NCBI GenBank assembly: GCA_001783805.1 | Contig: MFNS01000001.1 | Span: 64,649 to 128,648 of the forward strand | From: Candidatus Levybacteria bacterium RIFCSPHIGHO2_01_FULL_40_16 | GTDB taxonomy: Bacteria; Patescibacteriota; Microgenomatia; Levybacterales; UBA12049 | Direction: 5' to 3' | DNA length: 64,000 bases | In this document: positions 1-64,000 of the stretch, one piece after another | How positions within the stretch are numbered: the stretch's first letter is position 1 | How the letters are laid out: each line of letters begins with the position of its first letter | Program-made: the position numbers and the translations under genes | Notes under the pieces: generated by a model | Told to the model about the DNA's origin: nothing | Databases searched by the model: none | Seen by the model: the letters and a program-made list of their open reading frames with translations, nothing else

Positions 1-1
1 T

Positions 2-532
2 ACGTACCTCCCCGAGAAAAGAAAATTTATTCAGGAATACGTATTACCGCTAAAGGAAAAGTATAATCTCAGGCTTTACGGTAGGGATTGGACAGCTTTA
101 GATAGATTTTTAAATATTATTCATAGAGCTGGCCAATATTATAATATTCCCTATTTGAGGTCTTTTAAAAAATACAAACCAACGCTTGAAGAAGAAAGAC
201 AAATTCATCGTTCCTCAACTATCGCGCTTAATATACATGAAGATTATCAAAAAAAAGATTTAGGGGATTTAAATGAACGGACTTTCAAAATTCCCATTTC
301 CGGTGGATTTGAGATTGTTGACAATGTTCCATCTTTATCGAAGTATTTTAAAGACGGAGAGGAATTAATTATAGCCAAAGACAAAAAAGATTGGTTTGAA
401 AAAATTGATTATTACATTAGAAATCCCAATAAGCGTTTGCCGATTATTGAAGCCGGTAAAAAAAAGGTATTAAAAGACCATACTTATCACAATAGGGTAC
501 GCCAATTGCTTTCAATATACGAAGATCTTTAA
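2..532 (+). CDS. 5'-truncated glycosyltransferase, CgeB-like / GT1-family C-terminal region (DUF3880-like)
   Basis: The reading frame is open from window position 2 and the listed ORF 155..532 is its 3' part. The C-terminal motifs resemble spore-maturation CgeB-like glycosyltransferases. Confidence 0.45.
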   Translation, partial: TYLPEKRKFIQEYVLPLKEKYNLRLYGRDWTALDRFLNIIHRAGQYYNIPYLRSFKKYKPTLEEERQIHRSSTIALNIHEDYQKKDLGDLNERTFKIPISGGFEIVDNVPSLSKYFKDGEELIIAKDKKDWFEKIDYYIRNPNKRLPIIEAGKKKVLKDHTYHNRVRQLLSIYEDL

Positions 533-543
533 AGGTAAAAGTG

Positions 544-1755
544 CTAGATATATTTCTGAAGAAAAGAGGTAAAAACCTCCTGCATCTTCGATATGTGTTT
601 TTGAGTAAGTCCATGGTGGCAACCAACTAAGATGCTTTGTTCCATAACGGTATTGGTTGCTGGAAATTCGTTCTCGAAAGTCTTATGGGGAATGTTTCTA
701 AATCCCGGTTGTTTTAAAATATTACCGGTAAAGACCGGGCGTGTTTGAATATTATTTTTTTCAAGATAAGTTGCAAGGGTAAGTCTGGAAAAAGGAACCG
801 TTTTTTTGATTGTTAAAGGAAATGCCAGCCATTGTGTTTTTACTTTTGGATCTTGAACGGGCAGAATAAAATAATCTTCATATTTTTTGAAAAACCCATA
901 CAACGTCTGAAAATTTTCCTCTCTCGTTTTCTTAAACGTAGCTAATTTATCAAGCTGGGCGTTGCCAAAAGCAGCTCCCATCTCAAGAGGTAGAAAATTA
1001 TATCCGATTTCATCAAAAATGAATTTAGCATCATATTGTAAGCCTCCAATTTTTGCCTTAAAACGTTTCGTAATGTCTTCTGTGTCGCCGAAAATAGAGG
1101 AGCTGCGTCCCCAGCCGCGTAAAACTTTTGCTCTATCTTCCCATTCCTTCCTGTTAACCAGCAACATTCCTCCTCCACCCCCGGCAGTTATAATATGAGA
1201 TCCATAAAAGCTTGTGGTGGTAATATCGCCAAAAGCTCCACTCGGTTTGTCATTATATGTCGCCGCAAATGTATCGCAGGAATCAATAATGAAATTGAGG
1301 TTGTGCCTAATTGCGATTTCCGCCAAACGTTTTAAATTAGGAACATTTCCGATTAGAAGAGGAATCATAAGCAATTTTGTTTTACCGGTTATCGCTTTTT
1401 CAATAAGATCAATGTTAATATTATATTTTCCTTCCTCGACATCAATAAATACCGGGATCAATTTTTTTTGCACAATCGGCGCAACTGTGGTAGAGAAAGT
1501 AAGAAGAGGGGTAATTACTTCGGATCCTTCCGGAAGATTTAACAGCTCCAAAGCGACTAAATTTGCGGACGAACCCGAATTTACCATAACTCCGTATCTA
1601 TATCCAAATTCCTTTGCGACTCTACTTTCGAATTCCCCTGTTTCTTTACCTATGATAGTCCTGTGTTCGTCTAAAACTTTTATTACCCTTTGTTTTTCCA
1701 AATCATCATGAACAGCAGAGGCATAGCTTATACGTAATGAAGAATTATTAATCAT
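544..1755 (-). CDS. rfbH: DegT/DnrJ/EryC1/StrS-family PLP/PMP enzyme, probable CDP-6-deoxy-D-xylo-4-hexulose 3-dehydrase (E1)
   Basis: 403 aa with a DegT fold (GSSANLVALELL..., ...TTSFYGSHIITAGGGGGML...). The active-site lysine position (SFxxxK) holds His (SFYGSH), as in E1 dehydrases. It is co-operonic with rfbF/rfbG-like genes. Confidence 0.6.
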   Translation of the reverse strand: MINNSSLRISYASAVHDDLEKQRVIKVLDEHRTIIGKETGEFESRVAKEFGYRYGVMVNSGSSANLVALELLNLPEGSEVITPLLTFSTTVAPIVQKKLIPVFIDVEEGKYNINIDLIEKAITGKTKLLMIPLLIGNVPNLKRLAEIAIRHNLNFIIDSCDTFAATYNDKPSGAFGDITTTSFYGSHIITAGGGGGMLLVNRKEWEDRAKVLRGWGRSSSIFGDTEDITKRFKAKIGGLQYDAKFIFDEIGYNFLPLEMGAAFGNAQLDKLATFKKTREENFQTLYGFFKKYEDYFILPVQDPKVKTQWLAFPLTIKKTVPFSRLTLATYLEKNNIQTRPVFTGNILKQPGFRNIPHKTFENEFPATNTVMEQSILVGCHHGLTQKHISKMQEVFTSFLQKYI

Positions 1756-1810
1756 ATAACTTTCCGATCATAAGGATGAATCTTTGCTTTTGCAATAGTC
1801 AATAGGAGTA

Positions 1811-2263
1811 TTATTTCGATATTAAATCCCATGCGTATGGGACAATCGAATTATCCGCCGGACTTATGCGTTTAATTTCTTTTGGGTCATGTGGCACATC
1901 GGAGCAATTTGCAACAATTGCACTTTCTGTTCCTACTCCTTTAAATCCATTCCAAATCATTGGAGGAATAGTAATAAGAGCGTAATTAGTGTCACCTGTA
2001 AATATCTCCGTAAGTTCCCCTTTAGTCTTGGAATTTTTACGATCGTCATATAAGACAAGTTTTATAAGACCTTTAATAACTGCATAATGTAATGTCATTT
2101 TTGTATGAATGTGCCAGGCTTTAACTACTTGAGGATGCACTACGGAAAAATATATCTCACCAAATTTAACAAATTCAGGATCGTCGTTACGCAACATATG
2201 CATGACCATTCCCCGTTCGTCAGGAATTTTTTTAAGCGGCCTAATGATAACCCCATCAATCAT
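1811..2263 (-). CDS. RmlC-like cupin NDP-sugar epimerase/isomerase (AscE/FdtA-like)
   Basis: 150-aa cupin with similarity to the dTDP-4-dehydrorhamnose 3,5-epimerase-like family. It is embedded in the dideoxyhexose operon. Confidence 0.5.
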   Translation of the reverse strand: MIDGVIIRPLKKIPDERGMVMHMLRNDDPEFVKFGEIYFSVVHPQVVKAWHIHTKMTLHYAVIKGLIKLVLYDDRKNSKTKGELTEIFTGDTNYALITIPPMIWNGFKGVGTESAIVANCSDVPHDPKEIKRISPADNSIVPYAWDLISK

Positions 2264-2277
2264 AAAATAATTATAAA

Positions 2278-3195
2278 CTATTTATTGTAAAAAGCATATA
2301 CTTTTTTTAGACCTTCAAATAAATTTGTTTGCGGTTGCCAGCCGAGGATTTTTTTTGCCTTTTCAGAATTACAAACCATATACATAATTTCATTTTTCGG
2401 GTAGGGGGTGTCAAAGAGAATATCTATTTTCCTCTTGCTTATTTTTTCCAGCATTCCTACGATTTCTTTGGGAGAATAAGTATTAGCGGACCCAACATTA
2501 AAAACCTCGTATTTTTTATAATCGTCGGATGTTATAAATGCTAACGCTTTAATATATGCGTTAATGATGTCGCCGACATAGGTAAAATTTAAACGCTGTT
2601 CTCCTTTGGTTAAATTAAAAGATTTACTATGAATAAAAGACTTTATAAGTAGCGGAATAAGTTTTTCGTTATCTTTTTCTCCATAAGGAAAAAAAAGCTT
2701 TAATGTCAATGCCCGAAAATCACTTTTTGCGTAGTATTTTAAAATTTTTTCAAAAGCGATTTTAGTTGCTGCGTAATAGTTGTATGGTTCCAAAAGATCT
2801 GTTTCGACAAGTTTTTTCGTAGAAGGTTTATATTCAAAGCAGGTGCCGGTATTAATAAAAGCTTTTACGCCATTTTTTACCGCCAGATTAAGAAGTAGAG
2901 AGGGGAAAGTAATATTTGTAGCATTCATCGTTTCTATATCTCCTAAGCTCTTCTCGTTTCTAATATAATAGGTAGCTAAATGCATGATAATGTCAAAATG
3001 ATATTTTTCAAATATTTTGGGAAGGTCGCTGTAGGAATCGATAGATAAGAAAGAGACATTCTTCTGTAAATTTTCTAGACGGGAGATGCTAGGGGAAGAT
3101 CGCTTGAGAAGATAAAGTTTATGATCAAATACCTGAAGTTTTTCCACGAGGTTGCTGCCGATAAATCCTGTTGATCCCGTAATGAGAATATTCAT
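2278..3195 (-). CDS. NAD(P)-dependent epimerase/dehydratase-family reductase (CDP-4-keto-dideoxyhexose reductase-like)
   Basis: N-terminal Rossmann motif ITGSTGFIGSNL and an SDR fold of 305 aa. Operon context. Confidence 0.55.
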   Translation of the reverse strand: MNILITGSTGFIGSNLVEKLQVFDHKLYLLKRSSPSISRLENLQKNVSFLSIDSYSDLPKIFEKYHFDIIMHLATYYIRNEKSLGDIETMNATNITFPSLLLNLAVKNGVKAFINTGTCFEYKPSTKKLVETDLLEPYNYYAATKIAFEKILKYYAKSDFRALTLKLFFPYGEKDNEKLIPLLIKSFIHSKSFNLTKGEQRLNFTYVGDIINAYIKALAFITSDDYKKYEVFNVGSANTYSPKEIVGMLEKISKRKIDILFDTPYPKNEIMYMVCNSEKAKKILGWQPQTNLFEGLKKVYAFYNK

Positions 3196-3215
3196 ATCAA
3201 GTAAAATCTAAGTTT

Positions 3216-4190
3216 TTATACTTTTAAGATCTTTTTATAATAATCAAAGATATCCGGTAAGACTTTTTCTATTGTAAACTTAGGTTTCCAGCCTAATTGC
3301 TTTTTTGCTTTTGTATAATCAAGAGATTGATATGGGATTTCATTGACAGCGGTATCGAGTACCTTGCAAAAAACTTTCTTCTTAAGCGTTTTTTCCACAA
3401 TTTTTAAAACTTCAAACACCGACAGGGTTTCACTGGAGCCGAAGTTAAATGCTTCCCCTTTAGTTTTTTTGATATTTTGAGCCAGCTGTAAGTAGCCTTC
3501 GATAACGTCTCTGACGTAAAGATAGTCTCTGACATATTCTCCATTGCTTCTTATTTCAAGCGTTTTATTTTCGATAATCGATTTTATTGCCCCAGGTATA
3601 ATTCTTGAAAAATTTAGATCACCCTCGCCATAGACGTTTCCAAATCTGCTTATCGTGATCGGAAGATTATAAGTTACAAAGTAAGATTGAGAAATTAAAT
3701 CGGTGCAAGACTTTGATACATCATACGGATGGTCACCCCTTAGAGCATCATCCTCCAGATACTTTTTCTTCTTGAGTTTGCCATATGACTTATCAGATGA
3801 CGCAACAACAATAGCTTTTAAATTTTTCACTTTTCGGGCGGCTTCAAGAACGTTTACTGTTCCTATTAGATTACTTTCAAAAGTTTCGAGAGGATTCGCA
3901 TATGCGTAAGGAACAATAGTGATTGCTGCTATGTGAAAAATATAATCCGGCGTGTACTCTTTAAAAATTCTCAATAGCTCTTTTCCGTTCCGAATGTCTG
4001 TTTTTCTAAATATAGCTTTTCCCTCAAGTTTATTTATTGAGAATAGGGAATTTGGATCGTTTTCGATATCTATTACAATCACGCGCGCTTTTTGCCTTAC
4101 TAATTCTGTGACTAAATTACTGCCTATGAAGCCGGTTCCTCCGGTAACAATAATGGCTTTATTTGCAAGGGCTATTTCCATATTTTCCAT
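3216..4190 (-). CDS. rfbG: NDP-sugar 4,6-dehydratase, probable CDP-glucose 4,6-dehydratase
   Basis: Motifs VTGGTGFIGSN, SSDKSYG and YDVSKS (the YxxxK triad region). Size is about 325 aa and it lies immediately downstream of the rfbF-like gene. The start was chosen at the internal ATG (MENMEIAL...); the ORF track begins at an upstream GTG. Confidence 0.55.
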   Translation of the reverse strand: MENMEIALANKAIIVTGGTGFIGSNLVTELVRQKARVIVIDIENDPNSLFSINKLEGKAIFRKTDIRNGKELLRIFKEYTPDYIFHIAAITIVPYAYANPLETFESNLIGTVNVLEAARKVKNLKAIVVASSDKSYGKLKKKKYLEDDALRGDHPYDVSKSCTDLISQSYFVTYNLPITISRFGNVYGEGDLNFSRIIPGAIKSIIENKTLEIRSNGEYVRDYLYVRDVIEGYLQLAQNIKKTKGEAFNFGSSETLSVFEVLKIVEKTLKKKVFCKVLDTAVNEIPYQSLDYTKAKKQLGWKPKFTIEKVLPDIFDYYKKILKV

Positions 4191-4951
4191 GGGGGGTTTT
4201 GATCTTTCCACATGGCATTAAGATCTTCAAGCTCTTTATATGTGTCGACTGCAAACCAAAATCCTTCATGTCTGTAGAGAGAAAGTTGTTTAATTTTTGC
4301 CAATCTCCTGAATGCTTCATGTTCAAACTCGCCCGGCCGAAGATAGCTAAAAAAATTTCGTTTAAATACCATAAAGCCACCGTTGACCCAGTCGGACAAA
4401 ACAGGTTTTTCCGTGAACCCGCTAACTAACGAGTCATTTCTTACATTAACCAATCCGTACTTGGTTCGTGGGTGAACGCCTGAAATTGTGCCGATTGTTT
4501 TCTGTTTTTTGTGGAACGTGAGTAAACTTTTAATATTAAGATTGGTTACGCCGTCACCATATGTAACCATAAAATCCGTGTCTGTTTCAGGAATATATTT
4601 TTGACAGCGTAATATTCTTTCTCCTGGAAGAGTTTCAAGCCCCGTATCGACAAATGTAATTTTAAAATCGTCAAACTTAGTTCTATTTTCCAGATAATAT
4701 TTAGTGCTGTGCGACTTTGTATCAAGGGTAAAATCAGAGGTGAATGCTTTTTGGTTAAGAAAGAAATCTTTTATGTAATCTGCTTTGTAGCCGAGAGCAA
4801 AAATAAATTCATTAATTCCATAATGAGCATAGATTTTCATGATATGCCAAATTATTGGTTGGTTGCCGACATACACCATCGGTTTTGGCTTATATTCGCT
4901 TTCTTCTTTTAACCTCGTTCCGGCTCCACCGCAAAGAATAATAACTTTCAT
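4172..4951 (-). CDS. rfbF: glucose-1-phosphate cytidylyltransferase
   Basis: MKVIILCGGAGTRLKEESEYKPKPMV...GNQPIIWHIMKIY closely matches the RfbF/DdhA N-terminus. 259 aa. Confidence 0.75.
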   Translation of the reverse strand: MKVIILCGGAGTRLKEESEYKPKPMVYVGNQPIIWHIMKIYAHYGINEFIFALGYKADYIKDFFLNQKAFTSDFTLDTKSHSTKYYLENRTKFDDFKITFVDTGLETLPGERILRCQKYIPETDTDFMVTYGDGVTNLNIKSLLTFHKKQKTIGTISGVHPRTKYGLVNVRNDSLVSGFTEKPVLSDWVNGGFMVFKRNFFSYLRPGEFEHEAFRRLAKIKQLSLYRHEGFWFAVDTYKELEDLNAMWKDQNPPWKIWK

Positions 4952-5038
4952 GAGGAAAGTATAGCATTTATTCCCGTAAATCTCTACTGAATTATAAATA
5001 CCTATGATATACTTACGTTAAGTTTAATAAGTATATTT

Positions 5039-7333
5039 GTGAAAAAAACAACGTTTTTAATATTTTTAGGGTTCTTTGCTCTCTCAGTAATATTTTTTTA
5101 CATATCATTCCACCAGTTGAAAGGTAATCAATTTTATTTTATTGGAGACCAGTTTCTCAGGTTTTCCTATAACGAAACATTTATCAACTCATTTTTTATA
5201 CGAAGATGGGGAAATCTTGGTGTTCTGAATTGTTGGCAATTAATGATCCCGTTTTGGGATGTAATTTATTATTTAATTGCCTATAAGCTGGGTGCTTCTT
5301 TATTTTTTGTTGATAGGTTTTATTTTTTTATAGTAACTCCGATTTCTTTGGTAGCATCATTTATCGGATTTAAAAAAATTAGCGAGTTGGTGATCGGTAA
5401 AATTAATTTGGCTTGCGTTTTTGTAATAACACTTTGGTATTATATTAATCCTTATTCAGTCAGTTTATTCCATGGAGGGGGATATGGTTTTAGCGTAGCA
5501 TTTGCTTATTCATTCGCGCCATTAATAATTTATTATTTTCATGAAGCAATTTTTACAGAGTTTAAGATTAACAATGCAGTCATTTGCGCGCTGCTTCTTT
5601 TTTTTGCGTCATTCACGTTTTGGCTTTCTTCCCCGCTTGTGCTCACTTTAATTTTATACACTTTAATATTTACAGCGCTAAATCCAAAATTTATTAAAAG
5701 GGTATTGGCAAACGGCTTACGATTACTATTAATTTTCCTTCCCTTAATAAGCGTTTTTCTTTTTACCGTACTGTATGAATACTTTAACCATGCCGGAGAT
5801 AATAATGCAACTTTCATGCCTACCTTTGGTAACGAAATGGGAGGAATTTGGTATCAATTACTAATGCTATTTTCGTGGGGTATTTATAATGTTTGGACGC
5901 CTAGGGCTATGTATCCATTTTTTAGCTACTATTTTTCTGCGCCCTATATAATTTCCACACTTGCTGTATACGTAATTATACTCATCGGACTGCTAAGGTT
6001 TTGTAGCCCGGCTTATCGATTGATAAAAGTTTTTATATATCAAATGGGAAAATTGCTAACTCTACGAAAAAACAAAATTAAAGTTCAGCGAATATCTTAC
6101 CAAGCAAAAATAATAATAAGCGTGATCGGGTTATTTCTTATTTCCCTCTTTTTAGCTAAGGGACCGCAACCCCCTTTCGGTGAGGTATTCTTATTCCTTT
6201 ATAACAAGGTACCATTTTTTTCGGTTTTCAGAACTCCGGATATAAGATTTGGATTCATTATCGTATTGATGATTTCAATCATGTTAATTTTCGTATCAGC
6301 TTGGTATAAAAAAACAATATTTATTCCATTAATCATAATTATCATGCTAGTTCAGAGCACTAATTTTTTTAACGGCAATGTACTGCGTGGTGAGAATATC
6401 AAGGATTTATTTTATGAAAGAATTCTAGAAATACCAAGGGAGTATACCGATGTTGCAAATTATTTAAATAAACAAAAAGAACCATTTGGGTACATCTTTA
6501 CGTTACCTTCTCAAGCATATGGTCATTTTAGACTTGAAAAGGAAATCCATCATTTTGGTCAAGATATCCTGCAGAAATTAGTCAATGACCCCTCCCTGTA
6601 TCTTGATATGTCTGATGGAACAAGTAATAAAGCTTATACAGCAGTTGCCAACGTAATTAAAAATAAGGATTTTAAATCTATCGCTAAGTTTCCCATAAAA
6701 TATATAATTTTCAGAAAAGATGTGGTATGTGATGGGTGTAGCGATATAGCAATGAAGGATCTAGAAAAATATTTTAAGCTAGTATTCCAAAACGATTTAT
6801 TTTATGTCTACAAAGTTGATAGCTTCAGGCCGATAGTCGATTCTTCAAATATTACCTATCGGATTATAAATCCGACAAAAATTAAAGTTTACTTTCGAAA
6901 TGTCAAAAAGATTCAAGATTTCAGTTTGATGCTTAGTTTTAATAATGACTGGAAATTATATGTCACAAGTTACGCCAATAAATTAATCTGTAATGACGGG
7001 AAATTATACAGCCATCTTGATGTCCAAGAATGTTTTGCGGGATATAAATTTTTTGAGAATGAAGATTTATCTTATTTGTGGAGGAAGCAGATATTTCAAG
7101 ACAGTCATGAGCTTGAAGGTAATTATGCAAACAAATGGTTAATAGATCCGGCAACTATTAAAAAGGGAAATCCTCAAATGTATTCGGTGAATAAAGATGG
7201 TTCAATAAACTTTGAGTTAATTATCTATTATCAACCCCAATCCTGGTTTTATCTAACTTTCCTAATGTCATCCTTCTCTCTTGTTGTAATATGCATATTT
7301 TTATTACTAAAGCATAGAAGAAAATATGAATAA
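5039..7333 (+). CDS. polytopic membrane protein, GT-C-fold-like glycosyltransferase candidate with C-terminal extracytoplasmic domain
   Basis: 764 aa with at least 12 predicted TM segments and an acidic GDQF motif in the first loop. The conserved GPQPPFGE motif is shared with the paralog at 14627. It has a C-terminal soluble domain plus a terminal TM, and a GTG start. Confidence 0.45.
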   Translation: MKKTTFLIFLGFFALSVIFFYISFHQLKGNQFYFIGDQFLRFSYNETFINSFFIRRWGNLGVLNCWQLMIPFWDVIYYLIAYKLGASLFFVDRFYFFIVTPISLVASFIGFKKISELVIGKINLACVFVITLWYYINPYSVSLFHGGGYGFSVAFAYSFAPLIIYYFHEAIFTEFKINNAVICALLLFFASFTFWLSSPLVLTLILYTLIFTALNPKFIKRVLANGLRLLLIFLPLISVFLFTVLYEYFNHAGDNNATFMPTFGNEMGGIWYQLLMLFSWGIYNVWTPRAMYPFFSYYFSAPYIISTLAVYVIILIGLLRFCSPAYRLIKVFIYQMGKLLTLRKNKIKVQRISYQAKIIISVIGLFLISLFLAKGPQPPFGEVFLFLYNKVPFFSVFRTPDIRFGFIIVLMISIMLIFVSAWYKKTIFIPLIIIIMLVQSTNFFNGNVLRGENIKDLFYERILEIPREYTDVANYLNKQKEPFGYIFTLPSQAYGHFRLEKEIHHFGQDILQKLVNDPSLYLDMSDGTSNKAYTAVANVIKNKDFKSIAKFPIKYIIFRKDVVCDGCSDIAMKDLEKYFKLVFQNDLFYVYKVDSFRPIVDSSNITYRIINPTKIKVYFRNVKKIQDFSLMLSFNNDWKLYVTSYANKLICNDGKLYSHLDVQECFAGYKFFENEDLSYLWRKQIFQDSHELEGNYANKWLIDPATIKKGNPQMYSVNKDGSINFELIIYYQPQSWFYLTFLMSSFSLVVICIFLLLKHRRKYE

Positions 7334-7412
7334 CAATCAAGCTTACAATTATTATATATTGCGTTTGCAATATGTGAAATAATTACTGTAAACTCAAACA
7401 AGGTTCTTTTAT

Positions 7413-9008
7413 ATGGTAAAAAATAAAAAACATGGTACCGTGTTACAACGTAATGTTTTTGTTGAGCTCTATAAAATAATTCTTGTTAAGAAGTTTATTA
7501 ATTTCATAACAAGCTTTGATTATATCGGCTTAATTTTTTTTCTCTGGAGTGTGACTATTTATCTTAGCCGTTGGATACCTTGCTACAATCTCTTAATTAA
7601 CATAGATCCTTTTGATGGGGCGTTGCGACTCGTTGCGGGGTTATATTCATCAGCATCTAATTTTAAAATTTATAATGATTTTGGCATTTTATATCCACCG
7701 GGACTTGTATTTCTTTATCAAACTTTTCACTTAAATTACACCTCGGCTTATCATTTCTTTTCATTGTTATTTTTGACGCTTACAATAGCGATTGTCTCGT
7801 TTGTTTATTACAAGACTAAATCGTTTTTCTTTTCAGGTATTTACGTGTTATTTCTTACTTGGCCTTTTTTGGTAACGAATGATCCTTTTACCGATATCGT
7901 CTGGACTATTTTTGCAACCCTGCTTCTTTTCTATCTAAAAGAAGGAGATAGGAAATATGTTTGGTTTATTATTGCAGCTGGTGTTGCCAGCATGTGGTTT
8001 AAATGGGAGAGAGTTGCAACATTGCTTGCTTTAAGCATCTTTGCATGCGTTGGTTTATATTTTATTAAATCCAAGTCGAAGGAATTGTTAAGTGCGGTTA
8101 AAATTTTAGGAGCTACAGCGGGTATCGGGCTTTTGTCTTTTTTAGTATATTTTGTTGCAAATTCAATTAATATCGCAAATGCATTGTATTTTATATTTAT
8201 TGTTCCTTTTAAAGTCGTTGCTTACAGAAAGATCACTCCTCCGCCATTAACACTTATAGAAGATTCAATTTTTTCTATCAACAATTTGTTATATCTTTGT
8301 TTTTTGCTGATCATTGTGTTATTCATTACGGTTGTTGCCCATAAGCTCTACGATAAAAAAATGCCTCTATATATTTTCCTGATTTTATTGCCGTTATCGC
8401 AAATCCCCTACGCTATCGGTAGGTCCGAAGCGGGACACCAAACACCATTATTTTTCACTATCTTAATGGTTTTAATTTTTTATTGTTATTTGGAAAAGAA
8501 AATAAAAGCAATTCTTATTTTTCCGGTTATATTTTATATCGTTGCCTGGGGTCTTCCTACGATTCACGGCTTGGATTATAGTTATTTAAAAGTAACACCT
8601 ACATATTTTGGGGTACTAAATGATTTCATTCAGGATTGTAGAAATAAAATAACAACCCAAGATTACAAAACGATATTTGTTGGTCGTACCGACTATAATC
8701 GCTATAGGTATAATGACGCGAGATTTTATTTAGTTAATATTTATGCCAAGCCGGCCACAAAATATATTAGCGATGAGCCGGGTTTGCAAAATAATTGTTA
8801 TGATGGGGGAAGAATCAGTCAAGATTTAACTAACGCGCAAAAACCTATGCTTGCGTTTATCGATTTTCATCCCGGCGCTCAAGGAACAGATCCAAATCCG
8901 GCTGCTGCGAATATGGTATCCTGCGGAAAAATAGAGAAATGGTTAATTGACCATCCTTACAAAAATTTGGGAGTCTGTAACGGACTTGAGATCCGCTTGT
9001 ATAAATGA
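7413..9008 (+). CDS. polytopic membrane protein, GT-C-like candidate
   Basis: 531 aa, multi-TM, with DPFDG in the first loop and a Cys-containing C-terminal soluble domain. Confidence 0.35.
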   Translation: MVKNKKHGTVLQRNVFVELYKIILVKKFINFITSFDYIGLIFFLWSVTIYLSRWIPCYNLLINIDPFDGALRLVAGLYSSASNFKIYNDFGILYPPGLVFLYQTFHLNYTSAYHFFSLLFLTLTIAIVSFVYYKTKSFFFSGIYVLFLTWPFLVTNDPFTDIVWTIFATLLLFYLKEGDRKYVWFIIAAGVASMWFKWERVATLLALSIFACVGLYFIKSKSKELLSAVKILGATAGIGLLSFLVYFVANSINIANALYFIFIVPFKVVAYRKITPPPLTLIEDSIFSINNLLYLCFLLIIVLFITVVAHKLYDKKMPLYIFLILLPLSQIPYAIGRSEAGHQTPLFFTILMVLIFYCYLEKKIKAILIFPVIFYIVAWGLPTIHGLDYSYLKVTPTYFGVLNDFIQDCRNKITTQDYKTIFVGRTDYNRYRYNDARFYLVNIYAKPATKYISDEPGLQNNCYDGGRISQDLTNAQKPMLAFIDFHPGAQGTDPNPAAANMVSCGKIEKWLIDHPYKNLGVCNGLEIRLYK

Positions 9009-9012
9009 TATT

Positions 9013-9738
9013 TTAGTGTATCCTTTTTAGGTAACCGTTTGGATTGAATGTGAGGAGATATTTTTCCCGACTTATGTCAGAGATAAATTGATTATTTGTT
9101 TTTTTAAACTCAGTAAGTGCTTCCATTGGTCCCGGACCATGCTCTTTAAATACAGGGTGACCATTAACGTTTGTGTCCTCAACAATAATATAGCTTCCTT
9201 TTGTAACGAACCCACTGTAGGCCTTAAGTTCTTTAAGGACATATTCAGCAGTATGATTCGAATCGAGTACCGCTAATACTTTATCGTTTTTGTGAATAGA
9301 TTTTTTTATTTTTTCAAGTACGGTTTCATCTATTGACGAACCGGAAATGTACTTAATTCTTTTATGTTTTGGTAAATTTGGCCATTTGTTAATATCAACA
9401 GTAACTATTTTTCCTTTTCCAAGAAAATCGCAAAGACAGGCCATGTAATAAGTGCTTCCTCCGCTTGCGGTGCCGGTTTCTATAATGACATCGGGTTTAA
9501 CATCGTAAATAATGTCTTGAAATATGTGTAGATCAAGCGGACACTTCTGTACGGGAATGCCGAAAAAGTATGTATCATGCCATGTTTTTCCTTGGGTGTG
9601 GGAATCATAATAAAGGTTGTGAAATCTGTCTATAATTTGTTGTTTTTTTTGAGGTTGTACAGAGAAGTTTAAAAATTCAAGCAGTTTTTTTATTCTATAT
9701 TGGATTCTTTTTGCGTATCGTAAAATTGTATTGGACAT
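9013..9738 (-). CDS. CmcI-family (cephalosporin-hydroxylase-like) SAM-dependent O-methyltransferase
   Basis: VIIETGTASGGSTYYMA...IVTVDIN is typical of the CmcI / rhamnosyl-O-methyltransferase family. 241 aa. Confidence 0.6.
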   Translation of the reverse strand: MSNTILRYAKRIQYRIKKLLEFLNFSVQPQKKQQIIDRFHNLYYDSHTQGKTWHDTYFFGIPVQKCPLDLHIFQDIIYDVKPDVIIETGTASGGSTYYMACLCDFLGKGKIVTVDINKWPNLPKHKRIKYISGSSIDETVLEKIKKSIHKNDKVLAVLDSNHTAEYVLKELKAYSGFVTKGSYIIVEDTNVNGHPVFKEHGPGPMEALTEFKKTNNQFISDISREKYLLTFNPNGYLKRIH

Positions 9739-9823
9739 AAATAAAACTTTCTACGAGAGCTATTAACGCATGATAGAGGTTTTTTGTCAAGAGAGCAAGA
9801 ATGTATGTTTAAAAACCTGTTCG

Positions 9824-9851
9824 TTGCATTTTTATCGAAATATATTACAAT
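9824..9851 (+). promoter_or_regulatory. sigma70-like promoter TTGCAT-N16-TACAAT upstream of GTG 9861
   Basis: Lies in the divergent intergenic region. The -10 is about 9 nt from the start codon. Confidence 0.35.
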
Positions 9852-9860
9852 AGCTGTATT

Positions 9861-10922
9861 GTGAAATCATTCTACAGCGGAAAGAAAATCTTGGTTACCG
9901 GAGGAGCAGGATTCATAGGATCAGCGCTAATAGATGAATTAATTCGCCTTGGAGCAGAAACTACGATTGGAGATAACCTGTCTACGGGGAGTTTAAAAAA
10001 CGTCTTTCGAGTATGGAATAAGCATGGGTTTTTCTGCAAAAAAAACTCAAAAGGATACACGACAAATAATAAACATAAGCTTGTTCTCGTAGATTTTCAA
10101 GATTTTGAGAAAACGCGAGATCTTTTGAAAGGATATGAAATTGTGCTCCATCTGGCTGCCAATATTGGAGGAAGAGGATATATTGATACTCATCCGGGGG
10201 ATTGTTGTGAGGGATTCTCCGTTAATCAAAACGTAATAAAAGCTGCTCACTTGGCAAACGTTGATAGGATTCTTTTCGCATCGTCAGCCTGTGTATATCC
10301 CAACGACCTGCAAAAAAATTACGGTTCGGAATATCTCTTAAAAGAAGAGGACGCGATTAAAAATAACTGGGGCAATGCGGACAAAGAATATGGCTGGGCA
10401 AAACTAATGGGTGAAATTACTCTCCAGGGATACAATAAGCAATATGGGCTAAAAGGAGTTAGCACCCGATATGTTACGGCGTACGGCCCATGGGAAAATG
10501 ACACGCATGCAATTATTGCTTTAATTCGTAGGGCAGTGGAAAAGAACGATCCGTATGTTATCTGGGGAAGCGGAAAACAAGACAGGGATTTCACTTACGT
10601 TGACGACATCGTTTCAGGAACACTTGCGGCGTGCGAGAAAATTACTGATGCATCCAGCATAAATTTGGGAACAAGTGTACGTTATACGATGAGAGAATCC
10701 GTAGATATTATTTTCGATATTCTAAATTGGAAACCCAAAAAAATTGTTTGCGATAAAACTAAACCTGAAGGAGTTAAGACGAGAGCATTAGATATTAAAA
10801 GGGCAAAAAAAGTATTGAACTGGAAACCCAAATACACCTTGCGTATAGGGCTTGCTAAAACAATTGAATGGTTTTTGAAGGAAAAGCCCAGAACAGTAGA
10901 TCCCCTATTGAGACATGGATAA
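9861..10922 (+). CDS. NAD-dependent NDP-sugar epimerase/dehydratase
   Basis: ILVTGGAGFIGSAL Rossmann motif and SDR-extended fold. GTG start. Confidence 0.55.
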   Translation: MKSFYSGKKILVTGGAGFIGSALIDELIRLGAETTIGDNLSTGSLKNVFRVWNKHGFFCKKNSKGYTTNNKHKLVLVDFQDFEKTRDLLKGYEIVLHLAANIGGRGYIDTHPGDCCEGFSVNQNVIKAAHLANVDRILFASSACVYPNDLQKNYGSEYLLKEEDAIKNNWGNADKEYGWAKLMGEITLQGYNKQYGLKGVSTRYVTAYGPWENDTHAIIALIRRAVEKNDPYVIWGSGKQDRDFTYVDDIVSGTLAACEKITDASSINLGTSVRYTMRESVDIIFDILNWKPKKIVCDKTKPEGVKTRALDIKRAKKVLNWKPKYTLRIGLAKTIEWFLKEKPRTVDPLLRHG

Positions 10923-11613
10923 AGTTAGCATCATCTTGCCAATATATAACGAGAAAGCGACAATAGATTCCGTTTTGGCGGAATGGGAAAAGGAATTGAG
11001 AAAAAGCAAGATTGATTATATCTTTGTAGGATGCGAAGACGGATCTACGGATGGAACAAAAGAACTATTAGAAAAGCTTAAAAAAAAATATCGATTAATA
11101 CTTGATCAAAAAACTTTTCGTAGAGGATATGGGGTTGCAGTAATAGATGGAATTAATACGTCAAAAACTAATTACATTCTCTGCATTGATTCCGACGGGC
11201 AATGTGATCCAGAGGATTTTAAAAAATTTTGGCAACAAAGACAACAGGCAGACGTATTAATTGGCTGGCGGGTAAAAAGGAGAGACCCCATTCACAGAAA
11301 AATATACTCACAGTCTTTTAAAACAGTCTTTAAGTTGCTTTTTCCAACAGATGTTCACGATCCAAGCGCTCCATATGTACTTTTCAAGAAAGAGATCATA
11401 ATGCCTTATCTTCCGTACCTGAAATATTTAAAAGAGGGGTTTTGGTGGGGCTTTGTTGGAATGTGCATGAAAAAGAAGCTTTCTTTAAAAGAAATCATTA
11501 TTCATCATAGAGACAGGAAGGCAGGCAATACTCAAGTTTATAGATTAAGCAAGATACTCAATATTGCGCGACGAAATTTAACAGGCCTTTTCCGTCTTCG
11601 ATTTGCTCAATAG
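10915..11613 (+). CDS. GT2-family glycosyltransferase
   Basis: ILPIYNE...DSDGQCDPED (DxD) GT-A signature. 8-nt overlap with the upstream gene. Confidence 0.55.
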   Translation: MDKVSIILPIYNEKATIDSVLAEWEKELRKSKIDYIFVGCEDGSTDGTKELLEKLKKKYRLILDQKTFRRGYGVAVIDGINTSKTNYILCIDSDGQCDPEDFKKFWQQRQQADVLIGWRVKRRDPIHRKIYSQSFKTVFKLLFPTDVHDPSAPYVLFKKEIIMPYLPYLKYLKEGFWWGFVGMCMKKKLSLKEIIIHHRDRKAGNTQVYRLSKILNIARRNLTGLFRLRFAQ

Positions 11614-11651
11614 ATCTCATTATATTATCCACAGTAATTATACAAATAACC

Positions 11652-11681
11652 TTGTTCTAAATACTAAAGATAGGCTATAAT
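11652..11681 (+). promoter_or_regulatory. sigma70-like promoter TTGTTC-N18-TATAAT upstream of the methyltransferase gene
   Basis: Hexamers at 11652–11657 and 11676–11681. ATG at 11689. Confidence 0.4.
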
Positions 11682-11688
11682 GTGAAGC

Positions 11689-12504
11689 ATGGAACAGGGG
11701 GAAAAAATTATTGCCAATCAGGAGGAATTTTTTAATCAGAATGCCCAGTCTCAAAAAATTCCTACAAGAGAATCGTTATTTACAACCTACGCAAATAAAG
11801 AACAAATAAATGGTTTTTTATGGATAGAGAATCAAAGAAAGATACTGGAATATGGCTGCGGAACAGGAACGTCGTTGGACATTTTTTTTAAAAATAGACA
11901 GAGGAATAAATATAAAATTTGTGGAGTAGATATTGCGCAATTAGCAATAGATAAAGCAAAAGAAAATTATCCACAATTTAATTTTTATAAGATTTCTAAT
12001 AATAAAATTCCGCAAATTAAAAACGATAGTCTTGATGCGGTATTTATGTTTCACGTATTACACCATGCGGATAAGTACCAAGAAATATTTAGAGAAATTC
12101 ACAAAAAAACGAAAAAGGGAGGAAGATTTTTAATTAATGATCTAACTTCAAATAACCCTTTTAATAAATTAGCCAGATTAATTTTTATTTTTATGCCAAA
12201 TTTTGTAAAAAGAAAGTTTGGGGATGACTTGGTGGTGGGGGAGAGTATTCCGAAAAAAAATAAAGTTAGTCCCGAGAAGATAAGGGTTCAGCTGGAAGAA
12301 GTTAGATTCGAGATTCAAGAGATGGGATACGGGCACTTATTCTTTTTTGTTTTTGGTTGGCTTGATAGATTTATTCCTTTTTCCAAAGTTACCTTCGTAC
12401 GTTTTTTTTACAAAAAACTTATAAGCTTAGAGAAGGCTCTTCTAAGATATACGTTTTTTCAGAACGGGGCTGAAGTATTTTATATCAAATGTATAAAAAA
12501 ATAA
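11689..12504 (+). CDS. class I SAM-dependent methyltransferase
   Basis: LEYGCGTGTSL motif I. Preceded by a sigma70-like promoter. Confidence 0.55.
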   Translation: MEQGEKIIANQEEFFNQNAQSQKIPTRESLFTTYANKEQINGFLWIENQRKILEYGCGTGTSLDIFFKNRQRNKYKICGVDIAQLAIDKAKENYPQFNFYKISNNKIPQIKNDSLDAVFMFHVLHHADKYQEIFREIHKKTKKGGRFLINDLTSNNPFNKLARLIFIFMPNFVKRKFGDDLVVGESIPKKNKVSPEKIRVQLEEVRFEIQEMGYGHLFFFVFGWLDRFIPFSKVTFVRFFYKKLISLEKALLRYTFFQNGAEVFYIKCIKK

Positions 12505-13568
12505 AAACACAGAAAATTATATTAACCGTAGGAATTCCGACATATAACCGTCAAAAAAAATTAGAAAAATGTTTGGAATCAGTAATTCATCAGCAAGCAG
12601 ATGGGAATGTAGAGATTCTGATTTCCGATAATGCCTCGCAAGATGCGACACAGGAATACGTTAGGGAAGTCATGGCTTTGCATGAATTAAATATTCGCTA
12701 CATTCGAAATAAAGCAAACGAAGGATTTGATAACAACATTATAAGCATTTATAAAAACGCAAAAGGTAGGTATATTTGGTTTTTGAGTGATGATGATGAA
12801 ATACTCCCTGGGGCATTAGGAAGAGTGCTCGATGCGTTGATAAAGCATAAGCCGGCTGTTTTATATCCCAACGAATTAGGAATAACAGGAGAGTCAATGA
12901 CAAAAAATGATCAATTTGTCGATATCGTTTCTTATCTGCCAACAGGTTTGGGAATAAGGGTAAAAACTGATGAGGAGCTTCTGGTTAATAAAGATGTCGC
13001 TAGGTTAGCGGTTGTAAGGCTTGCATCTTTTATTTCCTGTTGTATTGTAGAAAAACAGAATGGTATCGCTTCCGAAATTCTTAAGCTGAATTATAGCGGT
13101 ACGGGTCTTGTGCAAGACGCAATAATGTCTTTAGTACTTTTGCAAAGGCCTACTGTCTACCTTTTAAAAACGCCCTCCGTTAGGATGGGACTAAGAGCTT
13201 CATTTTCAAAATGGTCGATGGAAAGCACTTTGTTTGGTTTCAGAAAATTATATAGTAACAAAGCGCTTAAATACCCAAATGACTTAGCGAATAAAGTAAG
13301 CTTAAACAATTGCAAGTTCGGACTTCTTATCTTGGCTCAGAAGAAAATTTTAAAGATTCCCGTAGATTTCGTCTTAGACAAAAAACAGTTAATAAGACTC
13401 ATTAAATTTTATAAAACAGATAGTTTTTCTTTAGCACTATTCATACTTGTAGCCTTAATAAGTAAAATTATGCCTGGTTTTTTAATCAAAGCATCCTTTC
13501 AATTGGTATATAGGTTCGCTAAGATAGTCTCCATACGTAGGGAAAACTTTTCGGAATCAATAATTTAA
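12489..13568 (+). CDS. GT2-family glycosyltransferase
   Basis: GIPTYNRQKKLEKCLESV...ILISDNASQDAT. Paralog of the gene at 13578. Confidence 0.55.
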   Translation: MYKKIKTQKIILTVGIPTYNRQKKLEKCLESVIHQQADGNVEILISDNASQDATQEYVREVMALHELNIRYIRNKANEGFDNNIISIYKNAKGRYIWFLSDDDEILPGALGRVLDALIKHKPAVLYPNELGITGESMTKNDQFVDIVSYLPTGLGIRVKTDEELLVNKDVARLAVVRLASFISCCIVEKQNGIASEILKLNYSGTGLVQDAIMSLVLLQRPTVYLLKTPSVRMGLRASFSKWSMESTLFGFRKLYSNKALKYPNDLANKVSLNNCKFGLLILAQKKILKIPVDFVLDKKQLIRLIKFYKTDSFSLALFILVALISKIMPGFLIKASFQLVYRFAKIVSIRRENFSESII

Positions 13569-13577
13569 GCACATAAC

Positions 13578-14624
13578 ATGCAAAATAACATTTTACTTAC
13601 GGTTGCTATCCCAACGTATAATCGTTCAGAAACTCTTGAAAAAATTCTTGTGCAATTACGCAAGGAAAGTAATCAGAATTTTCTTATTTTAATTTCGGAC
13701 GACAATTCTTCCGATAAAACTTCAGAAATGGTAAAAAAATATCAGAAGTCCATGCATAATTTGATCTATCATAAAAACAACGAAAACTTGGGCTTCAGCG
13801 AAAATGTATTTAAGCTTTATGAATTAACAAAGACGCAATATATGTGGTTTCTTTGTGATGATGACATACCATTATCAGGCTCAATTGAAAATATCCTAAA
13901 CGCAATCAATAAGTATAAACCGGTTGTAGCACTTTTTAATTGTACGTGGGTAAATTCATACGGACAGAAATTAACGTCAGGTGTAAAAGAAGACATTTTA
14001 TACAAGGATTTAGACTCCTTTACAAGTTATGATGCTTTGATGAGGCTGGGATATTTATCTGTTAATGTTTTTAAAAAGAAGAAATCCATAGTCTCTTTAA
14101 GAAATGTGCCATACAAAGATAACGTTTTCTTTCAAGTAACCCTAGCGCTTTTATTACTAAGTAAAGAATTTAGATTTCTAGAGGTCGCAAAAAGTATTGT
14201 TAAAAGAAATGTGGGCTTTAAATATGGTGATTTTTTTAAATTTAATGTAATAGACATGATAAAAGCAGTTTCCATTATTCCCCATAAATTTGACAATAAT
14301 GAGTTTATTCGCCAGTCTAAGAAGAATGCTTTCTTAGCATTGCAACTTTACCTTTCACAAAAATTAGGATTATTTCAATTTGACCTTAAGCCAACCAGAG
14401 ATACGAAACAAAAAATATTCAAGTACTACGGTTTATTGTATGGTTATTTCTTTCTATCCTTCCCGTTCATTAAGCGCGTTGTCCCTACTTTTATTCTCAA
14501 GCAAATTTATTTAATTAAATTACTTCAAGTACATGGGTTTAAAAAAGGAAAAAAAGTCTACAAAAGAAATATTAATCGTGCATATAAGGATACGAGAAAA
14601 ACAAAATTTACAGCGTATCAGTAA
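13578..14624 (+). CDS. GT2-family glycosyltransferase (tandem paralog)
   Basis: AIPTYNRSETLEKIL...ILISDDNSSDKT. Tandem paralog of the gene at 12489. Confidence 0.55.
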   Translation: MQNNILLTVAIPTYNRSETLEKILVQLRKESNQNFLILISDDNSSDKTSEMVKKYQKSMHNLIYHKNNENLGFSENVFKLYELTKTQYMWFLCDDDIPLSGSIENILNAINKYKPVVALFNCTWVNSYGQKLTSGVKEDILYKDLDSFTSYDALMRLGYLSVNVFKKKKSIVSLRNVPYKDNVFFQVTLALLLLSKEFRFLEVAKSIVKRNVGFKYGDFFKFNVIDMIKAVSIIPHKFDNNEFIRQSKKNAFLALQLYLSQKLGLFQFDLKPTRDTKQKIFKYYGLLYGYFFLSFPFIKRVVPTFILKQIYLIKLLQVHGFKKGKKVYKRNINRAYKDTRKTKFTAYQ

Positions 14625-14626
14625 AT

Positions 14627-16858
14627 ATGAAGAATTTATTTTCCAGATATACCTTAAAGCTTCATTTTTTTCTGTCATTGCTTATAACAGCCTTATTGTC
14701 GGTAATTATTTTTCGAGGAATTGGTAATAATCAATTTCTTTTTATTCACGATGAGTTTCTCATATTTTCTCGTCAGGAGGCAAACTCACTTCTTTTTCTA
14801 AAATCACTAAATAATCTTGGTATTTCCAATGTTACAACTGTGCTTGTTACTTTTTATGATCAGCTATATTATCTAATAACTTACAGTTTAGGATTAAGTT
14901 TGCATTCGGTTCAGCTAATTCTTTATATCTTCAAGATTTTTACATTAGTTTTTGTTCCATTTGTTGGTTTTAAAAGATTATCATCTTTATACTTAAAAGA
15001 AAATCAAAATTTTGTCACACTTGCAATCTCACTTTGGTATACCTTCAATCCTTTCACCCTGCTTAATTGGAATGGGGGATTTTCTTTAACCACCTTTATT
15101 CTTTATGCTTTTGCGCCTTTGTGTCTATTTTTTTATCATAAGGCGATTATAAGGAGAAGTGGTCTTCGCTATAAATTGCTGGCAGCTATTTTTTTGTTTT
15201 TACTTTCTTTCCTGATATATCTTTTTGCGGTTTTTATTATGGCAATAGCTATCTATACGGTTTTCCATATGTTTTCAAAAAGAAATATAAAATTAATAAT
15301 TAAAAATGTTATTCAGACAGGCTTACTGTGCTTGCCGCTTTTTTCTATCCTTATTGTTCTCTCTTTAGATTTTACAAGAAGTTCAATAGTGTCGCCTGCA
15401 TCCCTGGCTGGTGAGACAGCCGGTAATATAGCGGGTGGATTTTTTTATCCAATTCTCCTTTGGTTTTCCTGGGGGATTTATACTGTTTGGGAACCAAGAA
15501 ATATACAAACATTTTACGAATACTTTTCCAGCATACCATATATAATTTCAGTTTTAACTCTTTATGTATTGATACTAAGAGGGATTTATAGAAAAAAAGA
15601 TTTTTATTCTTTGGTATTTTTTTCAATTTTTCTTGTTTTCCTTTTCTTCGTTAAGGGGCCCCAGCCTCCTTTTGGGGAGATATATAACTTTTTCATAAAA
15701 AACGTACCGCTATTTATTCTCTTTCGGTCACCGGATAATAAATTTGGCTTCGGGATAATATTTATACTTGCCTTATTACTTTTGCAGATTTCAACGCAGT
15801 ATAAAGAGAAATTGTTTGTTGGTTTATTGTTATTAATAATGCTTATTCAATCTTTTCCGTTATTTACGGGAGTTGCGGTTTGGGGTGAAAATACAAAGCA
15901 ATCTTGGGACAGAATTATTACTATCCCAAAACAAGATGAAGATTTGACGTCATTTATTAATACGCATAATGTTCCTTTTGGATACGTTATGCCACTTCCT
16001 GCGTCTTCGTACGCCCAGTACTGGTTAGGAAAAAATAAACTATTTATCGGTCAAGACTTATTGCCTAAACTAAGCAATTTGCCATTCATATATTTGGAAA
16101 AAAATGGCATACTGCCATTATCGGTGTATACTTCAATTACGCGCAGATTAGAAAATAATAAAAACGGGCAAAACATTACACCAATTAAATATTTTCTTTT
16201 AAGAAATGATATCAGAAAAACTCCCCCGACTAATAATATGCAAAAAAACATTGTGTCTCGTGAAGCTCTTGTTTTTAAAACTGACTCTTTCGAGCTTTAC
16301 AAAAATGATAATGCTGTTCCCTTATTGTACGCAGATAGCGGCTTAGCTTATGAAATGGTTAATCCCGTAAGATACAACATTCATTTTGCTAACCTGAAAG
16401 AACCGGTCAATCTGTATTTTAATCAAAATTTTGATAAAGATTGGAAAATATTTCTTGCGCCAATTGAAGAAAATGCTTGTAAGCAAGCGGTTTACATAGC
16501 TAAATTTAATGTTAGAGAATGTCAAAGTCATTTTTCAAGATTCTTCTTTCAAGATGTTAAGTATGCTTTCATAAATTCGCTATTCGATTCTTCGCACACA
16601 TTGCTTAATGGTTATGCGAACGTTTGGAAAATATCTCCCAAGGTATTGCTGAATTCAGCTGCCTCGCAAAACATTACTATTAATAAAGATAATTCCATTA
16701 ATTTCACTTTAACAATATTCTATCAGCCTCAAAGCTATTTTAATCTTGGTATAATAGCAACAACCATTACCCTTTCTTTATATATATTCGTAATTCTCAT
16801 ACCGAATAAGAATGAAAAAAGAAATTCTAAAAACCATCAAAAGTTAAAGCACGAATGA
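14627..16858 (+). CDS. polytopic membrane GT-C-like protein (paralog of 5039..7333)
   Basis: 743 aa. HDEF acidic motif in loop 1 and a shared VKGPQPPFGE...FRSPDNKFGFG block with the 5039 gene. The C-terminal domain ends ...IFYQPQSYF + TM, mirroring the 5039 C-terminus (IYYQPQSWF). Confidence 0.45.
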   Translation: MKNLFSRYTLKLHFFLSLLITALLSVIIFRGIGNNQFLFIHDEFLIFSRQEANSLLFLKSLNNLGISNVTTVLVTFYDQLYYLITYSLGLSLHSVQLILYIFKIFTLVFVPFVGFKRLSSLYLKENQNFVTLAISLWYTFNPFTLLNWNGGFSLTTFILYAFAPLCLFFYHKAIIRRSGLRYKLLAAIFLFLLSFLIYLFAVFIMAIAIYTVFHMFSKRNIKLIIKNVIQTGLLCLPLFSILIVLSLDFTRSSIVSPASLAGETAGNIAGGFFYPILLWFSWGIYTVWEPRNIQTFYEYFSSIPYIISVLTLYVLILRGIYRKKDFYSLVFFSIFLVFLFFVKGPQPPFGEIYNFFIKNVPLFILFRSPDNKFGFGIIFILALLLLQISTQYKEKLFVGLLLLIMLIQSFPLFTGVAVWGENTKQSWDRIITIPKQDEDLTSFINTHNVPFGYVMPLPASSYAQYWLGKNKLFIGQDLLPKLSNLPFIYLEKNGILPLSVYTSITRRLENNKNGQNITPIKYFLLRNDIRKTPPTNNMQKNIVSREALVFKTDSFELYKNDNAVPLLYADSGLAYEMVNPVRYNIHFANLKEPVNLYFNQNFDKDWKIFLAPIEENACKQAVYIAKFNVRECQSHFSRFFFQDVKYAFINSLFDSSHTLLNGYANVWKISPKVLLNSAASQNITINKDNSINFTLTIFYQPQSYFNLGIIATTITLSLYIFVILIPNKNEKRNSKNHQKLKHE

Positions 16859-19119
16859 GAAAGTCGAATATTGTCAAAATAATAATTTTTGTCAGCTTAC
16901 TGTTATTGGTAAACTTTTTTTTGCTTAGGCCGGGTTTTTGGTTTTATCAGGATGCGGGATTTTGGCCAAAAACCAATCATGAGGCAATGGCATTATTTTT
17001 GCAGCAGTTTCATATATTCACAAATCTTGGATATTACATGGGTTCTGACCAGGGGCTTCTTAGCTTTACAAGGATTCTTCCTGTTGGATTTACTACTTTT
17101 GTTTTTTATATTCTCAAACAAAATAATTCGCAGATAGTGTTTACTTTTACAGGTTATATCCTTTCATTTGCCTCATTTTATTTGTTTAGCGGAATCTTTT
17201 TTAAAGAAAAAAGATTGAGATATATTATGTCCCTGGTTTATGTCTTTAACCCATTATCTTATACGTTGCAGGGGTACGTTTTTTACAACGCTACAGTGCC
17301 GCTCTTTATTTATTCGTTTTATAAATATTTTTTCAATAAAGAAGGGTTTAGGGCTAAATATCTATTGCTCAATATTTTTGCATCATTTATTTGGGTATCT
17401 TATATAAGATTTGTTCAGGGATATTCCTTCATAATTTTTCCCTATCTTATATACTTAACTCTTCGGAATAGAAGGGAAATTCGCCTTAACAAAATTGTTA
17501 TATTCCTTTTTTCATACTTATTGATATTTGCTCCGGTAATTTTTGCATTCATTAGCCAATTATTGGAAAGATCAGATACGGCATTTAATTATGGAAATCT
17601 ATTTGGCAATTATATTATTAAGAATAAAATGTATGACGCATTTAATATATTTCAATCTGTTGGGGCAAAATTATATGAAGGTAAATGGTGGTCGACATTA
17701 GGCTTAATTGTTTTCGCTTATATGATTTATCTTATTACGACGTTTTCAAAGAAAAAACATTCTGTTCTTTACTTGTTAAATCTATCACTTATTCTTATCG
17801 GAATTACGATGTATGGATTGGGAAATATATTCGGAGACACAATCTATCTGCAGGTTATTCATTTTCTACCGTTTATTATTAACGGACCATATTGGGCAAT
17901 GTACATATTGGGTGTCCCCTACGTTATTTTGATAGGGTTATTAACAAAAGATAGAATTAAACATTTATATATATTTACTTTTTTCCTTATTGTCCTAGCG
18001 ACATTTCCTTTGCTAAATTTGTTTGATTTCCAATTGCAAAAATATAATATTGATTCTGTGCCAACAGCGTATAAAACATACTTTATTACATCTTACACGA
18101 GTATTCCTGAAGCTTCGTATTATTTTTTGAGAGATTGTTGGCGAGCAGAATTTATGAACGAAGCAAATGTTCCTACATTTTGTATCAACTATGGACATCA
18201 TTATCCGCCTATTATATTTGATAATCCTCGCGTTGTGTCGGGGAATACCAATGATATTTCACAATTCTTATATGCGACTACTCATATTAATAATTTGCGA
18301 ATTACACATAATCTTAAAAATATTTTTGTACCAAACGATATGGTTAAGACAAAAGGTCCAGGTCCAATCACAGAAACAAAAGAAATTGAGATGGCGAAAA
18401 ATGCAAATCTAGAATTTGAGGAGAATAAGCTATTATCGGCTGATAATAACCAAAATTTCAGCAATTACGTCTTTGTTGATAAGGATAAATACGATTTCTT
18501 AATTTACTCACCTAAGACAATTATTTTTAGTCAAGATTTTAATATTCTTACTGGCGATACGTTAGATATGAATACTAGACCGGTTATTCTTCCCAAGAAT
18601 TCCCTACAGATTCCTGATGCAATTTCTAATAATGTAAAAATTGAGTATAAAATTTCACCTCTGGAACCATATAAATATTATCTTCATGTTACGAATATTG
18701 ACAACGTTAATTCTTTCTTAATTCAGTTTAATCAAAAATACAGCCCCATTTGGCAAATGAAACTGATTTCTAAGGCTTATTATGATGAAAAATCTTGTAT
18801 TTCCGACTGGAAAACTTTTACGATTACTAATAATAGTTATTGTCAGTACCAAAACAGTTTCCTTGATCTGGGTAATGTAGCTTTATTGAAAAAACGAAAT
18901 GTATCGGAACTGAAACATTTTCAAGGCAATTTTTTTAGTAACACTTGGGTAGTTTCCCCTCAAGACTCTCAAGGGGAAAATGAGCTCTACTTGGTGATTA
19001 TATACGCAAAGCAAATTTATTATATATATACTATACTTATTGCCGGGATTACATTGATGGGGCTATTTATGATATTTATTATTCAGGAGGTTCAAAAAAA
19101 GATAAGGCGACATATCTAA
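16855..19119 (+). CDS. polytopic membrane GT-C-like protein
   Basis: 754 aa, multi-TM, YQDAG in loop 1, C-terminal soluble domain plus a terminal TM. ATGA overlap with the upstream gene. Confidence 0.4.
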   Translation: MRKSNIVKIIIFVSLLLLVNFFLLRPGFWFYQDAGFWPKTNHEAMALFLQQFHIFTNLGYYMGSDQGLLSFTRILPVGFTTFVFYILKQNNSQIVFTFTGYILSFASFYLFSGIFFKEKRLRYIMSLVYVFNPLSYTLQGYVFYNATVPLFIYSFYKYFFNKEGFRAKYLLLNIFASFIWVSYIRFVQGYSFIIFPYLIYLTLRNRREIRLNKIVIFLFSYLLIFAPVIFAFISQLLERSDTAFNYGNLFGNYIIKNKMYDAFNIFQSVGAKLYEGKWWSTLGLIVFAYMIYLITTFSKKKHSVLYLLNLSLILIGITMYGLGNIFGDTIYLQVIHFLPFIINGPYWAMYILGVPYVILIGLLTKDRIKHLYIFTFFLIVLATFPLLNLFDFQLQKYNIDSVPTAYKTYFITSYTSIPEASYYFLRDCWRAEFMNEANVPTFCINYGHHYPPIIFDNPRVVSGNTNDISQFLYATTHINNLRITHNLKNIFVPNDMVKTKGPGPITETKEIEMAKNANLEFEENKLLSADNNQNFSNYVFVDKDKYDFLIYSPKTIIFSQDFNILTGDTLDMNTRPVILPKNSLQIPDAISNNVKIEYKISPLEPYKYYLHVTNIDNVNSFLIQFNQKYSPIWQMKLISKAYYDEKSCISDWKTFTITNNSYCQYQNSFLDLGNVALLKKRNVSELKHFQGNFFSNTWVVSPQDSQGENELYLVIIYAKQIYYIYTILIAGITLMGLFMIFIIQEVQKKIRRHI

Positions 19120-19141
19120 TATTACGATGAGTATCTAAAAT

Positions 19142-20236
19142 ATGAAAATTTCTTTTAATCGGTTCGTAGCATTTGGAATAACCCCTTTCTTATTGATGTT
19201 TCTTTGGCTTATTCTTTCGTTATTTTTTGCATCGAAATACAGCCTATCCGTTATTAGCGTAGCTTATAATAAAACAAGCTTAGTTTCTTTAAAAACAGAC
19301 GAATTGCTCGCAAAACAAAAAGTATCCGCTCGATTTCGGGCAATAGCAAATAATTTAGGCATAGTCTCTGTTCGATTCAAAACTTATGGTAGAATTAATA
19401 ATGACGAAGTTGTCTTTAGGCTAAGAGAAGAAGGTAAAAAGAATTGGTACTACGACCACACATATAGAGTTGATCAATTCCAGGACGATGATTATTTTAC
19501 TTTCGGATTACCCATTATTTCAAATTCAGAAGGCAAAACATACTATTTTGAAATAGAGTCAACCAAGGGAAAAAGGGGTGACGCCGTTTCAATCAGCGCA
19601 ACATCTCCTGTTTTTATTACACAATATCAATTTACTAAACAGAAGCTTCTGGCGAACAAGACAATAATTCCAGATTTCTTAATAAAGAAAATACACTATT
19701 CATTTAGCGATATAAATTTCACTATATCAGCTTTTATATATGCTCTTCCTTTTCTTTTTTATATGCTTTGGTTTTTTTATTTTAAAAAATATTTACCACC
19801 TATTCAAATAAAAAACTTAATAGTTAAATATAAAATGTACGTATCTCCCGATAATTACATTTTGCTTTATGTCTACATTTTTGTCTTTATATTAAGTATA
19901 TTTTTCAAAAACAAAATACTTTTGTCGGAGGAGATAATACTTATTTTCCTTTGGCTCGGATTAATTAGGATATATATACTTCATAGTAGCGTTACCTTCT
20001 TTTTAGCTCTAGCATCCTTATCTATCTCTCCTATTTTTCTCATTCTTAATTCGGAAATCATTGCGGAGAATGCTGCTATGTGGGCATATCTATTTTTGTT
20101 AATCGGGACGATTCAAGCTATTTATGGACTTTATAAAAAGGCACAGCCCTTACGAGCTATACAACTATTATTGCGAGAGCTTTCAGATAACAGATATTTT
20201 AAAAAAATTAAGAAAGTTTGGGATAGACTTCCTTAA
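19142..20236 (+). CDS. membrane protein with extracytoplasmic domain and C-terminal 4-TM bundle (possibly GtrA-like)
   Basis: 364 aa with an N-terminal TM, a soluble domain (LGIVSVRF...YYFEIES) and then about 4 TM helices. Clear paralog of the gene at 21952. Confidence 0.35.
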   Translation: MKISFNRFVAFGITPFLLMFLWLILSLFFASKYSLSVISVAYNKTSLVSLKTDELLAKQKVSARFRAIANNLGIVSVRFKTYGRINNDEVVFRLREEGKKNWYYDHTYRVDQFQDDDYFTFGLPIISNSEGKTYYFEIESTKGKRGDAVSISATSPVFITQYQFTKQKLLANKTIIPDFLIKKIHYSFSDINFTISAFIYALPFLFYMLWFFYFKKYLPPIQIKNLIVKYKMYVSPDNYILLYVYIFVFILSIFFKNKILLSEEIILIFLWLGLIRIYILHSSVTFFLALASLSISPIFLILNSEIIAENAAMWAYLFLLIGTIQAIYGLYKKAQPLRAIQLLLRELSDNRYFKKIKKVWDRLP

Positions 20237-20356
20237 GGAGTAACGGAGTGCCATCTTAAATCCCCAATAATAAAGTTGAAAGTAGCGTACAGCATGACGT
20301 ATCCTTGATTTTGTATTTGTATTAATGGACAATGGAATTAGATTTTTGGACAATAC

Positions 20357-21952
20357 ATGAGGCAAACTAAATTACCTGTAATAATTTTTTCTTTTTTGAT
20401 AGCCCTTTTTTGCACCTGGAGTATCATGTTCATCTACAAAAGCTCATTTTTAATAAATGGCATAAGATATTACAGTCTATTTGATGATGCGATGATTTCC
20501 ATGAAATATTCATGGCAATTTATTCATGGTTACGGACTTGTTTGGAATCATTTAGATAGAGTCGAGGGATATACAAATCTACTTTGGGTTATTATCATGG
20601 CACTGTTCCAGATTATTTTTGAACAACGATTCGCTGTTTTATCTATTCAAATTTTGGGCATTTTTATTATTCTTGGCATAGCTTTCGCTTCGGTTAAAAT
20701 AGCGCATGTGGCAAAAGTTGTTGAAGAAAAAAATAAAAACCTTCATACCTTCTTAATTTTATTGCTGATATTTTCTTATTATCCATTGCTCTATTGGACC
20801 CTGATGGGTATGGAGACGGGTTTACTTACGCTGTCAATTTTATTGGCAGCGCTATATATGTTGAAATTAATGAGGCTACGAAGACTGCAGGATGGGTTAA
20901 TGATGTCATTTTTTCTTTCGCTTTCTTATCTCATAAGACCAGATTCTTTTTATCTTGCGATTGTTATATTGCTTAGTTCCTATATTTATTTTATCGTTAG
21001 TAACAAAAAAGGAGAGAATAAAAAAATATATTTTGGAATTATTGCTCCATATATGCTGGTAATTTTAACGCATATGGCATTAAGAAAATACTATTATGGG
21101 GAAATTGTTCCCAATACCGTAATGCTTAAGGTGTTTGGTATGTCAACTTGGTTTAGAATAGAAAACGGATATGGTTTTATTAAACCTTTTATAAACGAAT
21201 CTTTATTCATAATTGTATTTGCATTCACATCAGTTATTCATCGTTTTAGCAAAATAAAACTGATTTTTTTCCTCTTATTTCTATCGTCATGTTTTTATCA
21301 AATTTTCGTAGGTGGAGATTCGTGGAACTATTGGAGGTTTTTAGTTCCCGCAATGCCGTTTGTCTTTATCCTCGCTTCAGCGGAAATCGTACAGGTGGGA
21401 AGATATATTCTTAACAACAATCTACTTAAAAAAATAAAAACTCAACTGTTAATGCCTATATTCTGTATTTTGGTAACGGTAGGCGTAATTTTTGGACATA
21501 ATAACAGATTTTTAAAACAAATGGTTTTTAAAGAAGGTATTTATTCCGTTGAGTATAACGTTATAAATACTGTTTACGCACTCCGCTTGAAAGAAATTAC
21601 AAAACCAAACGCAACGGTAGGAGTGGTTTGGGCTGGAGCAATACCATATTATTCTGAACGGGATGGCATTGATTTCCTTGGAAAAAGTGACAAGTATATT
21701 GCGCATTTGAAGCCTGATTTGACAATATTTAACTCAGTCTATGGTATGAAAACCCTTCCTGGTCACAATAAATTTGACTTGCGCTACTCGATCATTTTTC
21801 TTCACCCAGATGTTATTGAACGATCAGATTGGGCAAATCAAGCTGTAGGATTGCGACCGGATTTTAAATACAAACCTTATACATATAAAAACATTAGCTT
21901 TTTAATCCACGATAAATCACCGAATATACTTTGGGACAAGCTAAAAAAATAA
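20357..21952 (+). CDS. polytopic membrane GT-C-like glycosyltransferase candidate
   Basis: 531 aa. YYSLFDDAMISMKY acidic motif in the first extracytoplasmic loop, and at least 10 TM helices. Confidence 0.4.
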   Translation: MRQTKLPVIIFSFLIALFCTWSIMFIYKSSFLINGIRYYSLFDDAMISMKYSWQFIHGYGLVWNHLDRVEGYTNLLWVIIMALFQIIFEQRFAVLSIQILGIFIILGIAFASVKIAHVAKVVEEKNKNLHTFLILLLIFSYYPLLYWTLMGMETGLLTLSILLAALYMLKLMRLRRLQDGLMMSFFLSLSYLIRPDSFYLAIVILLSSYIYFIVSNKKGENKKIYFGIIAPYMLVILTHMALRKYYYGEIVPNTVMLKVFGMSTWFRIENGYGFIKPFINESLFIIVFAFTSVIHRFSKIKLIFFLLFLSSCFYQIFVGGDSWNYWRFLVPAMPFVFILASAEIVQVGRYILNNNLLKKIKTQLLMPIFCILVTVGVIFGHNNRFLKQMVFKEGIYSVEYNVINTVYALRLKEITKPNATVGVVWAGAIPYYSERDGIDFLGKSDKYIAHLKPDLTIFNSVYGMKTLPGHNKFDLRYSIIFLHPDVIERSDWANQAVGLRPDFKYKPYTYKNISFLIHDKSPNILWDKLKK

Positions 21953-22983
21953 TGACAAGAGCTTTGCTTGAAAATAAAATAATAAAAAAAACTTCTGATA
22001 TTTTACACAACAGAATCATTGTTTGGATAGTAATTCCATTTCTGTTGCTGGTGTTTTGGATATTTTTATCGTATCGATATATTGCCTCAAAAACAGGAGT
22101 AACCGTACTTACTTATCCGTCAAATGCGAATAATTATACGTCATGGAAAACAACAGAATTATTAAAAGGAGAAAAAATTAAAGGGCAATTTATTGCAAGT
22201 GATAATCATTTAGGAATAGTTGCTGTTCGGTTTAGCACATTTAGCAGGATTAACAAGGATGCAGTGATTTTCCGTATTAAAAACATAAAATCAAAAAATT
22301 GGCTTTATGAACATTCTTATCTCGTTAATCAATTTCAGGATAATCAATACTTCACATTTGGTATGCCGATTTTTGATAACTCTTTCAAAGAGACGTATCA
22401 ATTTGAAATAGAATCAGTACGTGGAAAACCAAAAGATGCAATTGCGTTAAGTCGGAAAGAACCTGTTTTTGTAACAAAATACAAGTTTCCCAAAAAAGAA
22501 ATATTGGATAAGAATATTCTTATGAAATTTATCTTTATGAAAACAACGGAGTCATTATTAGACAATGATTTTATAGCTTCTTCGACAATTTACCTTTTAC
22601 CATTCTTGTTTTACTTTACAGCAATGATTATTTTTCTTGGCGCACATTCTTATTTGAAAAATAATAGCCTTAAAAGGCTATTTATATATCTGCCGCTTTA
22701 TCTGATTTTACTTTGTGCATTAATTGCTGTTGTTCTTGCAAAAACAATTTATCCCCTAATGATCATTATAGTAGTCGTTTTATGGATGTCCGCGATTATA
22801 AGGTATAGATTTAAAGGTCGGGTTACTATTATTTTTGGTAGCGCTTGTTTACTTATCTCTCCGTTTCTTTTACTATTTTCATTTCTTCGTGAAGCGATAA
22901 ATATAACAATTTGGGCGTATGTGTTTTTAGTTATAGCGACTGTTCAGTCTTTGGTAGAGCTAAAATTAGTAAAAAAACGTTAA
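21952..22983 (+). CDS. membrane protein, paralog of 19142..20236
   Basis: LGIVAVRF...YQFEIES domain conserved with the 19142 gene. The ATG at 21952 overlaps the upstream stop (TAATG); the ORF track begins 21 nt earlier at TTG. Confidence 0.35.
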   Translation: MTRALLENKIIKKTSDILHNRIIVWIVIPFLLLVFWIFLSYRYIASKTGVTVLTYPSNANNYTSWKTTELLKGEKIKGQFIASDNHLGIVAVRFSTFSRINKDAVIFRIKNIKSKNWLYEHSYLVNQFQDNQYFTFGMPIFDNSFKETYQFEIESVRGKPKDAIALSRKEPVFVTKYKFPKKEILDKNILMKFIFMKTTESLLDNDFIASSTIYLLPFLFYFTAMIIFLGAHSYLKNNSLKRLFIYLPLYLILLCALIAVVLAKTIYPLMIIIVVVLWMSAIIRYRFKGRVTIIFGSACLLISPFLLLFSFLREAINITIWAYVFLVIATVQSLVELKLVKKR

Positions 22984-24515
22984 TGAAAAGAATTAGTTTA
23001 TTTTTCTTATTCTTAATACTTCTCCTTTCTTTTCTTTTGGGGGCTAGGATGGTTTTGTCTGGGGACTTTTTCTATCTTTACGATCAAGCCAGAGATTATT
23101 TGCTTGTGCAAAATATTGTTGATACGCGCGATCTTGTTTTAATTGGATCTCACAGTGGTTTGAGCGGTTTTTTCCATGGTCCTCTTTGGCTATATATACT
23201 TACGCCCGTCTATATTCTAGGCAGCGGTAATCCTTTTTCTTTTACATATGCATATGTCGGATTACAGCTTACGACAGTTCTGCTTGCATATTTGATTGGC
23301 TCAAAACTGTATGGAAATAAAGGAGGCCTTTTAATATCATTGTTAATTGCATTGTCACCGGCAACTTGGAGCACCGTTCAGAATACAATAGGAGTAAATG
23401 TTGTTTCACTTGTTTTTCTTGGCTTATTTTATTTTCTTATTAAGTTTTTAAGGGGTAACAAAAATTCTTTTATTTTTGCAGCATTTTTTGCAGGCCTTTC
23501 TCTTCAATTCGAAACTGCCCTCCCATTAATTTTAATTCCAGTTATGGTAATTATTTTTCTTTGGAATAAAATTGCAATTAAAAATTTGAGAGTAATCCTC
23601 TTATCTTTTATCTCTTATTTCTTATCTCTTGGCACATTTATCTTATTCGATCTTCGCCATAAATTCTTGATGACAAATGCATTAATAGGCGTTGTTAAGG
23701 GGGGCATAAAAGAAAAAGGATACCTAGAGTTTGAAGACAGGATTATCGCGCACGTTAATAGCTTGCTAGCTGTTTATGAAAGTATTTTATTTAATCAGAA
23801 TATTTGGTTGATAATATTGATGGTTATAATATTTATTATTGCCTTAATTTTAATTCATAGAAATAACGATATTAAGTACAGAAAAGAATTTGGATTTTTA
23901 TTATTATTTCCTGCTTTAACGTACGGGTTTTTCATGTTATATTCCTATCCTGTATGGCCCGAATATGTGTTTGGGTTACTTATTCCGGTTGCTTTTGCTT
24001 TTTATTTGGCACTTATAACCGTTTGGAAAAATTCTTTTGGAAAAATTTTGGTAATTATATTTTTTGTTATTACATCTGTTAATGTTTTAGGATTTTTACA
24101 GAATCAATATCTGATGAAGTATCAGCCGGTCGAATCAGCCGGTTCATATATAAATCAATTGGCGGTTGTCGATTGGATATTTATAGATGCGGAAAAAGGA
24201 AAGTTTGGGTATTTTGTTTATACGCCGGAAACTTTTACTCATGGAATGGATTATCTAATCTCCTGGAAAGCAAAAAGCTATCCAGACAAGATTCCCACTA
24301 AGAACAAAGAGCTAATAACTTACCTAATCTTGTATCCGCACATAGAAAATGATGAAGGAGCTTATGACTTTTGGAAGAAAAATACCTTAAGAACCAATAG
24401 TCAAATACTTTTGACAAAAACCTTTATCGGCGGAATCACTGTTGAAAAGCTACTTATCAACAAAAGTGAACCGGAAGTTGATCCAAATTATTATCAAGGC
24501 TTGTTGTTTAGATAG
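22983..24515 (+). CDS. PMT_2/ArnT-like GT-C glycosyltransferase candidate
   Basis: FFYLYDQARDY loop-1 motif shared with the gene at 28086. Multi-TM. The ATG at 22983 overlaps the upstream stop (TAATG). Confidence 0.4.
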   Translation: MKRISLFFLFLILLLSFLLGARMVLSGDFFYLYDQARDYLLVQNIVDTRDLVLIGSHSGLSGFFHGPLWLYILTPVYILGSGNPFSFTYAYVGLQLTTVLLAYLIGSKLYGNKGGLLISLLIALSPATWSTVQNTIGVNVVSLVFLGLFYFLIKFLRGNKNSFIFAAFFAGLSLQFETALPLILIPVMVIIFLWNKIAIKNLRVILLSFISYFLSLGTFILFDLRHKFLMTNALIGVVKGGIKEKGYLEFEDRIIAHVNSLLAVYESILFNQNIWLIILMVIIFIIALILIHRNNDIKYRKEFGFLLLFPALTYGFFMLYSYPVWPEYVFGLLIPVAFAFYLALITVWKNSFGKILVIIFFVITSVNVLGFLQNQYLMKYQPVESAGSYINQLAVVDWIFIDAEKGKFGYFVYTPETFTHGMDYLISWKAKSYPDKIPTKNKELITYLILYPHIENDEGAYDFWKKNTLRTNSQILLTKTFIGGITVEKLLINKSEPEVDPNYYQGLLFR

Positions 24516-24534
24516 GGTAGTTAATTAAGCGCGG

Positions 24535-26274
24535 TTAATTTTTATTAAAAATATACTTTGTGCAGAAAGAGTTTATGGGCAAATTCTCGATATTGAAATC
24601 GAAAAACTTAAAATTGTCAGGATATTTAGATAAAGAATAAATACTGCATACGCGATCTTTATATATAGAATATATTGTTCCGGCATCGGATAGCTGAGAA
24701 ATTTCTACAGGCTTTTTCATAACCTGATAACTGCTAATTTCATCGCATTTCATGGTATTATTAATAATAATTGTATTGTCGGAACTTATTACATTTTTAT
24801 CAGGACATCCCTTAAGGAATCTTACGCCGTCTAACGCGTAAATATTGCTGTTGAAATTTTCGGTCACTATCTTGGCCGATTTTTGACTATAAGTATCTGC
24901 ATAAAGTACGTAACCCTTATATAGGGGTTCCGGTTCGGGCGAATAGACATACACAGATTTATCTTGTGCATTTACTAGGGCAATATACCCGGATAATATT
25001 CTTGTACTAAAGTTGGAGCCTTCAGAATTGTAGATAGGATATCTAAGGAAATAAATCACCAGAAAATTTGTTAATAAAGCTGTATATATTAAAAGGATAA
25101 ATCCGGCGAGAAATTTTCTGTAAAATGTTTTTTTTGGCAAAGACAGGGCATAAGATATGCCAACTCCGACTACTATTATAAAAAGCGGATAAATGAGCGT
25201 CCATTTATGAACAAATCTTTCTTGATCTGTGCTAATCGCAGCCGGAAAAGGGGCAATCAGTATGAGACCGATTATTAGCAACGCAACTTTTTTGTTTTTT
25301 TGAAAAAGATAGTAAAATCCCAACAATAGAAAAATAAGATCAACATAGTAAAAGTATCCATGATTCCAGAGGGAAACATACATATTGCTGTCTCCGGTTA
25401 TAAATTGGTATTGAGGAGAGAATGCGCCAAGGTATTTGTTTAAAAAATCTTTAGCAAATACAGTATATTTATTTATAATTAAGTTATTGATTGGAGAATT
25501 AATAGATAATTTTCTGTCAAGATTAACCTTTTCTGCAATGGATTGGCTCCATGGTGTATAAATTTCAGACAGTCTTTTTCCGGCGTTTCCCGAATTAAGC
25601 GATTGTAAAAAAAAGATAAACAAGAATAAGCAAGCGATAATTAGCGTTAAATAATACTTGGTATATTTTTTATTATTTAATATATGCCATGAAAAAAAAG
25701 CTGCAATAATTACAAATGGTAGAAAAATAATTTTTGTTCCTATGTAAGAATAGAATGCTAGAAATAAGGGTATAAAACTTAATAATATTCTCCAACTTTT
25801 ACTATAAAGCAAAATAGTCAAAGCCAACATGTAAAAGAAAACTGCAAGAGGAAAATCATAAGCAGTCCGGCCGAAAAAAATTCCCCATGGGCTAATAGCC
25901 GCAACTATCCCGACGATTAAAGCTTCCTTTTTACTAAAAAGTTTGTTTGTAATTAAATACAAGATTCCAACTAACAAAGTGCTAAATAAAGCGTATGGTA
26001 ATTTAGCGGTAAAAAGAGTTACCTTAAATAGACTAAGCAGTGGAGAAGCTATTAAGAAGGATAGTTCTGACATGGGATACGTATTATATATGGGTTGCAG
26101 TGACCATGGCTGCCAAGTGCCCAGAATATCCTTACCGGTCAGAGCGACCGATTTCGCGTTAATTATGAAAGTTAATTCATCGTTACTTAGAGCTAGGGGA
26201 ACTTCGTTTATAAAGATCGTCCTAAGTAAAAAAGCTATTATTAATATGAAAAATATTGCATCGATTTTCTTCAT
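24535..26274 (-). CDS. GT39/PMT-ArnT-family-like membrane glycosyltransferase
   Basis: 579 aa with the loop-1 motif LSNDELTF (DE) as in protein-O-mannosyltransferase/ArnT families. The C-terminal Cys-containing soluble domain is homologous to that of the divergent neighbour. Confidence 0.45.
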   Translation of the reverse strand: MKKIDAIFFILIIAFLLRTIFINEVPLALSNDELTFIINAKSVALTGKDILGTWQPWSLQPIYNTYPMSELSFLIASPLLSLFKVTLFTAKLPYALFSTLLVGILYLITNKLFSKKEALIVGIVAAISPWGIFFGRTAYDFPLAVFFYMLALTILLYSKSWRILLSFIPLFLAFYSYIGTKIIFLPFVIIAAFFSWHILNNKKYTKYYLTLIIACLFLFIFFLQSLNSGNAGKRLSEIYTPWSQSIAEKVNLDRKLSINSPINNLIINKYTVFAKDFLNKYLGAFSPQYQFITGDSNMYVSLWNHGYFYYVDLIFLLLGFYYLFQKNKKVALLIIGLILIAPFPAAISTDQERFVHKWTLIYPLFIIVVGVGISYALSLPKKTFYRKFLAGFILLIYTALLTNFLVIYFLRYPIYNSEGSNFSTRILSGYIALVNAQDKSVYVYSPEPEPLYKGYVLYADTYSQKSAKIVTENFNSNIYALDGVRFLKGCPDKNVISSDNTIIINNTMKCDEISSYQVMKKPVEISQLSDAGTIYSIYKDRVCSIYSLSKYPDNFKFFDFNIENLPINSFCTKYIFNKN

Positions 26275-26275
26275 T

Positions 26276-26304
26276 TTGTTAAATAATAATTCTTACTATA
26301 TAAT
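26276..26304 (+). promoter_or_regulatory. sigma70-like promoter TTGTTA-N17-TATAAT in the 60-bp divergent region between PMT-like paralogs
   Basis: -35 at 26276–26281 and -10 at 26299–26304. It drives the + gene starting at about 26335. Confidence 0.4.
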
Positions 26305-26334
26305 ATAGGTCAACTCTAATTGTACCACCATTAT

Positions 26335-28086
26335 ATGATGAATTTATTAAAAAGTAACCTCTTTTTAAGAAAGAACATCTTTTTTCTTTTGTTAATACTT
26401 ATTGCAATTTTGCCGCGTTTTATTTTCTTAAGCAACGTGCCAAATGCAATAAATCAAGATGAACTGCATTATGCTCTCGATGCAAAATCTTTTTTCTTAA
26501 CCGGCAAGGATGTTCTAGGACAAACTTCTCTGGTTGACGTACTGTTATTCAATTCTCCCAAAAGTGAACCTTTGCAAGCCGAGTTGCAATATTTTTTTGA
26601 GATTCCGGTTTTGGGACTTATGGGTTTTTCCATGACAAATTTGGTATTGCCCAATGTATTGCTAGGGATTTTAACTGTAGTCTTGATTTATCTCATAACC
26701 TTAAAGTTATTTGATAAAAATACTGCTCTTTTGGCTGGGTTAATTGCTGCAATAAATCCATGGTTGATTTTTTTAAGTAGAACCACCTATGAGGCAGGTC
26801 CGGCAACATTATTTTTTCTCTGCGTTTTTTACATGATGTTAATAACAAAAAGTTGGAAAATTTTACTGACAATCCCCTTCGCGCTTCTTGCTTTTTATTC
26901 TCATATTGCAACGAAACTTATTTTTCTGCCTTTTATGTCATTAAGTATTTTGTATGCTTTTTTGTCTGTTAATAAAAGAAAATATTTTAAACAGTATTTA
27001 TTTCTTTTTATGTTCTCGTGCGTTTTGACATTATTCTTCCTATTTCAACTTAAACAGGGAAAGTCTTCCAGGGGGACTGAAATTTTACTACCAAATAGCA
27101 TTGCAATAATACAGCGGGTTAATGAAGTCAGAAAAGCTACCATTCAGAACCCTTTTATCAATTTAGTCGAGAATAAATTCACAGTTTATGGATCTTTTCT
27201 TGTCAGGAATACATTTAATATTTTTTCTCCTACTTATCTTTTTGCTAATGCCGATTATTTTTTTATGCTGGGCGGACATGGCCTTTTCTACTATATAGAT
27301 TCATTTTTTTTAATTATTGGTTTAGGATGGGCGTTTTTGAAAAATAAGAAGTTATTTCTTACTTTTGTTTTAATTATATTTGTTGGAATTGTGCCCCAGA
27401 TAGTGCATAGCTCGAGTGTGAATGGAAATTTTAGTCATCACATAGCCCTGTCAATACCATTTATGATTATTTTTATGTCGCTTGGTATCAATGGTGTTTT
27501 CGGGAAGTTTAAAGATAAAAAACGTAGAGTTTTATTTATCGTTCTAATTGCTTTAATATATATCTTTTCATTCTTAAGGTTTTCTAATTTTTATTTTTTT
27601 AGGTACCCTCTTCAGGCAGGAACGTTTGGGGTGGAAAACCGTATTCTTTCTAAATACATAACCCTTTCTGAAGATGAAAAAAGACCAATAATTATTTATT
27701 CGGTTAACCCTATGCTTGCTTTTAAAGAATTTTTGTTCTATTCAAATCTCTACAACAAGAATACGGTAAAAACAATAAATGAATCGCTGAAAGACAAGAA
27801 GTTTATTTATAATAATATTTCATTTATTTCGTGTAGCAGGAGCATGCTTCCCGATTCGCAACCGGTATTAGTTATTGATGATGCGAATTGCGATAGATCA
27901 AGAAGTGAACATTCTATAAGTATTGCTCAATTGGAGGATAGCGGAAAAAAATATAATATCTATGGTGATAAAGCATGCAGTAGTTTTAATTTGCCTGGTT
28001 ATATTTCGAATTTGAAATTATCAGATTTTGATGTTGAAAATCTTCCGGCAAAAAAGTTTTGCGAAACATTCATAGTTTCTTATTAA
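26335..28086 (+). CDS. GT39/PMT-ArnT-family-like membrane glycosyltransferase (divergent paralog)
   Basis: INQDELHYALDAKS loop-1 DE motif, and the C-terminal domain (CDRSRSEH...FCETF) is conserved with the 24535 gene. The start was set at ATG 26335; the ORF track starts at TTG 26320. Confidence 0.45.
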   Translation: MMNLLKSNLFLRKNIFFLLLILIAILPRFIFLSNVPNAINQDELHYALDAKSFFLTGKDVLGQTSLVDVLLFNSPKSEPLQAELQYFFEIPVLGLMGFSMTNLVLPNVLLGILTVVLIYLITLKLFDKNTALLAGLIAAINPWLIFLSRTTYEAGPATLFFLCVFYMMLITKSWKILLTIPFALLAFYSHIATKLIFLPFMSLSILYAFLSVNKRKYFKQYLFLFMFSCVLTLFFLFQLKQGKSSRGTEILLPNSIAIIQRVNEVRKATIQNPFINLVENKFTVYGSFLVRNTFNIFSPTYLFANADYFFMLGGHGLFYYIDSFFLIIGLGWAFLKNKKLFLTFVLIIFVGIVPQIVHSSSVNGNFSHHIALSIPFMIIFMSLGINGVFGKFKDKKRRVLFIVLIALIYIFSFLRFSNFYFFRYPLQAGTFGVENRILSKYITLSEDEKRPIIIYSVNPMLAFKEFLFYSNLYNKNTVKTINESLKDKKFIYNNISFISCSRSMLPDSQPVLVIDDANCDRSRSEHSISIAQLEDSGKKYNIYGDKACSSFNLPGYISNLKLSDFDVENLPAKKFCETFIVSY

Positions 28087-29765
28087 TGAAAAAGAACTTA
28101 TCAAGCACCTTTAAAAACATCGCAGGTTATAGCGTTCGTAGTGGTCGTATTTCTCTCTGTTTGAATGAGGCACTTGGCAAAAAAAAGGTGCTGGATTTAT
28201 TACTTGTTATTATTACGTCAGCCATAGTTTTATTTTCCTTTGCGTTTGCTTTGAGATTAGTTCCTTCTCAAGTTACTTTTGGATACGATCAGGCAAGGGA
28301 CGCATACGAAGCTAATTCGATCTGGCAAAAACACGATCTCAAAATATTGGGGCCGTCTTCAGATGTCCCGGGGCTGAATCATGGTGTTCTCTGGTACTAT
28401 TTCTTAGCCTTGGCCTATGGTATATCGCAAGGCAATCCCGAAGGAGCAGCGATTTTTACATTGTTTTTGCTTTACCTATTTATTCCGGTAATGGGAATTA
28501 TAGCTTATAAAATTACCGAAAATTACAGAGATTCCTTAATGTCAGTTGCCTTATATTCTTTCGCTCCGCTTTCTGTTGCATTTTCCCATTGGTTATCAAA
28601 TCCAATGTTAGCTTTGTTGATTGCGCCTCCACTGTTGCTTTTAATCTGGATGTATCTTAAAAAACAAAACAAAATCCTTGCGCTTTTTATTGGCTTAAGC
28701 TATGGATTATTAATTCAATCCGACTTTGCTTTTTTAGTATTGCTGTTGACAATTCCCTTTTATATTTATTTCTTTAAATTAAAAGTAAAAATATCGGATG
28801 CATTGATGTTCTCTCTGGGTCTATTAATCGCTCTTTCTACATTTATCCTTTCTTATATTAAATTTCAAACTAATATTATCCAAATAATCTCGTCTTTTCT
28901 TGTTAACAATACAGGAGCAGGATTTTCAACCAGCTCTGCTCTTCTGTCTTTAGTCGATTGGACCGTAAATATATTTTCAATTACTTTTCTGCCTTTTCCA
29001 AAATTACTTGTCTTTGCACTGTTATTATTCTTAATTACCTATAAGCGCAAAGAAATATTTAATATAAGCAATAAACTAATAACTTTTTTATTAATTTGGT
29101 TAAGTGGCTCGCTATTTTTATTTATATTCAATCGCGGGAACATGTCTGCAACTTTTCTTTATAGCCCTTTTTTGTTTTCCGGAGCCTTATTAATAGGATT
29201 AATTTTGAACAACCTGATTAGAAAAGACTACGTACGTTACTCAATTCTCGCGGGCATAGTTTTGTTTCAAGCATTATTAATTAATTCCTGGACAAATAGA
29301 TACTATACTCCTCTTTCCATTCAGCTTGGAATTACTACCAAATTCGAAAAGGAGATAGTGAATTATACTTATAATCAGTCGGAAGGAAAAAATTTTATAA
29401 TTAATACAATAACGAATCCTTTATATATTAATACTACTTGGGCATATTTGTACGAATATTATGGTAAAAATAAATACGGTTATTTGCCATACTGGGGTGG
29501 TAGGAGTCAAGTGGGCTATCTGGGCAACCTATCGGAAAAAGCGCCTTCAAATGTAGCCTTGCGTTATCTTATTATTGAGCCTCAAGACGGAATACAAGAG
29601 ATATGGAAGGCAAGAATAATTTATGATGAAGACCGGATATCGGATATAATTGAGCGGAAAAAATTCGGAAATTACGAAGTTCAAAAAAGAATTATTAACT
29701 TGAATAAGGGTCCAATTCCGCTTCCCGATATTCTTCAAAAACGCGCGGATGTTCTTAAATTTTAA
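28086..29765 (+). CDS. PMT_2/ArnT-like GT-C glycosyltransferase candidate
   Basis: FGYDQARDAYEAN motif and multi-TM topology. The ATG at 28086 overlaps the upstream stop (TAATG). Confidence 0.4.
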   Translation: MKKNLSSTFKNIAGYSVRSGRISLCLNEALGKKKVLDLLLVIITSAIVLFSFAFALRLVPSQVTFGYDQARDAYEANSIWQKHDLKILGPSSDVPGLNHGVLWYYFLALAYGISQGNPEGAAIFTLFLLYLFIPVMGIIAYKITENYRDSLMSVALYSFAPLSVAFSHWLSNPMLALLIAPPLLLLIWMYLKKQNKILALFIGLSYGLLIQSDFAFLVLLLTIPFYIYFFKLKVKISDALMFSLGLLIALSTFILSYIKFQTNIIQIISSFLVNNTGAGFSTSSALLSLVDWTVNIFSITFLPFPKLLVFALLLFLITYKRKEIFNISNKLITFLLIWLSGSLFLFIFNRGNMSATFLYSPFLFSGALLIGLILNNLIRKDYVRYSILAGIVLFQALLINSWTNRYYTPLSIQLGITTKFEKEIVNYTYNQSEGKNFIINTITNPLYINTTWAYLYEYYGKNKYGYLPYWGGRSQVGYLGNLSEKAPSNVALRYLIIEPQDGIQEIWKARIIYDEDRISDIIERKKFGNYEVQKRIINLNKGPIPLPDILQKRADVLKF

Positions 29766-29811
29766 TTTCTTGAAATTTGGCTATGAAACGTAGAAATGAT
29801 AGAATTAGCTT

Positions 29812-30741
29812 ATGATTTCTGTAGTTGTGCCTGTTTACAACGAGCATGAAAGTCTTGAAGCTTTTTTTAAAGTTTTAATTCCCAATTTATCTAAATTAGA
29901 CAACGAACATGAAGCAATCTTTGTTGATGATGGGTCAACGGATAAAACTCTTGAGATTTTAAAGGACTTTGCGGCTAAAAATTCAAATGTCAAAGTTTTT
30001 TCTTTTAGGAAAAATAGAGGAAAAGCAGAAGCGTTAATAGTTGGTTTTCAAAAAGCAAAGGGAGATTTAATTGTTACTTTAGATGCGGATTTGCAGGACA
30101 GGCCGGAAGAGATCGCAAAACTAATAAAAAAACAAAAAGAAGGTTTTGACTTAGTTTGCGGTTGGAGAAAAAATAGAAAAGATGCTTTGAGGGCGAACCT
30201 TTCTTCCAAACTTTTTAATTCTATAGCATCTATTCTTTGGGGATTAAAATTACATGATTATAATTGTGGATTAAAACTCTACACTAAAGATGTTGCAAAA
30301 TCTCTTAATCTTTATGGAGGCATGCATAGGTTTATACCCCTTTTGGTTGCCGACCAAGGTTTTAGCGTCGCGGAAGTGGCAATCGAACATGTTGAAAGAA
30401 AATATGGAAAGTCAAAATATGGATTTTCCAAAATCTGGAAAGATTTGCCCGACATATTTACTATGCTTTTTTTGAGCAAATACAGTAAAAGACCATTTCA
30501 TTTTTTCGGAGCAGCAGGAAGCTTAATGGTTTTAATTGGCGCATTAATATTGGGATATCTTACTTACCTTAAGATCTTGGGCGAAGCCATTGGTCAACGG
30601 CCGCTTTTATTTTTGGGGATGCTATTTATAATTAGCGGATTTCAGCTGTTTTTTACGGGATTTTTAGCGGATCTAATTATTAATATTTCTTCAAAGAAGC
30701 AGAAAGATTTTACTTTTAAATATTCCAGCGAAGAGTTGTAA
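29812..30741 (+). CDS. polyprenyl-phosphate glycosyltransferase, GT2 (GtrB/ArnC/Ppm1/DPM1-like)
   Basis: VVVPVYNE...DDGSTD...DADLQD catalytic domain plus two C-terminal TM helices. This is the GtrB/DPM-synthase architecture. Confidence 0.65.
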   Translation: MISVVVPVYNEHESLEAFFKVLIPNLSKLDNEHEAIFVDDGSTDKTLEILKDFAAKNSNVKVFSFRKNRGKAEALIVGFQKAKGDLIVTLDADLQDRPEEIAKLIKKQKEGFDLVCGWRKNRKDALRANLSSKLFNSIASILWGLKLHDYNCGLKLYTKDVAKSLNLYGGMHRFIPLLVADQGFSVAEVAIEHVERKYGKSKYGFSKIWKDLPDIFTMLFLSKYSKRPFHFFGAAGSLMVLIGALILGYLTYLKILGEAIGQRPLLFLGMLFIISGFQLFFTGFLADLIINISSKKQKDFTFKYSSEEL

Positions 30742-30742
30742 A

Positions 30743-31342
30743 TTATTTTTCTCCCAAAATTAACGTCCAGGGAAAGGGAAAGATTATTTTTTTAACCTTT
30801 ATTCCATTTTGCTTAAGTATCTTTTTTAAACTCCAAGGGCTCCAATGGTTAACATGTCCGGGATCATTGCCGAATCTTGACAGATTTTTTCCTCTTAGAA
30901 AATTACTTAACATAAATAACGGTTCGTTTGGCACACTGATAACTAGGTATTTATTTGATACCCGCAACATTTCTTTTAGTGCTTTTGTGGGACTTTCTAA
31001 GTGCTCAAGAACTTCCGTGCAAATGATTAAATCGAAGGAATTGTCTTTGTAAGGAAGGTCATATACGCTTCCCTGTTTAATTGTTAAATTAGGAAAAAGT
31101 TTTTTACCAAAGTCTATAGATTCTTTTGAATATTCAACTCCTTCAATCTTTTTACCAAGACCATTTTCTCTTAGTTTGTTCATAGTAAAGCCTTCACCGC
31201 AGCCTGCATCAAGTATTGAATCGGCGTTTAATGGTTTTATTAAGGAAATCAGGGTGGAGAAAAAGTTCCCGATTAAAAACTTTTGAATTGGATTTTTGCT
31301 GGTATGTTTGACCAAATTGGTTGGAAGCTGTGTTTTTGTCAT
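30743..31342 (-). CDS. class I SAM-dependent methyltransferase
   Basis: ILDAGCGEGF motif I. 199 aa. Confidence 0.55.
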   Translation of the reverse strand: MTKTQLPTNLVKHTSKNPIQKFLIGNFFSTLISLIKPLNADSILDAGCGEGFTMNKLRENGLGKKIEGVEYSKESIDFGKKLFPNLTIKQGSVYDLPYKDNSFDLIICTEVLEHLESPTKALKEMLRVSNKYLVISVPNEPLFMLSNFLRGKNLSRFGNDPGHVNHWSPWSLKKILKQNGIKVKKIIFPFPWTLILGEK

Positions 31343-31407
31343 TTAACAGTATTTGTGTAATAATTCTAAATTATACGACATGAAGATACAAGATGTAGCG
31401 TTTTATA

Positions 31408-32277
31408 ATGAGCGATAAACAAAAAGCACTTATTTTTATATTATTAACGGTAATCCTGGGAGGAATGACATCGACTGTTACAAAAATCGGTCTTACGAGC
31501 TTTCCGTCATTGAGTTTTGCTTTTATCCGTTTTCTAATTGCCGGTATTATTGTTTTCCCATTTCTTTTGAAAACCGACTTCCTTAAGAATTTAAGGCAAC
31601 TTGTCCCCTTTTCATTATTGGGATCAATTAATATTGCGTTTTTTATCGTAGGAATTAAAACAACAACCGCAACAATTGGCCAATTGCTTTACGCCGGCGT
31701 GCCGCTTTTGACCGCTATTTTCCTTTTTTTATTGTTTAAGGAAAGATTAACCAGAAAAAAAGAATTAGGAATTGCAATTGGTTTTTTCGGGGTAGCACTT
31801 ATTGTTCTGCTTCCAGCGATTGAAAAAGGAACAAGGTTCTCAGGAGACCTTTTGGGAAATATACTTATTGGAATTGGAGTAATTTCTTGGTCTTTATACA
31901 TGGCATATTCCCAAAAAAAACTGCAATCTTTTCCTCCGCTTATTATCAATTCCGCTTTCATCTGGACAACTTGTTTCGCATTATTCCCTCTGTTTTTAAC
32001 AGATTTAATATCCTATCCAAGCTGGTGGCAAAGCTTAACAATTCCAGGCATATTGTCTTTATTCTATATAAGTATTGTCTCAACGGTTATAGTTTTTCTA
32101 TTAAATCAATATGCAATAAGACATGGAGGAGCTATTTTGGCTTCTTTACAATTTTATTTGCTGCCAATAGTAGCTTATCTGTCAGCCTCGTTTCTCCTGG
32201 GAGAGCAGTTGACATTGGGGATTGTTATAGGCGGAACATTGGCTCTTTTGGGAGTTTACATAACTACTAAAAAATAG
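31408..32277 (+). CDS. EamA/DMT-family 10-TM transporter
   Basis: 289 aa with two EamA-like 5-TM repeats. Confidence 0.55.
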   Translation: MSDKQKALIFILLTVILGGMTSTVTKIGLTSFPSLSFAFIRFLIAGIIVFPFLLKTDFLKNLRQLVPFSLLGSINIAFFIVGIKTTTATIGQLLYAGVPLLTAIFLFLLFKERLTRKKELGIAIGFFGVALIVLLPAIEKGTRFSGDLLGNILIGIGVISWSLYMAYSQKKLQSFPPLIINSAFIWTTCFALFPLFLTDLISYPSWWQSLTIPGILSLFYISIVSTVIVFLLNQYAIRHGGAILASLQFYLLPIVAYLSASFLLGEQLTLGIVIGGTLALLGVYITTKK

Positions 32278-32310
32278 CTAAAATCCTCTCCTTTCTGCTA
32301 CAATTAAAAA

Positions 32311-32844
32311 ATGAAGATTGGGATAGACATATCGCAAATTGCCTACGAGGGAACAGGGGTGGCAAACTTTCTTAGTAATTTAGTCTCGAATTTATTAAAA
32401 TTTGATAAAAAAAATGAATATATTCTATTTTACTCTTCTTTAAGAAGAAATTTTCAATTTTCAATTTTCAATTTTCAAGCAAATCGCAATTTTCAAGTCA
32501 AAAAATTCAAATTTCCACCCTTAATTCTGGATTTACTTTGGAATAGGCTGCATGTTTTGCCGATTGAATGGCTGATTGGAGACGTGGATGTTTTTGTTAC
32601 TTCTGATTGGACAGAACCGCCGACTATTAAGGCAAAAAAAGCAACTATTCTGTACGATCTGATTATTTATAAATATCCGAATGAGACAGATAAAAAAATT
32701 GTTGAAGTGCAAAAACGCAAACTAAAATGGGTTAAAAAAGAGTCGGAAATGATATTTTGCATTTCCGAGTCGGCGAAAAAAGATGCGGAGGAAATCTTGG
32801 GGATAGAAAATAAGCGATTAAAGGTTATTTATCCCGGAATTTGA
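32311..32844 (+). pseudogene. GT4 glycosyltransferase, N-terminal domain only (truncated duplicate)
   Basis: 177 aa ending at the YPGI interdomain motif with no C-terminal EX7E domain. The next gene starts 2 nt later with its own N-domain. Contains a TTTTCAA x4 heptamer array. Confidence 0.4.
32451..32496 (+). repeat. heptamer array TTTTCAA x4 (+1) inside GT4 N-domain gene
   Basis: Four perfect copies at 32451–32478 and a fifth at 32490–32496. Read in frame it encodes NFQFSIFNFQ. Confidence 0.8.
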
Positions 32845-32845
32845 T

Positions 32846-33988
32846 ATGACAATAGGAATTAATGGATATGAGGCGGTAATTCCCAGATTTGGTTATGATC
32901 CAAAAACCGGCTTGCCGCGAAGGGTTGGGAGCGGAGAGTATTGTTTTCAGCTTTTATTAAACTTAAATAAAATTGATAAACAGAATAGCTACATAATTTA
33001 CCTTCCGGAAAACCCAACATCGGATTTACCCAAAGAATCCTCAAGCTGGCATTACAAGATTATTAAACCGAGAAAAATGTGGACTTTGTTCGGATTATCT
33101 TTGGAATTTCTATTTAGACGTTCGAAACCCGACGTTTTCCTTTCCCCGACGCACTATTTGCCAATTATCGCGCCAAACCGGTCGGCAATCTCCATTTTGG
33201 ACGTGTCATATCTAAAATTTCCGGAGCTTTTTCAAAAATCTGATCTCAATCAACTGACGAAATGGACTAAATATTCCGCCCAAAAGGCCTCAAAGATTTT
33301 TACTATTAGCCAGGCTAGCAAAGATGATATAATTGAAAAATACGGGATTATGGCAAACAAAGTTGTGGTAACATATCCCGGCGTAAAACTCAAAACTCAA
33401 ATGTCAAAACTCAAAACTGAAGCTCAAAACTCAAATCTGCTTAAGGAAAAGTATGGGATTGAAGGGAAGTATATTTTGTTTGTGGGGACGCTACAGCCCC
33501 GTAAGAATATCGTCCGCTTAATAGAGGCTTTTTCTAAGCTAAACAAGCCAAATCTAGATTTGATTGTTGTGGGCAAGAAAGGCTGGAAATTTGAGGAAAT
33601 CCTTGCAGCGCCTAAAAAGTTCGGAATAGAAAATAAAGTTAAGTTTCTGGGTTCCGTTTCGGATGAAGATCTGCCAGCTTTTTATAAGAATGCAATTTGT
33701 TTTGTTTTGCCAAGTCTGTATGAGGGCTTCGGACTGCCGGTTTTGGAAGCAATGAAGTATGGATGTCCGGTTGTAACCAGCAATATCTCCTCTCTTCCCG
33801 AGGCGGGAGGGGACGCGGCTTTGTACATAGATCCGCTTAATGTTGCAGATATAAAGAAGAATCTGGAATTAATAATTAACAATCAGGAATTACGCAAAGA
33901 TTTGATAAGAAAAGGCTACGAGCAGGTCAAAAAATTTAGCTGGGAAAAAACCGCAAAAGAAACATTAAGGGTGCTGGAGGGCATTTAA
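32846..33988 (+). CDS. GT4-family glycosyltransferase
   Basis: N-domain plus C-domain with EGFGLPVLEAM (EX7E). Confidence 0.65.
   Translation: MTIGINGYEAVIPRFGYDPKTGLPRRVGSGEYCFQLLLNLNKIDKQNSYIIYLPENPTSDLPKESSSWHYKIIKPRKMWTLFGLSLEFLFRRSKPDVFLSPTHYLPIIAPNRSAISILDVSYLKFPELFQKSDLNQLTKWTKYSAQKASKIFTISQASKDDIIEKYGIMANKVVVTYPGVKLKTQMSKLKTEAQNSNLLKEKYGIEGKYILFVGTLQPRKNIVRLIEAFSKLNKPNLDLIVVGKKGWKFEEILAAPKKFGIENKVKFLGSVSDEDLPAFYKNAICFVLPSLYEGFGLPVLEAMKYGCPVVTSNISSLPEAGGDAALYIDPLNVADIKKNLELIINNQELRKDLIRKGYEQVKKFSWEKTAKETLRVLEGI
33389..33436 (+). repeat. degenerate heptamer array CTCAAAA/CTCAAAT x~7 in GT4 interdomain linker
   Basis: Units are ctcaaaa ctcaaat gtcaaaa ctcaaaa ctgaag ctcaaaa ctcaaat. 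Encodes KLKTQMSKLKTEAQNSN. Confidence 0.75.
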
Positions 33989-33989
33989 G

Positions 33990-34544
33990 ATGATTAATAA
34001 AATTTTTAGGAGAATAGGGACGATATTATTAGAGTTTGTTGTTTTTAAATTGCACTACGTTGGATATGTCCCGAGCCATCATTATCGGAGGTTTTTTTAC
34101 CGGCTTTTTGGTATGAAGATAGGCCGCGGATCAACCATGCATATGGGAGCCCGTTTTTATAATCCGTATAACATTACAATAGGAGAGGATTCGATTATTG
34201 GCGAAGGTGCAGTTTTGGACGGAAGAGATAAGCTCGCAATTGGCAATCACGTGAGTATTGCAACAGATGTAATGATCTATAACGCGGAGCATGATATCAA
34301 AGATCCAAATTTTAAGGCAATTTCCGCACCGGTTGTGATACAGGATTACGTATTTATCGGTCCGCGGGCGATTATTCTTCCGGGAGTAACAATCAAAAAA
34401 GGTGCGGTTGTCGGAGCCGGCGCAGTAGTCACAAAAGATGTTGAAGAAAACGTAATTGTCGGAGGCGTACCTGCGAAGCAAATTGGGGAAAGAGGAGTAA
34501 AAGATTTAAATTACCGACTTGGCCGCGCCGCATGGTTTAGATAG
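33990..34544 (+). CDS. hexapeptide-repeat (LbH) sugar O-acetyltransferase
   Basis: IGEGAVLDG...IGNHVSIA...GVTIKKGAVVGAGAVV left-handed beta-helix repeats. WcaF/WbbJ-like. Confidence 0.6.
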   Translation: MINKIFRRIGTILLEFVVFKLHYVGYVPSHHYRRFFYRLFGMKIGRGSTMHMGARFYNPYNITIGEDSIIGEGAVLDGRDKLAIGNHVSIATDVMIYNAEHDIKDPNFKAISAPVVIQDYVFIGPRAIILPGVTIKKGAVVGAGAVVTKDVEENVIVGGVPAKQIGERGVKDLNYRLGRAAWFR

Positions 34545-34550
34545 TAACTA

Positions 34551-34578
34551 ATTGTTAAATTGCTATATTGTTAAATTG
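34551..34578 (+). promoter_or_regulatory. 12-nt direct repeat (ATTGTTAAATTG x2) with embedded extended -10 (TGcTATATT) upstream of the GT2 gene
   Basis: Copies at 34551–34562 and 34567–34578. Possible operator/promoter. Confidence 0.3.
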
Positions 34579-34583
34579 TTACG

Positions 34584-35474
34584 ATGGAACTTTCTATTAT
34601 TGTTCTTTCCTATAATACGAGGAATTTAACGCTTGCATGCCTCGAATCGATTGCCTCTCAATATAAGAAGGAGTTGGAAGAAAAAAAGCTGGAAATAATT
34701 GTTGTAGATAACAATTCAACTGACGACTCGGTAGCAAGTATTAAGTATTGCGTATCCCACCTTCGCCAAGGCTTCGGCGGGCAGGCAAGTATTAGGCTCA
34801 TTGAGAGTAAGGAGAATGTGGGGTTTGGCAGAGGATGCAATGTCGGAGCAAAAGAGTCGTCGGGAAAATATCTTCTATTTCTCAATTCGGACACACAAGT
34901 TTTAGACGAGGGTTTTTTATCAATGGTTGGTTTTATGGATAAGAGTAAAAATGTTGCGATTTTGGGAGGAAAACTTGAAAACAATGACGGATCAACTCAA
35001 CGGTCTTGCGGAAAATTCTATAATCTCTTTAATCTTTTGCTTATACTGTTAGGTTTTGAACGATTAGGTTTTTTGAGATCAAGCCCGAGTAAAATTCAAA
35101 AAGTAGATTGGGTTAGCGGTGCCTGCATGATGGTAAGACATGATGTTTTTGAAAAATTAACCGGATTTGATGAGAAACTTTTTATGTATGTAGAGGATAT
35201 GGAGATATGTTTTAGAGCGAAAAAGCTCGGTTTTCTGACTTATTTCTATCCCGATCTTAAGCTTATGCATAAGTCTTTGGGAAGCAGTAACCGCACATTT
35301 GCTATAATTAATATCTATAAGGGCATTTTGCATTTTTACGCAAAGCATAAATCCTATCCGGAATACCTAACTGCCAAAATATTATTAATTGCAAAAGCTG
35401 AAATATTAATTTTGGTCGGATTCTTAACATTTAATCCGGAGTTGAGAAATAGATATAGAAAAGCAATTTCTTGA
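34584..35474 (+). CDS. GT2-family glycosyltransferase
   Basis: LSIIVLSYNTRNLT...VVDNNSTDDS. Confidence 0.6.
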   Translation: MELSIIVLSYNTRNLTLACLESIASQYKKELEEKKLEIIVVDNNSTDDSVASIKYCVSHLRQGFGGQASIRLIESKENVGFGRGCNVGAKESSGKYLLFLNSDTQVLDEGFLSMVGFMDKSKNVAILGGKLENNDGSTQRSCGKFYNLFNLLLILLGFERLGFLRSSPSKIQKVDWVSGACMMVRHDVFEKLTGFDEKLFMYVEDMEICFRAKKLGFLTYFYPDLKLMHKSLGSSNRTFAIINIYKGILHFYAKHKSYPEYLTAKILLIAKAEILILVGFLTFNPELRNRYRKAIS

Positions 35475-35478
35475 AATT

Positions 35479-38400
35479 ATGAAGATTTTAAAATGGATTG
35501 TTCACAATATATTATTCGTTTTTACTTTGTTTTTGTTGCTATTTATTCCTCTTTATCCAAAAATTCCTCTTTTGGATATACAGCATACGTGGGTATATGT
35601 CCGGGTCGAGGATTTTGTTGTTGTGCTGGCTATTGCCGCCTGGATTATTTTACTTTTGCTCAAGAGAGTTAGCCTAAAGACTCCATTGACGCTGCCGATA
35701 CTTTTATTTTGGGTTGTGGGTGGTTTAGCTACTTTACATGGAGTATTGTTTTTTTTCCCAACCTTGTCCAATGTTTTTTCAAATGTTGCCTTATTAAGTT
35801 TTCTAAGGGGAATAGAATACATGTTTCTGTTTTTTGTCGCTTATGCGGGTATTAAATCTGAAAAAAATATCTATCCAGTTGCGATTATTTTACCTATCAC
35901 ATTACTCTTGATTGTGGGGTATGGATTTGGTCAAAAATATCTAGGGTTTCCGGCCTTTTTGACGATGAATGAGGAAGCTGCTAAAGGGATTCCAATTCAG
36001 CTTTCCTCATTATCACGCATTCCCTCTACCTTTGCCGGACATTACGATTTGGCCGGATATTTAGTCTTGACAATCCCTATTGTTGCAAGTATGTTTTTTG
36101 GATTTAAAAATTGGCTTATAAAGATTTTTCTGTTTATCACCGGATTTTTGGGTGTGATTATTCTTTTTTTGACGGTATCCCGCATTTCATTTTTTGCCCT
36201 TTTATTATCACTACTTATGCTATTGATTTTTCAAAGAAAAAAATGGGTCATGGTAGCGCTTTTTATAATCATGATCGCTTTTTTTGGCTTTTTCCCAACA
36301 CTGCTGCAGCGTTTTAGCAGTATGGTTTCGGAAGTTGACGTATTGGTTAATGCTCAAACGGGTTCGTCAATCGGTCAAGCCAGAATTGTTCCGGCGGACT
36401 ATTTTAAGGATAAAGTTGTTCTCACGCAGGCATTTCCAAACGAGGATTTAAATCCTAATCTAGCCAGTTCCTCTGCTTTGATATATCCGTTTGAGAAAAT
36501 ACCCCCTCAAGCGGTTTTAGTATTTGAACCAAATGTTTCAAATGGGGAGAATTTACCGCAGGGAACAAGTTATATAAACCTTCCGCTGTCTCCGGTGACG
36601 GGCAAGGCACGTGAGTATTTTTTTGAAAAATCAACTAACCGGGCAGGAATAATTTCAACGGAAATACGCGTCTACCCCGGAGATTATGTTATAAAAAGGG
36701 CAAAAGCGTATGACATTTCTTTTACCACGAGATTTCAGGGTGAATGGCCCAATACTCTTACGGCTTTTAAAAGAAATATTTTCTTAGGCAGCGGTTACGG
36801 GTCGGTTAGTCTGGCAGTAGACAATAATTATTTGCGCATTTTGGGAGAAACTGGACTCCTTGGATTTATTTCTTTCTTCTCAATCTTTATAATTGCAGGA
36901 ATTTATATTGGAAAATTTTTACCAAAACTAAGATCACCTTTAGCCAAGAGTTTTATTCTAGGTTTTATAGCCGGCTCACTTGGGTTGGCAGTAAATGCGG
37001 TACTAATTGACGTTTTTGTTGCTTCGAAGATTGCTTTTATCTATTGGCTTTTGCTGGGAATAGCCTTGGGAATTTTAACCTCACATAAGGAAGAAATTAT
37101 CGATCTTTATGGGGAGATAAAAAAAATAGTCACCTCTTCCTACGCGATTATTATTTATCTTTTTATTACGATTTTTATAATGTTCTCTTCGATTTTAAAC
37201 TTCTATTTTGTAGGCGATGATTTTACTTGGTTTCGATGGGCTGCTAATTGCAGCAACTGTCTTTCTTTCTCGACAATAATTAACTACTTCACGAACGCAA
37301 GTGGGTTTTTCTATCGGCCGGGAACAAAAATCTTTTTTGATTTAATGTATTCAACATTTTGGTTTAATCAAGCCGTGTATCATCTGGCCTCAATTCTTCT
37401 TCATTTTACCGTCGCAACGTTGATATTTTTGCTCGCAAAAAAAATCTTGAAAAATCTTGCTATGTCTGCGGCTGTTGCATTTTTATTCCTAATTTTAAGC
37501 GGATATTTAGAGATTGTTTTATGGATTGCTGCAGTTGGTCATCTTTTCAATGCGGTCTTTGTTCTCTTAAGCTTGTTGATGTTTGTTCTTTGGAAGGAAA
37601 AGAAAAAAATGATCTACCTTATCGCTTCTTCCATTTTTACCTTTTTAAGTCTAATGTTTTACGAAATAGGGGTTGTTGCTCCATTCCTGATAATCCTTTA
37701 CAATTCGATTTTCGGGAGTCAGACGGGTAAAGATGCTATTTCCAAAAAAGCAGCGTATTTTATTGCATTTTTACCTCTTTTGCCTTATTCTTTATTACGT
37801 TTTTTTGCGCAAAGCCATTGGTTTAGCGGTGATTACAGCTACAATTTGATTAAGTTACCTTTCAACGTTGTAGGCAATCTTCTTGGATATTTTTCTCTTA
37901 CACTTTTTGGGCCCGCTTCTTTAAGCTTCTATGAGAATCTTAGAGTCTTATCAAGGAATAATGTGCTAATTACGCTACTGGGGTTATTAATTTTACTATT
38001 CTTGTTAGCTAAAACTTATCGGTCTGCGATTGTAAAGTTGGATACTCAAGAAAAGAAAATTTTGGCTTTCGGCTCATTGTTCTTTGCAATTTCCTTACTG
38101 CCGTTTTTGGGATTGGGGAATATAACTTCAAGATATAGCTACTTGTCTTCCTTTGGGCTCGTAATTCTTTTTGTATTTTTTCTTAAAAAAACTTATTATT
38201 ATTTGCTGAATAATAATAAATATATCGCTTCAACAATCATTATTTTGATAGTTATCATCTTTTCTTCTTTCCAGCTTTTTCAATTCCAAAGAATCCAGAC
38301 TGATTGGAAGGAAGCAGGGGAAAAAACAAAAAGCTTTCTCACGTCACTGGATTGGATATATGCGCATTATCCTGAGCAATACACCAAACAACTTTATTTC

Positions 38401-38643
38401 GTAAATGTGCCAATCCGTAACGGAGAAGCATGGGTGTTTCCTGTCGGACTAAATGATGCGGCCTGGCTTGTTTTTAGAGGAAAAGATGTTAAGATTTCTC
38501 AAGCTCAATCATCAGAACAGGCATTTGCTAATCTTGGGAGCGGTTATGGTAAAGTATTTGAATTTGATAGTAACGCAAAACTTATAGAGATGGTCAGAAA
38601 CCGTCAGGGAAAGATTGTTCCGGTCAGCCAGCAATATAAGTAA
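35479..38643 (+). CDS. 1054-aa fusion: O-antigen-ligase/PglL-like (Wzy_C) module + second GT-C-like polytopic module
   Basis: The N-half carries the Wzy_C signature (...FLGSGYGSVSLAVDNNYLRILGETGLLGF...). The C-half (about aa 540–1054) is another multi-TM region with a VGDDF acidic loop-1 motif and a C-terminal soluble domain. Confidence 0.45.
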   Translation: MKILKWIVHNILFVFTLFLLLFIPLYPKIPLLDIQHTWVYVRVEDFVVVLAIAAWIILLLLKRVSLKTPLTLPILLFWVVGGLATLHGVLFFFPTLSNVFSNVALLSFLRGIEYMFLFFVAYAGIKSEKNIYPVAIILPITLLLIVGYGFGQKYLGFPAFLTMNEEAAKGIPIQLSSLSRIPSTFAGHYDLAGYLVLTIPIVASMFFGFKNWLIKIFLFITGFLGVIILFLTVSRISFFALLLSLLMLLIFQRKKWVMVALFIIMIAFFGFFPTLLQRFSSMVSEVDVLVNAQTGSSIGQARIVPADYFKDKVVLTQAFPNEDLNPNLASSSALIYPFEKIPPQAVLVFEPNVSNGENLPQGTSYINLPLSPVTGKAREYFFEKSTNRAGIISTEIRVYPGDYVIKRAKAYDISFTTRFQGEWPNTLTAFKRNIFLGSGYGSVSLAVDNNYLRILGETGLLGFISFFSIFIIAGIYIGKFLPKLRSPLAKSFILGFIAGSLGLAVNAVLIDVFVASKIAFIYWLLLGIALGILTSHKEEIIDLYGEIKKIVTSSYAIIIYLFITIFIMFSSILNFYFVGDDFTWFRWAANCSNCLSFSTIINYFTNASGFFYRPGTKIFFDLMYSTFWFNQAVYHLASILLHFTVATLIFLLAKKILKNLAMSAAVAFLFLILSGYLEIVLWIAAVGHLFNAVFVLLSLLMFVLWKEKKKMIYLIASSIFTFLSLMFYEIGVVAPFLIILYNSIFGSQTGKDAISKKAAYFIAFLPLLPYSLLRFFAQSHWFSGDYSYNLIKLPFNVVGNLLGYFSLTLFGPASLSFYENLRVLSRNNVLITLLGLLILLFLLAKTYRSAIVKLDTQEKKILAFGSLFFAISLLPFLGLGNITSRYSYLSSFGLVILFVFFLKKTYYYLLNNNKYIASTIIILIVIIFSSFQLFQFQRIQTDWKEAGEKTKSFLTSLDWIYAHYPEQYTKQLYFVNVPIRNGEAWVFPVGLNDAAWLVFRGKDVKISQAQSSEQAFANLGSGYGKVFEFDSNAKLIEMVRNRQGKIVPVSQQYK

Positions 38644-38645
38644 AT

Positions 38646-40118
38646 ATGAAAAAAAATGAAATTTTATTTTTGCTATTTATTCTTGTAGGAGCATTTGCGG
38701 TTAGACTCTATCATTTTAGTTGGCCGATTGCCGATTGGCATTCCTGGCGTCAGACAGATACATCGGCAGTTTCCCGCAATTTCGTTCAAAATGGATTTGA
38801 TGTTTTACATCCTAAATTTGAAGATTTATCATCTTCAGTTTCTTTAATTGATAATCCACAGGGATATCGTTTCGTTGAATTTCCTTTTTATAACATTTTG
38901 CAGGCCGGACTGTTTGAAACATTCCAAAAGTTTACAATAGAAGAATGGGGCAGGTTGGTCACAATTTCTTTTTCACTTATTTCCATAATTTTTCTTTACC
39001 TTTTGGTAAAAAAATACACTTCAGTTAGGGCTGGTCTATTTGCGGCGTTTTTCTACGCGTTTATTCCGTACAACATTTATTACGGCAGAGCTATTCTTCC
39101 AGATTCGCTTATGCTTGCGTCATTTTTGGCGGCCATATATTTCTTCAGCCAATATCTGGATAACGAATATAAGAAAAACTTATATTACTTCTTAGGTATT
39201 ATTTCTTTGGCCATAGCATTTCTTATTAAACCCTATGTTGCTTTTTATATTCTACCTTTCGCGTACCTAATATATTCAAAATACGGCATTAAAGGATTTA
39301 TGAGATTAGATATGTGGTTATTCTTTTTGTTATCAATACTTCCATTTGGTTTGTGGCGAATGTGGATGAGTCAATATCCGGCAGGAATACCGAGAAATAA
39401 CTGGTTATGGAACGGAACGGGAATAAGATTTAGGCCAGCATTTTTCCAATGGATTTTTGCCGAAAGAATCGCAAAATTAATTCTCGGTTATTGGGGGTTG
39501 ATATTTGTCATATTGGGATTAGTAATAAAACCTCTCAAAAAAGAGGGCTGGCTTTTTTTGACATTTATAATATCAAGCCTAATGTACCTTTTTACTTTTG
39601 CAACCGGTAATGTGCAGCATGATTATTATCAGATGCTCATAATTCCAACACTTGCGATTTTTTTCGCTAAAGGATTTGATGGAATTTTGCGTCTTGGTAA
39701 AGAAGGAGTGCTTAATTACAAAATAGGTTTGATATCAAGTATAACTGCAATTATCTTTATGCTTGCTTTTGGATGGTTTGCAATTCGTGATTATTACAGT
39801 ATTCAGCACCCTAATATTATCGCAGCAGGTCGGGCAGTTGACCAATTGGTTCCCGAAGACGCAAAAGTTATTGCTCCTTATGGTGGAGATACAACTTTTT
39901 TATATTTTACCAATCGGCAAGGATGGCCGGTTTTTGACAGGTCTTTTAAGAAATTTAAGGAAGCGGGGGCATCGCATATTGCCTTTGCCGATCCAACCTC
40001 TGAAGACCTTAATTTGGAAGAGCTATTTAAACCCGTAGTCATAACTTCTACATACGCGATATTTGACATGACAAAACCTACTCCCGAAGGCTTGATGGCT
40101 CAACAGAAAAAAGATTAA
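38646..40118 (+). CDS. GT-C-like membrane glycosyltransferase (PMT_2/ArnT-like)
   Basis: 490 aa. WHSWRQTDTSAVSRNF loop-1 region. Multi-TM. Confidence 0.4.
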   Translation: MKKNEILFLLFILVGAFAVRLYHFSWPIADWHSWRQTDTSAVSRNFVQNGFDVLHPKFEDLSSSVSLIDNPQGYRFVEFPFYNILQAGLFETFQKFTIEEWGRLVTISFSLISIIFLYLLVKKYTSVRAGLFAAFFYAFIPYNIYYGRAILPDSLMLASFLAAIYFFSQYLDNEYKKNLYYFLGIISLAIAFLIKPYVAFYILPFAYLIYSKYGIKGFMRLDMWLFFLLSILPFGLWRMWMSQYPAGIPRNNWLWNGTGIRFRPAFFQWIFAERIAKLILGYWGLIFVILGLVIKPLKKEGWLFLTFIISSLMYLFTFATGNVQHDYYQMLIIPTLAIFFAKGFDGILRLGKEGVLNYKIGLISSITAIIFMLAFGWFAIRDYYSIQHPNIIAAGRAVDQLVPEDAKVIAPYGGDTTFLYFTNRQGWPVFDRSFKKFKEAGASHIAFADPTSEDLNLEELFKPVVITSTYAIFDMTKPTPEGLMAQQKKD

Positions 40119-40119
40119 G

Positions 40120-41328
40120 ATGAACATTCTTTTGGTTTCATCATATCTGCCTTATCCTCTTTTTTCCGGAGGACACATCCGCTTGTATAATTTGATAAAA
40201 GAATTAAGTCATAAACATAAAATAACTTTGGTTTGTGAAAAAAGAGATTATCAAGGTGATGCCGAAATCTCGGAGCTTAAGAAATTCTGCAAAAAAGTTA
40301 TTTCAGTTCCCCGTAAAAAGCAATGGTCTTTGAAAAATATTACAAAAACCGGATTGTCAGCTTTACCCTTTTTAATAATAGGTCACACTAGTAGCGAAAT
40401 GCGGAAAGAAATTCAAAGAGAACTCAATGAAAATCAATTTGATTTAATTCACGCGGAGACTTCTTATGTAATGCAGAATATTCCTGAAACCAAAATTCCT
40501 ATTATTTTGGCAGAGCACAATGTGGAATATTTGGTCTACAAGCGTTTTGCAGATAAAGCACCATTGTTGCTGAGGCCGCTTTTGTATATGGATGTTTTAA
40601 AGCTTAAGCGTTGGGAAGAAGCAGTATGGAAAAAGGCCACGAAATTGATAGCGGTTTCAAAAATTGAAAAAGAAATTATGAACAAAGTTAGAAAAGATGT
40701 TGTTGTTGTTTCAAATGGAGTGGACATTGAAAAATTTACAATTAACGATTTACAATTAACAAGAGATGGAAGAGAAAAAAGAATTTTGTTTATTGGGGAA
40801 TTTAAATGGGTGCAAAATAGAGACGCAATCGAATGGATAATTAAAGAAATTTGGCCAAAGCTTATGGCCGAATTTATCCCGCCTATAACAGGCGGTGGGA
40901 TTAAATTATGGGTAGTTGGGAGGAATATTCCTGATTCAATTAGAGAATTGACAAGCGATAAAAATATTATATTTGATGACAAAGCACCAAAAGAAACGGA
41001 AGAGATATTCAGAAAATCAAATCTTCTCCTGGCTCCAATTCAGGTTGGCGGAGGAACGAGTTTCAAAATTTTGGAAGCAATGGCGAGCGGCGTTCCAGTT
41101 GTCACAACAGATCTAGGTAATGCAATAGGAGCAAAAGAAGATTTAGAAATAGTTATTGCAAATGAGGCGCACGATTTTATTGTAAAGATTAAAGAACTAT
41201 TCGAGAATAAGAAATTTTATGAAACAATTTCTCAAAATGCCAGAAAGTTAATTGAAGAAAAATTTAACTGGCAAAAAATTGCAGGAGATCTAGATTCCGT
41301 TTATGAGCTAGTCGTGCCTTATGCTTGA
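40120..41328 (+). CDS. GT4-family glycosyltransferase
   Basis: C-domain GGTSFKILEAMASGVPVV (EX7E). Confidence 0.65.
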   Translation: MNILLVSSYLPYPLFSGGHIRLYNLIKELSHKHKITLVCEKRDYQGDAEISELKKFCKKVISVPRKKQWSLKNITKTGLSALPFLIIGHTSSEMRKEIQRELNENQFDLIHAETSYVMQNIPETKIPIILAEHNVEYLVYKRFADKAPLLLRPLLYMDVLKLKRWEEAVWKKATKLIAVSKIEKEIMNKVRKDVVVVSNGVDIEKFTINDLQLTRDGREKRILFIGEFKWVQNRDAIEWIIKEIWPKLMAEFIPPITGGGIKLWVVGRNIPDSIRELTSDKNIIFDDKAPKETEEIFRKSNLLLAPIQVGGGTSFKILEAMASGVPVVTTDLGNAIGAKEDLEIVIANEAHDFIVKIKELFENKKFYETISQNARKLIEEKFNWQKIAGDLDSVYELVVPYA

Positions 41329-42199
41329 CCTTTCTATTATTATTGTCAGTTACAACGCAAAGGAGTTCTTGAGGAAATGCATTGCGTCAATCGTGAAGAA
41401 CATAAAGAACGTTTCATACGAAGTGATTGTTGTTGATAATAATTCAACAGACAGTTCTTCCGAAATGGTCAAAAAAGAGTTTCCCCAAATAAAGTTAATT
41501 GCGAATAAGAAAAATTTTGGGTTTTCAAAGGCGAATAATCAGGGAATTAAAATCTCAGAGGAAAGCAAATATATTTTATTTTTAAATCCGGATACGATTG
41601 TTAACGAACAGTCAGTTGAGGGAATGGTTAAATTTATGGATAGTCATTCAGATGCGGGGGCATCCACTTGCAAACTCGTAATGCCGAATGGAAGAATCGA
41701 TGATGCATCCCATCGCGGTTTTCCAACTCCTTGGAATTCTTTCTGCCATTTCTCAGGAATGTCCCGAATATTTCCAAAATCACAGATTTTCGCAGGATAT
41801 AACTTGGGATGGATGAACTTTGAGAAAACCCACGAAATAGATGTGCTGGCTGGAGCATTCATGTTGGTTAGAAGAGTTGCGGGTAAGGAAGCGAAATGGT
41901 GGGATGAAGATTATTTTTTCTACGGGGAAGATATAGATTTTTGTTATCAGCTAAAAGCAAAAGGCTGGAAAATTTATTATGTCCCGACCTTTTCTATAAT
42001 TCATTACAAAGGCGTGAGCGGCGGGATAAAATCTGTTTCTAAAGAAATCACCACAGCGAGTAAGGAAACAAAAGAAATGGTAACCAAATGGCGTTTTAAG
42101 GCAATGAGAATTTTTTACAATAAACATTACAGGCAAAAATATCCTTGGATTATTAATTTATTAGTAAATGTTGGAATTTCAATCAGAGAAAAAATATGA
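41321..42199 (+). CDS. GT2-family glycosyltransferase
   Basis: LSIIIVSYNAKEFL...VVDNNSTDSS. Confidence 0.6.
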   Translation: MLDLSIIIVSYNAKEFLRKCIASIVKNIKNVSYEVIVVDNNSTDSSSEMVKKEFPQIKLIANKKNFGFSKANNQGIKISEESKYILFLNPDTIVNEQSVEGMVKFMDSHSDAGASTCKLVMPNGRIDDASHRGFPTPWNSFCHFSGMSRIFPKSQIFAGYNLGWMNFEKTHEIDVLAGAFMLVRRVAGKEAKWWDEDYFFYGEDIDFCYQLKAKGWKIYYVPTFSIIHYKGVSGGIKSVSKEITTASKETKEMVTKWRFKAMRIFYNKHYRQKYPWIINLLVNVGISIREKI

Positions 42200-43338
42200 A
42201 AATAGGAATTGATACGAGGCTTTGGGGTGAAACTGGAGTTGGGAGATATATTCGCAATTTAGTGTCTGAACTTTCTAAAATAGACTTTAAGAATAGTTAT
42301 GTCTTGTTCGCCTTAAACAAAAACGAAAAAAACATTAAATCCGCAATTCGTAATTCTCAATTCGTAATTCGATTAACTGATATTAAGTGGCATACGCTTG
42401 AAGAACAATTAAAATTTCCTGCAATTTTGAATAAAGAAAATCTCGATCTAATACATTTTCCTTATTTTTCCGTTCCCGCTCTTTATAACAAACCATTTGT
42501 TTTTACGATTCACGATCTTATTATCGATCATTTTCCAACCGGACAGGCATCTGCTTTGCCATTTCCCATCTATAACCTTAAAAGGTTAGCATATAATCTT
42601 GTACTTAGTTACGCAGCAAAAAAAGCAAAAAAAATCATTACTGTTTCAAATGCGACGAAAGATGAAATTATAGATCATTTAAAAGTTAATCCCGAAAAAG
42701 TTGCAGTGACCTATGAGGGGGTGGATGATAGAATATCAAATATCAAATATCAAAAATCAAAAATTGATAGTGAATACTTTCTTTGTGTTGGGAATGCGTA
42801 TCCGCATAAAAATCTTGAGAGATTATTGGAAGCGTTTAAAATATTGGATAACGACACGAAACTTGTTTTGGTTGGAAAGGAAGATTATTTTTACAAAAGA
42901 TTAAGGAGTAAGGTGGCGGGAATGAGACTTTCCGACAAAACAATTCTCTTACAAAATGTAGCTGATGAAGAATTGTCAAGTTTGTACCAAAATGCAAAAG
43001 CTTTAATCTTGCCGTCTTTAATGGAAGGGTTTGGTCTGCCGGCTTTGGAGGCGATGGCGAATAAATGTTTGGTTTTGGCATCAGATATACCTTCATTGAG
43101 AGAAATATGTGGTAATGCCGCTTTGTATTTTAACCCATTAAGCATTGATGAATTGACAAAAAAGCTCAATATGGTTACCTCCCATACTACAGGGTATGGA
43201 AGGTTAGAAGAAATAAGAAAAAGAGGAATTGAGAGAGTCAAGCTTTTTTCCTGGCGCAAAATGGCAAGGAAGACATTGAAAATATATGAAAGTAGTTCTT
43301 CGGCAAGTCGAAGATACCCAGAGGGGCACTCAGAATAA
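42196..43338 (+). CDS. GT4-family glycosyltransferase
   Basis: EGFGLPALEAMANKCLVL. Contains two heptamer arrays (AATTCGT x4 and AATATCA x4–5). Confidence 0.65.
   Translation: MKIGIDTRLWGETGVGRYIRNLVSELSKIDFKNSYVLFALNKNEKNIKSAIRNSQFVIRLTDIKWHTLEEQLKFPAILNKENLDLIHFPYFSVPALYNKPFVFTIHDLIIDHFPTGQASALPFPIYNLKRLAYNLVLSYAAKKAKKIITVSNATKDEIIDHLKVNPEKVAVTYEGVDDRISNIKYQKSKIDSEYFLCVGNAYPHKNLERLLEAFKILDNDTKLVLVGKEDYFYKRLRSKVAGMRLSDKTILLQNVADEELSSLYQNAKALILPSLMEGFGLPALEAMANKCLVLASDIPSLREICGNAALYFNPLSIDELTKKLNMVTSHTTGYGRLEEIRKRGIERVKLFSWRKMARKTLKIYESSSSASRRYPEGHSE
42345..42372 (+). repeat. heptamer array AATTCGT-like x4 in GT4 N-domain
   Basis: Units are aattcgt aattctc aattcgt aattcga. Confidence 0.8.
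42732..42766 (+). repeat. heptamer array AATATCA x3 + AAAATCA + AAAATTG in GT4 interdomain linker
   Basis: Encodes ISNIKYQKSKI. Confidence 0.75.
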
Positions 43339-43365
43339 ACTTACTTATTATTGCAAGTTCATCCT

Positions 43366-44535
43366 ATGAAAGTGGCATTAGTGTACGACCGATTGAATAA
43401 ATGGGGAGGGGCAGAAAGAGTAATGCTTGCTTTGCATAAGCTATTTCCTCTAGCTCCGCTTTACAGCTCAGTTTACGATAAAAAGAAAGCTCCTTGGGCC
43501 CTTCGTTTTAACTCAGGGCAAGCAAAAATTAAAACTTCTTTCCTTCAAAACTTTCCATTCGCCATGCGCCATGAGCTATATGCTGGCCTGATGCCTTTGG
43601 CGTTTGAGAGCTTTAATTTTGACGAGTTTGATTTAGTAATTTCCATAACTTCGGAAGCGGCAAAAGGAATTATTACTAAGCCCCAAACAAAACATATTTG
43701 TTATTGTTTAACGCCGACCCGTTATCTTTGGAGTGGATACAAAGACTATTTTAATAATCCGGTTCTTCGTTTTCTTTCATTTCCGGTTGTTTGGTATTTG
43801 AAGTTTTGGGATAAAATTGCAGCGCAAAGGCCGGACGCGTACATTGCGATTTCAAAAGAGGTTCAGATGAGGATTAAGAAGTATTATGGCAGAGAATCAA
43901 CCGTGGTGTACCCGCCAATCGAAATCTCAAATCTCAAATCTCAAATCTCAAATAAATCTCAAAATGCCAAATACAAAATACAAAATATCCCTTATTTCTT
44001 AATTGTTTCCCGTCTAGTTCCGTATAAGAAAATAGATCTTGCAATAAGAACTTTTAATAAATTAAAACTTCCCTTAAAAATAATTGGAACAGGCTCACAG
44101 ATGCAGGAATTAAAATCAATGGCGGAGCCGACAATTGAGCTTCTGGGTAACTTGACGGATAAAGAGCTGGTAAGGTATTATAGTGAGTGTTGCGCTTTGG
44201 TTTTTCCCGGTCCTGAAGATTTCGGTTTAACAATCTTAGAGGCGCAGGTTTTTGGCAAGCCGGTTATCGCTTTTAGAGGTGGAGGGGCTCTGGAAACAAT
44301 CATTGAAAAAAAGACAGGCGTTTTTTTTGAAGAACAAACAATCGAGAGCCTAACCAAAACAATAAAGCAATTTAACAAAATGAAATTTGATCCAAGAGAT
44401 TGCATCGAGCAAGCAAACAAATTTAATTTTAAAGTGTTTGAGGAGCGATTTATGCAAGAGATCCTTCGGCTGATGCCTCGTGCCGCCGGCATAGCCTTTG
44501 GCGACGCACGGCAGGATGACATTAATAAATTATGA
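43366..44535 (+). CDS. GT4-family glycosyltransferase
   Basis: MKVALVYDRL... and the C-domain EDFGLTILEAQVFGKPVI. A long AAATCTC/AAATACA heptamer array lies in the interdomain linker. The start was set at ATG 43366; the track starts at TTG 43351. Confidence 0.6.
   Translation: MKVALVYDRLNKWGGAERVMLALHKLFPLAPLYSSVYDKKKAPWALRFNSGQAKIKTSFLQNFPFAMRHELYAGLMPLAFESFNFDEFDLVISITSEAAKGIITKPQTKHICYCLTPTRYLWSGYKDYFNNPVLRFLSFPVVWYLKFWDKIAAQRPDAYIAISKEVQMRIKKYYGRESTVVYPPIEISNLKSQISNKSQNAKYKIQNIPYFLIVSRLVPYKKIDLAIRTFNKLKLPLKIIGTGSQMQELKSMAEPTIELLGNLTDKELVRYYSECCALVFPGPEDFGLTILEAQVFGKPVIAFRGGGALETIIEKKTGVFFEEQTIESLTKTIKQFNKMKFDPRDCIEQANKFNFKVFEERFMQEILRLMPRAAGIAFGDARQDDINKL
43922..43989 (+). repeat. heptamer array AAATCTC x4 followed by AAATACA x2–3 in GT4 interdomain linker
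   Basis: 68 nt of AAAT-N-N-C-type units. Encodes EISNLKSQISNKSQNAKYKIQNI. Confidence 0.8.
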
Positions 44536-45614
44536 AGATTGTTGTTTTTGCAGGCGGAGTCGGAACAAGGCTTTGGCCGCTTTCCCGGAAAAATAGTCCC
44601 AAACAATTTGAAAAAATATTAGGTGACAAATCTACTTTGCAACTCGCAGTTGATAGGCTCAATCCGGATTTCGCCTTCGAAGATATTTATGTTGCAACAG
44701 GAGAAAAATATGAAAAAATTGTCCGAGTTCAGCTTCCCAAAATTCCAGCTAAAAACTTTATTTTTGAACCTGCGGTAAGGGATGTCGGTCCTGCGGTTGG
44801 TATGGCAATGTCAATCATAGGAAAAGAGTACCCGAATTCTCCGGTTGCAATTTTGTGGAGTGATCATTTTGTCAAAAAAGAAAGAAGATTCCGTGAGGTT
44901 TTGCATTTTGCAGAAGGGCTTGTTAAAAAAAATAATAACGCACTTATACTTATTGGGCAAAGGGCGAGATTTGCGAATCAGAATTTGGGATGGATAGAAT
45001 TTGGCCGTGAAATAGAGGAGATTAGGGGAACAAAGGTTTTCGAATTTAAGAAGCTAATTTATAGACCAACACTTGAGCAAGCAGAACAATTCCTGGAAAC
45101 CGGTAATTTTGCCTGGAATCCGGGTTACTTTGTTACAACTCCCGGATTCATCTTATCCCAATTTAAGACATTTGCTCCTCAATTATATGCTGGACTGAAG
45201 CAAATACGAGATGCCGTGGGTACTGCCAGACTTGACAGAACTGTTAACGCCGTATATCCGACGCTTGAGAAAATAAGCTTTGACAATGCGATTTTGGAAA
45301 AGATACATCCAAAACATGTTGCTGTTATTGCAGCAGATTTAGGCTGGAGCGATGTGGGCGCATGGGAAGCATTAAAAGAAGCATTGGAAAAAACGTCGGA
45401 TGAAAATGTTACCAAGGGAAAAGTTATAATAAATGATTCTTCCGATAATCTCGTTTTTAACTATACGGATCAACTAGTGGTGGGAATTGATCTTGAAAAG
45501 ATGCTGGTTATAAGTACGGATGATGTGCTTTTGGTTTGCAGTAAAAATTCCGTTCCTAAAATAAAAAAACTGGTTGAAAAACTGGAAAATACTCCGCATG
45601 AACATCTTACGTAA
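44532..45614 (+). CDS. manC: mannose-1-phosphate guanylyltransferase (no PMI domain)
   Basis: MKIVVFAGGVGTRLWPLSRKNSPKQF matches the ManC/CpsB N-terminus. 360 aa. Confidence 0.65.
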   Translation: MKIVVFAGGVGTRLWPLSRKNSPKQFEKILGDKSTLQLAVDRLNPDFAFEDIYVATGEKYEKIVRVQLPKIPAKNFIFEPAVRDVGPAVGMAMSIIGKEYPNSPVAILWSDHFVKKERRFREVLHFAEGLVKKNNNALILIGQRARFANQNLGWIEFGREIEEIRGTKVFEFKKLIYRPTLEQAEQFLETGNFAWNPGYFVTTPGFILSQFKTFAPQLYAGLKQIRDAVGTARLDRTVNAVYPTLEKISFDNAILEKIHPKHVAVIAADLGWSDVGAWEALKEALEKTSDENVTKGKVIINDSSDNLVFNYTDQLVVGIDLEKMLVISTDDVLLVCSKNSVPKIKKLVEKLENTPHEHLT

Positions 45615-45617
45615 ACT

Positions 45618-46292
45618 ATGTCTAATATGCCAGTAACGGAGATTGAAAAAAGCAATTATTATCTATTCGCAAAAAGAACAATGGATGTTATTTCTTCTAT
45701 ATTTTTGCTGATATTTTTTTCTCCAGCAATACTAATTATAGCCATAGCGATAAAGCTTGATTCAAAAGGGCCGGTTCTGGCAGATACACCAAAAAGAGTT
45801 GGAAAAGATGGAAAACTGTTCAAAATGTATAAATTCAGATCCATGGTGGAAAATGCCCATGAAATATTAAGGGAAAATCCTAAGTACTCAAATCTATATA
45901 ATGCTTACAAAAGAGGAAGTTATAAATTGAAAGATGATCCGCGCATTACCAGGGTTGGTCACTTCATACGCAAACATTCTTTGGATGAAATACCGCAAGC
46001 CCTGAATATCTTAAAAGGTGAAATGAGCCTGGTAGGTCCCCGGGCTTATTATCCTGATGAATTGCGCGATCAGCAAAAAAAATACCCCCACACGATTGAT
46101 TCTGTCAAGATTGTGCTTTCAGTCAAGCCCGGAGTCACCGGATTCTGGCAGGTTTCAGGTCGAAGCGAGATAAATTTCGATAAGCGTATTGAAATGGACG
46201 CATCTTATGTCAAAAAAAGATCTCTTCTTTATGACCTTTGGATTATTGCAAAGACCCCTTTGGCTATGGTTACAGGGCGCGGCGCCCTCTAG
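45618..46292 (+). CDS. small initiating phosphoglycosyl transferase (bacterial sugar transferase, PglC/WbaP C-domain type)
   Basis: One N-terminal TM plus ...PRITRVGHFIRKHSLDEIPQALNILKGEMSLVGPRA...GVTGFWQVSGR. Canonical bacterial sugar-transferase (PF02397-type) motifs. Confidence 0.75.
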   Translation: MSNMPVTEIEKSNYYLFAKRTMDVISSIFLLIFFSPAILIIAIAIKLDSKGPVLADTPKRVGKDGKLFKMYKFRSMVENAHEILRENPKYSNLYNAYKRGSYKLKDDPRITRVGHFIRKHSLDEIPQALNILKGEMSLVGPRAYYPDELRDQQKKYPHTIDSVKIVLSVKPGVTGFWQVSGRSEINFDKRIEMDASYVKKRSLLYDLWIIAKTPLAMVTGRGAL

Positions 46293-46303
46293 TCTATCTG
46301 CAG

Positions 46304-46344
46304 TTGACCCCGCTAAGCGGGGTTGACAGGATTGAGCTTTTTTG
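46304..46344 (+). terminator. GC-rich stem-loop (gaccccgc-taa-gcggggtt) followed by a T-run; possible terminator/attenuator between the phosphoglycosyl transferase and DUF4012 genes
   Basis: An 8-bp stem (one mismatch) with a 3-nt loop at 46306–46324. The T6 run starts about 12 nt downstream, so this is non-canonical. It overlaps a TTGACA hexamer. Confidence 0.3.
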
Positions 46345-46357
46345 CCATCATTAAGGG

Positions 46358-48331
46358 ATGGAAGGTTTTAATAAGATTGATTTGGAAACTGTCCCCTCCC
46401 AACCTGCAGAACCTAGGATTATTGATAATAGACCTAAGCCTAAAGCAAAAATAAACTTTTTAAAAAAATCATTAATTGCTCTCGGAGTTATATTGGCCGT
46501 ATTATTTATTTCCGGACTGATTCTGATAGCGCCTTTGCAGAAGGTTTATTCGGATGCCAAATCTACATTTAAACAGGTGAAAATTGCAGTGGACGCGTTA
46601 AAAAAGCAAAATATTACCTTAACATCCGAAGAGCTTAATAAAACCAAGGAAAGCCTAACTCAAACCCAAAAAAGCTTGGATGAAATTAGTTATTTTAAAT
46701 TTATCCCGTTGGCAAGCGCATATTATAATGACGCCCAGCATTTAATTAAAGCAGGATTTTACGGACTCTCTGCGGCAAGGGTTCTTGTCGATTCAATAAC
46801 TCCCTACGCAGATATTCTTGGGCTTAAAGGCCAGGGAAGTTTCGTTGGGGGTACAGCTTCCCAAAGGATACAGACCGCAGTTACAACCATGGGTAAAATT
46901 GCGCCCCACATTGACGATATTGCCGTACAGATGGAGGGAGCGAAAAAGGAAATAGATGCGGTTGACCCGAATCATTACCCAGCTTTCTTTGGAGGTGAAA
47001 AGATTAGAAATGGATTGTTTCAATCAAAACAATTAATAGATCAGGGCGTTGGCTTTGTATCCGATGCGAGACCGCTTATCAAAATTCTTCCGAGCCTCTT
47101 GGGTGACCCTAAAGAAAAAAAGTATCTGATACTTTTTCAAAACGATAAGGAGCTTCGCCCGACCGGCGGATTTATCACAGGCTATGCTATTTTCAGAATA
47201 GTCAGCGGTGTTATTCACGTAGATAGTGCCAATGACATATACTCTCTTGATGCAGGAATATATGGAAAACAAACTGCTCCCGCTCCAATCCTCAAGTACC
47301 TTGCCAATGTTCCTGTTTTGAATTTGAGAGACTCTAATCTTTCTCCGGACTTTATAACGTCCATGGAGACATTTAATAGTCTCTACAAAAAAGCAGCGGG
47401 CTATGTGCCGGTAGATGGAATTATTGCTTTGGATACTAATGTTTTGGTTTCAACGATTAAGATCTTGGATGATGAAGTATATGCGGACGGAATTAGATTT
47501 ACGAGCAAAACTGATCCTCGGTGTGATTGTCCGCAAGTTATTTATGAACTGGAAAGTCTTATTTCAACACCTAAAAGTGTTGACTTAAAAGTTACCACCC
47601 TTAGAGCCGTACAGTCCCAAAGAAAAGATATTATCGGAACGCTTTTATATGCAATTATGGATAAAGCTTTGAAATCATCGCCCAAATTATATTGGGGACC
47701 TTTATTCCAAGACATGCTGGTTCAAACGCAGCAAAAACACGTTCTATTTGATATTTATAATCAGGATGCTCAAAGCGGGATAGAAGCATTAAATGCCGCA
47801 GGCAGAATCAGGACTTTTGAAGGAGATTATCTGCATATTAATCAAGCAAATTTCGGAGGAGCCAAGTCTAACATGTTTGTTCAGGAAACTGTAACTCAAA
47901 ATTATGAGATGGCAGAGGATAAAACTATAACCAAAAAGCTCACGATAAATTACAAAAATCCCCACAAGCCGTCAGATTGCAATTTGGAGCGGGGAAATCT
48001 TTGTATTAACGCGGTTTTGCGGGACTGGATTAGGATATATGTCCCGTTAGGAAGTAAATTAGTAGACAGCAAGGGATCCGAGGTAAAAATGATTTCTTAT
48101 GATGAATTGGGCAAAACGGTTTTTGAAGGTTTCCTTACCGTAAGACCTCTTGGATCCGCAGTTTTTTCAATTTCCTACACGCTGCCATTTAAAGTAAAAG
48201 ATGGGTCTTTACCCCTCCTTATCCAAAAGCAGCCCGGAACAGGCGGAAATGAATATACACTTAAAGTTAATGACAATAAAATTGATAAGTTTGAGCTCTT
48301 GACGGATAGAGAAACAAAAATAAAACTTTAA
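46358..48331 (+). CDS. DUF4012-domain membrane-anchored protein
   Basis: N-terminal TM. LILFQNDKELRPTGGFITGYA matches the DUF4012 NxxExRxxGG core. 657 aa. Confidence 0.55.
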   Translation: MEGFNKIDLETVPSQPAEPRIIDNRPKPKAKINFLKKSLIALGVILAVLFISGLILIAPLQKVYSDAKSTFKQVKIAVDALKKQNITLTSEELNKTKESLTQTQKSLDEISYFKFIPLASAYYNDAQHLIKAGFYGLSAARVLVDSITPYADILGLKGQGSFVGGTASQRIQTAVTTMGKIAPHIDDIAVQMEGAKKEIDAVDPNHYPAFFGGEKIRNGLFQSKQLIDQGVGFVSDARPLIKILPSLLGDPKEKKYLILFQNDKELRPTGGFITGYAIFRIVSGVIHVDSANDIYSLDAGIYGKQTAPAPILKYLANVPVLNLRDSNLSPDFITSMETFNSLYKKAAGYVPVDGIIALDTNVLVSTIKILDDEVYADGIRFTSKTDPRCDCPQVIYELESLISTPKSVDLKVTTLRAVQSQRKDIIGTLLYAIMDKALKSSPKLYWGPLFQDMLVQTQQKHVLFDIYNQDAQSGIEALNAAGRIRTFEGDYLHINQANFGGAKSNMFVQETVTQNYEMAEDKTITKKLTINYKNPHKPSDCNLERGNLCINAVLRDWIRIYVPLGSKLVDSKGSEVKMISYDELGKTVFEGFLTVRPLGSAVFSISYTLPFKVKDGSLPLLIQKQPGTGGNEYTLKVNDNKIDKFELLTDRETKIKL

Positions 48332-48882
48332 TGAGGACATATAGAATAGAGGGAATTGTTCTTAGGCGCAGAAATTTGGGTGAAGCGGATAGGATTTTAA
48401 CAATCCTAAGTAAAGAATCAGGCAAAATAGTGGTTAAAGCTCCGGGGGTAAGGCGAATTCATAGCCGCAGATCTTCCCATATTGAGTTATTAAACTTTTC
48501 GGAGTTTACTCTTTATTCAGGCTCCAAAACCTTCATGCCGATAGTCACGGAAGCCCAAATCATTGATGATTTTTCCCGTATCAAAAAAGACCTCCACAAG
48601 ATTGGAGTGGCCTATTATATTTGCGAGCTGATAAATGGTTTATGCGCGGATAATCAAGAAAATCGAGGAGTATTTTTTCATTTGAAAGCTAGTCTCTCCG
48701 AGCTTTCCGGAACTTTGGACACAGCTGTTCTTATAAAAAAGTTTGAGAAAGATCTTTTGACGGAATTGGGATTTTGGTCGGAAGCAAAACTCCTGCAAAC
48801 TCAGGATTCGCAAATAGTGATGGAGAGATTGTTAGAGAGAAAACTTAAAACCCTACGTGTCCTACCGCTTTTTACTCCGTAA
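48331..48882 (+). CDS. recO: DNA repair protein RecO (short form)
   Basis: N-terminal OB-fold: YRIEGIVLRRRNLGEADRILTILSKESGKIVVKAPGVRR. 183 aa. Confidence 0.6.
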   Translation: MRTYRIEGIVLRRRNLGEADRILTILSKESGKIVVKAPGVRRIHSRRSSHIELLNFSEFTLYSGSKTFMPIVTEAQIIDDFSRIKKDLHKIGVAYYICELINGLCADNQENRGVFFHLKASLSELSGTLDTAVLIKKFEKDLLTELGFWSEAKLLQTQDSQIVMERLLERKLKTLRVLPLFTP

Positions 48883-48895
48883 CTGCGTTTTGGTG

Positions 48896-48904
48896 TATGC
48901 TATA
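48896..48904 (+). promoter_or_regulatory. extended -10 (TGcTATAAT) upstream of glyQS, leaderless-like
   Basis: TGCTATAAT ends 9 nt before ATG 48914. Confidence 0.35.
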
Positions 48905-48913
48905 ATTTAGAAA

Positions 48914-50215
48914 ATGGACTCATCCAACTTAATGGATAAAATTACCGCGCTTTGCAAAAGACGGGGAATAATATTCCCGGGAAGTGAATTGTACGGCGGA
49001 TTAAACGGAACATGGGATTTGGGGCCAATAGGAACACTAATAGCAAATAACATTAAAAATGAATGGCTAGGAAACATGCTTTCTCGAGGAAATATAGTTC
49101 CTCTGGATTCCTCAATATTGCATGCAGCTCGTGTCTGGGAAGCATCAGGCCATGTGACATCATTTACTGATCCATTGGTTGAATGTAAAATCTGCCATGA
49201 AAGATTTAGGGCGGATCATGAAGGTCAAATTAAAGAACACGAGAAGACTCACGACAAGCATTCCTGGACAGAAGTAAAATCATTTAATCTGATGTTTAAA
49301 ACATTTGTCGGGCCAATTGATGATGAGAAAAACAAGACTTATCTCCGACCCGAAACTGCGCAGGGAATTTTTATTAATTTTAAAAATGTTATTGATTCAA
49401 CAAGAATAAATATTCCTTTTGGAATTGCACAAATCGGTAAAGGATTTAGAAACGAAATTACAACCGGCAATTTCTTATTTCGTGTTCGCGAATTTGAACT
49501 GATGGAGCTGGAGTTTTTTGTAAAGCCGACTGAAAGCGCAAGGTGGTATGAATATTGGAAAAAGGAACGCCTGAATTGGTATTTGTCACTTGGTATTAGA
49601 AAAGAAAACGTAAAGTTAGCTGACCTACCAAAGAAAGACATTGCTCATTACTCTAAAGGAACTTCGGAAATCTGGTATAAATGGCCATTTATGGGATTTG
49701 GAGAATTAGAGGGTATTGCAAATCGAGGTGATTATGATTTATCACAACATTCGAAATATTCCGGGAAAGACCTTTCGTATTTTGATGAAAAAACAAAAGA
49801 AAAATATTTGCCATACGTGATTGAACCATCTGTTGGTATAGGACGAGCAATGCTTGCGTTTCTACTTGACGCTTTCCATGAAGAAAAAAAAAGAATTGTT
49901 TTGAAGCTTCATCCGAAACTTGCCCCTTATAAAGTTGCGGTATTTCCGCTATTAGCCAATAAACCTGAACTTGTTAAAAAAGCGGAAGGAATTTGCAAGG
50001 GCTTAATGAAAAGTTTTGTCACGGTTTATGATGGACGCGGAAATATCGGCAAACGTTATTTTGCCCAGGATGAAATCGGAACGCCGTTTTGCATTACCGT
50101 TGATTTTGAAACCTTGGAAAACGATACGGTGACAATCCGGATTCGGGACACCATGAAACAGGAAAGAGTAAGAGTGCCTGACCTCGTAAGCCTCATCAGT
50201 CGTAAAATTATCTAA
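48914..50215 (+). CDS. glyQS: glycine--tRNA ligase (alpha2 type)
   Basis: RRGIIFPGSELYGGLNGTWDLGPIGTLI... class II motifs. 433 aa. Confidence 0.75.
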   Translation: MDSSNLMDKITALCKRRGIIFPGSELYGGLNGTWDLGPIGTLIANNIKNEWLGNMLSRGNIVPLDSSILHAARVWEASGHVTSFTDPLVECKICHERFRADHEGQIKEHEKTHDKHSWTEVKSFNLMFKTFVGPIDDEKNKTYLRPETAQGIFINFKNVIDSTRINIPFGIAQIGKGFRNEITTGNFLFRVREFELMELEFFVKPTESARWYEYWKKERLNWYLSLGIRKENVKLADLPKKDIAHYSKGTSEIWYKWPFMGFGELEGIANRGDYDLSQHSKYSGKDLSYFDEKTKEKYLPYVIEPSVGIGRAMLAFLLDAFHEEKKRIVLKLHPKLAPYKVAVFPLLANKPELVKKAEGICKGLMKSFVTVYDGRGNIGKRYFAQDEIGTPFCITVDFETLENDTVTIRIRDTMKQERVRVPDLVSLISRKII

Positions 50216-50223
50216 TCTGCCAT

Positions 50224-50251
50224 CTTGACAAAATCCTGACAATTTGTAGAA
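50224..50251 (+). promoter_or_regulatory. sigma70-like promoter TTGACA-N16-TAGAAT upstream of purF
   Basis: Hexamers at 50224–50229 and 50246–50251. A second TAGAAT lies at 50266–50271. Confidence 0.4.
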
Positions 50252-50281
50252 TAAGATTGGCATTACATAGAATTTGTTTGG

Positions 50282-51769
50282 ATGGCTAATTTGGAATTAT
50301 CCCCTCATTGTCCAGAGATTAAGGGAGTTCAGGACGAATGTGCCGTTGTTGGCGTTTTTTCAACAATATCTAAGCCTGTTGCAGAAATTGCATTGGAAGG
50401 TTTGATAGAACTTAATCACCGTGGTCAGGAAAGCTCCGGAATTGCGATTGTAGGCGAGAATGGGATTCAAGTAGTTAAAGATTCGGGACTCGCCGAAATT
50501 GTATTTAAAATAAAGCACAATTTGCCTGATACTCCTGGCGCTTCTGTTGCGGTTGGGCATGATAGGTATTCCACCTCGGGATCCCTAAGCGATATGCAGC
50601 CGTTTAGCGACGGCAATATTGCGTTTGCTCATAACGGAAATTTGACCAATATTAAACAGCTTAAGGCTCGGTTTAATTTACCTGATGAAATTGATGGGGC
50701 AAAAAGCGATACCAGAATGGCCTTAGCAGTAATAAATAGCCTGCGGGGAACCGAAAAAGAAAGAATATTGCAGACATTACCCCTATTTGAGGGGTCATAT
50801 TGCTTTGTATTCGGAACCAAAGATTCCTTATATGCGAGTAGAGACCCAAGGGGATTTAAACCCCTTGTGATTGGGAAGATTAAGGATGATGGATATGTTG
50901 TTGCATCAGAAACGGCGGCATTGCGTTCAATGGGAGCAAGTTTTCTTCGTGAAGTTGAAGCGGGAGAAACGATTCAGATAGATAAATATGGTCTAAAAAC
51001 CATAGCTTTTGCCGGTAAAAACGAAAAACTTTCCAGATGCATCTTTGAACTTGTTTATTTTTCAAGGCCGGATAGTGTTGTGTTTGGTATTCCCGTAATG
51101 GAATTTAGAAAAAGACAAGGTGAGATACTCGCAAGACATCTTCCTGATGTTGATGTTGTGTCATCAGTGCCAAGATCAGGAATTGGAGCTGCACTTGGAG
51201 TTGTAACTGCAGAAATAGCAAGAATATCCAGAATAACTCCAATTCCTGTTGAGGCTTTTTACCCAAATCCATATCGGAATGTTGCGGAAAACGGTCCTAG
51301 AACTTTTATATTGCCAAATGGCAGAGATAAGGCAGCCACACAAAAATATTCAGTTATAGAAACAAGCGTCAAAGGCAAAAGAATTCTTTTAGTTGATGAC
51401 TCAATAGTTAGGGGATCGATGAGGAGGATAGTTCAGATATTAAGATCTCATGGTGCTATTGAAGTACATGCCTTAATAGCTTCCCCTTCACTTAGGAACT
51501 CATGTTATTATGGGGCAGATTTTGGCGATGGGGAACTTCTTGCGCATGAGATTCCGGATCTTGAAGAAAGAAGAAGGTATCTTGGTCTTGACAGCCTTTA
51601 TCACTTGAGTTATGCTGAGTTATTAGAAGCTGTTTTGGGAAATCCGGTTGAGAATGTTGCGGAATCATTTGAAAAAAATGGTTTTTGCGGCGCTTGCTTT
51701 ACAGGTAAGTATCCAACATCTACCGGCGGAGAAATAAATAAAAAGGAAGTTCAAATCTGTGAAAAATAA
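50282..51769 (+). CDS. purF: amidophosphoribosyltransferase
   Basis: Propeptide then CAVVGVF (Ntn Cys), then ...RGQESSGIA..., the PRTase motif LVDDSIVRGSM, and C-terminal Cys ligands (FCGACFTGKYP). Confidence 0.7.
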   Translation: MANLELSPHCPEIKGVQDECAVVGVFSTISKPVAEIALEGLIELNHRGQESSGIAIVGENGIQVVKDSGLAEIVFKIKHNLPDTPGASVAVGHDRYSTSGSLSDMQPFSDGNIAFAHNGNLTNIKQLKARFNLPDEIDGAKSDTRMALAVINSLRGTEKERILQTLPLFEGSYCFVFGTKDSLYASRDPRGFKPLVIGKIKDDGYVVASETAALRSMGASFLREVEAGETIQIDKYGLKTIAFAGKNEKLSRCIFELVYFSRPDSVVFGIPVMEFRKRQGEILARHLPDVDVVSSVPRSGIGAALGVVTAEIARISRITPIPVEAFYPNPYRNVAENGPRTFILPNGRDKAATQKYSVIETSVKGKRILLVDDSIVRGSMRRIVQILRSHGAIEVHALIASPSLRNSCYYGADFGDGELLAHEIPDLEERRRYLGLDSLYHLSYAELLEAVLGNPVENVAESFEKNGFCGACFTGKYPTSTGGEINKKEVQICEK

Positions 51770-52211
51770 GAAAATAATTACATTTTTAGTGGTTGGGGTA
51801 ATTGTTTTGCTTGTTGGCGGATTCTTGGTTTTATCCGATAAGAAAGCTCCCGCTCCGATTATTCAAATTCCCCCCGAAGAAATAATTTCGATGATGAAGC
51901 CTGAAGAAATAGGATTGACACTAACGGCATCCAGTGACAATAAAAAAGTAATTCTTGAAGTTGAAAACACAAACGGCATAACGGGTCTTGATTATGAATT
52001 GTCTTATACGTCCAAAGGTAATATTCCCCGCGGAGTTATCGGACATATTGACATCAAACAAGCCGGGAGAAAGATTCTGCAGGAAATTACTCTGGGGACA
52101 TGCTCAGATGTTTGTCATTATGATGAAGGCGTTTCCAATATAAAATTAATCTTAAAAGTTGCAAAAACGGATGGAACAGTCGGCCAAGTCGAAAAATCCC
52201 TCGAACTTTAG
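51759..52211 (+). CDS. hypothetical membrane-anchored small protein
   Basis: 150 aa with a GTG start overlapping the purF end, an N-terminal TM helix and then a soluble domain. No recognisable family. Confidence 0.3.
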   Translation: MKNKKIITFLVVGVIVLLVGGFLVLSDKKAPAPIIQIPPEEIISMMKPEEIGLTLTASSDNKKVILEVENTNGITGLDYELSYTSKGNIPRGVIGHIDIKQAGRKILQEITLGTCSDVCHYDEGVSNIKLILKVAKTDGTVGQVEKSLEL

Positions 52212-52214
52212 TAT

Positions 52215-52256
52215 TAACTTCTAACTTCTAACTGCTAATGACTAACTTTTAACAAC
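52215..52256. repeat. intergenic heptamer array TAACTTC-like x6 (stops in all three frames)
   Basis: The six units are taacttc taacttc taactgc taatgac taacttt taacaac. The array begins 4 nt after the stop of the upstream gene. Confidence 0.7.
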
Positions 52257-52307
52257 TACATCTTGCGTAATTCTACTTTGTAGAACACTATTGTGGTCAT
52301 TTCCCTA

Positions 52308-52336
52308 TTGACATAGTCAATAAATCGTACCAAAAT
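52308..52336 (+). promoter_or_regulatory. candidate sigma70-like Pmra promoter (TTGACA-N17-CAAAAT)
   Basis: TTGACA at 52308–52313 with a weak -10 at 52331–52336. The predicted TSS falls in the first GTGGG box. Confidence 0.3.
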
Positions 52337-52340
52337 GGAA

Positions 52341-52370
52341 TAAAGTGGGTCAAAGTGGGAAAAGGTGGGA
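52341..52370 (+). promoter_or_regulatory. MraZ operator: three GTGGG direct repeats at exact 10-bp spacing
   Basis: AAAGTGGGTC AAAGTGGGAA AAGGTGGGAC (GTGGG at 52345, 52355 and 52365). This matches the known MraZ binding-site architecture upstream of mraZ. Confidence 0.65.
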
Positions 52371-52488
52371 CGGACTGAGCATTGCGAAGGAGTCCGCTTG
52401 CGAGCAGCAGCGAGACAAGGGCGGCATGCTCAACAGAAAGGCAGGCCCGCCTAAAATATAAAAAATTTTAGCGGCGGGTAAATTAAAA
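52371..52488 (+). promoter_or_regulatory. GC-rich structured 5' leader of mraZ (candidate cis-regulatory RNA)
   Basis: About 100 nt of locally high GC in a 35%-GC genome. Stems: ggact..agtcc and tgagcat..atgctca. A 12-bp hairpin, cccgcctaaaat[ataaaaa]attttagcggcggg, ends 18 nt before the mraZ ATG. Confidence 0.35.
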
Positions 52489-52929
52489 ATGTTATTAGGG
52501 CAATATGAAGGCAAAGTCGGAGAGAAGAGCAGAATAGCTCTTCCTAAAAAATTAAGAGAAATTATCGGAGAAAAGTTAATAATAACTTTAGGATATGAAA
52601 ACTCGCTTATTCTCGTATCGGAAGCAGGTTGGAAGGCACTTCTTGAGGGAACAGAAGGTAGACCGTTTATTGAAAAACCAGCCCGGGAGATCCAGCGTTA
52701 CCTTCTTGGAGGAGCAACCAACATTTCGCTTGATTCTAAAGGAAGGTTTATTATACCTGACTACTTGCGACGCTTTGCAAAGATTAAAGGAAAAGTTGTA
52801 TTCCTAGGATTGTCGCGGTATGTTGAGCTGTGGGATATGGAACTTTGGGAAGAGTACCGCCAGAACCTTGAAAAAAACATTGATAAGATTTCGGAAAAAC
52901 TTATTAATAAGGAAGACACGAAAAAATGA
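52489..52929 (+). CDS. mraZ: transcriptional regulator MraZ
   Basis: Two SpoVT/AbrB-like halves (...KSRIALPKKLRE... and ...DSKGRFIIPDYLR...). 146 aa. Confidence 0.8.
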   Translation: MLLGQYEGKVGEKSRIALPKKLREIIGEKLIITLGYENSLILVSEAGWKALLEGTEGRPFIEKPAREIQRYLLGGATNISLDSKGRFIIPDYLRRFAKIKGKVVFLGLSRYVELWDMELWEEYRQNLEKNIDKISEKLINKEDTKK

Positions 52930-53798
52930 GTGACTTTCATGAGGGTGTACTTTTAAAAGAAACAATAGCCGGATTAAAAGTTGAGAAAAACAAAAAGTAC
53001 ATTGACGCAACATTGGGAGGGGGAGGACACACGGGTGAGATTTTGAAGCATGGGGGGATCGTTTTGGGCTTGGATGTTGATGAGGATGCGCTTGCGTACG
53101 TTGATAAAAATTTCAAATTTCAAATTTCAAATTTCAAATTGACGCTGGCGAGAGGAAATTTTAGAGATATAGATAGAATTGCACTTTTAAATAATTTTGC
53201 TCCGCCGGCTGGCGGAGTGGCCGGAATAATTTTTGACCTTGGTGTTTCCGGCTATCAGATAGATAATCCCGCGCGCGGATTCAGTTTCCAGTATGAGGGC
53301 CCGCTGGATATGAGAATGGACCAGGATTTGGGAGTAAGGGCCCTAGATTTAATCAAGATTCTGACGAAAGGAGAGCTCTATGAAATATTTACTAGATTTG
53401 GTGAAGAGAACCATGCTTGGGAGATTGCTAACGCTATTGTTAGGGCCCGTAGCGTAAAAGCAATTGCAACAACCAGGGATCTGGCGAAAATAATTTTTCC
53501 AATAGCCGGGCAAAGTAAAAGAGTCTTTCAAGCACTTAGAATCGCAGTGAACGACGAGCTAGATGCAATTACGCAAGCCCTACCGAAAGCTTTAAAGCTT
53601 TTAGAGAAAAATGGAAGATTATGCGTAATTTCGTTTCATTCTCTGGAAGACAGAATCATCAAAAGAAAATTTTTGGAATTTGAAGAGAAAAATTTGGGAA
53701 AAATTATTACGGAAAAACCAATTGTTACGACAAACGAAGAAATCGAAAAGAATAAAAGAGCAAGAAGTGCAAAATTAAGAATATTTGAAAAAACTTAA
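52926..53798 (+). CDS. rsmH: 16S rRNA (cytosine1402-N4)-methyltransferase RsmH
   Basis: HEGVLLKETI...DATLGGGGHT...DLGVSGYQID...FHSLEDR. Contains an AAATTTC x4 heptamer array in a variable region. Confidence 0.8.
   Translation: MSDFHEGVLLKETIAGLKVEKNKKYIDATLGGGGHTGEILKHGGIVLGLDVDEDALAYVDKNFKFQISNFKLTLARGNFRDIDRIALLNNFAPPAGGVAGIIFDLGVSGYQIDNPARGFSFQYEGPLDMRMDQDLGVRALDLIKILTKGELYEIFTRFGEENHAWEIANAIVRARSVKAIATTRDLAKIIFPIAGQSKRVFQALRIAVNDELDAITQALPKALKLLEKNGRLCVISFHSLEDRIIKRKFLEFEEKNLGKIITEKPIVTTNEEIEKNKRARSAKLRIFEKT
53108..53140 (+). repeat. heptamer array AAATTTC x4.7 inside rsmH
   Basis: 33 nt, in frame (NFKFQISNFKL). Replaces a non-conserved surface segment. Confidence 0.8.
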
Positions 53799-53818
53799 CC
53801 CCGTGTGACGGGGCAAAT

Positions 53819-54103
53819 ATGAAAAAACCTTATCTTATAATTACAATTTTATTGGGATTAGTCATAGTTCTATCTATAACTAGAGCATTCCTGCATAATA
53901 TGCTGTCTACGTCCGGAATTTTCGTAAGCCGTGCCGAACAGGAAATAAATTTCTATAAAACGCAGAATGCTATTCTAGCAGAAGAGCTCTTGACAGAGTC
54001 CTCCTTGACGAATACCATTGAGAAAGCAAGGGAGTCAGGATTTACCGACGAAAACACCCTAATGGTTATTAAAACATCAAGACCTTTGGCAGTCAGACCA
54101 TGA
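53819..54103 (+). CDS. ftsL: cell division protein FtsL-like
   Basis: 94 aa, single TM plus a coiled-coil. Sits between rsmH and ftsI. Confidence 0.5.
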   Translation: MKKPYLIITILLGLVIVLSITRAFLHNMLSTSGIFVSRAEQEINFYKTQNAILAEELLTESSLTNTIEKARESGFTDENTLMVIKTSRPLAVRP

Positions 54104-55779
54104 AGTGGCGCTATTCTTTTGTCTTTTCAATCCTCGTCCTATTATTTGTTCTAATTATTGGACGTTTGTTTTATTGGCAGGTGGTAAAAGCAGAAATGCT
54201 TTCCGAACTGGCCATATCACAATATAGCGGTTCGATAAAAATCATGCCCAAAAGGGGTACAATCAAAACATCCGATGGTTTTCCAATAGCAACCAATAAA
54301 GTTTCCTATTCTCTGTTTGTTAATCCGACAGAAATTAAAGACAAAAACCAAACAATTCTGACGCTTTCCTCTCTTCTGGATGTCACTAAAGCTTCTATCA
54401 GCGCTTCATTATTGCCGGATAGATTTTGGGTTCCCATAAGATCAGGAATTGAGGCAAAAGAAAAAGAAAGAATAGAAGAAATGCAGATTCCGGGAGTCGG
54501 ATTTGAAGAGCGTTATACGCGTTTTTATCCGGAAGCATCTGTTGCGGCGCAGCTTCTGGGATTTGTCGGTAAAAATGATGCGGGAGAGAATAAGGGCTAT
54601 GTGGGACTTGAAGGATTTTATGACAGGTTTTTAATGGGCAAAGAAGGATATGTGGTTCAGTTTAGCGATGCCTTGGGACGGCCGATTATACCCAGAAAAA
54701 CCTCAATGCTTGGCGGTTCGGACGGAGGCAATCTTAGGCTGAGTTTGGATAGGTCAATACAATTTCTGGCGGAACAAAAACTTAAAGCAGGCATAGAAAG
54801 ATACGGCGCGGCCGGCGGAATGATCGGAATAATGGATCCACAAACCGGAGATATTCTGGCAATGGCTTCCAGTCCATCCTTTTCACAAGCTCAATATTGG
54901 AAATATGACGAAAGTTTGTACAAAAACCCTTTTATTACCAATACATATGAACCTGGCTCTACTCTCAAACCAATTATAATGGCCTCGGCCTTAGATGCGG
55001 GAATCATTACGCCTCAAACAATCTGCAATATTTGCGCCGGTCCGGTGTCGGTGAGCGGATACGAATTGCATACTTGGAATGATAAGTATTACAAAGATAG
55101 CAATATGATCGAAGTTATTCAGCATTCGGATAATATCGGCATGGTTTTCGTTGCGTTGAAGCTGGGATCGGACAAGATGATATCGTATCTCACGAAATTT
55201 GGCATGGGCAAATCAACCGGCATTGACTTGCAAGGTGAAACTGTACCGTCTCTGAAGCCAAGAAGTGCCTGGTATGACGTTGATTTGGCGACTACCGGAT
55301 TTGGCCAGGGAATTTCCGTAACTCCGATTGAACTTTTGACTGCTTTTTCCGCTTTGGCAAATGAGGGAAAAATTATGAAGCCCCATGTGGTAACCGCATT
55401 TGAAAATTCAAACGGAGAAGTGTTCAAAGTGCCTGCCAAGGTTGCCAGCACGCCTATCTCTGCAAAAACCGCCAAGATTATGGCGGAAATTCTGGTAAAT
55501 GCCGTTGAAAAAGGAGAGGCGCAATGGACCAAACTTAAAGGCTACCGGATTGCAGGGAAAACCGGCACCGCATCGATTCCAGTAAAAGGACATTATGATC
55601 CCAGTAGTACAATTGCCTCATTTATTGGTTTTGCTCCTGTTGATAAGCCCAAATTTGTCATGCTGGTGATTTTGGAAAAACCAACCAGTTCTATTTATGC
55701 CGCAGAAACAGCGGCTCCGGTATTTTTTGATGTAGCGGGCAATTTATTAAATTACTACGGAATTCCCCCCTCAGAGTGA
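54100..55779 (+). CDS. ftsI: penicillin-binding protein (FtsI/PBP2-type transpeptidase)
   Basis: N-terminal TM, SxxK (GSTLKP), SDN (HSDNIG) and KTGT (AGKTGTA) motifs. Confidence 0.8.
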   Translation: MKWRYSFVFSILVLLFVLIIGRLFYWQVVKAEMLSELAISQYSGSIKIMPKRGTIKTSDGFPIATNKVSYSLFVNPTEIKDKNQTILTLSSLLDVTKASISASLLPDRFWVPIRSGIEAKEKERIEEMQIPGVGFEERYTRFYPEASVAAQLLGFVGKNDAGENKGYVGLEGFYDRFLMGKEGYVVQFSDALGRPIIPRKTSMLGGSDGGNLRLSLDRSIQFLAEQKLKAGIERYGAAGGMIGIMDPQTGDILAMASSPSFSQAQYWKYDESLYKNPFITNTYEPGSTLKPIIMASALDAGIITPQTICNICAGPVSVSGYELHTWNDKYYKDSNMIEVIQHSDNIGMVFVALKLGSDKMISYLTKFGMGKSTGIDLQGETVPSLKPRSAWYDVDLATTGFGQGISVTPIELLTAFSALANEGKIMKPHVVTAFENSNGEVFKVPAKVASTPISAKTAKIMAEILVNAVEKGEAQWTKLKGYRIAGKTGTASIPVKGHYDPSSTIASFIGFAPVDKPKFVMLVILEKPTSSIYAAETAAPVFFDVAGNLLNYYGIPPSE

Positions 55780-55793
55780 TATAATATAAAACT

Positions 55794-57029
55794 ATGTGGC
55801 AGAGAACAAAGAATCTTTATCATCTCGGTATTGCGATCATTTCCAATGCCTGGTTTAAATTTCCTTCAAGAAAGTTGACCATAATTGGCGTAACCGGAAC
55901 GGATGGAAAAACGACGACAACCAGCCTTATCTATCACGTTTTACATACTGCCGGTTTGAATACTTCAATGGTGAGCTCAATCGGGGCAGTAATCAACGGA
56001 AAAAACTTTGATGTAGGCTTTCACGTCACCACCCCCTCCTCTTTTGCCCTGCAGAGATTCTTACAAAAAGCTTCCAAGGAGAGCCCTTCCTCTGGCGCCA
56101 CCCCTCGAAATTTCTTAGTTCTGGAAACTACATCCCACGCTTTGGATCAGTACCGGGTTTTTGGGATTAAATTCGCTGTCGGAGTATTAACGAATGTTAC
56201 CCATGAACACTTGGACTATCACAAAACCTATGAAAATTACGTTAAAACAAAGGCAAAGTTGCTCAAGATGTCCAGAATTGCAGTTGTGAATAAAGATGAC
56301 CAGTCATATCGCTTGATAAATTCGAAATTCGAAATTCGAAATTCGAAATTAGTAACCTATGGGTTGGGAAAAGATTCGGATATAAATCCGAAAACATTTC
56401 CTTTTAAAACAAATTTAATCGGTGATTACAACAAATATAATATTTTGGCCGCAATAAGTGCTTGCAGAGCGCTTGGAGTAAAGGATGAGGCAATAAGGAA
56501 GGGAATTGAAAGTTTTGTGGCGCCACTTGGCAGGGGAGACATTGTTTATCCAACGGCTGCCTTAGGGCAAGCTGATTTTACGGTGATGATTGATTTTGCT
56601 CACACTCCGAATGCAATTGATCAAGTTTTAAAATCGGTTAGGCCGATTGTTGAAGGCAAAATTATTCATGTTTTCGGTTCTGCCGGAGCAAGAGATGTGA
56701 CAAAAAGACCGTTAATGGGAGAAATGTCCTCCAAATACGCGGACATAATTATTCTGACAGCCGAAGATCCAAGAAAAGAAAATGTTGAAAAGATTATGAA
56801 CGGGATAGCCGGAGGAATTCAGAATTCGGAATTAAGGATTAAGAATGGAACATTGTTTAAAATTCCAGACCGGAAAGAGGCAATTAAAACCGGAATTAAA
56901 CTGGCTAAGAAAGGTGATTTTGTCATTATTACCGGAAAATCGCACGAAAGATCTATGAATTACGGACACGGAGAGGTCGCATGGGACGAATATGGAGTTG
57001 TTAGAAGAGTATTAAGGATTAATGATTAA
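55794..57029 (+). CDS. murE: UDP-MurNAc-L-Ala-D-Glu:diamino-acid ligase MurE (lacks canonical N-terminal domain)
   Basis: IIGVTGTDGKTTTTS P-loop, VVNKDD, EDPR and ITGKSHE. Only 411 aa. Contains an AAATTCG x4 array. Confidence 0.7.
   Translation: MWQRTKNLYHLGIAIISNAWFKFPSRKLTIIGVTGTDGKTTTTSLIYHVLHTAGLNTSMVSSIGAVINGKNFDVGFHVTTPSSFALQRFLQKASKESPSSGATPRNFLVLETTSHALDQYRVFGIKFAVGVLTNVTHEHLDYHKTYENYVKTKAKLLKMSRIAVVNKDDQSYRLINSKFEIRNSKLVTYGLGKDSDINPKTFPFKTNLIGDYNKYNILAAISACRALGVKDEAIRKGIESFVAPLGRGDIVYPTAALGQADFTVMIDFAHTPNAIDQVLKSVRPIVEGKIIHVFGSAGARDVTKRPLMGEMSSKYADIIILTAEDPRKENVEKIMNGIAGGIQNSELRIKNGTLFKIPDRKEAIKTGIKLAKKGDFVIITGKSHERSMNYGHGEVAWDEYGVVRRVLRIND
56318..56350 (+). repeat. heptamer array AAATTCG x4.7 inside murE
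   Basis: 33 nt, in frame (NSKFEIRNSKL). Lies between the NxDD motif and the ...TYG strand. Confidence 0.8.
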
Positions 57030-57038
57030 GGATTAATG
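57011..57038 (+). repeat. perfect 2 x 14-nt (4 x ATTAA[G/T]G heptamer) tandem repeat spanning the murE stop and murC RBS/start
   Basis: attaaggattaatg attaaggattaatg. Copy 1 encodes the murE C-terminus (LRIND) and copy 2 supplies the murE TAA stop and the murC ATG. Confidence 0.8.
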
Positions 57039-58415
57039 ATGAAAAAAATAAAGTCAATACATTTTGTGGGGATAAAAGGGGTCGGGATGACACCTTTGGC
57101 AATTATTGCCAAGGAAGCGGGAGTAGTTGTTTCCGGCTCGGACATTGCTGATGAATTTATTACCGATAAGGTGCTTAAAAAAGCGGGAATAATACCAATG
57201 GTTGGGTTTGCTGATAAAAATGTCGGAGACGTTGATTTAATTATTGCAACCGGAGCCCATGGCGGATTTAACAATCCCGAAGTTCTGGCAGCAAAAAAGA
57301 AAAAAATAAAAGTGATTACTCAAGGAGAAGCAGTCGGGGTTTTCATGGACGGAACAATTTTTAACAGAAAATTTTCAGGAATTTCCGTCACCGGAACGCA
57401 TGGAAAAACTACGACAACTGCAATGATTGCCACCTTACTTAAAGCAAATAATTTTGACCCGTCCTTTTTAATTGGGACTGCGACCGCGATTTCTTTAGGA
57501 GTGCCGGGACATTACGGATTAGGGGACTATTTCGTAGCTGAAGCGGATGAATATATGACGGAACCAACTTTCGACGCAACTATCAAACACATGTGGCAGC
57601 ATCCGAAAATTGCGGTAATTACCAATATCGAGTTTGACCATCCTGATGCTTATAGCTCGCTAAGGGACACGCGGGAAAAATTTCTGGCTTTTGCCAAGCA
57701 ATTGCCAAAAGACGGAGTTTTAATTGTCTGCGGAGACGATCCGCAAATAAAACAACTGCTTGGTGAATTTAGGGGTAAGAAAATAACGTACGGTTCCGCA
57801 AGGCAGAACGATTATATTGTTGATAATGTCTTGAAAGATGTTGAACTTTCCGTTTTCGGAGACCATAACCGTTTGAATGCAACTGCGGCTTTTGCAGTTG
57901 GAATAGAGATTGGCTTATCCAAAGAACAGATTAAAAAAGGTTTAGAGCGATATAAGGGTTCGAAAAGAAGATCCGAATTTGTCGGCACACTTTCATCCGG
58001 GGCACGGGTATTTGATGATTATGCGCACCATCCGACCGAAGTTCAAAAGACGCTCAGAGCTTTCAGAGAAAAATTTCCAAACTCGAAAATAGTCTGCATT
58101 TTTCAACCGCATACTTATTCCAGAACAAAATCTTTGTTCGAACAGTTTGCTAATTCATTTAAAGACGTTGATACGGTTATTCTGACCAACATCTATTCAT
58201 CTTTACGCGAAAAACCCGATCTAACAGTTTCAATGGAAGATTTGGCAAATAAAATCGGTAAGAAAGCCTTATTCTTGCCGGAAGCAAGCGATGTGGTAAA
58301 ATACATTAATGATCAAGGCTACGGAAATGATATTGTTCTGATTACGATGGGCGCGGGAGATGTCTATAAGATAAATTCAGAACTCAAAATGCAAAAGTCA
58401 AAATTAATAGAATAA
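57036..58415 (+). CDS. murC: UDP-N-acetylmuramate--L-alanine ligase
   Basis: IHFVGIKGVGMTPLAIIAKEAGVVVSGSD is the MurC N-terminal signature. GTHGKTTTT P-loop. Confidence 0.75.
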   Translation: MMKKIKSIHFVGIKGVGMTPLAIIAKEAGVVVSGSDIADEFITDKVLKKAGIIPMVGFADKNVGDVDLIIATGAHGGFNNPEVLAAKKKKIKVITQGEAVGVFMDGTIFNRKFSGISVTGTHGKTTTTAMIATLLKANNFDPSFLIGTATAISLGVPGHYGLGDYFVAEADEYMTEPTFDATIKHMWQHPKIAVITNIEFDHPDAYSSLRDTREKFLAFAKQLPKDGVLIVCGDDPQIKQLLGEFRGKKITYGSARQNDYIVDNVLKDVELSVFGDHNRLNATAAFAVGIEIGLSKEQIKKGLERYKGSKRRSEFVGTLSSGARVFDDYAHHPTEVQKTLRAFREKFPNSKIVCIFQPHTYSRTKSLFEQFANSFKDVDTVILTNIYSSLREKPDLTVSMEDLANKIGKKALFLPEASDVVKYINDQGYGNDIVLITMGAGDVYKINSELKMQKSKLIE

Positions 58416-58419
58416 TAAT

Positions 58420-59757
58420 ATGGAGAAAATAATTATTAACGGCGGGAAAAAGCTAACAGGAACAATCGGGGTAACGGGTGCAAAAAACGTTGCCCTGAAA
58501 GCCATAGTTGCCGCCTGCCTGACAGATCAGGAGGTTATTATCAGAAATGTTCCCCTCATCTCGGATTTCATGGTAATGGTGGCAATAGTGCGGGAATTAG
58601 GCGGGGAGGTAAAAATTACAGACCACGTAGTCCGCATGCGCATGAGAGAGTTTAAAAAAGAAAAAATATCCTTGGAAGAAGCAGCCAAAATCCGGGCGTC
58701 TTGCTTGTTTTTGGCTCCGCTTTTAGCCCGGATGGGCAAAGCAATTATTCCAAATCCCGGCGGGTGCAGGATTGGCGCGCGTCCAATAGACAGAACTATA
58801 AAGGGCTTAAGAAAAATGGGGTACTTAGTAGCGTACAACAGTAAAGACGGATTTTTTTATCTTAAAAAAAAGAACGACTTTAAGAGCAGAGAAATTGTTT
58901 ACAGATTTGAAAAATGTACACATACGGGTACAGAAACGCTGATGATGCTCGCTTCGCTTCTGAAGGGAATCAGAATCACACTTGAGAATTGTGCGACCGA
59001 GCCGGAGATTGACGAGCTGATAAATCTTTTAAATCAAATGGGAGGGAAGATTCTAAGAACAGGAGAACGCACAATAGTTATTCAAGGAGTTGAGAAGCTG
59101 GGGGAGGCCGAATTTACGATCGGACCGGATAGAAACGAAATTGTTACTTTTGCAATCGCGGCAATTGTTACCAAAGGCGACGTCCTGATTAAAGATGCAC
59201 AAAACGTTGATTTATTTCCATTCATCCAGAGATTGGAATTATCCGGAGGAGGAGTAGAAAATAAAAAAGCAGGAATAAGGTTTTTTTACAAAGGTGAATT
59301 AACCAGCGTTGATGTTGAGACTTCATCTTATCCCGGATTTATGACGGATTGGCAAGGTCCATGGGCAATACTAATGACCCAGGCAAAAGGTAAAGCCGTA
59401 ATTCACGAAACAGTCTACGAAAATAGATTTGGATACGTTGAGGAGCTGAAAAAAATGGGAGCTGACATCACCTTATTCAATCCCGATATTCAAAATCCGG
59501 AGATAGTTTACAATTTTAACTTATCAGATAACGACCCTTCATATTATCATGCGATCAGGATAACAGGCAAAACTGCGCTGCATAACGGCGTGGTCAATGT
59601 TTCCGATTTAAGAGCAGGAGCAACCTTGGTGTTGGCAGCCTTATCCGCAAGAGGCAAGAGTATCATTTTCGGAGTAGAACATCTGGATAGAGGATACGAA
59701 AAGTTGGAAGAACGCTTGAGAATGTTGGGTGCAGATATAAAAAGAGTTAAGGAATAA
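58420..59757 (+). CDS. murA: UDP-N-acetylglucosamine 1-carboxyvinyltransferase
   Basis: ...GGKKLTGTIGVTGAKNVALKAI... and the active-site loop PGGCRIGARPID. Confidence 0.8.
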   Translation: MEKIIINGGKKLTGTIGVTGAKNVALKAIVAACLTDQEVIIRNVPLISDFMVMVAIVRELGGEVKITDHVVRMRMREFKKEKISLEEAAKIRASCLFLAPLLARMGKAIIPNPGGCRIGARPIDRTIKGLRKMGYLVAYNSKDGFFYLKKKNDFKSREIVYRFEKCTHTGTETLMMLASLLKGIRITLENCATEPEIDELINLLNQMGGKILRTGERTIVIQGVEKLGEAEFTIGPDRNEIVTFAIAAIVTKGDVLIKDAQNVDLFPFIQRLELSGGGVENKKAGIRFFYKGELTSVDVETSSYPGFMTDWQGPWAILMTQAKGKAVIHETVYENRFGYVEELKKMGADITLFNPDIQNPEIVYNFNLSDNDPSYYHAIRITGKTALHNGVVNVSDLRAGATLVLAALSARGKSIIFGVEHLDRGYEKLEERLRMLGADIKRVKE

Positions 59758-59758
59758 T

Positions 59759-60496
59759 ATGAGAAAAATTGCGGTAATAATTTTGGCAGCGGGTAAAGGT
59801 AAAAGAATGAAATTCTTAAATCATAACAAAGTTGTCTTAAGACTTGCCAATAAGCAAATGATTGTGCGCACGGTTGATCTTTTGGATAAGTTGAAAATTA
59901 AACAAAAAATTGTCGTGGTCGGTTTTGCGAAGGAGTCCGTGATTGGTGCTCTAGGTGACAGAGTTACCTACGCAGTTCAACAAAAAAGATTGGGAACCGC
60001 GCATGCGGTGATGTGCGCTCTTAAAAAAATAGGAAAAGATATAGCCGACGTTTTGGTTCTGCAGGGAGATGATTCGGCGTTCTATAAAGAACAAACAATC
60101 AAAAAAATTATCGATCTTCATTGGAATTCACAAGCAGATTTTACATTTTTAACAATAGACGTAGATAGTCCAGATGGCCTTGGAAGAATAGTTAGGGATC
60201 GAAGTGGCAAGCTAATCTCGGTAGTTGAGGAAAAAGATGCATCCATTGCGGAAAAAAAGCTCAAGGAAATTAATCCCGCATGTTATTTAATTTCCGTTGA
60301 ATTTCTTAAAAAATATCTAAAAAAAATAAAAAAAAGCCCGATAACTGGAGAGTATTATTTAACCGGTCTCATTAATTTGGCTATCAAAAATAATGAAAAG
60401 ATTGAGGCAGTGAAAGCTGGAAAAATATTGTGGCGCGGAATAAATACTCCGGAAGAATTGAAAGAAGCGGAAAAGTTATTTTTAAATCTAAAATAA
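59759..60496 (+). CDS. glmU: GlcNAc-1-P uridyltransferase, GlmU N-terminal domain only (no LbH acetyltransferase domain)
   Basis: IAVIILAAGKGKRMK, RLGTAHAV, VEEKDA and GEYYLTG match the GlmU uridyltransferase domain. Ends at 245 aa. Confidence 0.7.
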   Translation: MRKIAVIILAAGKGKRMKFLNHNKVVLRLANKQMIVRTVDLLDKLKIKQKIVVVGFAKESVIGALGDRVTYAVQQKRLGTAHAVMCALKKIGKDIADVLVLQGDDSAFYKEQTIKKIIDLHWNSQADFTFLTIDVDSPDGLGRIVRDRSGKLISVVEEKDASIAEKKLKEINPACYLISVEFLKKYLKKIKKSPITGEYYLTGLINLAIKNNEKIEAVKAGKILWRGINTPEELKEAEKLFLNLK

Positions 60497-60509
60497 ATTT
60501 TAAATAAAT

Positions 60510-60947
60510 ATGAAAGTAATAATTGAGCAAGTTAAAACTTTTTCTCTCGGCTTAACTCAAGAGCTTAACAGCTTGTTGATCCAATTAAATCCCGATTCAA
60601 GAACACTTCTTGATGAGGATGTGAAAGAAACAATTGAAGAGTCATCAAATCATCTCCTTGTGGCAAAAGAACCGGTTAATCATAAAATAGTTGGCATGCT
60701 GACCCTTATCATCAACCGTATACCGTCGTGGAAAAAAGGTTGGATTGAGGATGTAGTTGTTGATAAAAAGTATAGGAATCAAGGAATTGCAACAGAGCTA
60801 ATCACTTATGCAATAGAAAATGCAAAAAACAATGGCGCTGTCTCGCTTAATTTGACTTCCCGTCCCGAAAGAGAAGATGCGAACAAACTTTATGGAAAAT
60901 TAGGTTTTAAGAAACGCGATACCAATGTATATAGGATGGAATTATGA
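60510..60947 (+). CDS. GNAT-family N-acetyltransferase (candidate glucosamine-phosphate N-acetyltransferase)
   Basis: 145-aa GNAT fold (...RNQGIATELITYAIENAKNNG...). Confidence 0.55.
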   Translation: MKVIIEQVKTFSLGLTQELNSLLIQLNPDSRTLLDEDVKETIEESSNHLLVAKEPVNHKIVGMLTLIINRIPSWKKGWIEDVVVDKKYRNQGIATELITYAIENAKNNGAVSLNLTSRPEREDANKLYGKLGFKKRDTNVYRMEL

Positions 60948-61609
60948 TGCAACAAAATAAACCTGTTGTGCTTTTCGATATCGACTATACGCTTTTCAAC
61001 AGAGATATATTTCTAGAATCCTTATTTGATTCGATTGGGAGTCTTTTTAAAATAGACAAGAAAGCAATGGCACAAATTGGCCAAACAGCTTATAAAGAAA
61101 CTGTTAATGAATTTAATCGCTTTAAGCCAAAAGAGTTTTCTTTAAAAGTTGCCAAAGCCTTAGGAAGAATACGGGGTTTACGAAAGATTGAAGATATAGC
61201 AATGGCAAAATATAATCGTCCGGAAAGCTTATATGAGGAGACTTTAGAGACTATTAGTGAGGTGTCCAGGATCGCAGTTATTGGCATTTTTTCAAAAGGA
61301 CATAAACAATTTCAGGTAAATAAGGTAAGAAAATTTAAGCATTTATTACACGTTGACCACGTGTATATGGGCGTTGACAAGTATAAAACGCTGCCAAAAA
61401 TTATTGATAAATATAAACAAACAAAACTGTATTTAATTGATGATTTGCTAGATATTCTTTATTTGGCAAAAAAATTAAAAAACGACATCGTAACGATTTG
61501 GGTAAAAAGAGGAATTTACGCTGCTTCGCAAGAACTTATTCCTGGATTTAAGCCCGATGCAATAATCACAAATATCTCCGATATAGTATCGATAATTAAA
61601 AATAATTAA
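60944..61609 (+). CDS. HAD-superfamily hydrolase / phosphomutase-like
   Basis: N-terminal DxDxT motif (FDIDYTLF) and the C-terminal DD motif LIDDLLD. Confidence 0.5.
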   Translation: MMQQNKPVVLFDIDYTLFNRDIFLESLFDSIGSLFKIDKKAMAQIGQTAYKETVNEFNRFKPKEFSLKVAKALGRIRGLRKIEDIAMAKYNRPESLYEETLETISEVSRIAVIGIFSKGHKQFQVNKVRKFKHLLHVDHVYMGVDKYKTLPKIIDKYKQTKLYLIDDLLDILYLAKKLKNDIVTIWVKRGIYAASQELIPGFKPDAIITNISDIVSIIKNN

Positions 61610-61611
61610 AT

Positions 61612-61701
61612 ATGTGTGGAATATTCGGAACGGACGATCGCGTAGCGAAGAGAGTTCACCTGCAAGTGAAACGGACAGGCGTGGGTGATTGTAAATAAAT
61701 T
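61612..61701 (+). promoter_or_regulatory. GC-rich element beginning with a synonymous duplicate of the glmS start (29-codon uORF MCGIFG...)
   Basis: atgtgtggaatattcgga... encodes MCGIFG, as does the glmS start atgtgtggcatatttggt. The rest is about 65 nt of GC-rich sequence ending TAA 4 nt before glmS. The uORF is in the same frame as glmS. Confidence 0.35.
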
Positions 61702-63465
61702 ATGTGTGGCATATTTGGTTACGTAGGACATGAGTCAAAGGCGGCGGAGATTGTCCTGGAAGGACTAAAACTTCTGGAGTACAGAGGTTATGATTCTTGG
61801 GGAATCGCTGTCAAGCAGGGAAAGAAATTGGTTTTTGAAAAACATGTTGGGAAAATAGGAGATGCGAAAATAAATTTACCCCAAAGTTCTTTAGGTATCG
61901 GGCACACCAGGTGGGCAACTCATGGCGGTGTGACGGAAAAAAATTCCCATCCTCATTTGGATTGCACAAAAACAATCGCAGTTGTTCACAACGGAATTGT
62001 AGAGAACTTTCAGGAGTTAAAAACAGAGCTAATTAAAAAAGGACATAAGTTTATTTCGGAAACCGACACAGAGGCAATCCCGCATTTGGTTGAAGAAAAT
62101 CTCAAACGTGAGGGATTTTCTTCATCAGTCAGGGATGCATTTAATTTATTGAAAGGACTTAATGCGGTTGTAATTGCCAACGCCGTATCCAAAGAAATTG
62201 TGGCTGCCAAAACCGGCTCACCTCTGGTGGTGGGCATTGGAAATAAAGAATTATTTGTCGCCTCCGACTTCTGCGCGATTGTAAAGCATACCAACAAAGT
62301 TATTTTTCTGGAAGACAAACAAATGGTCATTCTGGGAGAAAAATTAAAGCTTATCAGTCTGCCCGGAGGGGTAGAAATACAGCCGAACATTCAAACTTTG
62401 GATTGGAAATTTGCAGAAACGGAAAAAGGAAAGTACAAACATTTCTTGCTGAAAGAAATTCATGAACAGCCAAAAGTCATCGAAAACATCGCGCTTAATT
62501 ACACTACGGAAATTAACCATTTAGCGAAGTTAATTGACCAGGCCTTTGGAACTTTTATGTTGGGATGTGGTACCGCTTCATATTCGGCATTGGCGGGAAC
62601 TTATCTTTTCTCAAGAATTGCCAAAAAACACGTTAATTTTTCCATTGGTTCGGAATTTAATTATTTGGAGGATTATTTAACTGAAAGAAGTCTGGTAATT
62701 GCAATTTCTCAATCCGGTGAGACGATTGATGTGGTTGACCCGGTTGTTCAGGCCAAAAAGAAAGGCTCCAAAATCGTGGCAATTGTCAATATGCTGGGAT
62801 CAACACTTTATCGGCAAGCCGACTTTAAAATTTTGCTTGGAGCCGGTCAAGAAAAAGCCGTGATCGCCACGAAATCCTTTATCGCCATGATCTCTGTTTT
62901 AATTCTTGCGGCTTATTCTTTGGCGAAAAGACAAATAGCTGGCAAGAGTCTCCTTTTGAAAGCGGCAAAAAATGTGCAGGAAATTCTGCAGGAAGAATTC
63001 GAAAAAAGTTTGCAAAAAGTAGCGGGTGAATTAAGAAATAAAGAACACATTTATATTATCGGACGCGGATTATCTTATGCTTCGGCAATGGAGGCAACTT
63101 TGAAAATCAAAGAAACCGCCTGTCTGCACGCGGAGGGCTTTGCGGGAGGAGAATTAAAGCACGGCGTGATTGCGCTCATAGAAAAAGGAACGCCCTGCAT
63201 TGTTTTTGCCCCAAACGATGAAACCTATGACGATATCGTCTCCAATGCTCAGGAAATCAAAGCGCGGGGCGGATTTATCATTGGCATCGGACCCAAAAAC
63301 AACAACGTTTTTGACCGGTTTTTACCAACATCCGATGTGGGAGACGCGACAATTATTCCGCAAGTGGTAATTTCCCAGCTGCTGGCTTATTATTTGGCGC
63401 TAAAACGCGGCATTAAAGATCCGGACAAGCCCCGCAACCTCGCCAAATCAGTAACTGTAAAATAG
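61702..63465 (+). CDS. glmS: glutamine--fructose-6-phosphate aminotransferase
   Basis: MCGIFGYVG Ntn start, two SIS domains, and ends ...KSVTVK. 587 aa. Confidence 0.85.
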   Translation: MCGIFGYVGHESKAAEIVLEGLKLLEYRGYDSWGIAVKQGKKLVFEKHVGKIGDAKINLPQSSLGIGHTRWATHGGVTEKNSHPHLDCTKTIAVVHNGIVENFQELKTELIKKGHKFISETDTEAIPHLVEENLKREGFSSSVRDAFNLLKGLNAVVIANAVSKEIVAAKTGSPLVVGIGNKELFVASDFCAIVKHTNKVIFLEDKQMVILGEKLKLISLPGGVEIQPNIQTLDWKFAETEKGKYKHFLLKEIHEQPKVIENIALNYTTEINHLAKLIDQAFGTFMLGCGTASYSALAGTYLFSRIAKKHVNFSIGSEFNYLEDYLTERSLVIAISQSGETIDVVDPVVQAKKKGSKIVAIVNMLGSTLYRQADFKILLGAGQEKAVIATKSFIAMISVLILAAYSLAKRQIAGKSLLLKAAKNVQEILQEEFEKSLQKVAGELRNKEHIYIIGRGLSYASAMEATLKIKETACLHAEGFAGGELKHGVIALIEKGTPCIVFAPNDETYDDIVSNAQEIKARGGFIIGIGPKNNNVFDRFLPTSDVGDATIIPQVVISQLLAYYLALKRGIKDPDKPRNLAKSVTVK

Positions 63466-63467
63466 AT

Positions 63468-63680
63468 ATGGAAATTGATAGAAGGAATAGCGCTATTGTT
63501 AGGAAAACTGTTACGGAAAGAGGTAGGACTGTAAAGAAGACGCTCATAGATGCCGGCGTTTATCCTGATCCGAAAAGTCCTTCTCCAAGCGATGAAAAAA
63601 TACAGGAAATATTGAACGTTCTGCGAAGCAATGAAAGAAAAACTCCGCATGGAAAACGAGGGCAGCATTATAGCAGGTAA
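63468..63680 (+). CDS. hypothetical small basic protein
   Basis: 70-aa ORF starting 2 nt after the glmS stop. No family recognised. Confidence 0.2.
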   Translation: MEIDRRNSAIVRKTVTERGRTVKKTLIDAGVYPDPKSPSPSDEKIQEILNVLRSNERKTPHGKRGQHYSR

Positions 63681-63694
63681 AATAATGAACCTCT

Positions 63695-63723
63695 TTGCGT
63701 TTTGAGTAAAAAAAATTTATAAT
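63695..63723 (+). promoter_or_regulatory. sigma70-like promoter TTGCGT-N17-TATAAT, leaderless configuration
   Basis: The -10 ends 6 nt before ATG 63730. Confidence 0.45.
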
Positions 63724-63729
63724 TCGCTC

Positions 63730-64000
63730 ATGGACACACAAGAGCTTTTTAATGAAGAAGGTTTGGCACAACAAAGAGTAATGTCCTTCGTAGAAGGAAT
63801 GCATGACGTCAAATTTGCCGGTCCAAGAGGTAAGTTTGCTGATTTGGACACCTGGCTCTTGATCACTTACAATCGAATAACGAAAGAAGACGAAATAAAC
63901 TTTGTATCCTGGGCAGAGAATCAGGATGCCTCAAAAGATCCGGAAAATCCAAATGATCCGCTAAGGAAATATCCTTTTAATTTCATATCCTCCATTCGTT
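63730..64000 (+). CDS. 3'-truncated hypothetical protein
   Basis: The ATG at 63730 opens a frame that runs to the window end (MDTQELFNEEGLAQQRVMSF...). Not in the ORF track because there is no stop in the window. Confidence 0.35.
   Translation, partial: MDTQELFNEEGLAQQRVMSFVEGMHDVKFAGPRGKFADLDTWLLITYNRITKEDEINFVSWAENQDASKDPENPNDPLRKYPFNFISSIR

Follow-up and report, generated by a model that had tools for sequence, protein, structure and literature searches.

The glmS start codon region is duplicated

In the 64-kb stretch of Levybacteria DNA analysed here (hereafter the window), a conserved same-strand cluster begins with mraZ and ends with glmS, in the order mraZ-mraW-ftsL-PBP-mur...-murA-glmU-(GNAT)-HAD-glmS. 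All features described below lie on the + strand. The last gene, glmS (61702..63465), encodes a protein of 587 aa with a GATase and two SIS domains. It is preceded by a HAD-like gene (60944-61609), whose match to Pfam HAD_2 scored only below the cut-off. Two nucleotides beyond the stop codon of the HAD-like gene (TAA, 61607-61609) begins an 18-nt copy of the glmS start, ATGTGTGGAATATTCGGA (61612-61629), which encodes MCGIFG and is referred to as the decoy. The decoy differs from the true start, ATGTGTGGCATATTTGGT (61702-61719), at positions 9, 15, and 18; all three differences are third-codon and synonymous. The chance expectation for an 18-mer with three or fewer mismatches is 0.07 for the whole window, both strands included, and no shuffled sequence gave two. 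Because the sequence here is identical in seven independent assemblies of the window strain, the duplicated start is not an assembly artefact.

The decoy ATG opens an upstream open reading frame (uORF) of 28 codons plus TAA (61612-61698), which is in the same frame as glmS and spans the entire structured core described below. The product would be MCGIFGTDDRVAKRVHLQVKRTGVGDCK, and the TAA (61696-61698) ends 3 nt upstream of the true ATG. The 62-nt spacer between the two starts has a GC content of 0.57, compared with the window mean of 0.358, and only 0.3% of 63-nt windows are as GC-rich. An AU-rich spacer, TAAATAAATT (61692-61701), lies next to the true ATG and contains stops in two frames (61692-61694 and 61696-61698). 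The sequence before the true ATG (UAAAUAA-NNU) resembles the ancestral stop/ATG junction. Since the AU-rich spacer is similar to the stop/glmS-ATG junction of element-free genomes, it is probably part of the duplication. The spacing between the HAD-like stop and the decoy in the window equals that between the HAD-like stop and the real glmS ATG in element-free relatives, and an upstream stop lies 1-16 nt ahead of the decoy ATG in every glmS-linked locus. As the upstream stop adjoins the decoy ATG in the way it adjoins the real ATG of element-free genomes, the decoy is regarded as the ancestral start position. The original prediction had described a glmS-start copy with three third-position differences, a GC-rich stretch after it, and a same-frame uORF reaching a TAA near the glmS ATG, and the present analysis agrees with it on these points.

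The spacer folds into two hairpins with covarying helices

The two-hairpin core of the glmS copy (61627-61689) scored 58.1 bits with covariance model R1 and 61.3 bits with covariance model R2. Hairpin 1 (61628-61657) is closed by helix P1, in which GAAC (61628-61631) pairs with GUUC (61654-61657). Its inner stem, formed by UCGC (61638-61641) and GCGA (61645-61648) with a GUA loop, is surrounded by an invariant purine loop composed of G-GA (61632-61634) and GA (61652-61653). A single base, A61658, separates hairpin 1 from hairpin 2 (61659-61679). In hairpin 2, helix P2 (CCUG, 61659-61662; CAGG, 61676-61679) encloses a mini-hairpin, in which GU (61666-61667) pairs with AC (61671-61672) across a GAA loop. 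A purine-rich tail, CGTGGGTGATTG (61680-61691), follows hairpin 2; its family consensus is SGWGGRRG. The last two bases of the decoy, G61628 and A61629, constitute the first half of the P1 5' strand.

The core belongs to a family of 55-70-nt elements, each consisting of two abutting hairpins and a purine-rich tail, of which nine copies were found. Related loci are designated by L numbers. When the copies were folded independently, eight of the nine gave the same two adjacent hairpins. P1 has the general form GRRC/GYYC and P2 the general form CYUG/CARG. P1 is GAAC/GUUC in the window glmS copy, L096, L103, and L112, GGAC/GUCC in the window mraZ copy (see below), L034, and L042b, and GAGC/GCUC in L042a and L133; two of its pairs covary independently. 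The first two bases of the P1 5' strand are host sequence, namely the GR of the decoy sixth codon at glmS or MraZ box 3 bases at mraZ. Inside P1, there is an invariant bulged G together with a GA that faces GA (GG in L133). The inner stem, P1a, has a different sequence in each copy; tandem G-A pairs and a loop of the GAA/AAA/GNA type are frequent. The linker between the hairpins measures 0-1 bases, and P2 covaries between C-G and U-A. The mini-hairpin within P2 is optional: L112 lacks it, and L034 and L042b have one of 6-7 bp.

Because MAFFT misplaced the 5' ends and the L112 copy, the nine copies were aligned with guidance from the model. In this alignment, which was fitted to the model and so leans to it, and in which P1 and P2 sit in unambiguous conserved blocks, standard pairs occupied 86% of the helix cells, compared with 27-40% when the partners were slid. 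The covariation score was 0.441 versus 0.04-0.11 for the slid controls, and none of 500 shuffles reached 0.441. Changes on both sides were seen in 11 of 16 pairs, including all six P1a pairs, and P1 and P2 were 100% paired across the nine copies, with compensatory AU/GC swaps. An earlier P1 register, CGGA/UYCG, had no compensatory support, and GRRC/GYYC was adopted.

The stability of the hairpins ranged from -10 to -28 kcal/mol, and in four copies the nearest-neighbour fold was no better than that of shuffled sequences (z 0.3 to -1.2). Identity between copies was 48-85%, the two window copies being the least alike pair (48%), yet the fold and the unpaired G-GA/GA were retained. Low identity combined with a kept fold argues for an old family under structural constraint rather than a recent intragenomic duplication. 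All nine copies lie on the sense strand relative to the downstream gene. This uniform orientation and the presence of G-U and G-A pairs point to a sense-strand RNA. The element family is structured, sense-strand, and without a match in Rfam.

A second copy lies in the mraZ leader

An exact or near repeat search with the spacer returned the spacer itself only, and a degenerate search for the shared block revealed a second copy in the mraZ 5' leader. Its core (52367-52429) scored 59.3 bits with R1 and 66.3 bits with R2. With filters off, the covariance models detected exactly two sites in the window. The original prediction mentions neither the copy at 52367-52429 nor the decoy bases being part of the fold. 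In the second copy, GGAC (52368-52371), which consists of box-3 bases, pairs with GUCC (52392-52395) to form P1.

The mraZ leader is 277 nt long. A conserved predicted promoter, TTGACA-17-CAAAAT (52308-52336), precedes three AAAGTGGG boxes with 10-nt spacing. The boxes lie directly 5' of the second copy, which adjoins the third one and is about 25 nt from the predicted transcription start. The MraZ operator in Mollicutes consists of repeats of AAAGTG[T/G], which the window boxes match (PMC8475190). The decoy at glmS resembles the MraZ operator in GTGG/TTGG cores only, with 9-nt spacing. The mraZ-leader copy has no start-codon duplicate and no uORF, and elements in mraZ leaders are located 45-60 nt from the start codon. 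A further mraZ-leader copy, in L133, was noticed since its MraZ ORF call runs through the translated element; thus, the mraZ-leader element is present in two lineages, the window among them. Six other mraZ leaders were without the element. The element-free mraZ leader of L141 has the unusual CCCGCC/GGCGGG leader hairpin of the window; by this comparison, the window mraZ core represents a clean insertion of ~65 nt without target duplication.

Distribution among relatives and insertion history

The sequences upstream of glmS were compared among the loci of 80 species representatives. In the closest relatives (L007, L008, and L009; 81-87% GlmS identity), the upstream stop is 2-10 nt from the glmS ATG and there is no insert. 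The glmS site is likewise empty in L136-L138 (87-89% to the window) and in L139, which is 90% identical to L103. By comparison with these upstream sequences, the window carries an insertion at glmS that none of the close relatives has.

Two distant Levybacteria, L034 and L042 (~60% GlmS identity), have copies of the glmS start (ATGTGTGGAATATTTGGG; ATGTATGGAATTTTTGGA). Their GC-rich segments start with (A/G)CGGA and have the blocks GAGYYCRCYTGC and ACARGSG in common with the window; in L042, two dissimilar units stand in tandem at glmS. A metagenome scan with the decoy+RCGGA pattern added L096, L103, and L112, plus the window strain. Because this pattern forces an intact decoy, these three loci are unusable for testing decoy conservation. 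N-terminally extended GlmS calls were sought as a route to more copies and none was found, the length variants being internal inserts. In total, the element occurs at the glmS junction in six lineages (window, L034, L042, L096, L103, and L112). The original prediction would have taken the sequence for a neutral duplication remnant if related genomes had an ordinary intergenic region without covariation. The close relatives do lack the element, but the distant ones carry it at the same junction with covarying helices; hence, it is not a neutral duplication remnant.

A search of ~1 Mb of Levybacteria/Microgenomates sequence gave matches only at the glmS start or just after the MraZ operator, and the flanks of the carrier genomes contained no copies beyond the glmS- and mraZ-linked ones. 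The association of the element with two leaders in a single cell-wall gene cluster is strict; at glmS, the duplicated start is obligatory and supplies part of P1.

The carriers are dispersed over the GlmS tree, and each has nearer relatives that lack the element. Such patchiness would be less expected of a core regulator than of mobile or dispensable DNA. The window mraZ copy is nearest to the glmS copies of L034 and L112, and the subtypes track neither host nor site. In L103, the element is flanked by a perfect 28-nt direct repeat; this repeat and the empty sites in all close relatives examined indicate that the element comes and goes. The direct repeats at the glmS sites are 17-28 nt long, and the element ends, (A/G)CGGA... 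and ...SGWGGRRG, bear no inverted-repeat relationship. The simplest history is that ~60 nt entered behind codon 6 and that 17-28 nt were duplicated in the process; recombination bringing in a cassette with its own start would be an equivalent history. With regard to a possible imported 5' segment of glmS, the first 90 nt of the window gene are just marginally more diverged from the relatives than the gene as a whole (0.70-0.77 versus ~0.80), and the decoy lies slightly closer to the orthologous starts than the true start does (16 versus 21 differences). Other small GC-rich inserts, an L132-type hairpin and an L027 insert, are present in the same leaders of relatives.

Decoy, uORF, and translation context

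A uORF starting with M-C/Y-G-I-F-G was present in all six glmS-linked loci. The uORFs comprise 10, 11, 24, 26, 26, and 28 codons, and their residues and frames diverge after about codon 8. In four loci (window, L096, L103, and L112), the distance from the uORF stop to the true ATG is 3-7 nt; in L034 and L042, the uORF stops inside hairpin 1, after 10-11 codons. For the three loci recovered without ascertainment bias, mismatches between decoy and true start number 3, 1, and 2; five of these six are synonymous, and the L042 decoy has Tyr in place of Cys2. The synonymous pattern is suggestive of constraint, and is also expected from two working starts or a recent event.

A Shine-Dalgarno motif was absent from 45 of the 51 window genes. 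The GGAGG/GGUGA-like purine tail of the element is 13-16 nt from the ATG and is also present in the mraZ copies. Given this spacing and the scarcity of Shine-Dalgarno motifs in the window, the tail is probably not a ribosome-binding site. Terminator scans detected none at the element. A long-range helix between the decoy and the true start, made possible by the self-complementarity of AAUAUU/AAUU and of UGUGUG, appeared in four of six minimum-energy folds, and was not accepted because the duplex energies were weak (z -0.2 to -2.4).

Comparison with known RNAs

A search of 61400-61900 against Rfam 15 gave no match at E<=10, the glmS ribozyme included. Rfam also returned nothing relevant for the second copy at permissive E-values, or for the window and six related loci at the gathering score, and ARAGORN found no tRNA or tmRNA in the window. 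The statement that the region fits no tRNA and no recognisable glmS ribozyme was therefore confirmed. Eight matches to the core pattern in viral contigs were all chance matches to unrelated, mostly GC-rich sequence, at 13 bits or less. No description of the motif was found in Rfam or the searchable literature. The element is a new family within known kinds, that is, leader RNAs or small structured inserts, and its start-regenerating arrangement is unusual.

The glmS gene is a classic target of RNA control, by a ribozyme in Firmicutes and by decoy sRNAs in Enterobacteria. The element resembles the glmS ribozyme (RF00234) of Firmicutes and relatives as a structured sense-strand RNA directly 5' of glmS, with a plausible link between GlmS synthesis and cell-wall precursor supply. 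However, it comprises ~60 nt and two simple hairpins, whereas the ribozyme has ~170 nt and a double-pseudoknot core; unlike the ribozyme, it overlaps a uORF, is also present in mraZ leaders, is patchily distributed, and gives no covariance match. The glmS ribozyme was rejected, within the power of a covariance model to exclude it; the location in the sense-strand glmS leader is in keeping with it. In Enterobacteria, the GlmY/GlmZ-RapZ system controls glmS post-transcriptionally through hairpin-rich trans-acting sRNAs of ~150-200 nt and decoy mimicry, and the sRNAs pair with the glmS leader. In contrast, the element acts, if at all, in cis, and its 'mimic' is a copy of the start-codon region.

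Processive antitermination leaders such as phage HK022 put and Bacillus EAR are cis-acting, sense-strand RNAs of ~65-70 nt with two stem-loops 0-1 nt apart, found within long polysaccharide or cell-envelope operons or in their leaders. The element shares with them a similar length, the adjacent stem-loops 0-1 nt apart, the cis and sense-strand arrangement, and a cell-envelope operon; it differs in having no Rfam match and no downstream terminators identified. Bacterial operons also use uORFs for translational coupling by termination-reinitiation. In four of six loci the glmS arrangement is similar, with a short ORF that extends from the upstream stop to 3-7 nt before the main start, and ribosomes on the uORF must unwind structure. 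Distinct from such coupling, the uORF opens with a copy of the first six codons of the main ORF and ends early in two lineages, and the element also occurs without a uORF.

Interpretation and alternative explanations

We tentatively favour, at less than even confidence, an inserted cis-acting leader RNA, with the ancestral start kept as the uORF start and the fold gating glmS translation via a putative trans-factor. The compensatory fold and the constant orientation and position in 5' leaders of related genes are features that fit the class of cis-regulatory leader RNAs. Ribosomes finishing the HAD-like gene would restart at the decoy AUG, whose +17 to +20 form the P1 5' strand. They would then melt both hairpins, terminate at the UAA 3-7 nt before the true AUG, and be handed to glmS. 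A putative trans-factor that holds the fold shut would reduce both this relay and direct initiation beside the structure; as such a factor, a protein that recognises the invariant purine loops is a likelier candidate than a metabolite. With the mraZ-leader copy, one signal would govern both the first and the last unit of the cell-division/UDP-GlcNAc cluster. The decoy would be mainly a historical by-product of insertion into the first codons of an essential gene, and would be retained because it supplies the P1 strand and the uORF start. Since the L034 and L042 uORFs end after 10-11 codons, the termination-reinitiation relay is not universal; since the mraZ-leader element lies at 45-60 nt from its start and has no uORF, the same mechanism cannot apply there unchanged. 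The sample is small, with nine copies, and the three glmS-linked ones among them that came from the metagenome scan were found by a decoy-forcing pattern. A more elaborate proposal, that a new cis-acting sensor RNA (riboswitch, ribozyme, or regulator target) couples the mraZ leader and glmS to precursors and was spread by an undescribed mode of insertion, targeted at the universally conserved MCGIFG of glmS and regenerating the start by a 17-28-nt duplication, is considered unlikely.

The chief alternative, which we regard as somewhat doubtful and take seriously, is that the element is a small selfish or neutral insertion and regulates nothing. It would spread among genomes or sites and be tolerated in leaders. 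MITEs, REP elements, Rickettsia palindromic elements, and mitochondrial 'GC clusters' are short, GC-rich relative to the host, and hairpin-forming; they are variably present in close relatives and are tolerated inside or at the edge of genes. The element is likewise short, GC-rich, and hairpin-forming, with presence/absence polymorphism between close relatives. In such a case, the element would persist at glmS only because the duplicated junction and first 17-28 nt restored a start, and the decoy would be a plain target-site duplication, young in each lineage. Presence and absence at 81-91% GlmS identity, the scatter of carriers on the GlmS tree, the perfect 28-nt repeat of L103 against the empty site of the 90%-identical L139, the dissimilar tandem units of L042, subtypes that follow neither host nor site, and the other, unrelated GC-rich inserts of small size that relatives carry in these leaders are all consistent with it. 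Some Patescibacteria are naturally competent according to a review (PMC11665869), which makes import by recombination plausible. However, the element lacks terminal inverted repeats, and no target duplication is evident at the mraZ site in comparison with L141. A mobile repeat would be expected in many near-identical copies, whereas the 64 kb contain just two copies, 48% identical; the copies are few and divergent, and are confined to two contexts and a single orientation (9/9). The compensatory changes and invariant unpaired purines point to long purifying selection on the sense-strand fold, and the recurrence at exactly two sites would be unexplained unless the element were imported by homologous recombination. 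Unlike in MITE- or REP-type insertions, the 17-28-nt duplication regenerates a start codon; the usual target duplications of transposases are far shorter. We know of no transposase or mechanism that gives 17-28-nt duplications for a 60-nt element.

Two further proposals were considered. A metabolite riboswitch or small self-cleaving ribozyme responding to cell-wall precursors (e.g., GlcN6P, UDP-GlcNAc, or glutamine) would give CPR bacteria a functional counterpart of the glmS ribozyme and, having no Rfam match, would be a new class. The genes behind the glmS and mraZ/mur leaders make or use the same precursors. An element of 55-70 nt whose junction nucleotides are conserved, whose peripheral stems vary, and which stands in tandem in L042 fits what is known of small aptamers and ribozymes. 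This explanation is nevertheless distinctly unlikely, as neither a pseudoknot nor an obvious binding pocket was found, no terminator and no convincing start-sequestering pairing was seen at the element (the decoy/true-start pairing being weak and inconsistent), and the patchy distribution means that most Levybacteria manage without the element. A role in mRNA processing or stability, with the hairpins guarding the mraZ 5' end and a glmS-only transcript cleaved in the AU-rich decoy region, would allow glmS, at the end of the operon, to have a separate half-life. The distance of ~25 nt from the predicted mraZ transcription start, the position of the glmS copy after an AU-rich unstructured stretch, and stable hairpins of -10 to -28 kcal/mol accord with this role. 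We consider it very doubtful, because a generic stabiliser needs no invariant unpaired purines, specific P1 register, or decoy, and four copies fold no better than shuffled sequence (z 0.3 to -1.2).

Explanations that start from the decoy codons fare worse. The original prediction had offered three possibilities, a vestige of another class-II (MCGI...) amidotransferase gene, a regulatory leader peptide, and an inserted structured RNA. The last is supported by the two-hairpin family with covariation and by its absence at the orthologous junction in close relatives. For the first, nothing coding-like was seen past the six duplicated codons, the helices are conserved, and the frame shifts between lineages. 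For the second, although a uORF is always present, its 10-28 codons are unlike after about residue 8, which does not agree with a conserved peptide. A function of the uORF peptide of either kind is thus highly improbable: the M-C/Y-G-I-F-G uORF in six of six glmS loci and the five of six synonymous differences in the unbiased three speak for it, but past about codon 8, lengths, sequences, and frames vary while the nucleotides are conserved as helices. No amidotransferase similarity extends past the duplicated 18 nt, the L042 decoy has Cys2Tyr, the mraZ copies lack a uORF, and the synonymous pattern is also expected from two functional glmS starts or a recent duplication. Ribosomal bypassing of the T4 gene 60 type, from the decoy start with take-off at Gly6 (GGA) and landing at Gly6 of the second copy, is scarcely credible. 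Matching Gly codons flank the structured gap of 60-135 nt, the take-off codon is GGA in five of six loci, and the gap has a purine-rich SD-like tract. However, the second copy begins with an AUG of its own and is preceded by a stop, in frame or nearby, the take-off codon is followed by ACG/GCG and not by a stop, and only two of the six loci have identical codons for take-off and landing. Moreover, the L042 decoy has Tyr at the catalytic Cys position. Bypassing in T4 gene 60 needs a nascent-peptide signal and crosses a gap of 50 nt, shorter than the gap here; the six residues made before take-off would be too few for such a signal.

The element could represent a control RNA or a mobile RNA module that has so far escaped recognition. 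To our knowledge, gene regulation in CPR/Patescibacteria is almost unstudied, and these bacteria have few protein regulators. If regulatory, the element would be a third, independent RNA solution for the control of cell-wall precursors and could serve as a handle for inducible expression in CPR organisms. Whatever its function, the repeated occupation of the first codons of an essential gene with duplication of the start is an unusual mode of insertion, whose mechanism is unexplained by known transposition chemistry and which creates annotation traps in the form of false starts and split starts.

Operator repeats and small inserts in the mraZ leader

The mraZ leader contains a promoter followed by three direct repeats at window positions 52308-52369. 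The promoter (TTGACA, a 17-nt spacer, and CAAAAT) is conserved. The repeats, AAAGTGGG, AAAGTGGG, and AAGGTGGG, have a period of 10 nt, and the same promoter-plus-three-repeat layout was found in the mraZ leaders of seven other Levybacteria. The repeats agree with the MraZ operator, AAAGTG[T/G] repeats, as described in Mollicutes (PMC8475190).

A small hairpin insert, CACTTCGCTTCGCTCAGTG (and variants), distinct from the two-hairpin element, was observed in the compared locus L132 (approximately 9925-9960). In several Levybacteria, inserts of this type lie after MraZ box 3, the third operator repeat, as does the two-hairpin element; they were also seen in the N-terminal extensions of the MraZ calls P0053, P0027, P0019, and P0111. 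The site after MraZ box 3 gathers small structured inserts from more than one family.

Another hairpin, CCCGCCTAAAAT...ATTTTAGCGGCGGG, is located directly upstream of the mraZ ATG (52446-52478). An identical stem with a different loop of approximately 55 nt is present in the relative L141; the hairpin is absent from other relatives. It may represent another insertion-prone or start-proximal structure.

The glmS locus

The gene upstream of glmS (60944-61609) encodes a 221-aa protein in the window, whose match to the Pfam family HAD_2 scores below the cut-off. In the closest relatives (L136-L138), the gene at this position encodes only 158-162 aa and was without a Pfam match. A different GC-rich palindromic insert, ATGCTGAAACCCGCTTCGCAGAAGCTTCAGCGAGGCGAGTAAATTCAGCAT, was observed between the HAD-like gene and glmS in the compared locus L027 (approximately 2915-2975); it does not carry a duplicated start. 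In some Levybacteria, GlmS is 598-609 aa long (P0155, P0161, P0162, P0165, P0173, P0186, P0207, and P0218) because of an internal Lys/Ser-rich insert, such as IKNSESKIKNYF, which lies in the amidotransferase domain at approximately residues 38-55. The decoy-pattern search of metagenomes also retrieved tandem arrays of a 22-nt repeat, ATGTGCGGAATGTTTGGTGCGA and variants, on the contigs L088 (Ga0326597_10003983) and L090 (Ga0214472_10001321); these arrays have no relation to glmS.

Other features of the window

Two GC-rich hairpins, AGGGCGCGGCGCCCT and ACCCCGCTAAGCGGGGT, are present at 46268-46325, at and beyond the end of the gene at 45618-46292. This stretch is among the most GC-rich spots of the window and possibly represents a terminator or a further small insert. 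Across the whole window, 45 of the 51 longest ORFs had no motif resembling a Shine-Dalgarno site in the 25 nt around the start; AU-rich sequence lies ahead of the gene starts, which often adjoin the preceding stop codon.
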